A stretch of 64,000 nt of DNA. It comes from Candidatus Omnitrophota bacterium. Lineage in GTDB: Bacteria > Omnitrophota > Gorgyraeia > 2-01-FULL-45-10. Below the pieces are notes generated by a model, which saw nothing but the letters and a program-made list of their open reading frames with translations, was not told the DNA's origin and made no database searches. The number at the start of each line of letters is the position of its first letter. Position 1 is the first letter of the stretch. Both the position numbers and the translations under genes were made by a program. The DNA lies in NCBI GenBank assembly GCA_041661345.1, contig JBAZUO010000004.1, positions 13,688-77,687 on the forward strand, in the 5' to 3' direction. Positions 1 through 64,000 of the stretch are shown here, piece after piece.

Positions 1-1550
1 CTAGACTTACCATGCCCTCGAAAATCGAACGTGATAACATCATATTCTTTGCTGAATGCTTCAGCCATCCCTTTAAATAAAGCCGTATCCTTGTTAGTAT
101 AAAAACCATGCGCGATAATAACAACCTTAGAAAACCCTCCTTTAATGTGAGAAAAGGCGATGCGTTTCCCATCTTCGGTTATCATGTAGCGATCAGGTTC
201 ACTCTCTCCCGTAGGGCAAGAAATTGCACCCTCGTGGAAGTCTCCGGTCGTGTCGCAAATCTTTTTGGGTTCTGTTTTTTGAAAATTGCCTTCAAATACC
301 GATTTTGCTATGGCTTTAATAAAATTAGTGTAAATATCCCACTCCGCTTTCATGCGCCACAAGAAAAGATACCGCGAACTGTTTTTCTTGCCCACGGAAA
401 TAGATTTTCTTGACCTGACATTTTCATAAATTTCCAGCATGCGCTTGGCAGAAACATTTATCGGATATTTCTGTACCGTCATTCTTACGAGCTGCTTTAT
501 GGTTTGCAGATCTTCGGTAGTCCGAGATAAAGCCCAAATAAGAGCATCGACGTAACTTTGCTGATCCATCTGGCTAAGCAATCGGCCGTTATGATAATCT
601 TTTATTACATCCCGCGCTCCCGGGGCATCCAATGCTACCACGGGAATACCTGCTGCCATGGCTTCAATGAGAACCATCCCTTGAGTTTCGCTTAATGAAG
701 TAAATGCAAAAACATCCATGGCAAAATAAGCATCAACCAAATGCTGATAATGTAAGACTCCCGTTAAATGCAATCTACTTTCAAGACCGGCCTGTTTAAA
801 GGTATCCTTGATCATTTTTTCCGCTGGGCCAAGTCCCACAATCAGAGCATGAACCTTTGGATCCTTTTTTAACGCTTCAACCATGCAATTTATCAGGAAA
901 TCCATATTCTTCTCCGGCGCCAACCGCCCCGCATGTCCTATAACTTTAGCGTCGAGAGGGATCTGATTCTGCTGGCGAAAAGCAATTCTGTCGCTTTTTG
1001 AAAAACGTTCCAGATCTACCCCCGTTGGAACAACCTCTATGGGAGTTTTGACACCTCTTTTAAGTAAAATATCCCGCACGCTTTCCGAAGGGGCAATCAC
1101 CTGGTCCGTTAAATTAGCATATCCTGCGGCATACTTGACCATAAATCGCTTCATTCCCTCATTTTGAATCGGCAAAAAATGGACATACTGCTCAAACATC
1201 GTGTGGTAAGTAAAAACTAATGGTATGGCGTGCTGCCGACTGAGGCGCAGGGCAAAATCTCCCATGAAAAATGGACTATGACTGTGTACTATATCCGGTG
1301 AAAAATCTTTCATGTACCGCGTTAACAGCTCGGAGGACGGAAAGTTAATGGAGAAGATAGTCCCGTTAACTTTTTGAAAGGCAGGAATGCGGATAACGCC
1401 CGGCTCCTCTATCGGCATCCCTTCAAAGGCCGGAGTAACTATCAAAATCTCATGCCCCAAGCTTTTAAATTCTTCGCTGAAAGAATAAATCGATTGCTCT
1501 ATCCCTCCTACGATCGGGAAATAGGTATTACTCATCATTAAAATTCTCAT
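1..1550 (-). CDS. Family 4 glycosyltransferase (GT4) fused to a C-terminal alpha/beta-hydrolase domain. Truncated at the 3' end by the window edge.
   Basis: My own reverse-complement translation from the ATG at 1548-1550. N-terminus MRILMMSNTYFPIVGGIEQ..., and a GT4 E-x7-E region EAMAAGIPVVALDAPG. After a linker the frame continues into IIAHGFYTNKDTALF...FDFRGHGKS, an alpha/beta-hydrolase nucleophile-elbow start, and runs off at position 1. The ORF track lists no complete ORF in this frame because it has no stop in the window. The middle of the ORF was translated by eye, so exact residues there are approximate. Confidence 0.7.
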   Translation of the reverse strand, partial: MRILMMSNTYFPIVGGIEQSIYSFSEEFKSLGHEILIVTPAFEGMPIEEPGVIRIPAFQKVNGTIFSINFPSSELLTRYMKDFSPDIVHSHSPFFMGDFALRLSRQHAIPLVFTYHTMFEQYVHFLPIQNEGMKRFMVKYAAGYANLTDQVIAPSESVRDILLKRGVKTPIEVVPTGVDLERFSKSDRIAFRQQNQIPLDAKVIGHAGRLAPEKNMDFLINCMVEALKKDPKVHALIVGLGPAEKMIKDTFKQAGLESRLHLTGVLHYQHLVDAYFAMDVFAFTSLSETQGMVLIEAMAAGIPVVALDAPGARDVIKDYHNGRLLSQMDQQSYVDALIWALSRTTEDLQTIKQLVRMTVQKYPINVSAKRMLEIYENVRSRKSISVGKKNSSRYLFLWRMKAEWDIYTNFIKAIAKSVFEGNFQKTEPKKICDTTGDFHEGAISCPTGESEPDRYMITEDGKRIAFSHIKGGFSKVVIIAHGFYTNKDTALFKGMAEAFSKEYDVITFDFRGHGKS

Positions 1551-3004
1551 TATTTGTCCTTTAATCCTATCAGTGCTTTTCTGGCAGCCACACATATCGC
1601 TTCATAACAATCTTGCGCGCCACAAGCCAACCCTTCCTTTTCCAGATCTTTGACAAGAAACGGTTTACCGAATCTCACTTTGATCGGATAACATTTGGGG
1701 TACTGTTCCGTACTGGACCAGGCCTCGTGAGCTCCTTCTATGGCCACAGGTACGAGCTGTGCCCCCGTCTCCTTAGCCAAAATACCGAATCCTTTTTTAA
1801 ATTTCCCGACTTCGCCTGTACTGCTGCGTATTCCTTCCGGAAAGAAGCACAAATTTTTGCCGTGGTCTAACACATAATAACAGCTGCGCAAGCTCTCCAG
1901 AAAATGCGTTGAAAAATCAAAGGGAATGAATCTTTCCATCTTTACGACATTCCTTAATAGACGAGATTTTATGAACGGCCTGAAAAAATACGGTATGAAG
2001 ATGAAGTAAAAGATCTGGAACCCCCGTATACGCGGCAGGCTTGCGGCAATGGCCGGCCCATCAAGAAAACTCGTATGGTTGGGATAAAAAATACAAGCCC
2101 CCTCCGTAGGTACGTTCTCTTGTCCTTCCACCTTAATCCTAAAAAATAATTTCATGATAGAATAAAATATGGCTGTTATAGTAAATCGAAATAGCCAGGC
2201 AAAGAAACCGTTACCCAATTCGATCGCTCCCAGATGTTCTTCCTTCGGCGGTATTTGTAAATTTTTTTTCCAGTAGTTCGGCCCCAGAGATAACTCTTTA
2301 TCCTCCATGGGGATGTCTTTGGCTCCGCCCAATGCATCCGTTATCCCCAAAATAAGATCTTTTACACTAAAGGCTCTCGAGATCGCTTCATCTTTTATAT
2401 CCGCGCTAAAAGCCAACTCAAGGCACGAAGCAAGCTCTATCCTGCCTAATGAATCTATACCAAGGTCCAGCTCTAAAGAATCCTCGAGCGTTATAGGTCT
2501 TCTGATACCGCATAGCTCCTTTAAGGATTCCAAAATTTTTATGCCAATCTCGGATCCTATTAATAGACTGTCCTCATTCGTCAGCTCTCCTCGAACCGGA
2601 GGAGGGCCTTTTATCCCCTCGATGACTCTACGTTCATACATCTTCTTGATCATATATCTTTTTAGCTTACCAAACCGGATATGCGGCAGATCCTCCAGCG
2701 TAATAGTAAAACCTTTAAGCCTTTTATAAGAAGGCAGCGACGGCGAGGCATTGTCAAATTTCTCCTTAAGGACTAAGCATAGATTCACTTCGGCAAATTC
2801 CCTGAATTTATCAAGATCCGGCTGGATGACAGCCCAAAGAACTTTCGATTTTTTTACGCCTCCCATTCCGGAAACTATAAAGACGCACATCTCTTTGATG
2901 GGAGCAACTTTTGAATAGAACTCCTCGATCTCTTCCGGGCAAATTTTCTCCCCTGACTTCAATATGATAAAATCTCTAAATATATCTGTGATGGCTTCTG
3001 TCAT
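1550..3004 (-). CDS. Tri-domain lipid acyltransferase: orphan AMP-binding C-terminal subdomain, then an acyl-carrier (PP-binding) domain, then a PlsC-type lysophospholipid acyltransferase domain.
   Basis: N-terminus GEKICPEEIEEFY...LPHIRFGKLKR resembles the A9/A10 region of adenylate-forming enzymes. The ACP motif LELDLGIDSLGRIEL is present. The PlsC motifs NHTSFLD (H-x4-D) and FPEGIRSSTGE are present. The start ATGA overlaps the stop of the upstream gene, which suggests translational coupling. Confidence 0.7.
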   Translation of the reverse strand: MTEAITDIFRDFIILKSGEKICPEEIEEFYSKVAPIKEMCVFIVSGMGGVKKSKVLWAVIQPDLDKFREFAEVNLCLVLKEKFDNASPSLPSYKRLKGFTITLEDLPHIRFGKLKRYMIKKMYERRVIEGIKGPPPVRGELTNEDSLLIGSEIGIKILESLKELCGIRRPITLEDSLELDLGIDSLGRIELASCLELAFSADIKDEAISRAFSVKDLILGITDALGGAKDIPMEDKELSLGPNYWKKNLQIPPKEEHLGAIELGNGFFAWLFRFTITAIFYSIMKLFFRIKVEGQENVPTEGACIFYPNHTSFLDGPAIAASLPRIRGFQIFYFIFIPYFFRPFIKSRLLRNVVKMERFIPFDFSTHFLESLRSCYYVLDHGKNLCFFPEGIRSSTGEVGKFKKGFGILAKETGAQLVPVAIEGAHEAWSSTEQYPKCYPIKVRFGKPFLVKDLEKEGLACGAQDCYEAICVAARKALIGLKDK

Positions 3005-5418
3005 TTATCAATACCATTTTTCAATTCTATTGCATTCGTTCCGGGCGAAATTCTTACATTCGCAAAACCAGGTAATTGAATATCTATCGGCGGCTCTTTC
3101 GTAAACCAAATTCCTTGCCATTCGACAAGGACATTTTCTTCCTGAGGTTTTATGGAAATTTGAATAATGCCAAATCTTGTCGGCGCGGGCCCAAACGCGA
3201 TCGTTTGTTTTTTACTTAACCAGATTCGCGGTATCCCCGAACATAATATTAATCGGCCGTTTTCTTCACGTACAAAACAATTTCTTATCATCAAAACCCA
3301 TTCCGCCGCGGCCCACACATGCTGCCCGTCCCCCATGCATCCGCCGCCTGTGCGTGGATGCACCGACTCAGGCCATTGTCCCGTTGGTGAAGCCAGTTTA
3401 GCCACCGCTGTCATTAAACCAAAATATCTTGGATCGCCTGCGCGCAAAAGCACCTGGGCTAAATGCAGTGTAAGGTAAGGATTGATCCCAGAATGGGTCA
3501 TATCATGAAAGAATCCGCCATGGATCAAACAATTTTTCATTAAATAATCAACTGTATCTAAAATCCTTGGATCATTCTGTTTAAAAATACGAAGCGGATA
3601 GCCGGCAACCAAAGAGCCAATCGCCCCCGCATCCAAGCGGCGATAAGGAGATGCTGGTATCGCAGGCCTTTTCAAACGAACTTCGACTTTTTTCAAGCTT
3701 TTGTCAATACTCTCCAGTAAAGAATTTGATTCAACTTCAAAATAAAGAGCACGATCATTATCCTTGTAAGCAGTGCATAAAAAAGCTGCTGCTTTTAATC
3801 CCGCTACAGCCCAGAAATCATCCCAATAATAAAAATCATTCGGCCCCAGATGTTCGGCGCTGAATCCCGACGGTAATAAGCCTGCATGAGGAAATCGTAA
3901 ATCGCCGGATAAACGCTTTTTACAGATCCACTTACCGGCTTTACTGATCGATTCTTTCCATTCTTCCGGTGGTACATTTCCCGTCATCTCACAATACTGA
4001 CGCATGATCCACAGGGCCTCACCGTTGGAATCCCACTCCCCTTCTTGAGAGAGGAAATAACCATCAGCTGTCTGACGGGAGCGGAAACAATCTAAGGCTC
4101 GTCGAACGCGCTCGGTTAACCCGGCAGATAACATGGCAGATAATATAAAAGCGGCATCGCGAAACCAAAATCGCCGGTAAATATAAGGACCTGGATAAAC
4201 TTCCTTCGGAGAATGCAAAATCATTGTGTGGATAGCGGCTTCGTAAAGAAATTGAATTTGTTCATCTGGAATTTGCAATATACAGATGCCTTGAAGACTT
4301 TTCTTCCACTCCACCTGAGCAGCCTCTTGAGGGTACCTATAAGATCCTCTTTCAATTTTATTTTTCGTTAAAGGTACCAAAACGGTTATTTCTTGTAATT
4401 CTCCCGTCTCCAATATAAAAACGGCTGCGGAGCTGGCCATACCGACTTTGCATGAAATTTCTTTTTCAAATTCATTCGATGATAAACGGCTATAAACATC
4501 ACCTCGATAATAGTTCGAAAATACGTATTGATCCGGACACTTATCAAAATATATAAAATTTTCCTGATTTACCTTCCAGCCCAACGAATCTTCGAGTAGG
4601 GTAATGCTATTTATAAAGCTCACGCCTTCGGGGTTATAAGGCCTGAGAGAAACGACTAGCCGCGCATTAGTGGAACCAGACCCTGTGATTTTAACCTGGC
4701 AAATAGGTTCTTTGGCTGGACCAATAACTTGCGCTTTCAATTGAAGCTTTAATTGCCCAAGACTTGATTCTGTGATCACGCAAAGATTATCATCGAAAGT
4801 CATCTTTTGCGATACATTTGGCATGCGCGACGGAATTAATGGCTCTCCCTCTTTTGGAATAATCCAGGCGTCAATGGACCACCCATCATAATAGGGCGTA
4901 ACAAGGCCGCGTGGATCTATAATAGGAAATTCGGTGCTGTCAGGAACGCCTAAAGCTGTCCAATTTCTATGGGTGAGATTAATTTGAGTCAGTGAAAAAG
5001 ACCGCGGTATAAACGCCGGATCTTCAGGATCATATTGACATTCTACCCAATAAGGCCAGATCCAATCAAGGTTATGTTGAATGGCTAAGCTATTTATTAA
5101 ACCACGAGCGTGCATGACAGCCCCTGAACGCAACAGCTCCGTCGGAGCTGCCACCTCCGAGGGTTGCGCAAAACTCTGTAATCGAGAAATCAATTTAACA
5201 GGATCTAAAAACCCCTGCCTGCGCGCAGCATCGCTCAATAAAAATTTCCACGGTAACCATTTCCACCATATAAAATAAGCCCGCTCTTTCAACAAGATTC
5301 TAAAAACCCACCACTTAAAGCAGATAAAGGCAAATAAGGCTGTCAACGTTGTAGCGATAATCAACGCTGCAAAAATAGCCCCGGGCCACAAGTTAAGGAT
5401 ACTTTGATTTATTAACAT
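3001..5418 (-). CDS. Membrane-anchored six-hairpin glycosidase-like protein of 805 aa (GH15/GH63/GDE_C-like (alpha/alpha)6 barrel).
   Basis: N-terminal TM helix (AIFAALIIATTLTALFAFICF). The segment YRRFWFRDAAFILSAMLSAGL...EGEWDSNGEALWIMRQY is typical of glucoamylase-like six-hairpin glycosidases. The family assignment is by motif only. Confidence 0.5.
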   Translation of the reverse strand: MLINQSILNLWPGAIFAALIIATTLTALFAFICFKWWVFRILLKERAYFIWWKWLPWKFLLSDAARRQGFLDPVKLISRLQSFAQPSEVAAPTELLRSGAVMHARGLINSLAIQHNLDWIWPYWVECQYDPEDPAFIPRSFSLTQINLTHRNWTALGVPDSTEFPIIDPRGLVTPYYDGWSIDAWIIPKEGEPLIPSRMPNVSQKMTFDDNLCVITESSLGQLKLQLKAQVIGPAKEPICQVKITGSGSTNARLVVSLRPYNPEGVSFINSITLLEDSLGWKVNQENFIYFDKCPDQYVFSNYYRGDVYSRLSSNEFEKEISCKVGMASSAAVFILETGELQEITVLVPLTKNKIERGSYRYPQEAAQVEWKKSLQGICILQIPDEQIQFLYEAAIHTMILHSPKEVYPGPYIYRRFWFRDAAFILSAMLSAGLTERVRRALDCFRSRQTADGYFLSQEGEWDSNGEALWIMRQYCEMTGNVPPEEWKESISKAGKWICKKRLSGDLRFPHAGLLPSGFSAEHLGPNDFYYWDDFWAVAGLKAAAFLCTAYKDNDRALYFEVESNSLLESIDKSLKKVEVRLKRPAIPASPYRRLDAGAIGSLVAGYPLRIFKQNDPRILDTVDYLMKNCLIHGGFFHDMTHSGINPYLTLHLAQVLLRAGDPRYFGLMTAVAKLASPTGQWPESVHPRTGGGCMGDGQHVWAAAEWVLMIRNCFVREENGRLILCSGIPRIWLSKKQTIAFGPAPTRFGIIQISIKPQEENVLVEWQGIWFTKEPPIDIQLPGFANVRISPGTNAIELKNGIDK

Positions 5419-5704
5419 TGATCCCTAAAGCTAATGAGTTGACTAGTACATACCGGCCAAATTCAGCATAAGACGGTTTGTTGTATTGAAATGTCCAGTA
5501 TTTATAAAGTAAATACCCTACAATACCCGCGCATGTAAAAGAAATCCCCTTAGACATGCCAAAGGACAGAAAATGAAATAAAATATAATAAATAGTAAAG
5601 TCTGTTGCATTTACAATGGTCCCGGAAATTAAAAACCGTATTATTTGTTTATTATTCTTCATATCAGTTTTTAAAAGATGCGGGACAGGATCAGTGCCCC
5701 GCAT
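5393..5704 (-). CDS. GtrA-family membrane protein (a polyisoprenyl-phosphate glycoside translocation accessory protein).
   Basis: RFLISGTIVNATDFTIYYILF...YKYWTF is the GtrA signature. The true start may be the internal Met (MKNNKQ) at 5661. Confidence 0.6.
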   Translation of the reverse strand: MRGTDPVPHLLKTDMKNNKQIIRFLISGTIVNATDFTIYYILFHFLSFGMSKGISFTCAGIVGYLLYKYWTFQYNKPSYAEFGRYVLVNSLALGINVNKSKYP

Positions 5705-5723
5705 CTTTACCTTCTTTTACAGT

Positions 5724-5855
5724 TTAGTTACCGATATTGCTGACATGCTTTCCCGCATCCTGTATATCTTTTCCTGCGCCTCTGGCTGCATTGCATCCGG
5801 TAAGTGCGCTAGCTAAAAACACAATTGCTAATACTGCTAAAGCAATTTTTTTCAT
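5724..5855 (-). CDS. Entericidin EcnA/B-family small lipoprotein (43 aa).
   Basis: This CDS is not in the ORF track. Hand translation gives MKKIALAVLAIVFLASALTGCNAARGAGKDIQDAGKHVSNIGN. It has a lipobox LTGC and the entericidin-like CNxxRGxGxD motif. An AGGAG RBS lies upstream. Confidence 0.65.
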   Translation of the reverse strand: MKKIALAVLAIVFLASALTGCNAARGAGKDIQDAGKHVSNIGN

Positions 5856-5869
5856 ATAACTCTCCTTTC

Positions 5870-6250
5870 TTATTTATTTTTAAGTGCACCGTTAATAAAT
5901 TTAACCAGCTCCCTGTCATTAAATGGTTTTTGCAAATACCCCGTTGCCCCTGCTGCCATAGCTCGCTCATGATTTACGCCGCTTTTGTCTGCTGAAATAA
6001 TGATAACCGGACGTTTGGATCCGGATTTAATAATCAACTTTAATGTTTCCCATCCATCCAGCCCCGGCATATGGATGTCTAATATCAAACAACCGGGAGA
6101 GTTATGGGGCACATCACGAAAAAAATCCTTTGCTGAAGTAAAGGTGTCGACTTTAAATCCGTATGTAATCAGCAGAATACCCAACGCGCAGCCTACCGAG
6201 GCATCGTCATCCACAATAAATATTTGATTATGCGACTTTTTTGGTTTCAT
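5870..6250 (-). CDS. Single-domain response regulator (CheY-like receiver).
   Basis: IFIVDDD...LILDIHMPGLDGWET...K. The start is taken at the internal MKPKKSHNQ, because the longer ORF would overlap the upstream small gene. Confidence 0.8.
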   Translation of the reverse strand: MKPKKSHNQIFIVDDDASVGCALGILLITYGFKVDTFTSAKDFFRDVPHNSPGCLILDIHMPGLDGWETLKLIIKSGSKRPVIIISADKSGVNHERAMAAGATGYLQKPFNDRELVKFINGALKNK

Positions 6251-6266
6251 ATACGGTTTATGGGGA

Positions 6267-6416
6267 TTAAAGCACTTTTCGGCCGCTGATGAGGCGCAAA
6301 ATAATAACGATAACGGCAATAACGAGCAGTATGTGAATAAATCCGCCTATTGTGTACGACGAAATCAATCCTAACAACCAAAGCACAATCAAAACAACTG
6401 CAATTGTGTACAGCAT
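6267..6416 (-). CDS. lmo0937-family small membrane protein (49 aa).
   Basis: Not in the ORF track. Hand translation gives MLYTIAVVLIVLWLLGLISSYTIGGFIHILLVIAVIVIILRLISGRKVL. It has an AGGAGG RBS and its own TTGACC-N17-TACAAT promoter upstream. Confidence 0.6.
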   Translation of the reverse strand: MLYTIAVVLIVLWLLGLISSYTIGGFIHILLVIAVIVIILRLISGRKVL

Positions 6417-6515
6417 ATCTTACCTCCTGCTTTATTTATGTTTGCATTGTATAGGAAAATAAAAAAGTGGTCAATTGTACCTGGGTATAACCTTGGATTA
6501 AAGAAGAAACTAGTA

Positions 6516-7136
6516 CTAGGAGGAAGCGATGCCTGCTTTTTGTGCGAAGTGGATAAGTTCAGTCACAGTTTTAGCCTTCATCTTCTGCATAACCCGGCCG
6601 CGATGAACCTTGATCGTTTGTAGGGAAGTCCCCCGCTTGAAGGCAATATTTTTACTCATCATCCCCTTGGCTACAAGTCGAAAAACTTCCAGTTCTCGCG
6701 GAGACAAAGTTCTGATACGACGTTTTATTTTTGCTATTTCGGCTTCTTTATTATTTTGAACTGTGCTTTTTAAGATGGCAAGCGTAATAGCATTAAGCAG
6801 CTTCTTTTTTGTAACGGGTTTAGTAAGAAAATCAACAGCTCCTGCCTTCATAGTTTTTACACTCATTGGGATATCGCCGTGTCCGGTGATAAATATAATA
6901 GGAATGGTAATGGCCCGTCGTGTCATAACATCTTGAAGGGCAAGTCCATTGATATCCGGCAGGCGTATATCCAGGATCAGGCATGATGGCAGCTTGGGGT
7001 GCTTATATTCCAGGAAGGAGCGAGCGTGCGTAAACGTTTTAACTTCAAACCCGTGCGATTTTAACAATAAGGTTAGGGATCTGCATATGGAAACGTTGTC
7101 ATCAACGACATATATAAGCGGCTTGCGCTTATTCAT
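6516..7136 (-). CDS. Two-component response regulator of the FixJ/LuxR (NarL) family, with a receiver domain and a LuxR-type HTH.
   Basis: LIYVVDDN...LILDIRLPDINGL, and a C-terminal LSPRELEVFRLVAKGMMSKNIA HTH motif. Confidence 0.85.
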   Translation of the reverse strand: MNKRKPLIYVVDDNVSICRSLTLLLKSHGFEVKTFTHARSFLEYKHPKLPSCLILDIRLPDINGLALQDVMTRRAITIPIIFITGHGDIPMSVKTMKAGAVDFLTKPVTKKKLLNAITLAILKSTVQNNKEAEIAKIKRRIRTLSPRELEVFRLVAKGMMSKNIAFKRGTSLQTIKVHRGRVMQKMKAKTVTELIHFAQKAGIASS

Positions 7137-8053
7137 CAGGCATCCTTCATGCCAATAGGAATGGTGAAATAAAAGGTAGCGCCGCGATCAGTATTCCTCT
7201 TTACGTCCAGTCGGCCGCCATGTGATTCAACGATGGAGCGGCTAATAGACAACCCCATACCCAAACCATCCGGCTTGCTCGTAAAAAAGTGAGTGAAGAG
7301 CTTGGGCATATTGTGCTTGGGTATCCCGCATCCGGAATCCTTTACCGCTACCATGATCGTATTAGTATTTTTACGTGATGTACATATCAATATTTCATGT
7401 TCACCCCGGCTATTCTCCAGGGCATCAAAACTATTGCTGATAAGATTCAAGAGAACCTGTTGCAGCTGTACCCGGTCGCCGTGAACAGGCGGAAGATTAT
7501 CCTCAAGTCCGATTTTTAAGGCAGTATTTCTTATGGCGGCATCAGTAGCAATAAGCGCAATAGTCTCATTAATAACGGTATTAATGTCCAGCAGTTTCGT
7601 TTCAGGATTACCTTTCTTTAACAGTGAACGCAATCGCTGAATAACCTCAGACGCCCGATGGTCATCATTAATGATATAGGATAGAATTTTCTGTAGTTCA
7701 GGCTCTCTGTCTGCAAGCATACGTTGGGCAGCTTGAGCGTACGAGAGAATAGCCGTAAGAGGTTGACTGATTTCGTGGGCAAGCGAAGAAACAAACTCCG
7801 CAAGTTTTCCTACCCTGGTGACGTGCAGAAGCTCCGCGCGCTGTTTAAGTATCTCCAGGTCCTTCTTCCGTATTAATGTAGCATCTATCTTTATCTGCTT
7901 TTCTGCGCCTTTCTGTTTTTTTATCCCATTCTTTAGTTGCCCGTTTTTAATCTTGAGCTCACCGGCTTGCTGCCGGACTACCCCCTTTAGACGCACGCGC
8001 TCACCGTTCCGGATTTTATTTCTCGATACTGGCTTTTTTGTTTTCTTTTTCAT
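7136..8053 (-). CDS. Soluble sensor histidine kinase (HisKA plus HATPase_c). It has a Lys-rich coiled-coil N-terminus and no TM or obvious sensor domain.
   Basis: H-box LAHEISQPL. G-boxes GCGIPKHNMPKLF and GLGMGLSISRSIVESHGG. The gene overlaps the response regulator by 1 nt. Confidence 0.8.
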   Translation of the reverse strand: MKKKTKKPVSRNKIRNGERVRLKGVVRQQAGELKIKNGQLKNGIKKQKGAEKQIKIDATLIRKKDLEILKQRAELLHVTRVGKLAEFVSSLAHEISQPLTAILSYAQAAQRMLADREPELQKILSYIINDDHRASEVIQRLRSLLKKGNPETKLLDINTVINETIALIATDAAIRNTALKIGLEDNLPPVHGDRVQLQQVLLNLISNSFDALENSRGEHEILICTSRKNTNTIMVAVKDSGCGIPKHNMPKLFTHFFTSKPDGLGMGLSISRSIVESHGGRLDVKRNTDRGATFYFTIPIGMKDA

Positions 8054-8243
8054 TTATGGTAATTTCTTTACCCATTTTTCTAACAATAAGGATACTATCA
8101 GGCTATATAACCTCTAATATGTGTATTTTACTAATCACAAAAAACTTGTCAACAAATTTTAAGACCGCGAAATGGCACTTGTTCAAAATAATAAAATATG
8201 GAAAAAGGAAGAGCTACATTAAATAGAAACTACGCTTCTCTTT

Positions 8244-8338
8244 AAAAACGTTTGGCCGCGAGACCTGCTATAGTCTACATGTTGGCAAGGCGAAGGGCAA
8301 AAGCAGACTACGCTTTTGCCCGAAGCCCGAACGTTGTT
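8244..8338 (-). repeat. tRNA-trailer structured element, copy A. It abuts the CCA of tRNA-Glu.
   Basis: aaacgtttggccgc...gcccgaagcccgaacgtt. Its termini are inverted-complementary, with a G.U-compatible change relative to the other copies. The copy is mosaic: its 5' half matches copy D and its 3' half matches copy E. Confidence 0.6.
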
Positions 8339-8416
8339 TGGTAGCCCCGTGGGGATTTGAACCCCGGTCTTCAGGCTGAGAACCTGACGTCCTAGACCAG
8401 GCTAGACGACGGGGCC
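8339..8416 (-). tRNA. tRNA-Glu, anticodon CUC.
   Basis: Reverse complement gives GGCCCCGTCGTCTAGCCTGGTCTAGGACGTCAGGTTCTCAGCCTGAAGACCGGGGTTCAAATCCCCACGGGGCTACCA. The anticodon loop is TTCTCAG, the T-arm is GGGGTTCAAATCCCC, and the CCA is encoded. Confidence 0.85.
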
Positions 8417-8447
8417 ACCGAAAAAAATTACGCGAACAGAATTTGCT

Positions 8448-8512
8448 CCTTTTCCAATATATTTTGGAAAAGGAATATTAAGGAAAACCTTTTTAGAAAA
8501 GGTTTTCCTTAA
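8448..8512. repeat. Two adjacent perfect hairpins: ccttttccaatatattttggaaaagg, and ttaaggaaaacctttttagaaaaggttttccttaa (the conserved element-associated hairpin).
   Basis: Direct inspection. The second hairpin is homologous to the hairpins at 9526, 47010 and 47981, with compensatory changes. Confidence 0.6.
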
Positions 8513-8629
8513 AACGATTTGGCCGCAAGGCCGCTGTTGCCAGCGTGTCGGCGGGCGAAGGGCGAAAAACAATACAACATTTTTCGGCCCGAAGCCCAAA
8601 TCGCTAAATGGTGCGCGGGACAGGACTTG
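8511..8629 (-). repeat. tRNA-trailer structured element copy B (8511-8608), followed by a 21-nt duplicate of the 3' end of tRNA-Leu (8609-8629).
   Basis: Element: aaaacgatttggccgc...ggcccgaagcccaaatcgctaaa. The segment tggtgcgcgggacaggacttg is identical to 8746-8766, which is the real tRNA-Leu 3' end. Confidence 0.6.
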
Positions 8630-8745
8630 GTCCTTCGGTTCGCAGTGCTCACCTTCGGACCGGCCAATTTGCTGTCGGGCATAGCCCTTTTCTTCCTATT
8701 CGTCAGCGCAAATTGGCTTCAAGTCCATATCCGGACTGACTAAAA

Positions 8746-8830
8746 TGGTGCGCGGGACAGGACTTGAACCTGCAAGGGTTGCCCCAACAGCCCCTCAAAC
8801 TGTCGTGTCTGCCAGTTCCACCACCCGCGC
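8746..8830 (-). tRNA. tRNA-Leu, anticodon GAG, with a long variable arm.
   Basis: Reverse complement gives GCGCGGGTGGTGGAACTGGCAGACACGACAGTTTGAGGGGCTGTTGGGGCAACCCTTGCAGGTTCAAGTCCTGTCCCGCGCACCA. The anticodon stem is ACAGT/GCTGT with loop TTGAGGG. Confidence 0.85.
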
Positions 8831-8840
8831 AAAAATTATC

Positions 8841-9002
8841 TCAATTAGCTTCTCGTAGTTTACGGCGCGCCAACTTCTGCTGTTTCGATAATACCATATC
8901 CGCAAGCTCGTTCATTAATCTAATGCCTTCCAGTTTTTTTTCTGCGGATATTTTAACACCTCTTATAATCTTTTCTTTTCGCGGCTCCCACCCAGAAATC
9001 AT
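8841..9002 (-). CDS. Hypothetical 53-aa basic helical protein, translationally coupled (ATGA overlap) to the upstream nucleotidyltransferase-like gene.
   Basis: Not in the ORF track. Hand translation gives MISGWEPRKEKIIRGVKISAEKKLEGIRLMNELADMVLSKQQKLARRKLREAN. It ends 10 nt before the tRNA-Leu 5' end. Confidence 0.35.
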   Translation of the reverse strand: MISGWEPRKEKIIRGVKISAEKKLEGIRLMNELADMVLSKQQKLARRKLREAN

Positions 9003-9490
9003 ATTACCTTTCTAACTAATTTTAGCTCTTCAATATCTTTTAAATCTTTATCACGCCCTGATGCTCTTTTCATTTTTATAAAATCTTTCGGCGATAAAAT
9101 TATAAGGTTTAGGCCTTTTATTTTAACTTTTAGGGCGTTTTTTATAGCGTTCTTAAAATTAACCGGCGAATCAATAACTATATCAACTTCTTCATAACTT
9201 TTTTCACCCTTGTAAAAATTAAACGCCTTCATATTTTTATTTTCAATCCAATCTTTGCGTGTTTTCGCATCTGCTATCATTGCAGGATCTACCGGTTGTT
9301 TGACATGATACCCGGCCTTCCTCAATATCTTAACTATCTTTCCAAGATTCTCATCCGTCATTTCAACCAGGATGTCCATGTCGAGCGTATTTCTCTGTCC
9401 TCCAAGGAGATTAAATGCCATGCCTCCCACGAGGACATATTTTACCTTCTTGCTCTGAAATTCTTTAAGTATCTCTTCGTACAGTATCAC
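8999..9490 (-). CDS. Minimal nucleotidyltransferase-fold (Pol-beta superfamily, MNT-like) protein.
   Basis: VGGMAFNLLGGQRNTLDMDILV fits the G[GS]-x9-13-D-x-[DE] nucleotidyltransferase motif. The gene lies between tRNA-Leu and tRNA-Gln. Confidence 0.45.
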   Translation of the reverse strand: MILYEEILKEFQSKKVKYVLVGGMAFNLLGGQRNTLDMDILVEMTDENLGKIVKILRKAGYHVKQPVDPAMIADAKTRKDWIENKNMKAFNFYKGEKSYEEVDIVIDSPVNFKNAIKNALKVKIKGLNLIILSPKDFIKMKRASGRDKDLKDIEELKLVRKVI

Positions 9491-9525
9491 ATCAAGCCCT
9501 TAATTATGCTTTTGAAAAAAGAACA

Positions 9526-9654
9526 TTAAGAAAAACCCTTTCATAAAAGGTTTTTCTTAAACAAATTTGGGCGCTAGCCCCACTGGCTATTGCTTTGTCG
9601 GTGGGCCGAAGTCAAAAACCAGACAACAGTTTTTGGCGGAGGCCAAATTTGCAT
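9526..9654 (-). repeat. Conserved hairpin (9526-9560, ttaagaaaaaccctttcataaaaggtttttcttaa) plus tRNA-trailer element copy C (9559-9654), abutting the tRNA-Gln CCA.
   Basis: aaacaaatttgggcgc...ggcggaggccaaatttgcattgg. The terminal stem caaatttgg/ccaaatttg covaries relative to copies B and D (cgatttgg/ccaaatcg). Confidence 0.6.
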
Positions 9655-9728
9655 TGGTTGCCCAGCTAGGATTCGAACCTAGACTAAATGGTTCAGAGCC
9701 ATTCGTGCTACCATTACACCACCGGGCA
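9655..9728 (-). tRNA. tRNA-Gln, anticodon CUG.
   Basis: Reverse complement gives TGCCCGGTGGTGTAATGGTAGCACGAATGGCTCTGAACCATTTAGTCTAGGTTCGAATCCTAGCTGGGCAACCA. It has the U1:A72 pair typical of tRNA-Gln and the anticodon loop CTCTGAA. It sits immediately downstream of glnS. Confidence 0.85.
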
Positions 9729-9778
9729 ATGATCACTCTTACGTTACCCGTAAATCTTATACTAAAACCGGACTTTTT

Positions 9779-11464
9779 TCAACGCTTTCTTTGCTCGAGC
9801 TTCACCCACTCATCTTTCAGCGTCACTGTCCTGTTAAAAATACGCTTCCCGTTTTTTAAAGCTATAGGATCGAGATAAAAATAGCCCAGGCGCTCAAATT
9901 GATAGCGGCTTCCGGGCAAGGCTCCTTTTAGCGACGGCTCAAGCTTGCAGGACGTTAGGATTTCGAGAGATTTCGGATTAAGGTTGGAGCGAAAATCCTT
10001 GCCTTCGAGTGCATCGTCAGGATCGCGCTTAGTGAATAGTAGATCATAGAGCCGGACCTCCGCGTCGATAGCATGGCTTGCCGAAACCCAGTGGAGCGTA
10101 GCCTTCACTTTGCGGCCATCAGAAGCATCTCCTCCCCGCGTAGCAGGATCATATATGCATCGGATCTCGGTAATCTCGCCCGTCTTGGGGTCCTTGATGA
10201 CTTCCGTACATTTCACGAAATACGCATATCTCAGCCTTACTTCTTTCCCTGGAGATAACCGGAAAAATTTTGGCGGGGGAACTTCTCTAAAATCATCCCG
10301 TTCGATATATATCTCCCGGCCAAACGACACTTTGCGGGTTCCGGCGGCCGGGTCTTCTGGATTATTGATGGCGTCGAGCTCTTCCGTTTTACCTTCCGGA
10401 TAATTCGTTATGACAAGTTTAATGGGCCTTAGGACCGCCATTACACGCGGTGCGGTCTTATTCAATTCTTCCCGTATCGCATTTTCGAGCACGGCGATCT
10501 CTATTATGGAATCCATCTTCGAAACGCCGATCCCATCGCAGAATTGGCGGATCGCGTTCGGCGTGTAGCCACGCCGCCTGAAACCGGATATAGTCGGCAT
10601 GCGCGGGTCATCCCATCCGTCTACCGATTTCTCCGTAACAAGCTGAAGCAATTTACGTTTGCTTAAAACCGTATGACTTAAATTAAGCCTCGCAAATTCG
10701 ATCTGCTGCGGATGGTAGGCTTTTAATGTATCAAGTATCCAATCATAGAGCGGACGGTTATTCTCAAATTCAAGCGTACAGATGGAGTGCGTTATCCCTT
10801 CGATAGAATCGGAAATACAGTGCGCAAAATCATACATAGGATAGATGCACCATTTGTCGCCGGTGCGATGATGGTGCTCGCGCTTTATGCGATATAGGAC
10901 AGGGTCGCGCATGATAATATGCGGATCCGCCATATCGATCTTGGCGCGCAAAGTTTTGCTGCCGTCGGGAAACTCGCCCTTCCTCATGCGCGCAAAGAGG
11001 TCGATATTCTCATCGACCGAACGGCCACGATATGGACTATCCTTGCCGGGTTGGGTAAGCGTTCCACGGTATTCCCGCATCTCATCGATATTCAGGTCGC
11101 AGACATACGCTTTGCCTAATTTTATAAGCTGGACGGCACATTCATAAAGCCTTTCGAAATAGTCCGACGCGTAGAAGAGACGATCTCCCCAGTCGAATCC
11201 GAGCCAGCGGACATCTTCGACGATCGAGTCGACATATTCGCTCTCTTCCTTTGCGGGATTCGTATCGTCCATTCGCAGGTTGCACAGGCCTTTGTAATCG
11301 CGGGCGATGCCGAAACTGATACAGATAGCTTTGGCGTGGCCGATATGCAGATAACCGTTCGGCTCGGGCGGAAAACGCGTGTGAACCTTCCCCTTGAACC
11401 TGCCTGTCTTAAGGTGTTCGTCGATTATCTCTCTTATGAAATTTTGATCTTGAGTTTTTTCCAT
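9779..11464 (-). CDS. glnS: Glutaminyl-tRNA synthetase.
   Basis: [42 protein letters not shown] is near-identical to the GlnRS HIGH region. Confidence 0.9.
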
Positions 11465-11478
11465 CCTATTTCGCCCTT

Positions 11479-12759
11479 CTAGACAACTGCTTTTCTCATT
11501 CTCTCTAGAGCCTTCGATTTGCCCAAAACCTCCATCATCTCGAATAGGCCCGCCCCGGTGGTCTTACCGCTTATAGCGACACGGGTAGGATGAATAATCG
11601 CGCCGGGTTTCAATTTCATTTCTTCGGCCATCGATCGACATTCTCCTTCGATGGCACTGTGGGAAAAGTCGTTCAACCGTTCTAATCGGGCGGCGAACTC
11701 ACGCAAGGCATTTTTTGATTCCGGCGAGACAAGATGCTTGCCCGCAGCCTTCTCATCGATCGAATAGTCGTCACTGAAGAAATAATCGGTCATTTGCACA
11801 AATTCGGAAAGCGTCTTAATGCGCACTTTGTAAAGTTTTATAACCTCGAGAAGCTTGTCGTCCGTCGCCGGGCAAGCCTTACCGGTATCAAGCATCTGTT
11901 TCTTGATCAGTTCCAGCAGTTCCTTATCGGGTTTTGCGGCAATATACTCGCCGTTCATCCATCTAAGTTTCTGGATATCAAACTTTGCCTGCACGCCTTT
12001 CATATTATTAATGTCGAATGCCTTGACAGCCTCTTCTATGGGTATTATTTCACGGTCTGATCCCGGCGACCATCCGAGGAGAAGGAGGTAATTAACGAGC
12101 GCTTCCGGCAAAAATCCTTCGCGCTTATACTCTTCAACGGAAACACCGCCGTGCCGTTTTGAAAGCTTTGCCCCGTCCATTCCCATGATAAGCGGCATGT
12201 GGCCAAACTGCGGGATCGCCAACCCCATCGCCTCATAAAACAGGATCTGCTTCGGTGTGTTTGAGACATGGTCGTCGCCGCGTATGATATGGGTTATCTT
12301 AAGGAACGCGTCATCGATGACACAGCAGAAATTATATACGGGGGAACCGTCCGACTTTATCATCACCTGGTCCTTGATCTCGTCGGTGTTAAACGTGATC
12401 TTGCCGTGTATCATATCGTCGATCTCGATCGTCCGGCCTTTCGGGACCCTGAAGATATACGCCTCGCCCTCGCGGTATCCCAAACCCTGCTTCACGATCT
12501 CCTCGGCGGCCTTGCGGTAGATCTCGAACCGCGCCGACTGGTGGACCGGCTCCTCGTCCCAATCTATACCGAGCCATTTGAGATCCATCACTATCTCATC
12601 CAGGAAACGTTTTTCGGAGCGGGTGCGATCCGTATCTTCGATGCGTAAAAGTAGTTTGCCTTTATAGCGGCGGGCATATAACCAATTGAATAACGCTGTC
12701 CTCGCGCTGCCTATATGGAGATAACCGGTGGGACTTGGGGCGAACCTTACTCTTACCAT
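11479..12759 (-). CDS. gltX: Glutamyl-tRNA synthetase.
   Basis: [23 protein letters not shown] (HIGH motif) and KLSKRHG (KMSKS motif). Confidence 0.9.
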
Positions 12760-13340
12760 TAACTTTTATAACCTTTATCGAGGGCCTTCTTATTTATTAC
12801 AAAGAGCTCCTCTTTGTTTTTGAAGGCTTCCTTAAGCATATTGGCAACATTTCTTATCGAGAGCATCCTGGATCTGGCGGCGAGCGCTCCTATAGCTACC
12901 ATATTTGCACATCTTATATCACCGAACTTATGCGCTATCTCCGTCATGGGTATGTTAAGAACCCTTATGCCTTTTCTTTTGGGAAAATCTCCGACGAGCG
13001 ATTTGTTCGATATCAATAGCCCGCCCTCTTTCAATTTTCCCTCGTATTTAACCAGGGATAATTTGTTCATCACAATCAAAATATCGGGATCGGTGACTAT
13101 CGGGCTTGCGATCTGGCCTGATGATATCTTTACCATCGAATAGGCAGTGCCGCCTCTTACCTCGGCGCCGTACGACGGCATCCATGTAACATGCGCGCCG
13201 CCCTCAAGGCCGGACGCAGCAAGCAGTTTCCCCAGGAACATTATGCCCTGGCCGCCGAAACCGGCGCATAGTATCTCCTCGCAAACAACGCGTTTCGTTT
13301 TCGGCTTTCGGCTTTCGGCTTTCATTTTCTTTTTAGACAT
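12759..13340 (-). CDS. porG: 2-oxoacid:ferredoxin oxidoreductase gamma subunit.
   Basis: CAGFGGQGIMFLGKLLA is the gamma-subunit signature. The gene is operonic with the alpha, beta and delta subunits. Confidence 0.85.
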   Translation of the reverse strand: MSKKKMKAESRKPKTKRVVCEEILCAGFGGQGIMFLGKLLAASGLEGGAHVTWMPSYGAEVRGGTAYSMVKISSGQIASPIVTDPDILIVMNKLSLVKYEGKLKEGGLLISNKSLVGDFPKRKGIRVLNIPMTEIAHKFGDIRCANMVAIGALAARSRMLSIRNVANMLKEAFKNKEELFVINKKALDKGYKS

Positions 13341-14126
<786 letters not shown>

Positions 14127-14131
14127 GGCCT

Positions 14132-15184
14132 TTAAACCAATGCTTCTATCTTTTCCAGTATTTCCGATTCCGTGGGAATGCCGCCGCCCATGCGCCCATA
14201 GAAATCTACTTTCGCGCGCCCGTTCACCGCAAGCCTCACGTCCTCGACCATCTGGCCGGCGCTCATCTCTACAACTAGAAACTTTTTCGCTATATTGCAA
14301 GCATCTTCTATCAATTTTTCCGGGAAGGGCCATAGCGTTATCGGCCGTATCATACCAACCTTTAATCCTTTATCTCTTGCCATATCCATCGCCGCCCTGG
14401 CGATCCTCGCGGCAGAGCCGTAAGCAACGAGCACTATTTCGCTGTCCTTTGTGTGAAAAGTTTCGGCGCGCACTTCCGTGTCTTTAATCAGTTTAAATTT
14501 TTCCTGCAATCTCTTATTATGTGCTTCCAGAGCGCCGTCGCCCAAATAAAGCGATTTGATTATATTCGGCTTCCTACCCCTACACCCCGTAAGGGCCCAC
14601 GGCTTTTCTATTAGCTTGGGGTTATAGTCTACAGGCTGCATCTGGACCGGCTCCATCATCTGCCCGAGAAGCCCATCGCCGAGTATCAGCGCCGGATTTC
14701 TGTATTTATCGGCAAGATCAAATGCCAAAAATGTATACTCCAATAGTTCCTGCGCACTCGATGGCGCCAGGACCATTATCTTGTAATCTCCGTGCCCGCC
14801 GCCCTTGACCGATTGAAAATAATCACCTTGCGAGGGGGCTATGTTGCCTAAGCCGGGGCCGCCTCTCTGCATATTCACTATAACGCAAGGCAGTTCGCAG
14901 CCGGTCAAATATGATATCCCTTCCTGCTTCAGGCTTACTCCCGGGCTCGATGACGATGTCATCGCCCGCATGCCTGCCGCCGCAGCGCCAAATACCATAT
15001 TTATCGCGGCCAGTTCCGATTCCGCCTGTATAAATACGCCGCCGGTCTCATACATGCGCTTGGCCATATAAGCGGTCAATTCATTCTGTGGAGTTATCGG
15101 ATAGCCGGCATAAAACCTGCAGCCGGCAAGAACCGCCCCTTCGCCGCATGCATCATTTCCGCACATCAATATTTTTTTAGCCAT
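14132..15184 (-). CDS. porA: 2-oxoacid:ferredoxin oxidoreductase alpha subunit.
   Basis: YAGYPITPQNEL...FIQAESELAAINMVFGAAAAGMRAMTSSSSPG. Confidence 0.85.
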   Translation of the reverse strand: MAKKILMCGNDACGEGAVLAGCRFYAGYPITPQNELTAYMAKRMYETGGVFIQAESELAAINMVFGAAAAGMRAMTSSSSPGVSLKQEGISYLTGCELPCVIVNMQRGGPGLGNIAPSQGDYFQSVKGGGHGDYKIMVLAPSSAQELLEYTFLAFDLADKYRNPALILGDGLLGQMMEPVQMQPVDYNPKLIEKPWALTGCRGRKPNIIKSLYLGDGALEAHNKRLQEKFKLIKDTEVRAETFHTKDSEIVLVAYGSAARIARAAMDMARDKGLKVGMIRPITLWPFPEKLIEDACNIAKKFLVVEMSAGQMVEDVRLAVNGRAKVDFYGRMGGGIPTESEILEKIEALV

Positions 15185-15193
15185 GCCTCTTCC

Positions 15194-15394
15194 CTACTTA
15201 TATACAACGATCCCGCAATCCGGGCACATGACCGCGCACATTCTGCATCCTGTGCATTTTCCGCTCGAAAATACCGCGGGCCTCACGCCCTTCACATTAA
15301 GCGTTTTGGAAACTTTAATAAGCCCGTTAGGGCAGTTCACTACGCAGAGATAGCATCCCTTACACCTGTCCTTATCTATTTTGATCTTCGGCAT
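15194..15394 (-). CDS. porD: 2-oxoacid:ferredoxin oxidoreductase delta subunit (a 2x[4Fe-4S] ferredoxin).
   Basis: CKGCYLCVVNCP...CTGCRMCAVMCPDC. Confidence 0.8.
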   Translation of the reverse strand: MPKIKIDKDRCKGCYLCVVNCPNGLIKVSKTLNVKGVRPAVFSSGKCTGCRMCAVMCPDCGIVVYK

Positions 15395-17262
15395 TATTTT
15401 ATGACCTCATTAACAATTACATCGCAAATAGCGTCGGGTGTCAAGTTATACTTTAAAAATAGTTCGCTCCTTTTACCATGTTCTATAAATTTGTCGGGAA
15501 GGCCTATTCTACGCACTTTTACATCTTTGAAACCGTATCGCTCTATAAATTCCAGCACCGCGGAGCCAAAACCGCCCTCCAAAATACCATCTTCCAGCGT
15601 TACTATACTTTTTACGTCCCTACAGAGGCCGGAAAGCATATCCCCGTCGAGAGGCCTTACGAAACGGGCATTGATAACCGTTGATCTTATCCCTTTTTTC
15701 GATAGAATATCAGCCGCTTTTAACGCTATCTCGGCCATACCGCCGATCGAGACGATCGCAAGATCCGCGCCTTTCATCAATATTTCGGCCCTTCCCAGCT
15801 TTATCGGGTCGGATGACGCGGTTTTTAACGATGAAGAGCCTTTCGGATAACGTATCGCAACCGGCCCATTCAGTGTCAACGCGAATTTAAGCATATCTTT
15901 AAGCTCATCCGGCGACGCCGGCGCCATGAATGTAAGATTCGGTATGCCGCGCAGATATGCGATGTCAAAAACGCCATGGTGTGTCGGGCCATCCTCTCCT
16001 ACCAAGCCCGCCCTGTCCAGGCAAATGACAACGGGAAGATCCTGCAGGCATATATCGTGAATTATCTGATCATATCCCCGCTGTAAAAATGTGGAATATA
16101 TAACCGCAACGGGTTTATAGCCGCTCCTTGCAAGACCAGCGGCAAAACCCATCGCATGGCCTTCCGCGATGCCCACATCAAAAAACCGGTCCGGAAACTT
16201 TGCCGCAAAATCGTTAAGGCCTGTCCCATCCAGCATCGCGGCAGTTATAGCAACTATTCTTTTGTCTTCACCCGCAAGATCCGTAAGTGTCCGGCCGAAC
16301 GCATCCGTAAATGTCGGGGCGTTTTTCGACTCAACCTTTTTGCCTGTCTCCGGATCGAACGGGCCTGTTCCATGAAAGGAGCCTGGATCGTTCTCCGCCG
16401 GACGAAAGCCGCGGCCTTTCTTCGTTATAACGTGTATCAATATCGGTTCGTTCAGGTCCTTCAGATTTCTGAATGTAGCTATAAGCCTCGGTATGTTATG
16501 GCCGTCTATCGGGCCAAAGTATCTGAATCCAAGTTCCTCGAAAAGCATACCCGGCACCAGAAGGTTCTTCAGCCCCTCTTCGAGTTTCCTCGCAGCCCTA
16601 TAGGCACGAAAGCCAAATCTGGGGATGCGTTTCAGAAGGCGTTCAACGTCATTTCGTATCTTATTATACGACGGGTTGGCCATTATCCTGTTTAGATATC
16701 CGCTCAAGGCGCCGACGCTTTTGGATATCGAGCGCTCGTTGTCATTAAGGACGACTATGACATCTTTATTAAGATGCCCCGCGTGATTAAGAGCCTCGAA
16801 TGCCATGCCGCCTGCCAGTGACGCATCGCCTATGACCGCGATAATTTTATTCTTACCCCCGGCCAGATCACGCGCAACTGCGGCGCCAAGCGCCGTCGAT
16901 ATGGATGTGGAACTATGTCCGCACGTAAATATGTCATATTCAGGGCTTTCGTCTTTATTTGGAAAACCACTTAATCCGCCCAGCTGTCTTAAAGTAGGAA
17001 ATTTTTTTAATCTGCCTGTAAGCATCTTGTGCGCGTATGTCTGATGGCCGACATCCCAGAAAATACGGTCTTTCGGGGCGTCAAAAACATAGTGCAGCGC
17101 TATCGTAAGCTCTACCGCGCCGAGCGATGAGGCTATGTGGCCGCCTGTCTTGGAAGTGGTAGCCAGGATTTCAGCCCTGATCTCGCCGGCAAGAGGGCCA
17201 AGCTCGGTTAAGCTTAGCTTTTTTAAATCCGCGGGACTATTTATATTTTCTATCAAGCTCAT
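15394..17262 (-). CDS. dxs: 1-deoxy-D-xylulose-5-phosphate synthase.
   Basis: GGHIASSLGAVELTIALHYVFDAPKDRIFWDVGHQTYAHKMLTGR; 622 aa. Confidence 0.95.
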   Translation of the reverse strand: MSLIENINSPADLKKLSLTELGPLAGEIRAEILATTSKTGGHIASSLGAVELTIALHYVFDAPKDRIFWDVGHQTYAHKMLTGRLKKFPTLRQLGGLSGFPNKDESPEYDIFTCGHSSTSISTALGAAVARDLAGGKNKIIAVIGDASLAGGMAFEALNHAGHLNKDVIVVLNDNERSISKSVGALSGYLNRIMANPSYNKIRNDVERLLKRIPRFGFRAYRAARKLEEGLKNLLVPGMLFEELGFRYFGPIDGHNIPRLIATFRNLKDLNEPILIHVITKKGRGFRPAENDPGSFHGTGPFDPETGKKVESKNAPTFTDAFGRTLTDLAGEDKRIVAITAAMLDGTGLNDFAAKFPDRFFDVGIAEGHAMGFAAGLARSGYKPVAVIYSTFLQRGYDQIIHDICLQDLPVVICLDRAGLVGEDGPTHHGVFDIAYLRGIPNLTFMAPASPDELKDMLKFALTLNGPVAIRYPKGSSSLKTASSDPIKLGRAEILMKGADLAIVSIGGMAEIALKAADILSKKGIRSTVINARFVRPLDGDMLSGLCRDVKSIVTLEDGILEGGFGSAVLEFIERYGFKDVKVRRIGLPDKFIEHGKRSELFLKYNLTPDAICDVIVNEVIK

Positions 17263-17275
17263 ATCGATGGTTAGG

Positions 17276-18043
17276 TTATTTTTTTCTATTTAATACGAGA
17301 TCCGATATTTTAATAAGAGATCCGGCGTTTTTGCCAAAGACCCGAAGCGCCTTTTTTGACGAAGCTGTCAAGGCCTGGGCGTCTTTACGTGAAAGAGCGC
17401 CCTCCCCGTCGAGAATATCATCGACCATCTGGAACGCTTCGCCCAGATATGCGCCAAAATACGCCGCGGCCTTCACCCGGCCCGAGCCGGCACCTGCAGC
17501 CATCGCGCCGAGAATAGCGGATGCCTCGAATAATTTCGATGTCTTAAGCCGGTTTATCTTTATGGCTGTTTTTTTATCTTTCTTGATATTTTTAAATTCG
17601 ATATCGAGCGCCTGGCCGCCAACCATACCTTTCGTGCCGATGGCCTCGGACAGCTGTCTCGTCATCATGACGGCAATCTTCGGCTCATACTCCCGCGATA
17701 CGATGTTGAACGCCAGCGTAAGGAGCGCGTCTCCCGCAAGTATGGCATTTGCTTCTCCGAACACCTTGTGGCAGGAAGGTTTACCGCGCCGGAAATCATC
17801 ATCATCCATCGACGGGAGGTCGTCATGGATCAATGAATATGTGTGAACGAGCTCGATCGCGCAAGCTGCCGCGATAGCGGCCATATATTTCCCGCCGCAT
17901 GCCTTGCAGATCTCTATCGCGATAGTGGGGCGGACCCTTTTGCCGCCCGAAAATACGCTATAGTGCATCGCCTTATGTAAAATTTTAGGCTCTTCTGACG
18001 CCTTCGGCAAATACCTGTCAAGCGCGCTATCTATATCGATCAA
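17276..18043 (-). CDS. ispA: Farnesyl/geranyl-diphosphate synthase (a short-chain polyprenyl synthase).
   Basis: IHDDLPSMDDDDFRRGKPSCH carries the first DDxxD motif. Confidence 0.85.
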   Translation of the reverse strand: MIDIDSALDRYLPKASEEPKILHKAMHYSVFSGGKRVRPTIAIEICKACGGKYMAAIAAACAIELVHTYSLIHDDLPSMDDDDFRRGKPSCHKVFGEANAILAGDALLTLAFNIVSREYEPKIAVMMTRQLSEAIGTKGMVGGQALDIEFKNIKKDKKTAIKINRLKTSKLFEASAILGAMAAGAGSGRVKAAAYFGAYLGEAFQMVDDILDGEGALSRKDAQALTASSKKALRVFGKNAGSLIKISDLVLNRKK

Positions 18044-18335
18044 AATAATGCGTCTTCCGATTTTGATTTCCTCTTCTTCGTTTCACCCTGCGGTTTCGCC
18101 TCTTCCCCTGCCGTCTTTTCATCGAAGGGTTTAAGCTCGACGGAGCCGTTTTCCGACTTAAGGAGTATCTCGACCTTCTTCCTTGCAACCTCAAGTTGCT
18201 TGGCGCACATCTTGGAAAGCCTTATACCTTCTTCATATTTCTCGAGGGATTCATCCAATGAAAGATTACCGTCCTCAAGGCCTCCGACTATCTTCTCCAA
18301 TTTCTCAACGCTTCTTCAAATTTCATCTCGGCCAT
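18040..18335 (-). CDS. xseB: Exodeoxyribonuclease VII small subunit, disrupted by a -1 frameshift in an A-run after codon 11.
   Basis: The ATG at 18333-18335, 1 nt after the xseA stop, gives MAEMKFEEALRNWRR*. The rest of the gene, LEKIVGGLEDGNLSLDESLEKYEEG..., is in the -1 frame. One extra A in gagaaattgg would restore MKFEEALRKLEKIVGG, the canonical XseB N-terminus. The ORF track shows only the TTG-initiated remnant. Confidence 0.75.
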
Positions 18336-18336
18336 A

Positions 18337-19545
18337 TTATCCTATCTCCTCTATCCTGCTTCTGAATTTTCCCTTGCCCAGTTTCGTCTCGACTATATCG
18401 TCTTTCTTCAATTCGGACGCATCTTTAATTATAAAAGCGCCTGGCAATTTCGTCGTAATGCTGTACCCTCTACCCAATATTGCAAGCGGGCTTAAGGAAT
18501 CAAGTTTCCCAGCGAGAAACTTGAAATTTTCCTGCCGCATCTTCACCAGGTGATCGACCCTTATCGCGAGGCCCTTACGTAAATCATCTATCTTCTGTTC
18601 ATGCTGTATAATTATATTAAGCGGCTGCCTCAGTATATAGCTTTCTTTTAGCGTCGTGAATCTTTCGGTCAGGATATCAAGTTTAGTTGTAAGCGCATTC
18701 CTAAGCCTCGTCGCAGCCGTATTTATAAGATTAGCGAGGTCTTCTTTTCTTGGAATAACGAGCTCCGCCGCTGCGGACGGAGTCGGCGCCCTGAAATCCG
18801 CCACAAAGTCCGATATCGTGTAATCGATCTCGTGCCCGACCGCGCTTATCACCGGAATTTCCGAATCATATATAGCTCTCGCCACAACCTCTTCATTGAA
18901 CGGCCACAGGTCCTCGAGGCTTCCTCCGCCGCGAGTCACTATCATCACGTCGACATTATTCAATTCGTTGAACTGCCTTATCGCGGCGGCAATCTCGTCC
19001 TTTGCGTCGGCGCCCTGCACCTTCACGGGATTTATTATTATTTCGTTATGTGAAAATCTGCGCCTGACGATATTAAGAATGTCGCGGATGGCCGCGCCCG
19101 TCGGGCTGGTGACGATACCGATCCTGGTCGGCAGGTGCGGGATCGCGACTTTATGGCGTTCATCAAACAGGCCTTCCTTTGCCAATCTCTCTTTCAACTG
19201 CTGAAATTGCAGCTGAAGAGCTCCGATGCCTTTAGGCTCTATCTCCTCGACGATCAGCTGATAGTCGCCGCGTGCCTCGTAAACGCTCGCTCTTCCGAAG
19301 CAGATCACCTTCATGCCGTCTTTGGGCTTAAATTTCAGTTTCGCGTTCGAGCGCGCGAACATGGCGCATTTCAGCGTCGAGCCGGCGTCTTTTAACGTGA
19401 AATACATATGCCCGGACGAATGCAGGACGAAGTTCGATATCTCGCCCTCTACCCAGATCGATGGGAACGAGTCCTCGAGAATGACGCGGATATACTTCGT
19501 CAATTCCGAGACGGTATATATATGCTTCTCTTTCTGCTCGTTCAT
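18337..19545 (-). CDS. xseA: Exodeoxyribonuclease VII large subunit.
   Basis: YTVSELTKYIRVILEDSFPSIWVEGEISNF... The start is probably MNEQKEKH at 19545; the track ORF extends to 19623. Confidence 0.9.
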   Translation of the reverse strand: MNEQKEKHIYTVSELTKYIRVILEDSFPSIWVEGEISNFVLHSSGHMYFTLKDAGSTLKCAMFARSNAKLKFKPKDGMKVICFGRASVYEARGDYQLIVEEIEPKGIGALQLQFQQLKERLAKEGLFDERHKVAIPHLPTRIGIVTSPTGAAIRDILNIVRRRFSHNEIIINPVKVQGADAKDEIAAAIRQFNELNNVDVMIVTRGGGSLEDLWPFNEEVVARAIYDSEIPVISAVGHEIDYTISDFVADFRAPTPSAAAELVIPRKEDLANLINTAATRLRNALTTKLDILTERFTTLKESYILRQPLNIIIQHEQKIDDLRKGLAIRVDHLVKMRQENFKFLAGKLDSLSPLAILGRGYSITTKLPGAFIIKDASELKKDDIVETKLGKGKFRSRIEEIG

Positions 19546-19825
19546 GCTACTCCCAAATTTTACGGGTCCTGCCGCTCCCTCGGCTTTTCTTTCTAGGGCT
19601 CGCACGGGGTTCACAATCAACATGTAAAAGCTCGAGTGGTGTCTGTATGCCCGCCAGGATTGCCTGCAACAGGACTATTAAAACTAGGGCGCGGGCTTAC
19701 TATTATGCAATCCTAAACGGCGGGCACCCCCATCCCATGCTCGCCCATAATCGAAAAGCCTTCAGTCGCGTCACCCGTAAAATTTTCTGCCTGCCTTTCA
19801 GTAAAATTTTTCGACTTCTCCAAAA

Positions 19826-20000
19826 ATGTGATGTGGCGATGTGGTGAGCAGGGCCTGAAAATTTTTTGGAGATTGGTCCGCCGACAAAGTCGGCGGGACA
19901 AAAAATTTTCCCCGGAGCGAGGACTGCCGCTGGAGCAGTCCGAGCGTCCCTGCGAACCACGTTGACACAGCACATTACACTGCTATATCGAAAAATTTTT
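19826..20000. repeat. Copy 1 of a ~175-nt structured element: three AnTn tracts, two covarying hairpins and a tandem GATGTGG repeat. It is the inverted homologue of 56320-56495 at the origin.
   Basis: Aligns to the reverse complement of 56320-56495 at about 75% identity. tgtgatgtggcgatgtggtgagc is 23/23 identical. The hairpins ggactgccgctggagcagtcc and ggtttgctccagcggcaaacc differ by compensatory substitutions. Confidence 0.6.
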
Positions 20001-20781
20001 ACCCCAACTTTTTCTGGATACGCTTGATGGAATCTGCTTTTCCTGTCTTATCGTCTATATCTATGATAACGCCGTGGAGCTGAATATCTCCCTCGGCCAT
20101 TTCGAACTTGGTGGGCATCTGGGTGAGAAATCTGTTCAATATCTGCTCTTTCTTCCTGCCGATAACGCCTTCGAACGGCCCGGTCATACCGGCGTCCGAT
20201 ATGAAGGCGGTCCCCTGCGGCAGGATCTTCTCGTCAGCAGTCTGGACATGCGTATGCGTACCGGCTATCGCGCTCACAGATCCATCGAGATACCAACCGA
20301 GCGCGATCTTTTCGCTTGTAGCCTCGGCATGCATATCGACGATTATTATTTGAGCCTTGCCTTTAAGCCTTTCGACTTCCCTTTTGGCAGTTTTGAACGG
20401 GCACTCGACAGCCTGCATAAAGATACGGCCAATGAGGTTTATAACTCCGACGGAGACGCCGGATTCAGAGCGCACAACTGTCGAGCCGGACCCCGGCGCG
20501 TCGTTCGGATAGTTTGCCGGCCTTAAAAGCCTTGCGTCCGAAGCGAGTTTATCGTATATCTCTTTTCTCTTCCATATGTGGTCGCCGGAGGTAAGGACAT
20601 CGATACCGTAGTTAAACAGCTCGTCGGCAAGGGCCGGCGTAACGCCGCTTCCGGCGGCGACATTCTCGCAATTTGCGACGACGAATTCCACGCCTTCCGA
20701 TTTTTTTATCTTCGGGAGCAGTTCCTTTATCGCGCGCCTTCCCGGCTCGCCGACTATATCACCGATGAATAATATCTTCAT
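19999..20781 (-). CDS. ymdB: YmdB-like metallophosphoesterase (2',3'-cyclic-nucleotide phosphodiesterase, TIGR00282).
   Basis: [11 protein letters not shown]...NCENVAAG...GDHIW...MHAEATSEK. It lies downstream of rny, as in Bacillus. Confidence 0.85.
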
Positions 20782-22352
20782 TTGGCGTATTCCACGGCTC
20801 TCGTCTCGCGTATCACGGTCACCTTTATCTGGCCCGGATATTCTAGGCCTTCCTCGATCTTCTTGGTTATATCGCGCGCCAGCACCGCCGCCTGCGCGTC
20901 ATTGATCTTCTCGGGCTGAACTATCACGCGTATCTCGCGGCCCGCCTGGATCGCGTATGCCTTGTCGACACCCTTGAACGAATCGGCGATCGACTCCAAT
21001 TTCTCAAGCCTTTTCACATACGTCTCGAGCGTCTCGCGTCTCGCGCCCGGACGCGACGCGCTTATCGCGTCCCCCGCCTGGACGAGCACCGCCAGAAGCG
21101 TCTTTGGCTCGATATCCTGATGGTGCGCCTCTATCGCATGGCATATATTTTCGCTCTCGCCGTACTTTCTGGCAAGATCGGCGCCCAGCTTCGAGTGCGT
21201 TCCCTCCACTTCATGGCTTATGGCTTTACCTATATCGTGCAGAAGCCCTATCCTCTTCGCCAGGCTGAAGTCGAGTTTCAGTTCGCTCGCCATAACACCC
21301 ATAAGGTTCGCGACTTCTTTCGAATGCTCAAGCACATTCTGCCCGTAACTGGTCCTATATCTTAACCGTCCTAATAATTTTATTATTTCCGGATGAACGC
21401 CGTGTAGGCCTGTATCGAATAGCGCCTTTTCGCCTTCTTCTTTTATCGTCGTCTCCATATCCTTCTTAACCTTTTCCACAACCTCTTCGATCCTGCCCGG
21501 ATGAATGCGGCCGTCTTGAAGAAGCTTCTCCAACGCAAGACGGGCTATCTCTCTCTTTATAGGATCGAACCCGGAAAGTATTACGGCCTCCGGCGTATCG
21601 TCGATGATAACATCAATGCCGGTAGCTATTTCGAGCGCGCGGATATTCCTTCCCTCGCGGCCTATGATCCTGCCCTTCATCTCATCGCTGGGCAGGTGCA
21701 CTACGCTTACCGTCGTCTCGACGGTGTGCTCCGCAGCGCATCTTTGTATCGCCAGGCCTATTATCTTGCGGGCTTCCTTGTCGGCCTTTTCCTTTGCCTC
21801 ATCCTCGGTTCTCTTTATCATTATGGCTGCTTCCTGCTTCACTTCGTCCTCAAGTTTTCTTAAGAGAAGCTGCCTTGCCTCGTCCCTGGTCATGCCGGAA
21901 ATGTTCTGGAGCTTCTCTTTTTCTTCCTGTAATACTTTCTCTATCTCTCTTTCCTTCGATACATATAATTTTTCTCTATCAACTAAAGAATTGCCGCGCC
22001 GCTCGACATCTTTTTCTTTTCTGTCGATGACATCGACCTTTCTGTCAAGATTCTCTTCTTTCTGGATCAGCCTCTTCTCCAGGATCACCAGTTCCTGGCG
22101 GCGATCCTTCGTCTCCTTTTCAAATTCTGTCCTCAGCTTCAATAAAAGATCCTTGGCATGAAGCTCCGCCTCATGGCGGATCTTATCGGCCTCTGATTTG
22201 GCCGTTTCCGTCAGTTTTTTCGCCTTATCCTCTGCATTCTTTACCTTCTTCTTGGCATGGTATTTCCTTAAAAAATAACCAAGGGCAAAAAATACGGATG
22301 CGGCAAGCGCAGCAAGCCCTATGTAGATCGCGGTAACTTCCTGATGTTGCAT
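20778..22352 (-). CDS. rny: Ribonuclease Y.
   Basis: N-terminal TM helix, coiled coil, KH domain [15 protein letters not shown], and HD domain LLHDIGKA. Confidence 0.9.
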
Positions 22353-22437
22353 GGTGTCCTCCGATTTTTCGATAGAAAAATCGTTCCTAGAACGCGACCA
22401 AAGGAAGCGTTCGAGGAACCTCTATCTTTGAGTTAGG

Positions 22438-22986
22438 CTATGCTGTGATGGTTTTCCAGACGGGAATATCGTGTGAGTCTTTCGGAAGATCTTCAACGAC
22501 TTGGAAGTCGAAAGCGAGGCCTATGGTTCTGGTGCCATTCGGTATGCCTGATAGGAATCTATCGTAGTACCCATGCCCTCGGCCCAGCCTCATATTGCTC
22601 TTATCAAAGGCTACCCCGGGGACAATAACTAAGTCTATATTTTCTAAAGGCACTTCTTTCACATGCCCTTCCTTAGGCTGATAGATTCCGAAATGCTGGC
22701 GTTCCAAATCTTCGCTCCTATTCCTGATTTCACCTGCTACTAGCCGCTTTTCTTCTTTAAGAATCACGGGAACACAAACCCTCTTTCCCGCCTTTACCGC
22801 CTCGTCTATCATCGAAAGTGTGCTAACCTCATCCTTTAACGAGACGTAAAACATCACTACACTAGCTTTTTTGAACTCCTCTTCATTAAATAACTTGCCC
22901 TTAATTATATCACTTTTCCTGGATTTTTCAAGGTCTGAACGATCTTTTATCTTTTGGCGTATGTGATGACGTATTTTGTGCTTCAT
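22438..22986 (-). CDS. 5-formyltetrahydrofolate cyclo-ligase.
   Basis: VVMFYVSLKDEV...VPGVAFDKSNMRLGRGHGYYDRFL. Confidence 0.8.
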   Translation of the reverse strand: MKHKIRHHIRQKIKDRSDLEKSRKSDIIKGKLFNEEEFKKASVVMFYVSLKDEVSTLSMIDEAVKAGKRVCVPVILKEEKRLVAGEIRNRSEDLERQHFGIYQPKEGHVKEVPLENIDLVIVPGVAFDKSNMRLGRGHGYYDRFLSGIPNGTRTIGLAFDFQVVEDLPKDSHDIPVWKTITA

Positions 22987-22995
22987 GCTTAATTT

Positions 22996-23385
22996 TTAGG
23001 CTTTTTTCTTCTTTTTAGCTAAATAATCATCTATCGCGGATCTCAGCGCCTGTTCGGCAAGCACCGAACAATGCATCTTTATCTTTGGTAATCCGCCAAG
23101 CGCCTCGGCCACCGCGTGATTTGAAACTTTTAGCGCCTCGGGAATGGTTTTGCCTTTAACAAGTTCGGTAACCATGCTGGATGTAGCTATGGCCGCTCCG
23201 CAACCGAATGTCTTAAACTTAGCATCTGTGATGATCTCGTTTTCGCCGACCTTTATATAAAGCCTCATTATGTCCCCGCAGACGGGATTCCCGACGTTGC
23301 CGATACCGCTGGCGTCCGGGATCTCACCGACATTGCGCGGGTTCCTGAAGTGCTCCATCACCTTTTCCGAATATTGCCCTTCCAT
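22996..23385 (-). CDS. iscU: Fe-S cluster assembly scaffold of the IscU/NifU N-terminal type.
   Basis: GNPVCGDIMRLYIKV...FGCGAAIATSSM...HCSVLAEQAL. Confidence 0.85.
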   Translation of the reverse strand: MEGQYSEKVMEHFRNPRNVGEIPDASGIGNVGNPVCGDIMRLYIKVGENEIITDAKFKTFGCGAAIATSSMVTELVKGKTIPEALKVSNHAVAEALGGLPKIKMHCSVLAEQALRSAIDDYLAKKKKKA

Positions 23386-23386
23386 T

Positions 23387-24556
23387 TTATTTGCCTTTCT
23401 CGTATAGCGGCGACATATCGCGAAGCCGCTTGATTATCGGAGGCAGGACCTGCAAAACGTAGTCCATATCTTCCTTCGTATTATCTCTTCCCAAAGAAAA
23501 TCTTATCGAACCCTGCGTCTCGGCCGGATCAACGCCCATCGCAGTTAATACATGGGACGGCTCAAGACTGCCCGAGGTGCAGGCAGAACCCGTCGAAACC
23601 GCGATACCTTCCATGTCAAGATTTAAGACTATCGATTCTCCCTCGAGATATTTGAATCCGACGTTCAGCGTATTGGGCAGCCTCTTTTCGGGATGGCCGT
23701 TTAAACGCACTGACTCGATCCTGGATATGATACCTTTATAAAGGTAATCTCTTAAGGCCGTCAGATCTTTATTCTCGATGAGCGTTTCTTTCTTCGCAAG
23801 CCGGGCGGCTTCGCCCAACCCTACAATACCGGCGACGTTTTCAGTCCCGGCGCGTTTTCCCATCTCATGGTGGCCGCCCTGCATCTGCGGCGAAATTTTC
23901 GTCCCCTTCCTGATGTAGAGCGCACCTACGCCTTTTGGCCCGTAAATTTTATGCGCTGACATCGAAAGAAGATCTATGTTCGAATTCTTTACCTCCAACG
24001 GAACCTTTCCAACCGCCTGGACCGCGTCGGTATGAAAACATATGCCCTTCCCTTTTGCTATCTTTGCCGCCTCTTCTATCGGCTCTATTGTACCGACCTC
24101 GTTATTCGCGTACATTATCGATATAAGTATCGTCTTATCCGTTATCGCCTTCTTCAAATCCTCCGGGTCGATAATGCCATATTTATCAACCTTCAAGCAT
24201 GTTACCTTGCAACCTTCTTTCTCCAAAAATTTACATACATTCAGCACAGCGTGGTGTTCGATCGAGGATGTTATGATATGGTTGCCTTTCGCCTTCAGCG
24301 CGTGAGCTACGCCCTTCACCGCTAAATTATCGGCCTCCGTGCCGCTGCCGGTAAATATTATCTCCTCCTGACTTGAGGCGCCCAAAAGAGACGCTACATT
24401 CTGCCGCGCCTGATCAATTGCCTGCCGCGCAGCCCTGCCGAACCCATGCACGCTCGACGCGTTACCGTAAATATCCTTATAGTATGGAAGCATCGCCCCT
24501 AAAACCTCTTCCCGCATCTTTGTTGTGGCGTTATTATCTAAATATACTTTCCGCAT
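23387..24556 (-). CDS. iscS: Cysteine desulfurase.
   Basis: FTGSGTEADNLAVKG...TSSIEHHAVLN...SMSAHKIYGPKGVGALYIRKG...SGSACTSGS. Confidence 0.9.
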   Translation of the reverse strand: MRKVYLDNNATTKMREEVLGAMLPYYKDIYGNASSVHGFGRAARQAIDQARQNVASLLGASSQEEIIFTGSGTEADNLAVKGVAHALKAKGNHIITSSIEHHAVLNVCKFLEKEGCKVTCLKVDKYGIIDPEDLKKAITDKTILISIMYANNEVGTIEPIEEAAKIAKGKGICFHTDAVQAVGKVPLEVKNSNIDLLSMSAHKIYGPKGVGALYIRKGTKISPQMQGGHHEMGKRAGTENVAGIVGLGEAARLAKKETLIENKDLTALRDYLYKGIISRIESVRLNGHPEKRLPNTLNVGFKYLEGESIVLNLDMEGIAVSTGSACTSGSLEPSHVLTAMGVDPAETQGSIRFSLGRDNTKEDMDYVLQVLPPIIKRLRDMSPLYEKGK

Positions 24557-24568
24557 ATGATCAACCTT

Positions 24569-25216
24569 TTATATTGTAAGCTGCCTGGGCTTTGTGGCCT
24601 TTGTATGGTCTTTAGGCGGCTTGGTCGACTTCAATAGATCAAGCCGGCCCTTTTTCTTTAACTCATTATATATCAATATCCAGGTACAGTCCCTATTTTT
24701 ATCGACCTCGCACTTTCCTTTATCCTGTCCGCCGCACGGGCCGTTCAAAAGGGATTTCGGGCAGCGCGTTATCGGGCAGATCAAACCTGTAAGTTCAAGT
24801 ATGCAATCACCGCAGGCCGAACATTTCTCCAAAAATGTGCCGGTTGAATCGATCGCACCCATGAAGAGCGTATCGCATCCAACATGAACAGCCTTATCTG
24901 CCCTTAGGTTCTCTTTTACCGATTGGATACCGAGGCCGCATGCCATTACAAGCACTGCGTCGGAAGATTCTATTAATTTCCTGTTTTTAGCGAGCTCCAA
25001 CTTAACTTTTGCCGCAATACACGGCGCTTCTGGCACACAATACCCGGTAATATGTTTACCTTCCTTCTCGAGGGTTTCCTTAATCTTCTTAATTTCCTCC
25101 TCGCCGCCCGTCTTGCAGGTCGTCGAGCATTCCCCGCAGCCGATCAGAAATATATTCTTCCCGCCTTCGAGATATTTCAGTATATCTTTTAATTCTTTCT
25201 GCTTCGTAATGACCAT
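24569..25216 (-). CDS. Cys-rich Fe-S protein with an MTHFR C-terminal-like zinc-ribbon domain.
   Basis: LIGCGECSTTCKTGG...CPITRCPKSLLNGPCGG. The start is taken at MVITKQ (ATGA overlap with the upstream Nfu-like gene). Family assignment is by motif. Confidence 0.45.
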   Translation of the reverse strand: MVITKQKELKDILKYLEGGKNIFLIGCGECSTTCKTGGEEEIKKIKETLEKEGKHITGYCVPEAPCIAAKVKLELAKNRKLIESSDAVLVMACGLGIQSVKENLRADKAVHVGCDTLFMGAIDSTGTFLEKCSACGDCILELTGLICPITRCPKSLLNGPCGGQDKGKCEVDKNRDCTWILIYNELKKKGRLDLLKSTKPPKDHTKATKPRQLTI

Positions 25217-25218
25217 AC

Positions 25219-25440
25219 CTATATCACCGCTTCGACTTTCTTTACCTCCGGCACCGCTTTTTTGAGCTCCGCCTGGACGAAGTTGGTTAGGGTCATCTGG
25301 CTCATCGGACAACCGCTGCACGCGCCTTTAAGGCGCACCTTCACAACACCTTTATCGATACTTACCAATTCGATATCCCCGCCGTCCTGCTTTAAACCAT
25401 TGCGGATCCCCTCTAATGCCTTCTCGATCTTCTCTTTCAT
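25219..25440 (-). CDS. NifU C-terminal (Nfu-type) domain protein.
   Basis: GGDIELVSIDKGVVKVRLKGACSGCPMSQMTL. Confidence 0.75.
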   Translation of the reverse strand: MKEKIEKALEGIRNGLKQDGGDIELVSIDKGVVKVRLKGACSGCPMSQMTLTNFVQAELKKAVPEVKKVEAVI

Positions 25441-25934
25441 TTCAGTAGCTCCTTTATGTCGTTTTCGAACACGGATTTCGGCCTGGCGCCGATATAAAAT
25501 CTAACGATCTTCAAATCCCTATCCAGCACGAACGTCGTCGGGATCGATCTGATCGGGCCGTAAAGGCCGCTCACCTTTTCGTCGTCCATAACTACAGGAT
25601 AATTTATGCCCTTCTGAGAGGCAAACTTCTTTGACTCATCCATATTAACAAGGCTCACGCCGATCATCACGAAGCCTTTATCTCCGTACGCCTTCTGCAG
25701 TTCTATGAAATCCGGTATCTCCTGCCTGCACGGCGGGCACCAGCTCGCGAAAAAATCGAGGATCACGACCTTACCCTTAAATTCCGAAAGAGATACCGTT
25801 TTCCCATCTATACTATGAAGGGTGAAGTCCGGGGCTGTTTCTCCGATCTCAACCGCGCTGCTCTTGGCGCATGCGCCGAGTAAAAACAAAGCTGCTATAA
25901 AGGCAAAAATTTTAGATGATGCCATTTTTTTCAT
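25437..25934 (-). CDS. TlpA/ResA-like thiol-disulfide oxidoreductase lipoprotein.
   Basis: Lipobox LLGAC and the redoxin motif FFASWCPPCRQEIP. Confidence 0.8.
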   Translation of the reverse strand: MKKMASSKIFAFIAALFLLGACAKSSAVEIGETAPDFTLHSIDGKTVSLSEFKGKVVILDFFASWCPPCRQEIPDFIELQKAYGDKGFVMIGVSLVNMDESKKFASQKGINYPVVMDDEKVSGLYGPIRSIPTTFVLDRDLKIVRFYIGARPKSVFENDIKELLK

Positions 25935-25945
25935 ATCGTTTCCCC

Positions 25946-26668
25946 CTATCTTGTAAAGCCTGTCAAAAATTTTTCCGACATTACCGATAAATAGCCCGTG
26001 GCGACTAAAATCCCGACAATTATTAAAAATGCTCCTCCAACAATATTAATAACACCGATAATCTTCTTAAACCTGTTGAAGTATTCCAGAAATACATCTA
26101 CGAGAAGCCCCGTTAGGAAAAACGGTACGGCTACGCCGAGCGAATAGGCGGTCAGAAGCACAGCGCCCTGGGCAACATTCGCCTTGGTGCCCGCCAATAC
26201 AAGTATCGAGCCAAGTATCGGCCCCGCGCACGGCGTCCAGGCCGCGGCGAACGTAACGCCGACCAGGAAAGATCCGACATAACTGGCGCCTTTTTTCGAA
26301 TATTTAAACCGCCATTCTCTCATAAGAAAACCGAGCCTCAAAATGCCCGTCAGATAAAGGCCAAATACCGCTATCAATATGCCGCCGGCGATCCTTATAT
26401 ACTTCTGGTACGCGAAAAGCGTTTTTCCTATAAATGTCGCCGTAAGGCCCAAGAGGATGAATACAACTGAAAACCCAGCTATGAAAAAAATGCTGTGTAA
26501 AACAGCCTTTTTCCTTACCTCGGCCTTCTTACCCTCAGCCCTAAGCTCGCTGAACGAAACCCCTGTTATATAGGCTATAAACGACGGCACAAGCGGCAGG
26601 ATGCACGGCGAGAGAAACGTTAAAATACCGGCTGTGAATGCTACTATGTACGATACATGTTCCTGCAT
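25946..26668 (-). CDS. ccdA: Cytochrome c-type biogenesis thiol-disulfide transporter, CcdA/DsbD family.
   Basis: FLSPCILPLVPSFIAYITG...AAWTPCAGPILGSIL. Confidence 0.8.
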   Translation of the reverse strand: MQEHVSYIVAFTAGILTFLSPCILPLVPSFIAYITGVSFSELRAEGKKAEVRKKAVLHSIFFIAGFSVVFILLGLTATFIGKTLFAYQKYIRIAGGILIAVFGLYLTGILRLGFLMREWRFKYSKKGASYVGSFLVGVTFAAAWTPCAGPILGSILVLAGTKANVAQGAVLLTAYSLGVAVPFFLTGLLVDVFLEYFNRFKKIIGVINIVGGAFLIIVGILVATGYLSVMSEKFLTGFTR

Positions 26669-26669
26669 A

Positions 26670-26891
26670 TTATTGTAGCTGCGTTACTCTCATCTTTATC
26701 ACAGCCATCTCCTGCTTAATAAAATTTATGGACTCCATTATCGCCTTTTGATTAGTCAATATCGCGTCAAGCTTCCTTAATATGTCCGAATCTCCGGCGG
26801 CATTTTGCGCCCTCAAGGAACCGGTTGATATAAATAATACGCTCGCGATGACTGATAATATAACCAGGCATACTATGATATTCTTTTTCAT
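26670..26891 (-). CDS. Hypothetical small secreted coiled-coil protein.
   Basis: Signal peptide MKKNIIVCLVILSVIASVLFISTGSLRAQ. No recognisable family. Confidence 0.35.
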   Translation of the reverse strand: MKKNIIVCLVILSVIASVLFISTGSLRAQNAAGDSDILRKLDAILTNQKAIMESINFIKQEMAVIKMRVTQLQ

Positions 26892-26917
26892 CTGGCCCTC
26901 CATTTTTGACCTATATC

Positions 26918-27823
26918 TTACCACAAACTCTGGGCAACTTGAAATCCAATTCCGAGCATAAGCGTCAACACGATCAACGTACCTAAAAATATAGTTAAAA
27001 CCTTAGTGCCGTACTCTTTTCCTAAGACAAGCATCGTTCCGTAGCTCGTTACCGGCCCTATCAGGAGAAGCGTCATCGCGGCGCCCAGGCTCATTCCCTG
27101 CCCTATGAGGCTGTCAACTAATGGAACGCTTGCCGTCGAGCATATATATGTCAATACACCGAATACTATACTGAATACGTAGCCGAACCACCCGCTTAAA
27201 TATAATTTTACAAGGTGCCCTATGGGAATGAATGTCGCCACAAACGCGGCTAATATTATCCCTATCAAGAGCTCGAGGCCTATCTCTTTGGGAAGATCGA
27301 TGTACGCGTATTTTAGCGCTGATATCATCTTAATTTTAAGTGATTTTTTTTGATGCGTATGAATATGTTCCGGATTTAATTCACAGTGCGGACAGGTTAT
27401 CTTCTCATGCGTCTTTTGGGTGTATGGAATCATATTGCCGATTATACCCATCGCAAGACCCATCGCTATTACGGCAAAGAAGATATATACGGTAAATCCC
27501 AGGCCGAGGACACTGTAGGCAACCAAGAGGGCACTAACGCTCGTCGCCGGAGTAGCCACGAGAAAGGCAAGCACGGGGCCAAGACGGGCGCCTTTCTTGT
27601 AGAAACTTATCGCTATAGGAAGGCTGCCCCAACAGCAGATCGGCAACAGAGTCCCGATGAGGGTTGAGTAGAATATTGGTTTTATGCCGCCTGCGCCCAG
27701 ATATCTCAGGACCTTGTCTTCGGGGATAAGTTCGTGAACGAACCCGCTTATCAGAAATCCTATCGCCAGGGCAGGCACTACTTCGATACAGTAGTGAATA
27801 AATACCCGGATAAAATCCTGCAT
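26918..27823 (-). CDS. Predicted permease of the PF03773 (ArsP/DUF318-like) family, with a CPHC..H.H.H metal-binding loop.
   Basis: LPICCWGSLP Cys motif and CPHCELNPEHIHTH. Confidence 0.55.
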   Translation of the reverse strand: MQDFIRVFIHYCIEVVPALAIGFLISGFVHELIPEDKVLRYLGAGGIKPIFYSTLIGTLLPICCWGSLPIAISFYKKGARLGPVLAFLVATPATSVSALLVAYSVLGLGFTVYIFFAVIAMGLAMGIIGNMIPYTQKTHEKITCPHCELNPEHIHTHQKKSLKIKMISALKYAYIDLPKEIGLELLIGIILAAFVATFIPIGHLVKLYLSGWFGYVFSIVFGVLTYICSTASVPLVDSLIGQGMSLGAAMTLLLIGPVTSYGTMLVLGKEYGTKVLTIFLGTLIVLTLMLGIGFQVAQSLW

Positions 27824-27826
27824 CTC

Positions 27827-29038
27827 TTACTCCTTCACGGGCCTTTCTTTCAGCGGCTTGAACGCAATGCCGGAATCAGCCCCCGGCAACGGCTGGACAT
27901 ATTCAGTCAGATAAAATTTCTTATCCTTTATCCATTTCTTCAACTCCTCGGATATCTCCACAGCCTTCGGATAACTTGAAAGCGAGGCCGTCGGCACCTC
28001 TTTACCTTTAATCGTGATCTTGCCGGACTTCAATTGTTTGTAATTGACCTCGCCAAGCGAGCCGACCCTGCCTTCGGGATAATCTTCGCTATAATCTACA
28101 ACCTGGGCCCAAAGATCTTCGTCTTTAATAGCCGCGGATTTCAGTATATCCTCGTCGAGGATCGGTATCGGGATGCCCAGCCCTACGGTAAGCGTAACCC
28201 CATAGCCCTGGAACGATGTCCCCCTCAGCCATTCGGCCTTCATACCTTTAAGATCGCCCATAACGGCAAGCGTGCCCGCCGGCGCTTGCGGCACACCGGA
28301 CTCTTTCCTCTTCACCATCGGGTTATGCTGCGTCCCTTGCCAATAAACATAGCCGGTGCCGCCGCCCAAAAATATCCTTGTCCCGACACCTATCGTCCTG
28401 TAATACGGGTCTTTTAGAAGCGGTGATAGCTGGCCAGCCGAACAATAATTAGCATTACCGATATTCGGCTTCAATGCGCCCATGTAGGTATATATCGTCT
28501 TCTTATTAGAGAGGTTGACAGCCACGTTGTAATTTTGATAGCAATTCCGCGGGTTCAAAAGAACCGCCTCGTTCACGTCCTTGATGTTTATATACGTCTT
28601 TAGCTGTTTGCGTGGATAACAGTCCGTTCCATACGCCAAGGCCTCAAGCACTACGTCCTTGCCTCCGGCGAGTTCCTCTATGACATGAGCGCCGCCGTAT
28701 TTGAACTCGCCCGGATATACCTTATTGCGCGGATCGTCGTCGGGCATAGCGGTAGCGCCCATATAAATATCGACCGCGGCAAAACCCGTATAGGCAGGCA
28801 CACCGTTTAGCGTAACCCTGCCGCCGCCCAGCTTTATCTTTGGTTTCGTGTGGCCCACATTTAAGTAAGCGCCGCTTGAGCACATCGGCCCGAATGTCCC
28901 GGTTGTGACTACATCAACGTGGCGCGCCGCCTCTTTGAGGCCCTTCTTTTCGACGAGATCTATAACCTCCTCGGCTGTCACGACTACAACGTCGCCCGAT
29001 TTTATCTTCTCGTTTATCTCTTTTATCGTCTTAGCCAT
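27827..29038 (-). CDS. DUF39/COG1900 homocysteine-biosynthesis (sulfur-incorporation) protein.
   Basis: MAKTIKEINEKIKSGDVVVVTAEEV...VDVVTTGTFGPMCSSGA matches DUF39-type proteins as I remember them. Adjacent to cysK. Family assigned from memory. Confidence 0.5.
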   Translation of the reverse strand: MAKTIKEINEKIKSGDVVVVTAEEVIDLVEKKGLKEAARHVDVVTTGTFGPMCSSGAYLNVGHTKPKIKLGGGRVTLNGVPAYTGFAAVDIYMGATAMPDDDPRNKVYPGEFKYGGAHVIEELAGGKDVVLEALAYGTDCYPRKQLKTYINIKDVNEAVLLNPRNCYQNYNVAVNLSNKKTIYTYMGALKPNIGNANYCSAGQLSPLLKDPYYRTIGVGTRIFLGGGTGYVYWQGTQHNPMVKRKESGVPQAPAGTLAVMGDLKGMKAEWLRGTSFQGYGVTLTVGLGIPIPILDEDILKSAAIKDEDLWAQVVDYSEDYPEGRVGSLGEVNYKQLKSGKITIKGKEVPTASLSSYPKAVEISEELKKWIKDKKFYLTEYVQPLPGADSGIAFKPLKERPVKE

Positions 29039-29050
29039 TTCATTCTCCTA

Positions 29051-29965
29051 TTATTTCATCATCGAAATATACCGTTCGCCGGTATCGGGCAATATTGTAA
29101 CGACCGTTTTACCCTGTCCCAATTTTTTCGCGGTTTCCATTGCAGCCCATACCGCCGCGCCGCTCGATATCCCCGCAAACAACCCTTCATGTTTTGAAAG
29201 GGCCCTCGCTGTTTCAATAGCATCCTCGTCCGCAACCTGGATTACACTATCGATTATCTTTCTGTTTAAAACATCCGGGATGAAGCCTGCTCCGATCCCC
29301 TGTATCTTGTGCGGCCCCGGTTTTCCACCGGATAAAACAGGGCTTTTCTTCGGCTCCACGGCAATTATCTTTATCTTAGGATCGTGAGCCTTCAGCGTCT
29401 CGCCCACCCCTGTGATCGTCCCGCCGGTTCCGACACCGGCGACAAATGCATCGAGCACGCCGGCCGTATCATTCAGTATCTCTTTGGCTGTCGTCCGGCG
29501 ATGAGCCTCCGGGTTTGCAGGATTCGTAAACTGCTGCGGCACGAAACTATCTTTAGTTTTTTTCGACAGTTCTGCGGCCTTCTGGCAGGCGCCTGCCATA
29601 CCTTGGGCGCCCGGCGTAAGAACGATCTCGGCGCCGTACGCCTTCAGGATCTCTCTTCGCTCTACGCTCATCGTATCGGGCATCGTAAGAACGCATTTAT
29701 ATCCCCTTGCCGCGGCGATCATCGCAAGCCCTATACCGGTATTGCCGCTTGTAGGCTCGACGATAGTCGAACCTTTTTTGATGAGGCCCTTCTTCTCGGC
29801 ATCCTCTATCATCGCAAGGCAGATCCTGTCTTTGATGCTTCCGCCCGGATTAAAATATTCAAGCTTTACCAGGATTTTCGCCATGCCGGGCTCGACTATA
29901 CGGTTAAGCGGCACCATCGGCGTATTGCCGATAAACCCCGTTATATCTTTAAATAGAATATTCAT
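29051..29965 (-). CDS. cysK: Cysteine synthase A (O-acetylserine sulfhydrylase).
   Basis: [22 protein letters not shown]...[24 protein letters not shown]. Confidence 0.9.
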
Positions 29966-30407
29966 AAATAGATTTTACTCCTATGCGGCGTTCTTTATAC
30001 CTCAATATAAGCTCTTCGAAGGTAAGCGTATCTACAACCACGGATATCGCTTCACCGACTTCTTTCCAGACATCACGAAATATACAGCCGGCCATGTCCT
30101 TGCACCCCTTGTAGTGTTCCTCGCTGATGCATGATATGGGCTCGATAGGGCCTTCGATGAATCTTATAACTTCACCGACCGTTATGTCTTTTGGGTGGCG
30201 CGCCAGTAAGAAACCGCCATTTATACCGCGCTTACTCTTTACAAATCCGCCTTTGCTTAATGTAAGGAGGATCTGCTCAAGAAATTTTGTAGGCATGTCT
30301 CCCGGCTTAGCGATTTCGGTAATAGAGACAACGCCGCCTTCACTATATTTCAGCGCAAGCTGAAATAGCGCCTTTAACGCGTAATCTCCTTTATATGTGA
30401 TCTTCAT
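29949..30407 (-). CDS. Rrf2-family transcriptional regulator (IscR/CymR-like).
   Basis: [19 protein letters not shown]...[16 protein letters not shown] and three Cys residues. Confidence 0.85.
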
Positions 30408-30424
30408 TTCAAAACCCCATAAAT

Positions 30425-30444
30425 ATGATTGACTTAGTCATAAT
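30425..30444. promoter_or_regulatory. Palindromic candidate operator atgatTGACTtAGTCAtaat upstream of the Rrf2 gene.
   Basis: Direct inspection; about 20 nt upstream of the Rrf2 start. Confidence 0.35.
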
Positions 30445-30489
30445 TATACACCAAAAAAATAATTTGTCAAGTAGGCTTTCAAAATATTT

Positions 30490-31557
30490 TCATGTGAAAT
30501 ATCTCTTTCTAAAATACAGCGACACATTAACAAGGCTTATAAGAACAGGGACTTCTACCAGGGGACCGATTACCGCGGCAAATGCGGCTCCGGAATTGAT
30601 GCCAAAAACAGCCACGGAAACGGCAATAGCCAGCTCAAAATTGTTGCTCGCCGCTGTAAATGAAAGAGTGGCTGTTTTTGGGTATCCCGCCCCTGCCCGC
30701 CTGCCCATATAGAAGGACGCCAAGAACATGACAAGAAAATAGATAATTAGCGGAATAGCTATGCGGACTACATCAAGAGGAATCTTGACAATATATTCGC
30801 CTTTAAGAGAAAACATAACCATGATGGTAAATAGTAAGGCTATCAAAGTCAGCGGGCTTATCATTGGAATAAATTTGTTCTGATACCACTCTTTATTTTT
30901 TATTTTAATAAGGGTAAAACGTGTAATAATCCCGGCTAAAAAAGGAATGCCCAGGTAAATAAAAACGCTGCGGGCTATCTGTGCCATAGTAACGTTAACC
31001 GCGGCCCCTTTTAAGCCAAACCAGGCGGGCAAAATCGTGATAAACACCCAGGCGTAGACCGAATAAAATAATACCTGAAAAATAGAATTAAACGCTACAA
31101 GCCCGGCACAATATTCGGTATCGCCGCCCGCCAAATCATTCCATACTATGACCATGGCAATACAGCGAGCTAAGCCGATCATGATCAATCCCACCATATA
31201 CTCAGGATAGCCGTGCAAAAAAACTATCGCCAACAAAAACATCAAAACCGGACCGATAATCCAGTTCTGCGCTAAAGATAATCCTAGAACTTTAAAATTA
31301 CGAAACACATCGCCTAATTCTTCGTATTTTACCTTCGCCAGCGGCGGATACATCATAAGGATCAATCCTATGGCAATAGGGATATTCGTAGTTCCCACCT
31401 GAAAGCTATTCCAGAAATTCACGATCTGCGGATAGAAATACCCTGACAAAACACCGGTACCCATAGCTAAAAATATCCATAAAGTCAAAAATCTATCCAA
31501 AAACGACAGTTTTTTAACAATGCTCTCGCTCATCCCTATTTCCTTTTTCTTGATCAC
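30490..31557 (-). CDS. acr3: ACR3-family arsenite efflux transporter.
   Basis: [20 protein letters not shown]... and a multi-TM ACR3 profile. Confidence 0.8.
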
Positions 31558-31573
31558 ACGATATCTGATACTT

Positions 31574-32263
31574 TTAAAATAATCTCAAAATATATATCCC
31601 TGTGTAATACAGGCCAACAAGAATAAATATAACTCCTGTAATCTTTCGAGTATAATATTCAAGCCGCGTGATCCTATGAAACCAATGGCTCAAGGATGTC
31701 ACACCCAATGCGATGGCAACAGCAAATACAAGAACCGGTAACCCTGTGCCGATTCCGTAAATGAATGGCAGGACAATGCCGCCTTTGCTGTTAATCGCTA
31801 AGGGGATAAGGCTCCCGAAGTATAACGCCGCCGAAATAGGGCAAAACGCCAGAGCAAAGATGAAACCAAGCAAAAAGGCGCCCGGAGCGCCTGACTCCGC
31901 AAGTTTATTATGATGTTTTTGTGAAAGCACCACTCCCGGCAGATGAATAGTAATTATCTCAAGTAAAATGAGCCCGGTAAGAATTAATAGCGGGCCCAGA
32001 GCCTTGCCCATGTATTTCTGTAAGAACTGGGCAACCTGGGGAACGCTTAAAAGAGAGCTAATGATAATCCATCCAAGAACAGTATAAGAAGCCATCCGCC
32101 CCAGCGTATACGCCAATCCTGAAATAAACACAAGCGCTGGATGCGCTATTCTTTTAGATAAAAAAGAAATAGCGGCCACATTACTGGCCAAAGGACACGG
32201 GCTGATAGAAGTCAGAATCCCCAGCCATAATGCTGACGCAAATCCTATAAATATCTCTGTCAT
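31574..32263 (-). CDS. DsbD_2/CcdA-like transmembrane thiol-disulfide protein.
   Basis: [12 protein letters not shown] and multiple TM helices. Confidence 0.5.
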
Positions 32264-32697
32264 TCTGTTTCCTTCAATAAATTGGCAACTCCACTCTTCA
32301 CATAATCAATAAATCTCTGCTTATTGCCGACATATTCCCAGATCTTATTCATATTATTCCACTTTGTTTCCTTGCCATCTTTATTCAATGACAAAATAAG
32401 CGATTTTGTGTAAAGCTGATAATCGCCGGTATAGTGTTCGTTGCCTTTGTCTTCTACATTAACGACTTTAAACTCTAATTTTCCAGATCGAAGCGAATCT
32501 TTAAAATTAGCCTCTATCGCTTCCCTTGAATACTGCTCCAACTTATAGCAAGTAGGACAACGCATTGTTCCATGAAAATAATACGCAATCACATGCGCGC
32601 CTTTTACATTCTCTTCGGCGTGAGTCAACGGCGAAATAAATATACTGTTATTGCTTAGTGCGACAACTATCAGAAGAACGAGAAATAACTTACTCAA
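32260..32697 (-). CDS. Secreted thioredoxin-fold-like protein with a CPTC motif (hypothetical).
   Basis: Signal peptide and HGTMRCPTCYKLEQ. Confidence 0.4.
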   Translation of the reverse strand: MSKLFLVLLIVVALSNNSIFISPLTHAEENVKGAHVIAYYFHGTMRCPTCYKLEQYSREAIEANFKDSLRSGKLEFKVVNVEDKGNEHYTGDYQLYTKSLILSLNKDGKETKWNNMNKIWEYVGNKQRFIDYVKSGVANLLKETE

Positions 32698-32709
32698 TTC
32701 TTCCTCCCG

Positions 32710-32943
32710 TTATTTTGAGATGATTTTTTTGATCTCATCTTTACTTAATACCTTTCCGAATGAAACCACAGCACCGTCTATCGCAAGAGCAGGCGTCATC
32801 ATAACGCCGTATTCTGAAATTTTGATAATATCGGTGACTTTGGAGATTTCGGCTTGAATATTCAATTCTTTCACCGCTGCTTCGGCATTCGCAGTAAGCT
32901 GTTTACACCTTGGGCAACCTGCTCCCAATATTTCGATTTTCAT
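32710..32943 (-). CDS. Small thioredoxin-family protein (redox-active disulfide protein 2 type).
   Basis: MKIEILGAGCPRCKQLTANAE...GVMMTPALAIDGAVVSFGKV. Confidence 0.7.
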   Translation of the reverse strand: MKIEILGAGCPRCKQLTANAEAAVKELNIQAEISKVTDIIKISEYGVMMTPALAIDGAVVSFGKVLSKDEIKKIISK

Positions 32944-32977
32944 ATTATGCCTTCCGTTATATATTTTCCCAAATTCG

Positions 32978-34282
32978 TCAATGTATCACCATTCCAAAAA
33001 CATATCCCACAATAGTCGAAAATCCAATTACGAGCAAACAGAATACAAGTGTTTTGCGCCACTTTAATATTTTGTTAATGACTAAAATACTAGGGAGGGA
33101 CAATGCCGGGCCCGCCAGAAGAAGCGCAAGCGCCGGCCCTTTGCCCATTCCGAGACGCATTAACATCTGTGTAATTGGTATCTCGGTCAGTGTCGCAAAA
33201 TACCAAAGCGCGCCGATGAATGAAGCGAAAAAGTTCGAGAATAGGCTGTTGCCTCCTACAAAGGCCGCAACCCCCTTATCGGGAAGAAGCCCTCCGATGA
33301 ACCCTGTTACGAAGACACCCCCGAATAGAAGCGGAATAATCATCATCCCAAAATCCCATGTTGCAGCCATCCATTCCTTAATCTCCGCACGGGTAAACCA
33401 CTTCCTTAACATAAGAAGGATGGCCAATCCCATAAACCCTGCTAGATACCATTTTATAGCGTTGACTCTCATAACAAAATTATCTTCGGGTTTTATTTCG
33501 GCGATATCTGCCCGATTAAGGCGTAGGCTGTCAATAGCCATCTTCCCATCCGGTGCGTAAGCTTTCACTTCTATGAAGTCCTGCGTGGAATACTGAACAT
33601 TTGCTTTCATTATGGCGCTATTTTTTAGCGTAATCGTAACTTCGTTCGTATCATACCAGTCGCTAAAAACTAGGAATAATATCATACATAGAAAATAAAG
33701 GCCTGTTTTCCACAGAGGCCTTGTCGGATGCGGTGCAGGCGGCATGGATATCGCCGCCTTGGTACGAGCATGTTCCGATTTCTTGAAGATAAACGCCATG
33801 GAAAGGCCTATAATAAAAGCAAAGCCGATCGCGCCGAGCGCGCGGGCAAGCCCTATATCAAACCCGAGAACACGCGCCGAAAGAAATATGGCCATAATAT
33901 TGATCGCCGGTCCGGAATAAAGAAAGGCGCTCGCGGGCCCAAGCCCCGCTCCCATGGTATAGATGCCGGCAAACATGGGGAGCACACTACATGAACAAAC
34001 TGCCAGAACAACTCCCGAAACAGACGCTACCGTATAAGCCAGCGCGCGATTCGCATCGGGCCCAAGATACCGCATGACAGATGCTTGAGACAGGAATGTT
34101 GATATAGCGCCCGCGATAAACATAGCTGGCACGACGCAAGCCAACGTATGATTAATGACATACCATTGAAGAAGTTTAAACGCTTCAAAGATGGCGTTCG
34201 TTACCTTGGGGTTACCAAGTGGTAAAAAATACATAACAATAAATATACCGACAAGCCAGTATAATTTCTTTAGGCCTTTCAT
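32978..34282 (-). CDS. arsP: ArsP-like (PF03773) permease carrying the organoarsenical-permease Cys motif.
   Basis: LAVCSCSVLPMF matches the ArsP TPFcSCSxxP motif. About 10 TM helices with a central soluble insert. Confidence 0.65.
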   Translation of the reverse strand: MKGLKKLYWLVGIFIVMYFLPLGNPKVTNAIFEAFKLLQWYVINHTLACVVPAMFIAGAISTFLSQASVMRYLGPDANRALAYTVASVSGVVLAVCSCSVLPMFAGIYTMGAGLGPASAFLYSGPAINIMAIFLSARVLGFDIGLARALGAIGFAFIIGLSMAFIFKKSEHARTKAAISMPPAPHPTRPLWKTGLYFLCMILFLVFSDWYDTNEVTITLKNSAIMKANVQYSTQDFIEVKAYAPDGKMAIDSLRLNRADIAEIKPEDNFVMRVNAIKWYLAGFMGLAILLMLRKWFTRAEIKEWMAATWDFGMMIIPLLFGGVFVTGFIGGLLPDKGVAAFVGGNSLFSNFFASFIGALWYFATLTEIPITQMLMRLGMGKGPALALLLAGPALSLPSILVINKILKWRKTLVFCLLVIGFSTIVGYVFGMVIH

Positions 34283-34584
34283 CTCGTCTTCCCTCTTATT
34301 ACCTTACAACAACCACCTTCGATCCTGATAGCCTTGATGTTTACAAGGCCGTCGGCAATCTTATTGCGGGCCGATGACACGATCCTTGAGAATGTCGGCC
34401 TGGATATTTTAAGCCTTTTAGCCGCGTCAACTTGTTTAAAACCTTCAAGGTCGGCGAGTCTTACAGCCTCAAACTCATCCAAGGAAAGGCTTACAACTTT
34501 TAATTTATTCAGGGGCCTGCATATCGGCTTAAAACATCTCTCACCGGGCATGCATTTGACCCATCTGGTCTTTTTGGGGCGCAT
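34279..34584 (-). CDS. DUF134 (UPF0251) putative DNA-binding protein.
   Basis: MRPKKTRWVKCMPGERCFKP...LSLDEFEAVRLADLEGFKQVDAAKRLKISRPTFSRIVSSARNKIADGL. Confidence 0.65.
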   Translation of the reverse strand: MRPKKTRWVKCMPGERCFKPICRPLNKLKVVSLSLDEFEAVRLADLEGFKQVDAAKRLKISRPTFSRIVSSARNKIADGLVNIKAIRIEGGCCKVIRGKTR

Positions 34585-34664
34585 ATCATCCTTCCGTAGT
34601 TATGAACATATGCTCATAACCAGTTTATCACATATTGACAAACTGTCAATAGATTCTTGAATTA

Positions 34665-35699
34665 TTATTTTTTAAGGTATTCTTCGAATTTGGCCCAGAA
34701 CGGGTCTGTTTTAGGATGCCCAAGTAACTCTTTCCTGCCTTTACTACATATATGAATACCTTTTGCGCACGGCACGGCCTCTCCGGCTATGCAAGCGGGG
34801 ATGCCTTCGTTTTCCAGGGCTTTCACGACAGCCTTTGCCTTATTTTTTTTGGCTGTGGCAAGAAGCGTGCCTTCGCTTATCGCGCGATACGGATCGATAT
34901 CGAAGCAAGCGCAGGTTTTTTTAACGACATCCTGCATAATGATATCATCAACGTAGATATCCAGCCCTATCTTACTATGTACGGCCATCTCATATAGTCC
35001 GCCGAAGACACCGCATTCGGTAGCATCGTGCATCGCTGTAACGCCGCCTACCTTTGCGGCAATAGCCGCGTCTTTCACCGTCGACATCTGATAATAAACA
35101 TCCTGGGCCTTTTTAACAAACGATTTGCCGTATTTCTCTTCCAAAAATTTCGGGAAATACGCCGACATGAGTCCCGTCGTTTCTATCGCCGGCCCTTTTG
35201 AAATTATGAGAGAATCGCCTACGCTTATTTTTGGTTCGATCAGTTTCGATTTATGATCGATCCCGAACATCGTCGCGCCGCCGACCATCGGATAATTGCA
35301 TCCCGCGTATCTGGCGGTGTGCCCCGTTACGACGGCTATACCCAATTTTTTGCATTCGCCGTGAACCTCTTCCCACATCCGGGTAAGTTCGCCCTCTGTC
35401 ATGTCAGGCGGAAGGTTCAGGTCTACTGCCAGATATCGAGGGCAGATTCCGCTAACCGCGACGTCGCTTGCGAGGATATGCACGGCAAACCATGCCGCTT
35501 TTTCTATACCCAGCTCTTTTGCAATATAGAAAGGGTCTGTGGATAATACCATTACCTCATCGCCTAGATCTATGACGCCGAAATCGACGCCATGCTGCGG
35601 CCCGATGATAACGGACTTATCCGCGCTTCCAAGCCGCGGATATATTACTTTGTTGAAGAATTCCGGGTGGATCTTGCCGAGCTCAGGCAGCTTTTCCAT
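34665..35699 (-). CDS. AIR-synthase-related (PurM-superfamily) protein, possibly the ThiL/HypE-like thiamine-monophosphate kinase given thiE next door.
   Basis: GVDFGVIDLGDEVMVLSTDP...GVTAMHDATECGVFGGLYEMA. Confidence 0.65.
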   Translation of the reverse strand: MEKLPELGKIHPEFFNKVIYPRLGSADKSVIIGPQHGVDFGVIDLGDEVMVLSTDPFYIAKELGIEKAAWFAVHILASDVAVSGICPRYLAVDLNLPPDMTEGELTRMWEEVHGECKKLGIAVVTGHTARYAGCNYPMVGGATMFGIDHKSKLIEPKISVGDSLIISKGPAIETTGLMSAYFPKFLEEKYGKSFVKKAQDVYYQMSTVKDAAIAAKVGGVTAMHDATECGVFGGLYEMAVHSKIGLDIYVDDIIMQDVVKKTCACFDIDPYRAISEGTLLATAKKNKAKAVVKALENEGIPACIAGEAVPCAKGIHICSKGRKELLGHPKTDPFWAKFEEYLKK

Positions 35700-36277
35700 A
35701 TTTTCGTTTCCTCCTCGATATCATCGGATTCCAGGATAGCGCGGATAACGGCTACATTACAGGCACCTTTTGTCAAAAGTCCGCCGATATTATTAAGACT
35801 TATACCACCGATGAAAAATACCGGTTTCTCTGAAATTTTCAGCACCTTTTCGATCTCTTTTGTTCCAACACATTTTTCTTTAACAACCGTCGGGAAGACA
35901 GGGCCGAATCCGATATAATCTATATCTTTCTTACTATTTGCTTCTTCGACATCTTTTATGGAACTTGTGGAAATGCCTATTATCTTATCTTTACCTAAAA
36001 TCGCCCGCGCTTCTTCCACTTTGAACAATGCCAGGTCCTCTTGCCCCAGGTGGACGCCGTCAGCATCGACCTGTTTCGCAAGAATAGGGTCATCATTTAC
36101 AATAAATGTAACGCCGGCTTCTTTGCAAAGGCCTGCAAGCATATTTCCAAGGGAAACGAACTCATCGCGCGGCTTATTCTTCTCACGCATCTGTATAATG
36201 TCGGCGCCGCCGGCTATCGCAGATTTCGCTATATCGACCGCACCGCGGCCGTGGCCATATTTTTCACTTATAATCAA
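35645..36277 (-). CDS. thiE: Thiamine-phosphate synthase.
   Basis: GADIIQMREKNKP...GVHLGQEDL...IGISTSS...DYIGFGPVFPT. Confidence 0.85.
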   Translation of the reverse strand: MIISEKYGHGRGAVDIAKSAIAGGADIIQMREKNKPRDEFVSLGNMLAGLCKEAGVTFIVNDDPILAKQVDADGVHLGQEDLALFKVEEARAILGKDKIIGISTSSIKDVEEANSKKDIDYIGFGPVFPTVVKEKCVGTKEIEKVLKISEKPVFFIGGISLNNIGGLLTKGACNVAVIRAILESDDIEEETKIWKSCLSSARSTRNSSTK

Positions 36278-36288
36278 ATAAAGGCCGC

Positions 36289-37287
36289 TCAGATTCTTAA
36301 TCGTTCTACCTCGTCTGTATTCGCCGGAGCTATCGATATCATTCTAATGTTATCTGTATTTCCAGCGCACCAAAAATTCACTTCGATCGAGTTTTCGTTC
36401 CTAAATTTTGTATGGTATGCCGCGATTGACGCCGCATGCTCAATAACATCGTCATCTTGCCTGTTAACTAACAATGAAATGGGGCCCTGGCGCGCCTTTA
36501 ATTTAAGAATGATGTCATGCTGCGCGGCAAGGGATTCCAGTGCTTTGTTCTCAAACTCATCTCTTCCGACTATGAGTTTCGCGCCTCCGTCAATCCGAAA
36601 ATGCCTGCCTATTTTCAGCAGTTTCAGATTATCTACGTTCAATTCATCATATTTTATCAGATCTTTGACGCGCTTTGTAAAACCAGGGTCGGTTAACAGG
36701 CACCCGCCTGCCGGATTGGGATATTCTTTAATGCCGAATTTCTCGGCGAGGGCCATCTGCGGTTTTCGTGAGCGGCCGCGGATATCTAAAAGTTTCTCCC
36801 TGTCAATGACGCCTTCCTTTTCGGGCAGTGTGGGTTCCAAAAGTTTTGCCGAAAGCGGCCGCAGCAATATGCCGCGCACGCCTGCTTGTTTCTCGATCAG
36901 GTTCAGCGCGTCCTTTCGCTGAGACATCGGACGCTCGCCCAGGACTTCGCCTGTCACAAGAAACGACGCGCCGGATTTTTCCATATATTCCTTGGCTTTC
37001 TTCAGCATGAAGATTTTGCAGTCTATGCAGGGATTGATATTCGCACCATAGCCATACCGCGGATTCTTAAACATTTCGAGATATTCGCTTGTGATATCAA
37101 ATACTTTCAGGGGAATGCCGAGCGCCTTCGATGCCTTCGCGGCCGCGCCTTCGTCGCCTCCGACGCATGCGGCAAAATCGATATAATAATGCGCCGCTTC
37201 GACCTCGATCCCAAGTTCAATCATAAGCCGCGCGGCAAGAATGCTGTCGAGTCCGCCGGACATTAGAACGACCGCTTTTTTATTCAT
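36289..37287 (-). CDS. ThiI-like PP-loop ATPase (sulfurtransferase/adenylyltransferase family; no THUMP domain).
   Basis: VVLMSGGLDSILAARLM (PP-loop) and GEVLGERPMSQRKDAL. Confidence 0.6.
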   Translation of the reverse strand: MNKKAVVLMSGGLDSILAARLMIELGIEVEAAHYYIDFAACVGGDEGAAAKASKALGIPLKVFDITSEYLEMFKNPRYGYGANINPCIDCKIFMLKKAKEYMEKSGASFLVTGEVLGERPMSQRKDALNLIEKQAGVRGILLRPLSAKLLEPTLPEKEGVIDREKLLDIRGRSRKPQMALAEKFGIKEYPNPAGGCLLTDPGFTKRVKDLIKYDELNVDNLKLLKIGRHFRIDGGAKLIVGRDEFENKALESLAAQHDIILKLKARQGPISLLVNRQDDDVIEHAASIAAYHTKFRNENSIEVNFWCAGNTDNIRMISIAPANTDEVERLRI

Positions 37288-37329
37288 ACAGCAAGATTAT
37301 ATATTAAAGCGCAGGAAATAAAAAGTGTT

Positions 37330-39411
37330 TTAATTGCGCCACACCCATGATTCTATCGTGTCTTTAAAAAACAGGGTTTGCTTACTGATATTTTTTCGCG
37401 GGATAAATAACTGAGATGTATGGCCATTTCTTATTGCACCCTTGGCAAAAATTGCGTTCTCTTTTATAACGGCTCTTATTCGCATTTCCGCGTTATTGTA
37501 ATTATTTCCTTCGTCATCGTATAAGTGCAGCCATTCTTTAATGAGTGCGGGATAAAAATGACATAGCTTTTTCCATATAAACCATCCTCCTTCGCGTTTT
37601 GATTTTTTAGTATCGCCTATATCGCTGTCAAAATACCGTCGAACCATCAGATTCTTTCTGGCTATACAAACTGATATCTTCCCCTTAAAGGCTTTTTTTT
37701 CATCCTCGGTCATACCATCGATAAATTTTTTGGATATCGGGTTGTCTTTGTCCAAAACCTCGTATTGATTTTTGCCATTGCCCGAAAATTCCTCACTTTT
37801 GGTTTTCCAATTTTCAAAAGAATTTTCATACGCCGTGCTTTCGGGCGTATATTTCCAGTAACCATTTTGATGTTTCGGCGGTGGAGCAGTAGATGGGGGG
37901 CGCAAATGATTTCCCTTGTCCAGAGTAATTTCAGCCCCCGGCTCTTTCCAAAGCCTTTCAAATTCATCTGCATATTCTTCCACTATGGAAGGTATGATTA
38001 CGAGGTTCTCGTTATTTTTCTGCCACGCCGACTTGGTCCAATTATAGCTTCCTGTGACGGTGGTATTCCCGATAATGGCGAATTTATTATGCATCGTGAC
38101 GCCTTCGATGCGATGGTATCTTATTTTTAACGAACCTCTTCCCCGGGAAGGCAGGCCTTTGTTATTCGCTTTTTGCTGTAGATCGAATAGATGTTTTACT
38201 ACCGAGTCTTTTCGTGATTCCTGGGTCTTGTCGAGCAGTATCTCTATATCAAAACCCTTTTCTTTCGCCTCGAAAAGTTTTTCCGCGATCTCATTATCGG
38301 TAAAGAAATAGAGAGCTATCTGTATCTTGGTGGGTATGCCGGCGGGATTTTCCTTGATGGCCTGCGATATTATATTCTTTATACATTCATTACAGCGGTC
38401 GCGCGGAGAGAATAGCACGCCTACGCGCCCGGGAGGCGCAGTATCACGCTGCGGCCAGAGCTTATCTTTCTCGCCTTCCCACATGTACTTAAACTCTTCC
38501 ATGAAAGGCGTCGCGCATGGCAACACTATCACGTTTTCTCTGTTGGATTCGGCCTTATCGGTCCAATTGTAGCTTCCGCTGTAAACTATTTCATTGTCTA
38601 TTATCATGAACTTATCGTGCATGAGTCCGCTCTTTCTCAGTTTACTTCTTACGTCAAACCCTTCCTTCTTCAGGCGCTTTTCGATTTTACTATTATTGTG
38701 CAAATGCACCCTTATTTTTACGCCCCTGCTCTTGGCCCGCTCGAGAGCCTGGACTATTTCTTCATTGTCGAAATTGAATATCGCCGCGTCGATGCAATTT
38801 TGCGCGCTATCGATAGCATCTGCTATGGCTCTGTGACAATGGCCCTCGGGAGTGAAAAGTACTTTTATTTCTTTCTTTAATCCGACAAACTCCGCCTCGG
38901 TGATCTCCTCTATGTATACGGGCTTTTCGAAATCATCTTTAATTAATTTATATTTGCCTGTATGCGAATTTTCCTCTTTTATAAAGTAATGCGCTATTCG
39001 TTCAGGACTATTTTTATCTTCTCTATACTTGATATACAGCCCTTCATTTTTCGGTATCTTAAATACATGAACGCTGCCTTTCGTTGTACGAGACAGCAAT
39101 TGCTGCAGCGCGTATATAGGATAATTATATTTGATTACTTTTGCCGTGATGAGGTGAGTCTGAAGCAGGCAGGCGTCGCGCCTGAATTCTTCGGAAACTA
39201 ACTTGTCGTTTTCGCAAAGCACAGCGTCGGACCCGTTTACTGCTATCTGCGGCGCCTCGCAAAAGCGTGAGCGTGGGCTTATAGTTTGGGCGGTACATTC
39301 CGGAGGGGCAAGCGAAGAAACTGTAGTGATTAAAAAAGACCATATAGTTATGCCTATTACGCACATCCTATATGGCCGTTTACCTGAACTGCGCCAAGCC
39401 CATGCTACCCT
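37330..39411 (-). CDS. Secreted phospholipase D-superfamily protein with two HKD motifs and a ~200-aa uncharacterised C-terminal domain.
   Basis: HDKFMIIDNEIVYSGSYNWT and HNKFAIIGNTTVTGSYNWT. N-terminal signal peptide CVIGITIWSFLITTVSSLA. Confidence 0.75.
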   Translation of the reverse strand, partial: RVAWAWRSSGKRPYRMCVIGITIWSFLITTVSSLAPPECTAQTISPRSRFCEAPQIAVNGSDAVLCENDKLVSEEFRRDACLLQTHLITAKVIKYNYPIYALQQLLSRTTKGSVHVFKIPKNEGLYIKYREDKNSPERIAHYFIKEENSHTGKYKLIKDDFEKPVYIEEITEAEFVGLKKEIKVLFTPEGHCHRAIADAIDSAQNCIDAAIFNFDNEEIVQALERAKSRGVKIRVHLHNNSKIEKRLKKEGFDVRSKLRKSGLMHDKFMIIDNEIVYSGSYNWTDKAESNRENVIVLPCATPFMEEFKYMWEGEKDKLWPQRDTAPPGRVGVLFSPRDRCNECIKNIISQAIKENPAGIPTKIQIALYFFTDNEIAEKLFEAKEKGFDIEILLDKTQESRKDSVVKHLFDLQQKANNKGLPSRGRGSLKIRYHRIEGVTMHNKFAIIGNTTVTGSYNWTKSAWQKNNENLVIIPSIVEEYADEFERLWKEPGAEITLDKGNHLRPPSTAPPPKHQNGYWKYTPESTAYENSFENWKTKSEEFSGNGKNQYEVLDKDNPISKKFIDGMTEDEKKAFKGKISVCIARKNLMVRRYFDSDIGDTKKSKREGGWFIWKKLCHFYPALIKEWLHLYDDEGNNYNNAEMRIRAVIKENAIFAKGAIRNGHTSQLFIPRKNISKQTLFFKDTIESWVWRN

Positions 39412-39575
39412 CATACGAATCCACCCCCTTTGAGAGTCGGGCTTAATAAAAAATGCCTGGCAAAAATCTGTGCCAAGCATTGCATCATTTCTTTAATAAA
39501 TCCCAGGTGACAGTAAGTTTACCTTATAATATGAGGATTTACAATAGGCTCTCCCCTTACTTTTTCATTTCTAAA

Positions 39576-40889
39576 CTACCGCTTTTTACCATCCAGCTGT
39601 TCGAGCCACTCCTTGATCTTCTTCTCATGCCCGATTTTGGTGGGAATATAATAGATTTTATCGGAAGGCTTATATTCCTGCTTCACGTAATGGTTGTCGA
39701 AATCATGCGCATATTTATAATCTTTGCCGTGGCCGAACTCTTCACCATCGAGAGTGGCGTCCTTCAGGTGATCCGGTACATCCAGGACCTTGCCCTCCTC
39801 GACATCCTTTAACGCGGCTTCTATTCCCAGATACGCGGCGTTGGACTTCGGCGCGCACGCGACATAAACTGCCGCCTGCGCAAGCGGGATACGCGCCTCC
39901 GGCATCCCGACGAATTCCGAGACTTGCAATGCCGCGTTCGCGATAACTATCGCCTGGGGATCGGCGTTGCCGACGTCTTCCGCCGCGCATATGACGATGC
40001 GCCTGGCTATGAACCTCGGATCTTCGCCCGCGTAGATCATCTTCGCAAGCCAATAGAGCACAGCGTCGGGGTCGGACCCTCTCATGGATTTGATAAATGC
40101 CGATATCGTATCATAATGTCCGTCTTCATCTTTGTCGTACACCACGGCCTTCTTCTGAATAGACTCTTCCGCGACTTTCATCGTGAAACTGATCTTCTTA
40201 TCTTTACCTGCAGGCGTCGTTAACGCCCCCACCTCCAACGCCGAGAGCGCGCGCCGAGCGTCGCCTTCAGAAACATTTGCCAGATGCTTTAACGCATTTT
40301 CGTCCATCTCGACCGGAATTTTGCCCAGCCCTTTTTCCTTGTCGGAAAGCGCTGATTTTAATACTCTTATTATATCGTCGTCGGATAATTTTTTGAATTC
40401 GAATATCTGCGAGCGGGAGATAAGCGCCGCGTTGACGTAGAAAAACGGATTGTGGGTCGTCGTGCCAATAAGGATGGGGTTGCCGGCCTCAACGTCAGGC
40501 ATCAGGACATCCTGTTGGGCCTTATTGAAACGGTGAATTTCATCGATCAGCAGGATCGTGCGTTTCCCGTTTATGGATTCGCGTTTTTTCGCCTGGTCAA
40601 TGATGCGCCTTATATCAGCAACGTTGTTCGAGGCAGCGTTAATACGTTCAAAATACGATTTTGTCCTGTCGCTGATTATTAACGCGAGCGTCGTCTTGCC
40701 GCATCCAGGCGGGCCGTAAAGGATTATCGAAGAAATCTTGTCCGATTCTATCAGGCGGCGCAGCAGTTTGTCCGGGCCGAGAATATGTTCCTGGCCGATG
40801 AAATCATCGAGTTTTGACGGCCGCATTCTCGCCGCCAGCGGCTCGTTTCCGCCTTTCTCCTTCGTCTTTTCTTTATCGAACAGGTCCAT
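39576..40889 (-). CDS. rarA: Replication-associated recombination protein A (an AAA+ ATPase).
   Basis: [14 protein letters not shown]...[22 protein letters not shown]. The start is taken at MDLFDKEK. Confidence 0.85.
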
Positions 40890-41119
40890 AAAAAATCCCC
40901 GCGAGTGCCGTGTCAAGCTGAATTATCTTGATCCTGTTATTTACAGGTGGGTGCCCTCTTATAGATACCGAGGTATCCGTAAAGTTAGGCTCCCTAGTTT
41001 AGTGCTAATGGCTCAAGATTCTCCATTCGAATCACGCGCACCGCAGGGAATTTATCCTTCTAAAAAAAGTATATCACAAATTCCATGGAATGCAATCCTG
41101 CTTCGCAGGACAGGCTTTC

Positions 41120-43156
41120 TCACCTCAGCTTCGCGCCGAATTTTTCTTCGAGGGAACGGAGAACATCTGAATGGACGCCCAAAACCTCTTTATCTTCGAG
41201 GGTTTTCGCGTTATCCCGGTATTCGAGCCTGTAAGTCAGGCTTATCTTACCGTCGGGTATCTGTTTCCCGGCGTATCTGTCAACAAGCCTGACATCTTTC
41301 AGTATTGTGGCGCCTTTACTTTCGATCAAAGAGATGATATCTGCGTTTGAAATTCCTTTATTCACGACTATCGATATATCCCTGAAGACGGACGGATATC
41401 TCGGAAGCTCCATAAATCTTTTCTCGAGGTTTACGTGTTTTAAAATAGAGTCGATATCTACCTCCGAATAGTAAACGTTCTCTTTTATATCAAAATCCGT
41501 AAGCGTTCTCCGGCTGACCTCACCTAAAACACCTATATTGTCCTGGCCGGCATTGATGGACGCGCGGGCGGAAGGCGAAAGATTGCCGTCGCCTGTATCT
41601 GTGAATGAAACGTCTTTCACGCCGAGTTCCGACAATAATACCTGAATAACGCCTTTCAGATCGAAGAAGCTCGATTTCCGCGGACCGGATGATCCATCGG
41701 CAATCTCCCCCGCCATCCCTATCGAAAGGTGTTTTCTCTCGACAAATTTGCCATCCCCGTCTTTAATGTAGATATTTCCCAACTCAAAAAGTTTAAGGTC
41801 CTTCGTCTTTCTGTTTATGTTCCAAATGATGGAATTCAGCATCCCTCCGGCCAGATTCACTCTCATCGCCTCCTGCTCCCCCGATAGAGGATTTTTTACT
41901 TCTACGATTGCCTCCGGCAGTGATCCTGATTTTAAAATTATATCTTTGCTTAAAAGACTGTAAGTGATGATCTCATCTAACCCCATGCCGGTGAGAAGCG
42001 CCCTGATGAATTGCGCGATAGTTATATCATGCGATTCCCTGGCCGGGGACGCGGCCATGCCGGGTATCGTATCCGGTATCTTATCATATCCGTAAATTCT
42101 TGCCGCTTCTTCTATAAGGTCTATCTCATTTTTCAGGTCGCTCCTGAAACCGGGTATCGAGAATTTTATCTTATCTTTCGATGACGATATTATTTTAAGC
42201 CCCAGCGCAGTTAAGATCTTTTTGGCCTTTTGGGCCGGGATCTCAACGCCTAATACCGAATTTAACCTCGAGAACCTTAGTTCGACAGGCTTATTCTTTT
42301 CCTGTTTAGAACCGATATCTATAAACGCCTTCTCCTGGCCGCCGGCGAGCTCCATGATCATAGCGCTTGCCCTGGCTGACGCGTAGGAGATATTGGCAAG
42401 GTCGACCTTTCGTTCGAATCTATAGCTCGATTCGGATGGAAGCCCCAGCACCCTCGATGTTCTTCTTATGGATATCGGATCAAATGCCGCCGCCTCCAAC
42501 AGAATATTCTTAGTCGAAGCCGTAACTTCGGTATTCAACCCTCCCATTACACCTGCAACAGCAACGGGCCTTGAATCATCCGCTATTACAAGCACCCCCT
42601 CCTCGAGGGTTCTTTCCACGCCGTCTATCGTTGTGATCCGTTCGCCCTTTCTCGAAGTCCTTACTATTATTTTGCCTCCGGAGAGCCTGTCGAGATCGAA
42701 CGCATGCATCGGCTCACCCGTTTCGAACAGACAGAAATTTGTGATATCCACTACGTTATTTACGCTCTTTAGCCCCATTGCCTCGATGCGGGATTTAAGC
42801 CATTCGGGCGACTCTTCGATCTTGATATTTGATATCACCCGCGCCGTGTATCTCGGGCAGAGTTTTTTGTCCTCGATCTTCACATTAATAAGGTTCTTGG
42901 TTTCGGATTTGCGGTTTGCAGTAATAAGCGGTATTTTCAAAATCTTGCCGGTAAGCGCCGCGATCTCTCGCGCAACACCGATATATGAAAGCCAATCCGG
43001 CCTATTCGACGTTACCTCGATCTCGAGGATAGCATCATCGCCTTTTCTTTCCAGCGAATCCACCGTAAGCCCGGACATCGTCAAAAGCTCAGCGAGCTTT
43101 TCCGGGCTCAATTTAACATCAATATAATCTTTTAGCCAATTGTAATTTATCTTCAT
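41120..43156 (-). CDS. pheT: Phenylalanyl-tRNA synthetase beta subunit.
   Basis: MKINYNWLKDYIDV...; 678 aa (short form). Confidence 0.9.
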   Translation of the reverse strand: MKINYNWLKDYIDVKLSPEKLAELLTMSGLTVDSLERKGDDAILEIEVTSNRPDWLSYIGVAREIAALTGKILKIPLITANRKSETKNLINVKIEDKKLCPRYTARVISNIKIEESPEWLKSRIEAMGLKSVNNVVDITNFCLFETGEPMHAFDLDRLSGGKIIVRTSRKGERITTIDGVERTLEEGVLVIADDSRPVAVAGVMGGLNTEVTASTKNILLEAAAFDPISIRRTSRVLGLPSESSYRFERKVDLANISYASARASAMIMELAGGQEKAFIDIGSKQEKNKPVELRFSRLNSVLGVEIPAQKAKKILTALGLKIISSSKDKIKFSIPGFRSDLKNEIDLIEEAARIYGYDKIPDTIPGMAASPARESHDITIAQFIRALLTGMGLDEIITYSLLSKDIILKSGSLPEAIVEVKNPLSGEQEAMRVNLAGGMLNSIIWNINRKTKDLKLFELGNIYIKDGDGKFVERKHLSIGMAGEIADGSSGPRKSSFFDLKGVIQVLLSELGVKDVSFTDTGDGNLSPSARASINAGQDNIGVLGEVSRRTLTDFDIKENVYYSEVDIDSILKHVNLEKRFMELPRYPSVFRDISIVVNKGISNADIISLIESKGATILKDVRLVDRYAGKQIPDGKISLTYRLEYRDNAKTLEDKEVLGVHSDVLRSLEEKFGAKLR

Positions 43157-43157
43157 A

Positions 43158-44138
43158 TTAGAACTGCCTTAAGAATCTGACATCATTTTCGAAGAACATT
43201 CTTATATCGCCTATACCGTACTTCAACATCGCTATTCTCTCGACACCCATCCCGAAGGCAAGGCCCGTGACCTTTTTAGGATCATATCCGACGTTGGCGA
43301 AGACCTTCGGGTTGACCATTCCCGCACCGAGGATCTCGAGCCATCCCTTGCCCCATCTTATATCCATCTCCGCGCTCGGCTCGGTGAACGGGAAGAAGCT
43401 GGGCCTGAACCGCGTCTGTATGGAATTTCCGAACATCGTTTTGGCAAATATGTTTAATACGCCTTTAAGATCGGAAAATTTTATATCACTGCCAACGGCA
43501 AGGCCTTCCACTTGATGGAACATGAATGAGTGCGAGGCGTCGGTCGCGTCGGGCCTGAAAACCTTCCCCGGGACTATTATGGAAAATGGCGGCTTATTCT
43601 TCTCCATAAAGCGTGTCTGAACCGGAGAAGTGTGGCTGCGCAATAAGAATTTCTCTTCGGATTTTAAATAGAATGTGTCGAACGCGTCGCGCGAGGGGTG
43701 CTCGAGCGGGATATTAAGCGTCTCGAAATTATAATGCTCCGTCTCTATCTCCGGCCCTTCAACGACTCTAAATCCAAGCCCCGAGAATATCCGGCATATG
43801 TCCGATATCGTCCTGGTTATGGGATGAATTTTACCCGGTCTTTGCGATATGCCCGGCAGTGTTATGTCGAGACGGTCTTTCGATTCTTCCGTCGCGGCAG
43901 CGGACTTGATCTTATCGTTAAGGGCCCTGGCGACATTCTCTTTTACAATGTTAATGAGCTTGCCGATCTCGGGACGGTCCTCCGGCGGAAGAGAGCTCAT
44001 CTTCTTGAAAAGTTCGGTCAGGATGCCTTTTCTACCCAGATATTTAATACGCAGTGTCTCAAGCAGATCCCTATTGGGTAAAGAAAGCCCTATCTCCTTA
44101 AGGGCCTCTTCCTCAAAGCGTTTTAGAGCGTCTTTCAT
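43158..44138 (-). CDS. pheS: Phenylalanyl-tRNA synthetase alpha subunit.
   Basis: HPITRTISDI...FRPSFFPFTEPSAEMD.... Confidence 0.9.
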   Translation of the reverse strand: MKDALKRFEEEALKEIGLSLPNRDLLETLRIKYLGRKGILTELFKKMSSLPPEDRPEIGKLINIVKENVARALNDKIKSAAATEESKDRLDITLPGISQRPGKIHPITRTISDICRIFSGLGFRVVEGPEIETEHYNFETLNIPLEHPSRDAFDTFYLKSEEKFLLRSHTSPVQTRFMEKNKPPFSIIVPGKVFRPDATDASHSFMFHQVEGLAVGSDIKFSDLKGVLNIFAKTMFGNSIQTRFRPSFFPFTEPSAEMDIRWGKGWLEILGAGMVNPKVFANVGYDPKKVTGLAFGMGVERIAMLKYGIGDIRMFFENDVRFLRQF

Positions 44139-44145
44139 CTGTAAT

Positions 44146-44493
44146 TTACGCCTTAATGGCCTCGATCAATTTCGTAAACGCCTTGGCATCCGATACCGCA
44201 AGTTCAGCGAGCATCTTCCTGTCTATCGCGATCTTGGCCTTCTTCATGCCCTGCATAAAACGTGAATACGATATACCGTGCAACCTGCAGGCGGCATTGA
44301 TACGCACTATCCAGAGCGAACGGAAATCGCGTTTGCGTGCTTTCCGGTCTCTGTAACTGTACATCATGCCTTTTGCTACAGACTCCATGGCGCGCTTATG
44401 AAAACGTGACCTGCCGCCCCATTGGCCTTCCGCGGCCTTCATTACCCGTTTTTTACGCTTGTGAGCTGCGACTGCGTGTTTTACTTTTGGCAT
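44146..44493 (-). CDS. rplT: 50S ribosomal protein L20.
   Basis: MPKVKHAVAAHKRKKRVMKAAEG.... Confidence 0.95.
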   Translation of the reverse strand: MPKVKHAVAAHKRKKRVMKAAEGQWGGRSRFHKRAMESVAKGMMYSYRDRKARKRDFRSLWIVRINAACRLHGISYSRFMQGMKKAKIAIDRKMLAELAVSDAKAFTKLIEAIKA

Positions 44494-44514
44494 TGTGTCC
44501 TCCGATTTGCTATT

Positions 44515-44715
44515 TTACGCTCCGTATGGCAGCAATTTATTGATACTCTTTATCATGCCTTTTGACACAAAGGCGGGTTTACCAAGATGCCTCTTTCTTT
44601 TCGCATTCTTACTGGTTAACAGATGGCGCCTGCCGGCCTTAAAATACCTGGCCTTACCGGATTTCGTTATCCGCATCCTCTTTTGAACGCTTCTATTCGT
44701 CTTAAGTTTAGGCAT
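44515..44715 (-). CDS. rpmI: 50S ribosomal protein L35.
   Basis: MPKLKTNRSVQKRMRITKSGK.... Confidence 0.95.
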   Translation of the reverse strand: MPKLKTNRSVQKRMRITKSGKARYFKAGRRHLLTSKNAKRKRHLGKPAFVSKGMIKSINKLLPYGA

Positions 44716-44731
44716 ATATTTTCTCTTTCTC

Positions 44732-45241
44732 CTATTTCGCCCTTATCACCATATTGATGAACCTGCCCTCTTGTCTCGCAGGTTCTTCTATCTCGCCTAT
44801 TTGCGAGATGTCACTCGACAGCCTCTCCAGAAGTTTCCTGCCTAAATCCACGTGGGCCATCTCCCTGCCCCTGAACATCATGGTGACTTTCACCTTGTCG
44901 CCTCTTTTAATAAAATCTTCGAGATTTCTTAATTTAAACTGATAATCGTGCTCGCCTATTTTAGGGCCAAGACGTATCTCTTTTAAATGTATGACCTTCT
45001 GCTTCTTGCGCGCCTCTTTCTCCCTTTTTTCCTGCTCGTATTTATATTTGGAATAATCCATTATTCTGCATACCGGTGGAACTGCCGTCGGTGCAACCTC
45101 AACAAGATCCAACCCCGCTTCCTCGGCACGCTTCAACGCTTCTTCAGTAGCCAACACGCCGAGTTGCTCGCCATTTTCGCCCACCGCCCTGACTTCTCTC
45201 ACTCTGATCCTATTATTGATCCTCAGCTCTTTCTTAGCGAT
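44732..45241 (-). CDS. infC: Translation initiation factor IF-3, probably starting at a non-AUG codon (ATC at 45239-45241).
   Basis: In frame, upstream of the track's internal start, the sequence reads IAKKELRINNRIRVREVRAV, the canonical IF-3 N-terminus. A GGAGGTG RBS lies 5 nt upstream of the ATC. There is no in-frame ATG/GTG/TTG in this stretch. Confidence 0.8.
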   Translation of the reverse strand: MAKKELRINNRIRVREVRAVGENGEQLGVLATEEALKRAEEAGLDLVEVAPTAVPPVCRIMDYSKYKYEQEKREKEARKKQKVIHLKEIRLGPKIGEHDYQFKLRNLEDFIKRGDKVKVTMMFRGREMAHVDLGRKLLERLSSDISQIGEIEEPARQEGRFINMVIRAK

Positions 45242-45256
45242 AAACCCACCTCCTGT

Positions 45257-46972
45257 TTATTTTATCTTTTCGTCGATTTCTTTTTTCAACATCTGCACAA
45301 ACTCTTCTATAGTTTTCTTGCCCATATCGCCCTGAGTCTTCGACCTTACAGACAAGGTCCCTTCGGCAGCTTCTTTCTCGCCCAGCACTATCATGTACGG
45401 GACCTTATCCATCTCGGCGTCCCTTATCTTCTTCTGCAAACGCTCATTACGCGAATCAAGGCTGACCCTGATCTCCAGGGCCGTCAGGATCGACTCTACC
45501 TTCTTCGCGTACTGAAAGGCCTTCTCCGATACCGGTATTATAGCACATTGGGTCGGCGCAAGCCACATGGGCATCGCCCCGGCAAAATGTTCGATGAGGG
45601 CGCCCATGAAGCGTTCGAGCGAGCCCAGTATTACCCTGTGAAGCATTATCGGGCGCTGTTTATTGCCTGTCTCGTCTATATAAGCGAGATCGAATCTCTC
45701 GGGAAGCGCAAAATCGCACTGGATAGTGGCACATTGCCACTCGCGCTTCAATGCGTCCTTCAGTTTAATATCTATCTTCGGCCCGTAGAAGGCGCCGTCG
45801 CCTTCGTTGATCGTGTAATTTAAATATTTTCTCTTCAATGCGCCGACCAGGGCACGCTCGGCCGCGGCCCAATCCGCGTCATTTCCGATCGATTTTTCGG
45901 GACGGGTCGATATCTCGACGGAGAAATCTTCGAATCCGAATACGTTCAATGTATCGATTACGAAATCTATGACCTTTATGATCTCGTCTTCCACCTGGTC
46001 CCTTAAACAGAATATATGCGCATCGTCCTGGGTGAACCCTCTTACGCGCAGGAGCCCGTGGAGAACCCCGGATTTCTCATTTCTGTAGACGGTGCCTAAT
46101 TCAAAATATCTGATCGGAAGGTCACGGTAACTTCTCGTCTTCGATTTATACACGAGAATATGGCCGGGGCAGTTCATAGGTTTTATCGCGTACTCTTGCC
46201 CCTCTATTTTGAATATGTACATGTTCTCTTTGTAATAATCGTAGTGACCCGACGTCATCCATATGTCGCTCTTCATTATGTGGGGGCCCAGAACAAGCTC
46301 ATACCCCCTCTTCAGGTGTTCCTTTCTTATGTAGTTTTCGATTATGCTCCTCAACATCGCCCCTTTCGGGTGATATAAGACAAGCCCCGGCCCAACCTCT
46401 TCGTTGAAGCTGAAATATTCCAGCTGTTTACCGAGCAGCCTGTGATCGCGCCTCTTGGCCTCTTCGATCATGGCGAGATATGCCTTTAAATCTTTTTCGG
46501 TCTCGAACGCGGTCCCATATATTCTCTGAAGCATCGGATTCGTCTCGATGCCGTGCCAATACGCCCCCGCGATCGAAAGAAGTTTGAACGCCTTTATCTT
46601 ACCGGTAGATTCGATATGCGGCCCGCGGCATAGATCCGTAAAATCCCCGTCTTTGTAGATCGTGACCGTATCTTCCGGGATCCTTTCTATCAATTCCAAT
46701 TTATACTTCTCGCCCATATTTTTGAAAAGCCTGATGGCGTCCTCTTTTTTCAGCTCCGTCCTCTCGAAGGTGCAATTCTTTTTTATGATCTCACGCATCT
46801 TAGCTTCGATCTTCTCGAGGTCTTCGGGTGTAAAAGGCTCTTCTTTGTCAAAATCATAATAAAAGCCGTCCTCGATCGATGGGCCTATGCCCAGGCGTAT
46901 CTTTGGCCACAGGCTTTTAACCGCCTGCGCCATCACGTGCGATGTCGAATGTCTTAGTACCGATAAATCCAT
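45257..46972 (-). CDS. thrS: Threonyl-tRNA synthetase (lacks the N-terminal TGS domain).
   Basis: Class II synthetase core; 571 aa. Confidence 0.9.
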   Translation of the reverse strand: MDLSVLRHSTSHVMAQAVKSLWPKIRLGIGPSIEDGFYYDFDKEEPFTPEDLEKIEAKMREIIKKNCTFERTELKKEDAIRLFKNMGEKYKLELIERIPEDTVTIYKDGDFTDLCRGPHIESTGKIKAFKLLSIAGAYWHGIETNPMLQRIYGTAFETEKDLKAYLAMIEEAKRRDHRLLGKQLEYFSFNEEVGPGLVLYHPKGAMLRSIIENYIRKEHLKRGYELVLGPHIMKSDIWMTSGHYDYYKENMYIFKIEGQEYAIKPMNCPGHILVYKSKTRSYRDLPIRYFELGTVYRNEKSGVLHGLLRVRGFTQDDAHIFCLRDQVEDEIIKVIDFVIDTLNVFGFEDFSVEISTRPEKSIGNDADWAAAERALVGALKRKYLNYTINEGDGAFYGPKIDIKLKDALKREWQCATIQCDFALPERFDLAYIDETGNKQRPIMLHRVILGSLERFMGALIEHFAGAMPMWLAPTQCAIIPVSEKAFQYAKKVESILTALEIRVSLDSRNERLQKKIRDAEMDKVPYMIVLGEKEAAEGTLSVRSKTQGDMGKKTIEEFVQMLKKEIDEKIK

Positions 46973-47009
46973 AATCTAACCTTCCTACCTTCCTTAAAGG
47001 AAAGGATCC

Positions 47010-47135
47010 TTGAAGGGAAACCTTGGTTTCCCTTCAAAACGATTTGGTCGCAAGACCTGCTGTTGTTTGACAGCCGACAGGGCGGAGGGCAAAAAACAAC
47101 ACAACATTTTTTGGCCCGAAGCCCAAATCGTTTAG
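47010..47135 (-). repeat. Conserved hairpin (47010-47037, ttgaagggaaaccttggtttcccttcaa) plus tRNA-trailer element copy D (47036-47135), abutting the tRNA-Leu(UAA) CCA.
   Basis: aaaacgatttggtcgcaagacctgctg...ttttttggcccgaagcccaaatcgtttag. The 11-bp terminal complementarity is perfect. Confidence 0.6.
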
Positions 47136-47221
47136 TGGTGGGCAAGGAGGGAGTCGAACCCTCATGGCCTTGCGGCCAGTGACTTTTAAGGCCACCGTGT
47201 ATGCCTTTCCACCACTTGCCC
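47136..47221 (-). tRNA. tRNA-Leu, anticodon UAA, with a long variable arm. Continuous; no intron.
   Basis: Reverse complement gives GGGCAAGTGGTGGAAAGGCATACACGGTGGCCTTAAAAGTCACTGGCCGCAAGGCCATGAGGGTTCGACTCCCTCCTTGCCCACCA. The anticodon stem is GTGGC/GTCAC with loop CTTAAAA. Confidence 0.85.
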
Positions 47222-47231
47222 GAAAATTATT

Positions 47232-47945
47232 TTAAGCACTCACACAACAAACTGTTTTACTTTTGCTCCAGCCTTTATATGAATCAAGACATTGCCGAGC
47301 TAATTTTATTTTCCTATCTAATCCTAAGCAATTTTTGTAATAACACTGTCTAGCAATTTCTTTTGCTGCCATCTTCCCGTATTTTAAAATCCATTGTGTT
47401 TCGGATTCTTTATGAACCCTGCCGCTAACATGTAGAAAGCATTCCGTTACATAATTTAACCATTTTATAAAAACTCCAGATCCTGAATAGATTCGTAAAT
47501 TCCACTGTTCCTTTTTATTAGTAGGGTGAAGCCATCGCCGGATACATCCGTCACCATCGATCAATCCTCTCAAAAAATCAACATAATATCTACGAGAAAC
47601 GTTTAGAGCGCCTATTGTTAACGACTTGTGTGGCCTAAGGCCAATTAACATTAGAAGATTGTAGAAATTCTTGTTACCAATTTGTATGCGACAGGCGCGT
47701 TGTTTTCTTGCGCCATATTTACTGCCTATCTTATTGCCTATCCCGGTTGCCACTTTAATCTTCTCGAGAAAAGCATATTCTTTAGCTGTTATATCAATAT
47801 GTCGTCCGTCCGAAGACAAGCATCCGTCGCTTGTAATCAGTCCAACAAGATACCAAAGATTTGATCCTGTAATGTTTAGATCTTTTCGTTTACGAGGCAT
47901 ATGCTTTCTTGCGTCTGCCAATTCCGCCATCCCGGCCATCCGCAA
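47232..47945 (-). CDS. Free-standing double-motif LAGLIDADG homing endonuclease.
   Basis: Two LAGLIDADG-like motifs: WYLVGLITSDGCLS and VDFLRGLIDGDGCI. The gene ends 10 nt upstream of tRNA-Leu(UAA). TTG or internal ATG start. Confidence 0.7.
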   Translation of the reverse strand: MRMAGMAELADARKHMPRKRKDLNITGSNLWYLVGLITSDGCLSSDGRHIDITAKEYAFLEKIKVATGIGNKIGSKYGARKQRACRIQIGNKNFYNLLMLIGLRPHKSLTIGALNVSRRYYVDFLRGLIDGDGCIRRWLHPTNKKEQWNLRIYSGSGVFIKWLNYVTECFLHVSGRVHKESETQWILKYGKMAAKEIARQCYYKNCLGLDRKIKLARQCLDSYKGWSKSKTVCCVSA

Positions 47946-47980
47946 ATCTTAATCATCCTTCCTTTTAAGGAAGAGATATA

Positions 47981-48102
47981 TTAAAGAGAAACTACGTTTC
48001 TCTTTAAACAAATTTGGGCGCGAGCCCCGTCGTTGCTTTACGCATTGGCGGGCCGAAGCCAAAAAGCAGACTACACTTTTTGGCGGAGGCCAAATTTGTG
48101 TA
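47981..48102 (-). repeat. Conserved hairpin (47981-48007, ttaaagagaaactacgtttctctttaa) plus tRNA-trailer element copy E (48007-48102), abutting the tRNA-Val CCA.
   Basis: aaacaaatttgggcgcgagcccc...ggcgggccgaagcc...ttttggcggaggccaaatttgtgta. In minus-strand sense it contains a GGCUUCGGCC tetraloop hairpin. Confidence 0.6.
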
Positions 48103-48179
48103 TGGTGGACGCGACAGGACTCGAACCTGTGACCCCTACCATGTCAAGGTAGTGCTCTAACCAACTGAGCTACGCGTCC
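48103..48179 (-). tRNA. tRNA-Val, anticodon GAC.
   Basis: Reverse complement gives GGACGCGTAGCTCAGTTGGTTAGAGCACTACCTTGACATGGTAGGGGTCACAGGTTCGAGTCCTGTCGCGTCCACCA. Confidence 0.85.
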
Positions 48180-48181
48180 CT

Positions 48182-48256
48182 TGGAAGCGTGGGCGAGAAT
48201 TGAACTCGCGTATAGGAGTTTTGCAGACTCCTGCCTTACCGCTTGGCTACCACGCC
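48182..48256 (-). tRNA. tRNA-Cys, anticodon GCA.
   Basis: Reverse complement gives GGCGTGGTAGCCAAGCGGTAAGGCAGGAGTCTGCAAAACTCCTATACGCGAGTTCAATTCTCGCCCACGCTTCCA. A 2-nt spacer separates it from tRNA-Val. Confidence 0.85.
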
Positions 48257-48678
48257 GCTTTAACCCATTCGACGGAGCCATCACGCTTAAGAATATTTTT
48301 CCCAGCCTTGCCGTGATTTCCGTCAAAATCTTCGACGAGAATTTCCTTCGGGTTCGACGATTCCGTCAAACCCGCTTTGTAATTGTAATCACTCTTATCT
48401 TTGGTGCCCGCCGCCTTAGAGGCAGGGCAGTCAAAAACGTTCTGATTGTCAATGTAATTCGGATAAAGCTCCCCCAGCGCCGCAGGAAAGGCCTCATTGT
48501 GATCAAGTGCATACGCATGAAGACCCAAGCTTATCCGGCGCAAATTCTCCATACATTCCAGGGTGTGGGCGCGGTTTTTTGCCATATTGACAAATGGGGC
48601 CAACACCGCGATCATCGCAAAAAAAATCGCGGTCACAACCACCAGTTCAATCACCGTAAAACCGCTTCTCTTATTCAT
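48247..48678 (-). CDS. Prepilin-type N-terminal cleavage/methylation domain protein with an H-X9-DG (DUF1559) C-terminus.
   Basis: RSGFTVIELVVVTAIF and a C-terminal DGSVEWV. Confidence 0.8.
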   Translation of the reverse strand: MNKRSGFTVIELVVVTAIFFAMIAVLAPFVNMAKNRAHTLECMENLRRISLGLHAYALDHNEAFPAALGELYPNYIDNQNVFDCPASKAAGTKDKSDYNYKAGLTESSNPKEILVEDFDGNHGKAGKNILKRDGSVEWVKAAW

Positions 48679-48684
48679 AAAATT

Positions 48685-49335
48685 TTAATATATATTACAG
48701 TTTAACACCTTGTCAACGATAATCTTCGCAAGCTCGGCCTTGGGCTTATTTTGAACCTTGATAAGGCCTCCCGCCCTGTCTATGATCAGCACATCGGTCT
48801 TGCCTTTGCCAAATGGACTTCTCCCGGCTTTCAATCTATTTGCTATAATGATATCGAGGTTCTTTTCGTGTAATTTTTTACGCGCGTTTCGCTCCAAATT
48901 CTCTGTTTCCAGCGCAAAACCCGCCAAAATTGCCCTTTTACGTCTGCCTAGCTGTTTCAATATGTCCGGATTTTGAACGAGCTCAAGCATTATCCGGCCG
49001 CGGCCTTTTTTGATCTTATTTGCGGATATACTTGCCGGCCGCCAATCGCATACCGCCGAGGCCATTATTACGCAGTCACATCTTTTGACGTTTTCAAGGA
49101 CCGCGCTAAGCATCTCCCGGGCGCTCTCTATGCTTATAAATTTAACTCCGCGCGGAGCCTTAAGTGTTGTCGGCCCGCTTATTAAAATCACTTTGAGCCC
49201 TGATCTTCTCGCGGCCTTGGCGATCTCATAACCAAAGGAACCTGTGGAATAGTTTGAGATGAATCGGACGGGATCTATCTTTTCCCGCGTGGGCCCTGCG
49301 GTAATAAGAACTCTCTTAACCGGCGCGTCCTTCAC
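48685..49335 (-). CDS. coaB: Phosphopantothenate--cysteine ligase (CoaB), encoded separately from CoaC.
   Basis: VLITAGPTREKIDPVRFISNYSTGSFG. GTG start overlapping the coaC TGA stop (GTGA). Confidence 0.85.
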   Translation of the reverse strand: MKDAPVKRVLITAGPTREKIDPVRFISNYSTGSFGYEIAKAARRSGLKVILISGPTTLKAPRGVKFISIESAREMLSAVLENVKRCDCVIMASAVCDWRPASISANKIKKGRGRIMLELVQNPDILKQLGRRKRAILAGFALETENLERNARKKLHEKNLDIIIANRLKAGRSPFGKGKTDVLIIDRAGGLIKVQNKPKAELAKIIVDKVLNCNIY

Positions 49336-49871
49336 TTCAGGAGCCTTTTCGCTTCCCTGAGAATGTCATTCGTTTCGGCGATGTGGCCGATGCCTTCATA
49401 GCCGCACGCCAGATGCCCCTTGACCGGCCCTATAAATTTATAACCGATCTCTTTTAATTTTTCAATGTTACGCTGTACGATCTTATGCTTATACATCTTC
49501 TCGTTCATGGCCGGCGCGATCAATACCGGCGCCTTCGTAGCAAACACAACGCACGTCAGAATATCGTCGCAGATACCCGAGGCGAGTTTCCCTATGACAT
49601 TTGCCGTCGCCGGCGCTATCAATACAAGGTCTGCCTTATCGGCTATCGACGTGTGTATAGGGTCCCACTTATCCGGCAACTCGAACATATCCTCAATGAC
49701 CTTATTATGCGATAACGTTTGCAGGGTCAACGGTGTAATAAACGCCTTAGCCTCTTTCGTCAAAAGGATCTGGACATCGAAAGACTCCCTGACGAGCGCG
49801 CTCGTTATCTCGCATGCCCTGTATGCAGCAATGCCCGCTGTCACTCCTAATATTATGGATTTACGTGCCAC
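49332..49871 (-). CDS. coaC: Phosphopantothenoylcysteine decarboxylase flavoprotein (CoaC).
   Basis: SIILGVTAGIAAYRACEI...PAMNEKMY. Confidence 0.85.
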   Translation of the reverse strand: MARKSIILGVTAGIAAYRACEITSALVRESFDVQILLTKEAKAFITPLTLQTLSHNKVIEDMFELPDKWDPIHTSIADKADLVLIAPATANVIGKLASGICDDILTCVVFATKAPVLIAPAMNEKMYKHKIVQRNIEKLKEIGYKFIGPVKGHLACGYEGIGHIAETNDILREAKRLLK

Positions 49872-50074
49872 TATTTTTTCTCTTTCACCTTATAAGAGAT
49901 CTTTCCCTCCGCGATTTCTTTTATCGCAACGTTCACCGGCTTCGCCGTCGCCTTTTCTCCGACGAGATTAGCGGCGCCGTCGCTTAGCTCAATGGCCCTC
50001 ATGGAAGTAAGCACGACGAACTTATACAAGCTGCCTGTCTTATTCAAAAGAGTATCTATTGCCAGATCCTTCAT
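49871..50074 (-). CDS. rpoZ: RNA polymerase omega subunit.
   Basis: KFVVLTSMRAIEL. Confidence 0.85.
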   Translation of the reverse strand: MKDLAIDTLLNKTGSLYKFVVLTSMRAIELSDGAANLVGEKATAKPVNVAIKEIAEGKISYKVKEKK

Positions 50075-50075
50075 T

Positions 50076-50666
50076 TCATTCTCCTTTTAATTCCGAAATG
50101 ATCACATTTTTCAGCTGTTTATACGCGCTGTCGAGGCGGTCGTTAACGATCTTGTAATCGTATCGATCTTTGTAAGACAGCTCTTTCTTCGCAAGCCCCA
50201 GTCTCGTCGAAAGAGACCTCGTATTCTCACTCTTGCGTCCGCGAAGCCTCTTCTTCAATATACCTATCGACGGCGGCAGTATGAATATCAGGACGCTTTC
50301 TTTCGGATAAGCAAGCCTGACCTTCATCGCTCCTTTTACATCGATACTTAAAAGCACGCTTTTATTTTTATTGAGGCTGTCTTCGATAAATTTCCTGGGC
50401 GTGCCGTACAGAAACCCGAAGTTTTCTTCGCGTTCCAAAAAACCGTTCTTAGCCGCAATACCGCGAAAATCTTTCTCTGATACGAAGAGGTAGTCGGTGC
50501 CTTCCGCTTCCCCCGGCCTCGGCGAGCGCGTCGTCATCGATACCGAGTGCGCCAGCCCTAGATCGTCGGCGAGCAGTTTCTTGCAGAGCGTCGTCTTGCC
50601 GCAACCCGACGGCGCAGATATGATAAACAACTTCGCCGAACCCTTTGGCTTCGCCTTCGTCATCAC
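50076..50666 (-). CDS. gmk: Guanylate kinase.
   Basis: IISAPSGCGKTTLCKKLL. Confidence 0.9.
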   Translation of the reverse strand: MMTKAKPKGSAKLFIISAPSGCGKTTLCKKLLADDLGLAHSVSMTTRSPRPGEAEGTDYLFVSEKDFRGIAAKNGFLEREENFGFLYGTPRKFIEDSLNKNKSVLLSIDVKGAMKVRLAYPKESVLIFILPPSIGILKKRLRGRKSENTRSLSTRLGLAKKELSYKDRYDYKIVNDRLDSAYKQLKNVIISELKGE

Positions 50667-51541
50667 TCTAAATTCTTCGCTTGCTCGCGTATCTTCTCTA
50701 TCTCGCCTTTTATCTCGATGACGCTTTTCGATATCTTGAAATCACTCGCCTTGGAGCCGATGGTATTGATCTCTCTGTGAAGTTCCTGGGCGATAAAATC
50801 TATCTTTTTCCCCACCTCGCCGCCCTCGGCCATGGTTTTGTTAAAGTTCACCAGGTGGTTTGCAAGCCTCGTTATCTCTTCGGAAATGTCGCAGTTCTTT
50901 GCGTATATTGCGACTTCCATCTCAAGCCTGCCCAGATCGATATTCCTGCCGCCTGTCATCTCTTTCACGCGCTCCTCGAATTTTTTTTTGTACTCTTCTA
51001 TATTGAGATGGGCGCGGGATCTTATGATGGATAACATGCTTTCTATCTTCTTGGTTCTTTTGGTGAGGTCCAGAGCAAGGGCTTTCCCTTCTTTCCCCCT
51101 GTCAATAGCCAATTTATCCACAGCCTTATCGAGGACTTTTTTTATCTTCGGCCAGATCTTCGCGATCCGCTCGTCATGTGCCTTGTAGTTAAGGACCCCC
51201 GGGAGCGTTAAAACATCGCGCGTCGCTATCTCATCCCGGATGCTCAAGCAATTTTTAAGGGCGCACAGGTCACGGTAGTAATTTTTGGCAACGGCTTTAT
51301 TTATGATTATCTTCTCTTCCTTCAGAAGCGCTCCGTCGAGGACCAGGTTCAAATTCACCTTTCCCCTTCTTATCTTTTTCTGCAGGATCTCCTTGATCCT
51401 GTCCTCGAAGTAAGTGATGCCGTTGGGGAGTTTAAGCGTTCCGTCGAAAAATTTGTGGTTGACTGTTTTTATCTCGACGGTGATCTTCCCGCCTGAAAAA
51501 CTCTCCGAAGCCTTGCCGAAGCCCGTCATTGAACGTATCAA
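50663..51541 (-). CDS. yicC: YicC/YloC-family protein.
   Basis: MIRSMTGFGKA. Confidence 0.85.
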   Translation of the reverse strand: MIRSMTGFGKASESFSGGKITVEIKTVNHKFFDGTLKLPNGITYFEDRIKEILQKKIRRGKVNLNLVLDGALLKEEKIIINKAVAKNYYRDLCALKNCLSIRDEIATRDVLTLPGVLNYKAHDERIAKIWPKIKKVLDKAVDKLAIDRGKEGKALALDLTKRTKKIESMLSIIRSRAHLNIEEYKKKFEERVKEMTGGRNIDLGRLEMEVAIYAKNCDISEEITRLANHLVNFNKTMAEGGEVGKKIDFIAQELHREINTIGSKASDFKISKSVIEIKGEIEKIREQAKNLE

Positions 51542-51578
51542 CTATCTATCTCCTATGGTTCTACTTGTTTGACTAATG

Positions 51579-52085
51579 TTATGCCCAGATCTTTTTCTCC
51601 GCCGCCTTCTTAACAATCTTCGTCGGATATATATCCATGATAATGTCGTCCGGCTGAAACCAGAGTTTTATCTCGCGTTCCGCCTCTTCCATATTGGTAG
51701 AGGCATGAATGACATTTTCGTAAACACCCTTCGTCGTGATCCTTCCGTATGCGCCTCGTATCGATACGGGATCGGCTTCCTCGGGGTTGGTCGCACCGCA
51801 CATCTGCCTCACCTTCAGTATCGCATCCTCGCCCGCATAAACCAGGGCCATCACTTTCTTTTTATGGTACTCCCCCATTATGTACTTTACCAGTTCCGGA
51901 AAGAAAGGCTTGTCCTTCAGCGCCATGTAATGCGCCTCTGCCAGTTCGCGTGAAACCTTGACCACCTTCGCCGCGATGATATCAAGCTTCGTCTCAGAAA
52001 GGCGCGTAAGCACATTGCCCGTAAGTGATTTCTTAAGTCCATCCGGCTTTATCAATATCAATGTCTGTTGTACCATATACGACAA
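51579..52085 (-). CDS. ndk: Nucleoside-diphosphate kinase, with a C-terminal extension.
   Basis: QTLILIKPDGLKK...NVIHAS. Confidence 0.8.
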   Translation of the reverse strand: MSYMVQQTLILIKPDGLKKSLTGNVLTRLSETKLDIIAAKVVKVSRELAEAHYMALKDKPFFPELVKYIMGEYHKKKVMALVYAGEDAILKVRQMCGATNPEEADPVSIRGAYGRITTKGVYENVIHASTNMEEAEREIKLWFQPDDIIMDIYPTKIVKKAAEKKIWA

Positions 52086-52130
52086 TGCTCCTATTAAGAT
52101 GTTATATTCTATTAGCTAAATGCGTTCCCG

Positions 52131-52979
52131 TCAAGACTTTTTAGGTGTGAAGATATCAAGGATCCGGTTCAGGTCTTCATGCGAATAATACTCTATCTGG
52201 ATCCTCCCCCTCTTTTTACCGTGGCATATTTTCACGCGGGTACCGAATAATTGCTGAAGCTGGCTTTCTATATCCACAATATTCTGGTCTTTTCTGATCG
52301 TCGTGCTTTTTTCGGGCGAATTCTTTTTGGCTGTCAGATTTTCAGCCTCTCTTACGGATAAGCCTTTTTTTATTATGATATCGGCCGCCTTCAGCTGTGC
52401 GGCTTCCGTCGGTAAAGCAAGAAGGGCCTTTGCGTGCCCGGCCGAAATCGTATTCTTCGATATATAATCCTGGATCTTTTTAGGCAGCCCCAAAAGTCTG
52501 ATCGTATTCGCGATCGTCGAGCGGTCTTTGCCAAGCACCTTTGCTATTCTTTCCTGCGTGAAATTAAAATCTGTGATAAATTTTTCGAATGACCGCGCCT
52601 CTTCTATCGCATTAAGCTCTTCCCTCTGGATATTCTCTATCAGGGAGATCTCAAGCATATCGATATCAGCAACATTTTTTACAATCGCGGGGATTTTATC
52701 GATACCTAAAAATTTAATTGCTCTAAACCGTCTTTCGCCGGCAATCAATTCGTATCCTTCCCCCACCTTTCGGACGAGAACCGGCTGTACGACGCCTTTT
52801 TCTCTTATCGAATCTATCAACTCGTTAAGTCTTTCCTGATTAAAATCAGTCCTAGGTTGATATTTATTAGTTTTAATACACGAAATTGGTATCTGTAATA
52901 TCGTTTCGGTAGAATCAAAAGCTGGTTCTTTTTCAGGTATAAGGGCGCTTAAACCTCTTCCGAGTGCTCTCTTTTCCAT
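52131..52979 (-). CDS. parB: Chromosome partitioning protein ParB.
   Basis: GLSALIP...QPRTDF...LIENIQREELN. Confidence 0.9.
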   Translation of the reverse strand: MEKRALGRGLSALIPEKEPAFDSTETILQIPISCIKTNKYQPRTDFNQERLNELIDSIREKGVVQPVLVRKVGEGYELIAGERRFRAIKFLGIDKIPAIVKNVADIDMLEISLIENIQREELNAIEEARSFEKFITDFNFTQERIAKVLGKDRSTIANTIRLLGLPKKIQDYISKNTISAGHAKALLALPTEAAQLKAADIIIKKGLSVREAENLTAKKNSPEKSTTIRKDQNIVDIESQLQQLFGTRVKICHGKKRGRIQIEYYSHEDLNRILDIFTPKKS

Positions 52980-52990
52980 AATTTAACCTT

Positions 52991-53818
52991 TCATTCCTTT
53001 ATTTTCTCTAACTCATTTGTATTATTGATGTTCTGTTCTTCAATAATAATATTGTCTTTTTTTTCTCCTAACAATTCTTTCATAAATTCCTGATATTTTT
53101 GCGCTCCAATTGATGTTTTATCATAAAAAGCTATTGGTTTTCCAAACCCAGGAGCCTCTGTAAGCCTGATATTTCTTGGTATTACAGTCTGATACACTTT
53201 GGCTTTAAAAAATTCACGCACTTCTTTAATAACTTCGTTAGTCAAATTTGTCCTGAAATCAGCCATAGTAAGAAGCACACCTTCGACCTCAAGAGAAGGA
53301 TTTATATTTTCTTTGACTAGATTTATCGTATTAACAAGTTGACTTAATCCTTCTAAAGCATAATACTCACATTGTATAGGTATCAGTACAGAACCCGCTG
53401 CGGCAAGTGCATTAACGGTTAATAAGCCAAGCGATGGCGGACAATCGATGAGTATGAAATCATATTCGGTAAGGATGGGGGAGAGGGCCTTTTTTAGCCT
53501 GTATTCGCGTCCCATGATGCCTACAAGCTCGACTTCCGCACCAGTGAGGCTTAGAGTCGAAGGGATGAGAAAAAGATTATCTATGCCAGTTTTTATCGTA
53601 ATTACAGTAGGATTTATCTCATCTATAAGAAGATCATAGATACTCTGTTTTATATCGTGTTTATTAATACCAAGACCGCTTGTCGCATTGCCCTGTGGGT
53701 CGATATCGATAAGAAGTACTTTTTTGTCTGAAATCCCAAGGAATGTAGCGAGATTAATAGCAGTGGTTGTTTTACCAACTCCGCCTTTTTGATTGCAGAT
53801 CGCAATTACTCTTGACAT
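52991..53818 (-). CDS. parA: Chromosome partitioning ATPase ParA/Soj.
   Basis: CNQKGGVGKTTTAINLA. Confidence 0.9.
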   Translation of the reverse strand: MSRVIAICNQKGGVGKTTTAINLATFLGISDKKVLLIDIDPQGNATSGLGINKHDIKQSIYDLLIDEINPTVITIKTGIDNLFLIPSTLSLTGAEVELVGIMGREYRLKKALSPILTEYDFILIDCPPSLGLLTVNALAAAGSVLIPIQCEYYALEGLSQLVNTINLVKENINPSLEVEGVLLTMADFRTNLTNEVIKEVREFFKAKVYQTVIPRNIRLTEAPGFGKPIAFYDKTSIGAQKYQEFMKELLGEKKDNIIIEEQNINNTNELEKIKE

Positions 53819-53838
53819 TAGAATTTATACCCTTGCGG

Positions 53839-53868
53839 TGTTCCACGAGGAACTATTTCCACGTGGAA
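53839..53868. promoter_or_regulatory. Two parS-like palindromes, gTTCCACGAGGAAc and tTTCCACGTGGAAc, 16 bp apart, immediately upstream of parA.
   Basis: TTCCACGTGGAA is a perfect 12-bp palindrome. It is a variant of the parS consensus TGTTTCACGTGAAACA. Confidence 0.5.
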
Positions 53869-53904
53869 CTATTTACTAAAATATACCCTACAGATGAGAC
53901 TTTG

Positions 53905-55508
53905 TCAAGTTACGTTGGTATTTTTTAAGATGGCTTTCTGTTCAACTATGGTCAAAATCGTATTAACCACCCAGTATAAAACCAGCCCAGACGGCATGTT
54001 GTAGAATATAAATCCGAACATTATCGGCATTATGATCAGCATCATTTTCTGCTGCTGCTTTTGCTCATCGGTAACTGCGCTTCCCATCGACTTCGTCGAC
54101 ATTTCTGTTGGACCACCATTGCGGCTATCATTATGAGTGGTAAAATATTTATAGTATTACCGATGATTGGAAATGAGATGGGTAGCGGTATCGCTTCCGG
54201 TGACGAGAGGTCTTTGATCCATAAAAAAGATGCACCCCTAAGCTCAATTGATTTCATCAACGCCTGATAAAGTGCGATGAATATCGGCATCTGCAATAAC
54301 ATCGGCAAGCATCCGCTCATAGGATTAATATTGTATTTTTTGTATAACTCCATGATCTCTTTGTTGAGTTTCTGTGGATTGTCTTTGAGCTGGATTTTAA
54401 GTTTCTCCATCTGCGGATGTAATTCCTGCATTTTCTGCATAGATTTGAAACTTTTCACCGTAAGAGGGAAGAGAATGATATTTAAAAATATGGATAGTAA
54501 AATGATTGAAAGGCCCCAACTACGAACCACTGCGTAACTCAGTTTAAGCACTACTATCAGCGCCTTACTTATCCCGCCAAAGAAGCCGTAATTTATTGTC
54601 TCCTCGAACCCAAGCCCCTGCTCTTTCAGGACGGGAATGCTGGACGGGCCTATGTATAGAACGTATTTATTCTCTAATGAAGAACCTGGCTGCAGAATTA
54701 CCTTGTCTGTTTCAACGCCCATAAACAGGTTGCCGTCGCTATCATCACCATGGAATTGCCCTTTTGTTATTACAGTCGGCTTCAATATAACTGAAAAATA
54801 TTTGTTCTTAAGAGCCGCCCACCCTACAATGCCGGGGTTGAATATTCTCTCATTTACTCTTGGGCGTTTATAACCAACATGTTTGCCATCTATTTTTGAA
54901 GTTACCTCTATAGAGTTTTTGTCCTGCGCATTTGCCTCACTGACACCCGATCCGCCAATTATTTTATAGGACAACTCTGTGGGCGAGCTGGATATATTCT
55001 TGATTAAAAACTGTAACTCTATGTACTGCTTAGATTTATGTAAAATATACTTTTTCGTTATATCAAAATTGCCTGATCTGCTATGGCATATGACAGCGTC
55101 ATCTTTTCTCTCTACATCATAGCCTGACAGATCCGGCATCGCGATATCGGCCGGGGTGGTCGTTGCGCATAGATATTGTGCCGGATTTTTTATATGAACT
55201 AATTCCAGCAGCTCTTTTGTCTTCAGATTATCAAAATCTTTAAGCCTTGCATCTTTTATGGCTCCACCGATATTGGAAAACGTTAAAATATATTTGCCGG
55301 TTTCGAAAACGAATTCCTTTTCCTCGACGGAGGGCTTCGGCGGGACATAGGACAGCGCGGCAGGGGCTGCCGACATAGGCTGCCCGGCCAGTTTATCTAC
55401 CGCTGGTGTAGGAGCGCTTACTTGAACGCTGGGTTTTGCCACAAAAAATTGAAACGCTACCATAATGAGGATGGAGAGCGCTATAGCAGTTATCAGTTTT
55501 TTTTCCAT
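53905..55508 (-). CDS. yidC: Membrane protein insertase YidC, disrupted by a -1 frameshift in an A-run near codon 470.
   Basis: The 54042..55508 frame ends ...MIAAMVVQQKCRRSRW.... The conserved YidC C-terminus (MSTKSMGSAVTDEQKQQQKMMLIIMPIMFGFIFYNMPSGLVLYWVVNTIL) is in the adjacent frame (53905..54102). One extra A in cagaaatgtcg would give VVQQKMSTKS, the canonical junction. Confidence 0.8.
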
Positions 55509-55523
55509 ATTATTTCCTTTATT

Positions 55524-55733
55524 TTAGCGCACTGGATCGTAGCCGCCGCGCGAGAACGGATGGCACCGCATAAGCCTTTTAAGCCCTTTAAAGATACCCT
55601 TAAAAACACCATATTTTTCTATAACCTCTATTGTATATTCCGAACAGGATGGATAGAATCTGCAGCATTGTAACTTAAATGGTGACAAGTAGTTACGATA
55701 AAATTTTACTATTGATATTATTGCTTTTTTCAT
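55524..55733 (-). CDS. yidD: Membrane protein insertion efficiency factor YidD.
   Basis: FYRNYLSPFKLQCCRFYPSCSEY. Confidence 0.85.
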   Translation of the reverse strand: MKKAIISIVKFYRNYLSPFKLQCCRFYPSCSEYTIEVIEKYGVFKGIFKGLKRLMRCHPFSRGGYDPVR

Positions 55734-56090
55734 CTAAAAAACCCCAGCGCTTTTTATAAGCCTTGAGAACAATACCTCGGCCTTATCATATGAAAAATGT
55801 TTGCCCGGATCTTTTCTTGTTATGATGACCATGTCGAATCCAGCCTTCAGATCTTTCTTTTTCTTGCGATAGACTTCCTTGAACATTCTGCGCATCCTGT
55901 TGCGCGAGCTTGCGAGCTTTACGCTTCTGGAGCTTATAGAAAAACCTATGCGGTTAAATCCAAGGCCGTTTGGGAGGCAGCACAAAACTAAAGTATCGGT
56001 TTTGCGCGAGAAGCCTTTTTTATAGATCTTCCTGAAGTCTGCGGATTTTAAAATATGCTCGTTTTTGCCCAGGCTCTCGTCGGGGATCAT
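55734..56090 (-). CDS. rnpA: Ribonuclease P protein component.
   Basis: [22 protein letters not shown]. Its ATG overlaps the rpmH TGA stop (ATGA). Confidence 0.85.
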
Positions 56091-56224
56091 ACCGTAAGCT
56101 TGTGCCGGCCTTTCCGTCTTCGACGGCTTAAAACTTCCCTGCCGTGCCGGTCTGACATTCTCTTCCGAAAGCCGTGTTTGTGCTTTCTTTTGATATTTGA
56201 TTTCGCGGTCAGATTATATTTCAT
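56087..56224 (-). CDS. rpmH: 50S ribosomal protein L34 (45 aa).
   Basis: Not in the ORF track. Hand translation gives [54 protein letters not shown]. Confidence 0.9.
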
Positions 56225-56252
56225 GTTCTATGGCTCCTTATGTATGCGCTAG

Positions 56253-56280
56253 ATTATAACACATATTTATTTTGAGTCAA
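56253..56280 (-). promoter_or_regulatory. Near-consensus sigma70 promoter for rpmH: TTGACT-N16-TGtTATAAT (extended -10).
   Basis: Reverse complement of 56250-56290 reads ttgactcaaaataaatatgtgttataat. Confidence 0.6.
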
Positions 56281-56319
56281 CAAGTTAAATTTTCCGGGAT
56301 CCCGCCTATACCCCAAGCA

Positions 56320-56495
56320 AATTTTTCGCTCTTACTGAAATGTGCTGTGTCGAGTGGTTCGCTTAGGACGTTCGGTTTGCTCCAGCGGCAAACCTCACTC
56401 CGGGGAAAATTTTTTATGCCGCCGCTAGGCTTCAACAGCGGACCAATCCATAAAAAATTTTCAGGCCTAAGCTCACCACATCGCCACATCACATT
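56320..56495. repeat. Copy 2 of the ~175-nt structured element (see 19826-20000), lying between the divergent rpmH and dnaA promoters at the origin.
   Basis: Reverse-complement alignment to copy 1; covarying hairpins; AnTn tracts (gaaaattttttat, cataaaaaatttt, gcaaattttt). Confidence 0.6.
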
Positions 56496-56530
56496 TCTCG
56501 CTGTGCCGAAAAATTTACCTTATTTTTTGC

Positions 56531-56636
56531 TTGCAAATGCCTTTCGGCTCCGCTATAATATGCGCTCATGGCTGTGCACAACATGTGCATAACTTATGGA
56601 TTTGTGTTGAAAATGTGCTTATTTTTCTGTGGATAA
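56531..56636 (+). promoter_or_regulatory. dnaA promoter TTGCAA-N17-TATAAT (56531-56559), followed by three DnaA boxes: tgtgcacaa at 56573, tgtgcataa at 56584, and a perfect TGTGGATAA at 56628.
   Basis: Direct inspection. Genes switch strand at this point, consistent with oriC and an autoregulated dnaA. Confidence 0.65.
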
Positions 56637-56654
56637 GAGTTAGAAGAGGTATTA

Positions 56655-58025
56655 ATGCCCGAAATAGACCCGGCGCTGTGGTTAAAGGCGCTAGATTATA
56701 TTAAAAAAGAAGTCGATAATGAGCAGACTTTTAATATCTGGTTTAAGCCTATAAAATTTATCTCTATTCGGGATGATAAAATAACGCTCGAGGTACCAAA
56801 TAAATTTTTCAAGGATTGGCTTTTACGATATGCCAAGACGCTGTCTTCGGGATTGGAAAAAGCGTCGGGCAAAGATCTTGCGGTAAATTTTGTTCTAAGC
56901 GAGTCGGATGTTGAGGATCTCCCAAAACAAAACAAGCCGGACCCCGACAAAAAAGAGCAGAAACCCTTTTGGCCTTTTACGCGTCCGGCCCAGGAGAGCG
57001 CAAAAGAAGTGGGGCTTACACCAAAGCATACTTTTGAGAGTTTTGTCGTAGGCCCAAGCAACAGATTCGCACATGCCGCTTCGGTCGCGGTGTCCGATTC
57101 CCCGGCAAAAGCATATAACCCTTTATTCATCTATGGCGGGGTAGGATTGGGCAAAACACATCTGATGCATGCCGTCGGCCAGCGTGTTATACAAAAATTC
57201 CCAAAATCAAAAGTGCTATATATAACAAGCGAGGATTTCACCAATCAGATGATAAGCGCGATACAGAATCGCACAATGCAAAAATTCAGAGAAAAGTACC
57301 GGCATGTCGATATACTTCTTATAGACGACATACAATTTATAGCCGGGAAGGAATCCACCCAGGAAGAATTTTTCCATACCTTTAATACGCTCTATGATGC
57401 GCACAAACAAATCATCGTCTCAAGCGATCGGCCGCCTAAAGAGATACAGTCGCTGGAAGAGAGGCTCATATCCAGATTTGAGTGGGGGCTCGTGACGGAT
57501 ATTCAACCGCCCGATTTTGAGACACGGGTCGCCATATTAAAGAAGAAGTCCGAGAAGGAAACGATCGCGCTCCCCGAAGATGTCCTCTACTTTTTGGGGG
57601 AGAAGATAAAGTCCAACATCAGAGAGCTTGAGGGGGCGCTTATCAGGGTCGTCGCCTACGCCAAACTCATCGGTAAAGAGGTTTCTGTCGAGATGGCAAG
57701 AGAGGTTTTAAAGGATATGATCATAGAGGGTGAGAAGAAGATCACTATAGATCTTATACAAAAAAAGACTGCGGAATATTTTGACATAAAACCGTCGGAT
57801 ATGCGGGCAAAGAAGAGGAGTAGGGCCATCGCCTATCCGCGGCAGGTGGCGATGTACCTAGCGCGTTTACTAACAGATTTTTCATTGCCGGAAATCGGTG
57901 ACCAGTTTGGTGGTAGGGATCATACGACTGTTATTCATGCTTGCGACAAAATAGAGAACGATTTAAAAGAGAAGTCAGGATTTAAAACTTTAATAGATAA
58001 GCTCATTCAGAGTATAAAAAGTTAA
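56655..58025 (+). CDS. dnaA: Chromosomal replication initiator protein DnaA.
   Basis: GGVGLGKTHLMHAVG (Walker A) and a C-terminal DNA-binding domain; 456 aa. Confidence 0.95.
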   Translation: MPEIDPALWLKALDYIKKEVDNEQTFNIWFKPIKFISIRDDKITLEVPNKFFKDWLLRYAKTLSSGLEKASGKDLAVNFVLSESDVEDLPKQNKPDPDKKEQKPFWPFTRPAQESAKEVGLTPKHTFESFVVGPSNRFAHAASVAVSDSPAKAYNPLFIYGGVGLGKTHLMHAVGQRVIQKFPKSKVLYITSEDFTNQMISAIQNRTMQKFREKYRHVDILLIDDIQFIAGKESTQEEFFHTFNTLYDAHKQIIVSSDRPPKEIQSLEERLISRFEWGLVTDIQPPDFETRVAILKKKSEKETIALPEDVLYFLGEKIKSNIRELEGALIRVVAYAKLIGKEVSVEMAREVLKDMIIEGEKKITIDLIQKKTAEYFDIKPSDMRAKKRSRAIAYPRQVAMYLARLLTDFSLPEIGDQFGGRDHTTVIHACDKIENDLKEKSGFKTLIDKLIQSIKS

Positions 58026-58193
58026 GAGTCTTATAATTTGTGGGGTATGTTGATAACTTTTTTAGTTGCCTGGCTTGTTGTGCGTTGTGTAACTTGTTAT
58101 TATTAGCTGTGTTATACCCTTACCAACATATCAACAGGTGTTACTACGGCTATTGCTTTTTAAATATAGAAAAACAATAATAGAAGGGGGATT

Positions 58194-59297
58194 TTGGGGA
58201 TGAAATTCACCACAACAAAAGAGATGTTAATAAAAGGTATACAAGAAGTGCAGGCAGCTATAAACACAAAATCAACCCTGCCAATCCTGTCAAATATATT
58301 AATAGAGGCTTTAGATGAGAATATCGTTCTCACAACAACCGACTTAGATATAGGGATAACATCAAAAATACCAATCAAACCGCAAATTACGGGTGCTATA
58401 ACAATACCAGCAAAAAAGTTTCTGGATATTATTAAGGAATTACCAGAAAATGAAACCATACAAATATCCGTGAAAAAAAACAATCTTGTGAATGTTGAAT
58501 GCGAGAAGAATATATTCAAAATCATGGGCCTGCCAAAAGAGGAATTCCCACAACTGCCGGAATATAAAGATAAAGAGTTTATTCTTATGGAGCAGAAGAA
58601 ATTGAAGAAGATGATAAATCTAACCAGCTTTGCTATAAGCCACGATGAGTCGAGATATGTTTTAAATGGTATTCTATTTGTTATCAAGCCAACCAACATA
58701 AAACTTATTGCCACAGATGGCAGGCGGCTTGCTGTAATTGAGGAAAAAATGCAGCTGCCAAAAACACTCGAACGAAAAGTTGTGGTCCCGACAAAGGCGG
58801 TTAATGAGCTCGGCAGGATCTTGAAAGACGAGGGCGATGTGAAGATATCATTCGCCCAGACGCAGGTTTTTTTCGACATAGGACAAACAAGGATCGTTTC
58901 GCGCTTGATAGAAGGGGAATTTCCCAACTATGAACAAGTAATACCAAAAGAGGTGAAGGATAAAGTTGTAGTCTCAAGGGCCCTTATTCTTGCGGCGATT
59001 AAAAGGGTGGCGCTTTTCACAAATCAGGATTCCGTGGCTGTTAAAATAGAACTTGCGAAAGATAAGATCGTTGTGTCGAAAAGCACCCCATATCTCGGCG
59101 AGGCGCGCGTTGAAGTGGACGCGAATTACAAGGGCAGGGATATTACCGTCGGGTTCAACCCCGATTACTTGATAGAATTATTGAAGAGCATAGACCAGGA
59201 GACAATAAGTTTCGAGATGACAGACCCGGAGAAACCCGGCGCTGTGAGGATTGGATCAGAATACATATATGTGGTGCTTCCCATGCAGATAAACTAA
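58194..59297 (+). CDS. dnaN: DNA polymerase III beta sliding clamp.
   Basis: MKFTTTKEMLIKGIQEVQ...; 367 aa. Confidence 0.95.
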   Translation: MGMKFTTTKEMLIKGIQEVQAAINTKSTLPILSNILIEALDENIVLTTTDLDIGITSKIPIKPQITGAITIPAKKFLDIIKELPENETIQISVKKNNLVNVECEKNIFKIMGLPKEEFPQLPEYKDKEFILMEQKKLKKMINLTSFAISHDESRYVLNGILFVIKPTNIKLIATDGRRLAVIEEKMQLPKTLERKVVVPTKAVNELGRILKDEGDVKISFAQTQVFFDIGQTRIVSRLIEGEFPNYEQVIPKEVKDKVVVSRALILAAIKRVALFTNQDSVAVKIELAKDKIVVSKSTPYLGEARVEVDANYKGRDITVGFNPDYLIELLKSIDQETISFEMTDPEKPGAVRIGSEYIYVVLPMQIN

Positions 59298-59304
59298 ACT
59301 TTTT

Positions 59305-62140
<2,836 letters not shown>

Positions 62141-62150
62141 CAGCACGGTT

Positions 62151-62222
62151 AGTTTACAGTAAACAGGTTACAGTTAACAGCAAAAGCTTTTACTGTAAAC
62201 TGTGAGCTGTAAACTGTAAACT
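62151..62222. repeat. Heptad-repeat long imperfect palindrome: (ACAGNNN)x4, then caaaagctttta, then (CTGTNNN)x4, between gyrB and gyrA.
   Basis: gtttACAGtaaACAGgttACAGttaACAGcaaaagcttttaCTGTaaaCTGTgagCTGTaaaCTGTaaac. Confidence 0.6.
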
Positions 62223-62243
62223 AAAATAAGGAGTTAGCGAAGG

Positions 62244-64000
62244 ATGTACACACGTAACGAAAAGATCATAACCAGGTATATCGAAGAGGAAATGAAGGAT
62301 TCCTACATCAATTACGCGATGAGTGTAATTGTAGGAAGGGCCCTCCCGGATGTCCGGGACGGTTTAAAGCCTGTTCACAGGCGCATTCTCTTCGCGATGA
62401 GAGAGCTCGGCGTAGAACACAATAAACCGTATAAAAAATCCGCGAGAATAGTCGGTGACTGTATGGGTAAATATCACCCGCACGGGGACGCAGCGATTTA
62501 CGATACCATCGTCAGGATGGCGCAGGATTTTAGTTTGCGGTATCCGCTGGTCGACGGCCAGGGAAACTTCGGTTCGGTTGACGGAGATGCGGCTGCGAGC
62601 ATGCGTTATACGGAAGCGCGGCTTGCCCATATATCGGATTGGATGCTTCTCGACATAGATAAGAATACAGTCGATTTTATGCCGAACTTCGACGGGTCGT
62701 TGCAGGAACCGACGGTTTTACCGGCATGTCTGCCGAATCTTCTCGTGAACGGTTCCAGCGGTATAGCCGTGGGCATGGCGACGAATATCCCGCCGCACAA
62801 TTTAAGAGAAGTCGCCGAAGCCATAGTATATGTTATCGATACCCCGGATTGCGAACCGAAAGATCTTTTGAAGAAGATAAAAGGCCCGGATTTCCCGACG
62901 GGCGGTATTATCAGAGGAACCGACGGCATAAAGAACGCCTATACTACAGGCCGCGGCATTATCAGGATCAGCGCCAAAGCCTTCATCGAAGAACAAAAGA
63001 GCGGGAAAGAAGCTATCATTATAAAAGAGATTCCTTATCAGGTGAACAAGGCAAACCTCATAGAATCTATCGCCGACCTTGTCCAGAATAAGAAAATAGA
63101 AGGCATTACGGATCTTCGGGACGAATCCGATAAAGACGGCATGAGGATCGTAATAGAGCTTCGTCGCGGCATAAACGCGAACGTTTTACTGAATCAATTA
63201 TACAAACACACCCAAATGCAGGTGACATTCGGTGTGATAATGCTGGCGCTTGTTGACGGGAGGCCGCGCGTTCTGAATCTTAAAGAGGTGCTGGACGAAT
63301 TTATTAAACATCGCAAGACGGTCATCGTAAGAAGAACGAAATTTGAGCTGGAAAAGGCGCAGGATCGGGCCCATATTCTCGAGGGGTTGAAGATAGCCCT
63401 TAAAAACCTGGACCGCATTATTAAAGTGATAAAAGAGTCGGCCAACCCGCAGATAGCGAAGGCGGAGTTGATGAAAAAGTTCGACCTATCCGACAAGCAG
63501 GCGCAGGCGATACTCGAAATGCAGCTGCAGCGGCTTACCGGACTCGAGGTCGACAAGATCGAGAAAGAGTACCTGGAGCTGATAAAAAAAATAGAGTTTT
63601 TAAAATCAATACTCGCAAGCGAAAAGAAGGTCCTCGAGATAGTCAAGGATGAGATGAAGGTGCTTGTTGAGAAATTTGGTGACGACCGCCGCACCGAAAT
63701 AGCGCCGGCAGCCGAAGAGTTTGATATAGAGGATCTTATCGCCGAAGAGGATGTAGTTGTAATGATAAGTCATGCGGGCTATATCAAAAGGCTTCCCGTT
63801 TCAAGCTACAGAAAACAACGCCGCGGCGGCAAAGGCGTAACCGGCGCGGATATAAAAGAAGAGGATTTTGTTGAGCACCTCTTCATCGCATCGACGCATG
63901 ATTATGTGCTCTTCTTCACAAACAAAGGCGTGGCGCACTGGCTGAAAGTTCACGAGATACCCGAAGCGGGTCGCACGTCGAAAGGTAAGGCGATAATTAA
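62244..64000 (+). CDS. gyrA: DNA gyrase subunit A, truncated at the 3' end by the window edge.
   Basis: [49 protein letters not shown]...[17 protein letters not shown]. Absent from the ORF track because there is no stop within the window. Confidence 0.95.

Follow-up and report, generated by a model that had tools for sequence, protein, structure and literature searches.

Free-standing homing endonuclease genes (HEGs) and collaborative homing are, to our knowledge, known almost exclusively from phages. SegB, a GIY-YIG homing endonuclease whose free-standing gene lies within the tRNA gene cluster of phage T4, cuts the tRNA region of HEG-less relatives, and its own gene and flanking tRNA sequence are preferentially inherited (PMC2330249). 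The locus described here resembles that of SegB in having a free-standing HEG among tRNA genes. However, SegB is a GIY-YIG enzyme of a phage and homes in co-infection, whereas the present family is of the LAGLIDADG type, resides in cellular chromosomes and is locked to tRNA-Leu across phyla, with 5' tRNA stumps and replacement of the whole tRNA allele. In collaborative homing, a free-standing HEG adjoins a gene whose ORF-less group I intron splits and protects the target, two examples being F-CphI, the neighbor of an intron-containing psbA gene in cyanophage S-PM2, and mobE, which in T4 is paired with the I-TevIII intron (PMC6083498, PMC2790892, PMC3984707). The known cases involve phages, Endo VII-like or HNH nucleases, and protein genes. 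Three loci related to ours (L049, L215 and L218) have just this layout, whereas the locus studied here has no intron, and the linked tRNA would have to be protected by compensatory substitutions in its stems.

By both profile and fold, the closest solved relatives are of the I-Tsp061I/I-DmoI type (2dch), monomeric two-motif enzymes of about 200 aa. These are encoded inside archaeal rRNA introns and share about 20% identity with our protein, whereas the present family is bacterial, free-standing and tRNA-linked. A bacterial intron-encoded HEG of the PD-(D/E)XK nuclease family targets a tRNA anticodon region, a similar type of target, but in a different tRNA and from inside a group I intron. Integrative elements that use tRNA genes likewise leave a partial tRNA duplicate and restore function with element-borne sequence, but they employ integrases, usually duplicate the 3' part and are kilobases long; the unit described here is about 0.8 kb and has no integrase, a 5' stump and a complete foreign tRNA allele. 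In synthetic cleave-and-rescue or toxin-antidote drives, a nuclease destroys an essential wild-type allele and is tightly linked to a recoded, resistant copy. Those drives are engineered, Cas9-based and eukaryotic, and the likeness of the present family to them is one of allele patterns only. We found no account in the literature of a free-standing LAGLIDADG family linked to tRNA-Leu.

A free-standing LAGLIDADG gene next to tRNA-Leu(UAA)

The window, by which we mean the whole 64,000-nucleotide stretch of Omnitrophota DNA analyzed here, contains a tRNA cluster with the following features, listed from upstream to downstream on the minus strand.

48182..48256, minus strand: tRNA-Cys(GCA), first of the tRNA cluster (ARAGORN; Rfam 64.2 bits)
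48103..48179, minus strand: tRNA-Val(GAC) (ARAGORN; Rfam 72.9 bits)
47946..48102, minus strand: trailer repeat after tRNA-Val (repeat families, covarying structure, alignment with L084)
47908..47936, minus strand: stump of the resident tRNA-Leu(UAA), GCCGGGATGGCGGAATTGGCAGACGCAAG (29/29 identity to HEG-less relatives)
47901..47907, minus strand: left junction AAAGCAT, from stump to start codon (read from the sequence)
47900..47232, minus strand: LAGLIDADG homing endonuclease CDS, 222 aa plus stop, two motifs, monomeric type
47222..47231, minus strand: 10-nt spacer from the stop codon (47234..47232) to tRNA +1
47136..47221, minus strand: tRNA-Leu(UAA) allele B, intact, intron-less, GGGCAAG acceptor (ARAGORN; Rfam 54.5 bits)
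46973..47135, minus strand: trailer repeat between tRNA-Leu and thrS (repeat families, covarying structure)
45257..46972, minus strand: thrS, conserved downstream neighbor

The initial annotation placed a double-motif LAGLIDADG gene 10 nt from tRNA-Leu(UAA) on the same strand, and this is upheld by the Pfam matches, the motifs and the exact 10-nt gap; ARAGORN and Rfam also agree with its statement that the tRNA is continuous, with the anticodon loop CTTAAAA. The gene extent given there, 47232 to 47945, needs revision. An ORF of 237 aa from a TTG start does occupy that interval on the minus strand, but because homologues are mostly 219 to 222 aa long and begin with MPxKRK, the true start is most likely the ATG at 47900, giving 222 aa, and the 45 nt upstream of it within the ORF are non-coding. 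The cluster had also been described as otherwise decorated only by trailer elements, which overlooked the 29-nt 5' fragment of tRNA-Leu(UAA). As for the suggestion that the HEG targets the tRNA-Leu/trailer region, the tRNA-Leu half is favored by the linkage, the stump, and the HEG-less and remnant-bearing relatives described below, but the trailers form a repeat family of their own, present behind many tRNAs, and are not the HEG target. The trailer at 47946..48102 is resident flank outside the mobile unit, and a HEG-less relative (L084) has the orthologous Val-trailer-Leu order. The right end of the converted tract would fall somewhere inside the trailer at 46973..47135, itself a fast-changing repeat.

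The gene is free-standing, lying in neither an intron nor an intein. GC content is 0.36 to 0.40 across the HEG, compared with 0.46 to 0.53 in the flanks. A promoter scan of the minus strand gave no promoter-like site for the ORF; a terminator-like hairpin at 48007..47981 lies upstream of the stump, inside the tRNA-Val trailer. As a side observation, the cluster contains many repeats and partial copies of tRNAs that have nothing to do with the HEG. A tRNA-Leu(GAG) 3' fragment lies at 8634..8611, and 3' repeats of tRNA-Cys and tRNA-Val are present in L084 and L212.

The encoded protein resembles monomeric homing endonucleases

The window protein matches Pfam LAGLIDADG_3 with an E value of 1.1e-7 (aa 30 to 101) and, weakly, LAGLIDADG_1 (aa 125 to 151); PF14528 is above its Pfam cut-off. 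An NCBIfam search placed the protein in no family. The two motifs read LVGLITSDG and LRGLIDGDG; the acidic residues in them (D40 and D132) do not vary among 21 homologues. In an AlphaFold (AF2) model (pLDDT 82.9, pTM 0.81), the chain is predicted to adopt the pseudo-symmetric alpha-beta-beta-alpha-beta-beta-alpha fold with a DNA-binding beta saddle. The best PDB match in Foldseek was I-Tsp061I (2dch; E 2e-12, TM 0.74), which bears out the endonuclease assignment made initially, and a sequence profile match to the same entry had an E value of 1.2e-10. The model also matches I-AniI and I-DmoI; indeed, the top 50 PDB matches in Foldseek were all of LAGLIDADG fold (homing endonucleases, inteins, bI3 maturase and WhiA). 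The window gene is probably an active, selfish, DNA-cutting gene.

The family is tied to tRNA-Leu

More than 500 homologues of the window protein were found, and 261 GTDB species representatives encode a relative. In 77 of the 80 loci fetched, from Omnitrophota, CPR and others, the gene is followed by tRNA-Leu on its own strand. Most of the ORFs stop 0 to 16 nt short of tRNA +1, and the others enter the tRNA by a few codons. Five tRNA-Leu anticodons are represented across the family. The HEG precedes Leu(UAA) in the Omnitrophota members. Behind relatives at 35 to 45% identity, which come from CPR, Chloroflexi, Margulisiibacteriota and a Burkholderiales MAG, the tRNA is Leu(UAG), Leu(GAG) or Leu(CAG). 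Leu(CAA) is confined to positions upstream of the ORF (L070 and L074). A phage origin was considered and rejected, since no phage vector was found in IMG/VR, with one match at 26% identity, or in INPHARED, with matches at no more than 27%.

We consider it likely that the product of this free-standing gene is a monomeric LAGLIDADG homing endonuclease with two motifs, which cuts tRNA-Leu genes and is spread along with a resistant allele. We infer DNA cleavage, its position and its specificity from comparisons among the loci.

A stump of the resident tRNA-Leu marks the site

We used thrS as the host marker for finding HEG-less relatives; those bearing a stump-matching tRNA at this locus have thrS genes 82 to 94% identical to that of the window. 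The stump (47936..47908) corresponds to nt 1 to 29 of allele A of tRNA-Leu(UAA), comprising the acceptor strand, the D arm and the start of the anticodon stem. It is identical at 29 of 29 positions to L081 (3754-3782) and L084 (3888-3916), whose thrS genes are 94% and 84% identical and which have the same synteny without a HEG. Allele A without a HEG is also present in L082/83, L205 and L209. These five relatives (L081 and L084 included) and L210 provide HEG-less homologous sites, and L210 is the one locus among the thrS relatives with a HEG-less Cys-Leu-Val order.

A full tRNA-Leu nhmmer profile proved too insensitive for short stumps (4 matches), and a position-weight scan with empirical controls was used instead. 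The first 16 nt of the window stump score 22.2, a value reached by 0 of 1797 control windows. Among 81 upstream windows scanned for tRNA 5' ends, 8 exceeded the 99th percentile of the same controls, and in 7 of these (L005, L009, L032, L034, L065, L066 and the window) the match abuts the start codon or lies within 80 nt of it. Further stumps are found in L027, L212 and L213; the same stump as in the window recurs in L212 (27 nt), L034 (22 nt) and L213 (14 nt), and the left junctions are comparable (ggaaacct in L212, gaaacac in L034). In Omnitrophota, the stump and the intact tRNA that follows the HEG are different, most often in their acceptor type. In CPR, 13 of 17 loci have a D loop-to-anticodon fragment with the same anticodon no more than 90 nt upstream, compared with 1 of 1226 controls. 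In one CPR clade, by inspection, the fragment yields TTGGCA-17 nt-TATAAT.

Two other roles for the stump were considered and rejected. It is not the 5' exon of a tRNA that is split or carries an intron, since the tRNA downstream is whole, its two acceptor strands match each other, and the stump belongs to a different allele. Nor is it a promoter, as the window has no -10 element after the stump and the minus-strand promoter scan was empty.

The acceptor, D and anticodon stems are what set allele B apart from the resident allele A. Allele B recurs with a single nucleotide difference behind the L212 HEG, which is 80% identical to that of the window, and behind a HEG remnant in L206. Comparison of these alleles indicates that the resident tRNA-Leu of the window was overwritten by the HEG-borne allele B, leaving the 29-nt stump. 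Wherever a HEG or its remnant is present, the tRNA-Leu allele as a whole is not the resident one; a non-resident allele is found nowhere else, with the sole exception of L210, whose tRNA allele is diverged and which has no trace of a HEG.

Decay of the HEG is seen at several loci. The last ~37 nt of the HEG region are kept in L206, together with allele B, and the first 30 nt of the HEG (MPHKRKDLNL) are kept in L207, together with a third tRNA allele; the copies in L056, L060 and L063 are, respectively, frameshifted, truncated and interrupted by a stop codon. Co-conversion of flanking sequence and a life cycle of degeneration and loss are marks of free-standing HEGs, and the loci here display both. 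These five degenerate copies would also suit a former homing endonuclease family whose window copy has since lost its activity and is merely carried along, transcribed together with an essential tRNA that its deletion would risk damaging. We regard this as unlikely. The failure to find expression signals fits it, as does the mere 80% identity of the L212 copy, which would allow an old invasion, but the window ORF is intact, and all 61 invariant and 38 nearly invariant family positions are indexed on its sequence, both motifs included. Moreover, the window stump still matches the resident allele at every position, whereas an old neutral stump should decay as in L001.

Relatives with a group I intron

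In L049, L215-217 and L218, the order is tRNA-Cys, HEG, tRNA-Leu(UAA) 5' exon, ORF-less group I intron and 3' exon, with the introns matching Rfam RF00028 at 60 to 77 bits. Intron-containing tRNA-Leu(UAA) genes thus do exist in relatives, a point that the initial annotation had proposed to check. The HEG is free-standing in this clade too, its ORF lying upstream of the 5' exon, and the arrangement is that of collaborative homing, which the window itself lacks. An Rfam search of 46500-48700 at E <= 10 returned tRNAs only; with the tRNA continuous, this excludes a group I intron in or around the window ORF. The idea that the gene is an escaped remnant of an intron-borne HEG gains no support from the family, no member of which was found inside an intron, although a connection with the tRNA-Leu(UAA) intron is real.

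Inheritance of the HEG

The gene occupies the same locus in about 50 Omnitrophota species, and HEG identity roughly parallels thrS identity, so much of the inheritance is vertical. Two observations depart from this. Hosts whose thrS genes are 77 to 83% identical carry two HEG classes, at 76 to 80% and at 57 to 58% identity, and in L213 the HEG is 77% identical while the host thrS is 66% identical. For the window and L212, HEG identity (80%) and thrS identity (about 76%) are close, so that this pair alone would not prove recent transfer. In a neighbor-joining tree, HEG and tRNA acceptor type are co-inherited only within the clade of the window, and the tree is poorly resolved elsewhere.

Such a distribution raises the alternative of a domesticated LAGLIDADG protein, vertically inherited and immobile, acting as a maturase or chaperone for pre-tRNA-Leu or its intron or as a DNA-binding regulator of the tRNA operon. 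Strong sequence conservation, with 71 of 81 copies uninterrupted, agrees with a host function, and so do the structural neighbors bI3 maturase, bifunctional I-AniI and WhiA; the three relatives that flank an intron-containing tRNA-Leu would fit a maturase. However, the window tRNA-Leu has no intron needing maturation, both catalytic aspartates are invariant, and the closest relatives have no gene or only dead remnants, yet their tRNA-Leu is intact. In addition, related hosts bear very different HEG lineages, and the stump represents a functional tRNA gene destroyed and replaced, for which a host factor would offer no reason. Domestication is therefore improbable. A widespread housekeeping paralogue had been named as a possibility at the outset. 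The gene is indeed widespread, but it is patchy among close relatives and decays, and by pairwise identities it appears not to be congruent with the host tree.

A candidate target site in the anticodon arm

The 30-nt anticodon-arm sequence GGCAGACGCAAGGGACTTAAAATCCCTCGG is a candidate target that is intact only where the HEG is absent or an intron splits the site. Five HEG-less relatives with the resident allele match it at 29 to 30 of 30 positions, as do the exons of the intron clade once spliced, compared with 15 to 27 positions in all 62 intron-less HEG-linked genes; allele B matches at 19. As a broader comparison, metagenomes were scanned for Cys-Leu(UAA) junctions without an interruption, which yielded at least 120 matches. 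All 80 that were fetched belong to other lineages or phyla, have no tRNA-Val downstream and share no more than 90% tRNA identity in partial alignments (84 to 88% over most of the tRNA), and they serve solely as a broad HEG-less control. A match to GGCAGACGCAAGGGACTTAAAATCCCTCGG of at least 28 of 30 occurs in 20 of 76 such unrelated HEG-less loci and in 0 of 54 HEG-linked genes. These correlations would point to the target site and to immunity of the linked allele, but they are confounded by phylogeny, the best-matching HEG-less alleles coming from one host clade, and two loci count against them: L058, with a consensus anticodon stem adjoining a HEG, and L210, with its diverged allele. LAGLIDADG enzymes of the monomeric type cut long targets of about 20 bp and leave 4-nt 3' overhangs; as an indirect hint of such a cut, the last nucleotide of the window stump, nt 29, falls 4 nt 5' of position 33/34, where the intron of the relatives is inserted.

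Proposed mechanism

If the window gene is a homing endonuclease of the kind proposed, the enzyme would cut HEG-less tRNA-Leu genes in or adjacent to the anticodon arm, and the HEG-bearing chromosome would be the template for repair of the break. Because the HEG ends so close to tRNA +1, it would lie about 40 bp from the cut and hence be co-converted, and the donor tRNA-Leu allele would travel along with it. The donor allele would escape cleavage because its D and anticodon stems bear compensatory substitutions or, in one clade, because the site is divided by the group I intron. If recipient and donor do not match in their upstream flanks, the left end would be joined illegitimately, leaving the 5' stump of the old tRNA, and this stump could later act as a left homology arm. 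We infer the repair route, the immunity of the linked allele and the present activity of the window copy from the arrangement of stumps and alleles. It is very improbable that the stump and the allele swap are products of ordinary recombination between tRNA genes and the repeats around them (trailers, 3'-end mini-elements), with the HEG a mere neighbor, even in a cluster so full of HEG-unrelated repeats and partial tRNA duplications. Those duplications are 3' ends with a different inserted element, whereas the stumps are 5' ends that directly adjoin the start codon of the HEG in no fewer than four independent lineages from different phyla and share their anticodon with the linked tRNA, and a non-resident tRNA allele is found only with a HEG or remnant, L210 excepted.

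The homing endonuclease reading would mean that a LAGLIDADG family does in the chromosomes of hundreds of uncultivated bacteria, aimed at tRNA, the equivalent of what free-standing HEGs do in phages. It would describe a splicing-free route for invading an essential RNA gene, in which a replacement gene takes the place of an intron. More tentatively, the family may be a natural cleave-and-rescue drive that cuts the conserved tRNA-Leu anticodon arm and spreads welded, at 0 to 16 nt, to a resistant copy. If so, it would give the ancient tRNA-Leu(UAA) intron, which has no ORF, the engine of mobility that it has been missing and explain the recombination of whole tRNA-Leu loci, and HEG pressure would drive compensatory evolution of tRNA-Leu stems across Omnitrophota and CPR. 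The allele pattern suggests an arms race recorded in tRNA stems. Since the predicted target is conserved in many bacteria, the enzymes would be ready-made tRNA-Leu meganucleases. On a smaller scale, the 5' stumps and the read-through of ORFs into tRNAs would account for odd N- and C-terminal extensions of database entries.

A LAGLIDADG gene in a tRNA cluster

The LAGLIDADG ORF of the window lies in a tRNA cluster next to thrS, with the features in the following order:

48256..48182, minus strand, tRNA-Cys
48179..48103, minus strand, tRNA-Val(GAC)
48102..47946, minus strand, structured repeat ("trailer"), ~157 nt
47945..47232, minus strand, LAGLIDADG ORF (likely CDS 47900..47232)
10-nt gap between the ORF and tRNA-Leu(UAA), minus strand
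47221..47136, minus strand, tRNA-Leu(UAA), continuous
47135..46973, minus strand, second trailer
46972..45257, minus strand, thrS

The initial annotation described a two-motif homing endonuclease gene (HEG) 10 nt before an intron-less tRNA-Leu(UAA). This is correct: the ORF matches Pfam LAGLIDADG_3 (E 1.1e-7; LAGLIDADG_1 weakly), the tRNA is uninterrupted, and the proposed search of the flanks for a group I intron gave no Rfam match in 46500-48700, even at E <= 10. The ORF assigned to 47232-47945 exists, but probably not as a coding sequence over its full extent; homologues begin MPxKRK and are 219-222 aa long, so the CDS most likely starts at 47900. Running into adjoining tRNA sequence is an annotation artefact of the gene caller typical of this HEG family, seen in the window (47898-47945) and in the database entries P0013, P0024, P0045, P0067, P0104 and P0108. 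N-terminal extensions such as ...FSGSNPLVA are the translated T arm and 3' end of tRNA-Cys, and the C-terminal extension of P0108 is the translated 5' half of tRNA-Leu(UAA). GC content is 0.36-0.40 over the HEG versus 0.46-0.53 around it.

The AlphaFold model of the protein (pLDDT 82.9, pTM 0.81) resembles monomeric LAGLIDADG endonucleases. By Foldseek it comes closest to I-Tsp061I, an intron enzyme from archaea (E 2e-12, TM 0.74), which is also reached by sequence profile (E 1.2e-10). A domesticated host factor or maturase is the less likely reading of a protein in which the acidic residues of both motifs, LVGLITSDG and LRGLIDGDG, are invariant among homologues.

An overwritten tRNA-Leu(UAA) allele

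The 45 nt upstream of the likely true start contain GCCGGGATGGCGGAATTGGCAGACGCAAG (47936..47908, minus strand), which corresponds to a tRNA-Leu from its acceptor strand through the D arm to the first bases of the anticodon stem. Contigs of the nearest relatives were fetched using thrS as host marker. Two of these loci, L081 (thrS 94% identical) and L084 (84%), share with the window the synteny of coaBC, a pilin-like gene, tRNAs and thrS-infC-rpmI-rplT-pheST, and neither has a HEG. Their tRNA-Leu(UAA) starts with the exact 29 nt of the window fragment, here termed the stump, followed by GGAyTTAAAATCCC. In a three-way alignment, the window departs precisely after nt 29, continuing with 7 nt, the HEG, 10 nt and then a complete tRNA-Leu(UAA) of a different allele, with a GGGCAAG acceptor and differing D and anticodon stems. 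The resident allele, allele A, is likewise found without a HEG in L082/83, L205 and L209. Because the stump is the start of allele A and a different intact allele stands behind the HEG, the resident tRNA-Leu(UAA) of the window lineage has been truncated and functionally replaced by a HEG-plus-tRNA unit. Coincidental recombination among repeats is a less likely source of this combination of stump and alleles.

The family is linked to tRNA-Leu

Among the candidates scored, 519 homologues were found at E <= 0.001, mostly from Omnitrophota; the best 120 of these are 58-81% identical to the window protein, its own database entry aside. An exhaustive search gave 40 clusters at E <= 1e-30 (clustering at 50% identity). 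Of the loci in the 261 GTDB species representatives that encode a relative, we fetched 80. A same-strand tRNA-Leu gene lies downstream of the HEG in 77 of the 80, mostly with 0-16 nt from stop codon to tRNA +1; at other loci the ORF extends a few codons into the tRNA. The remaining three lack a tRNA-Leu called by ARAGORN, and one of them, L049, has an intron-interrupted tRNA-Leu. The usual order in Omnitrophota is Cys, HEG, Leu(UAA), Val, thrS.

More distantly (35-45% identity), the family extends to CPR, Chloroflexi, Margulisiibacteriota and one Burkholderiales MAG. These HEGs precede Leu(UAG), Leu(GAG) or Leu(CAG), and thus the linkage is to tRNA-Leu identity and not specifically to UAA. Leu(CAA) occurs only upstream of the ORF (L070, L074). 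In L074 (3890-4696), from a Margulisiibacteriota MAG, the HEG lies between two complete tRNA-Leu genes, with Leu(CAA) 21 nt upstream, a whole gene in the stump position, and Leu(CAG) downstream. The tRNA cluster of L023 also contains a second, distant LAGLIDADG ORF (2528-3106), which has 30% identity to the window protein and is located ~600 nt upstream of the HEG linked to tRNA-Leu.

Searches of the literature and of NCBIfam turned up no prior description of a tRNA-Leu-linked free-standing LAGLIDADG family. By analogy, the window HEG comes closest to SegB, the free-standing HEG of a T4 tRNA cluster (PMC2330249), and to the collaborative-homing pairs F-CphI/psbA and mobE/I-TevIII (PMC6083498, PMC2790892). 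In contrast to these, the window family belongs to another nuclease family, is chromosomal rather than phage-borne, is strictly tied to one tRNA identity across phyla, and does not depend on splicing but brings a replacement tRNA allele with it.

An intron-bearing clade

The initial annotation had asked whether intron-containing tRNA-Leu(UAA) genes exist in relatives. They do, in L049 and in the loci with the nearest relatives of its HEG, L215-217 and L218. In L049, Rfam analysis of the outlier loci placed a group I intron (76.9 bits) directly after the HEG. The intron interrupts the anticodon loop of the tRNA-Leu(UAA), with a 5' exon ending ...AAGGGACT and a 3' exon starting TAAAATCCCT; it is ORF-less, and the HEG precedes the 5' exon. 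The layout is identical in L215-217 and L218 (intron 60-74 bits).

ORF-less group I introns in tRNA-Leu(UAA)
L049, 1078-1436
L215, 2205-2533
L218, 2208-2556

In all three, the 5' exon ends GGGACT and the intron-final G precedes TAAAATCCC; read by eye, the introns appear to sit between U33 and U34. The cyanobacterial tRNA-Leu intron lies between U34 and A35. The layout of L049, L215-217 and L218 is the one known in phages as collaborative homing. There, the insertion site of an intron is the target of a free-standing HEG, and the intron shields the gene beside that HEG (PMC6083498; PMC3984707).

A candidate target in the anticodon arm

A candidate 30-nt target, GGCAGACGCAAGGGACTTAAAATCCCTCGG, is matched at 29-30 of 30 positions in all three intron-bearing genes, once their exons are spliced, and in five HEG-less relatives with the resident allele (L081, L082, L084, L205, L209). 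Each of the 62 HEG-linked tRNA-Leu(UAA) genes that lack an intron matches at 15-27 positions, the mismatches being mostly paired anticodon-stem changes together with D-stem changes. Among unrelated HEG-less Cys-Leu(UAA) metagenome loci, 20 of 76 reach at least 28/30, versus 0 of 54 HEG-linked genes; an AGGGA/TCCCT anticodon stem is present in 22 of the 76 versus 1 of the 54 (p 3e-5). The last base of the window stump, nt 29, lies 4 nt 5' of the intron site, where loss of a 4-nt 3' overhang would be expected to leave it.

We propose that the putative enzyme would cleave the anticodon arm of tRNA-Leu genes that have no HEG. With a HEG-bearing donor as the repair template, the HEG, only ~40 bp from the cut, would then be copied along with the donor's putatively resistant tRNA. 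Where the recipient's upstream flank is unlike the donor's, an illegitimate join at the left end would leave a stump, which could later supply left-hand homology; this would explain its continued identity to the local resident allele.

Stumps, spread and decay

Stumps recur in other loci. An allele-A stump of 27 nt, together with the window-type, allele-B tRNA, is present in L212 (HEG 80% identical); L213 (77%) has a stump of 14 nt, and L034 (57%) one of 22 nt with a related junction. In a position-weight scan for tRNA 5' ends, 8 of 81 upstream windows exceeded the 99th percentile of 1797 control windows. In Omnitrophota, the stump does not agree with the intact tRNA that follows the HEG, and the difference is usually one of acceptor type. 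In CPR, a D-loop-to-anticodon fragment with the linked tRNA's anticodon lies <=90 nt from the start codon in 13 of 17 loci versus 1 of 1226 controls (Fisher p 1e-26, the loci being not phylogenetically independent and representing at least four groups). Judged by these comparisons, stumps are general in the family.

A promoter search for the window HEG was negative, and upstream of the stump there is a terminator-like hairpin. The CPR Leu(UAG) group (L062, L068, L071, L073, L078) has by inspection TTGGCA-17 nt-TATAAT (TATGAT in L078) ~45 nt upstream of the ORF start, spanning the D-loop part of the tRNA stump and the junction. This is plausibly a near-consensus sigma-70 promoter, apparently built from a dead tRNA half.

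Hosts with thrS 82-94% identical to that of the window are HEG-less (9 loci) or have a HEG of the 57% class (L034), and those at 76-80% have a HEG of the 76-80% or the 57-58% class. In L213, a HEG at 77% is found in a host with thrS just 66% identical. Repeated invasion appears to account for this pattern better than vertical descent alone. Over the phylum more widely, HEG and thrS identities are roughly parallel, and much of the inheritance would therefore be vertical.

L206 (thrS 84%) has no HEG ORF; of the HEG region just the final ~37 nt remain, ahead of a tRNA-Leu 1 nt different from the window's linked tRNA. In L207/208, only ATGCCGCATAAAAGAAAAGACCTAAATCTT (MPHKRKDLNL) is left of the HEG, ahead of a third tRNA allele. 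Disrupted copies among the 80 loci are those of L056 (frameshift), L060 (N-terminal half lost) and L063 (stop codon). That the window HEG is itself such an inactive fossil is less likely.

Other elements in the tRNA clusters

Trailers (~130-160 nt) directly follow the CCA of a tRNA at five places in the window:

46973-47135, minus strand
47946-48102, minus strand
8205-8335, minus strand
8462-8610, minus strand
9510-9654, minus strand

RNAalifold of seven copies (these five, L081 and L084) gave 39 pairs, 17 with compensatory changes, forming a long closing stem, an A5/T5 hairpin, small hairpins and then a 13-bp terminator-like hairpin. The trailers match no Rfam family.

A mini-element of ~110-130 nt, carrying a direct repeat of the tRNA's last ~20-24 nt, is found at the 3' ends of Leu(GAG) in the window (8611-8745, minus strand), Cys in L084 (3471-3606) and Val in L212 (about 50-215). 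With its common core GARGAAAAGGSC..TGSCCG...GCWCTG.CGARCSGAAG, it looks like a small element targeting tRNA 3' ends, distinct from the HEG. At 8841-9490 (minus strand), in the window's other tRNA cluster, a DUF6036 nucleotidyltransferase ORF (163 aa, Pfam E 4e-10) and an overlapping 53-aa ORF lie between a trailer and tRNA-Leu(GAG). A DUF6036 gene is also found directly upstream of thrS in L206, and it may be another cargo settling in these tRNA clusters.
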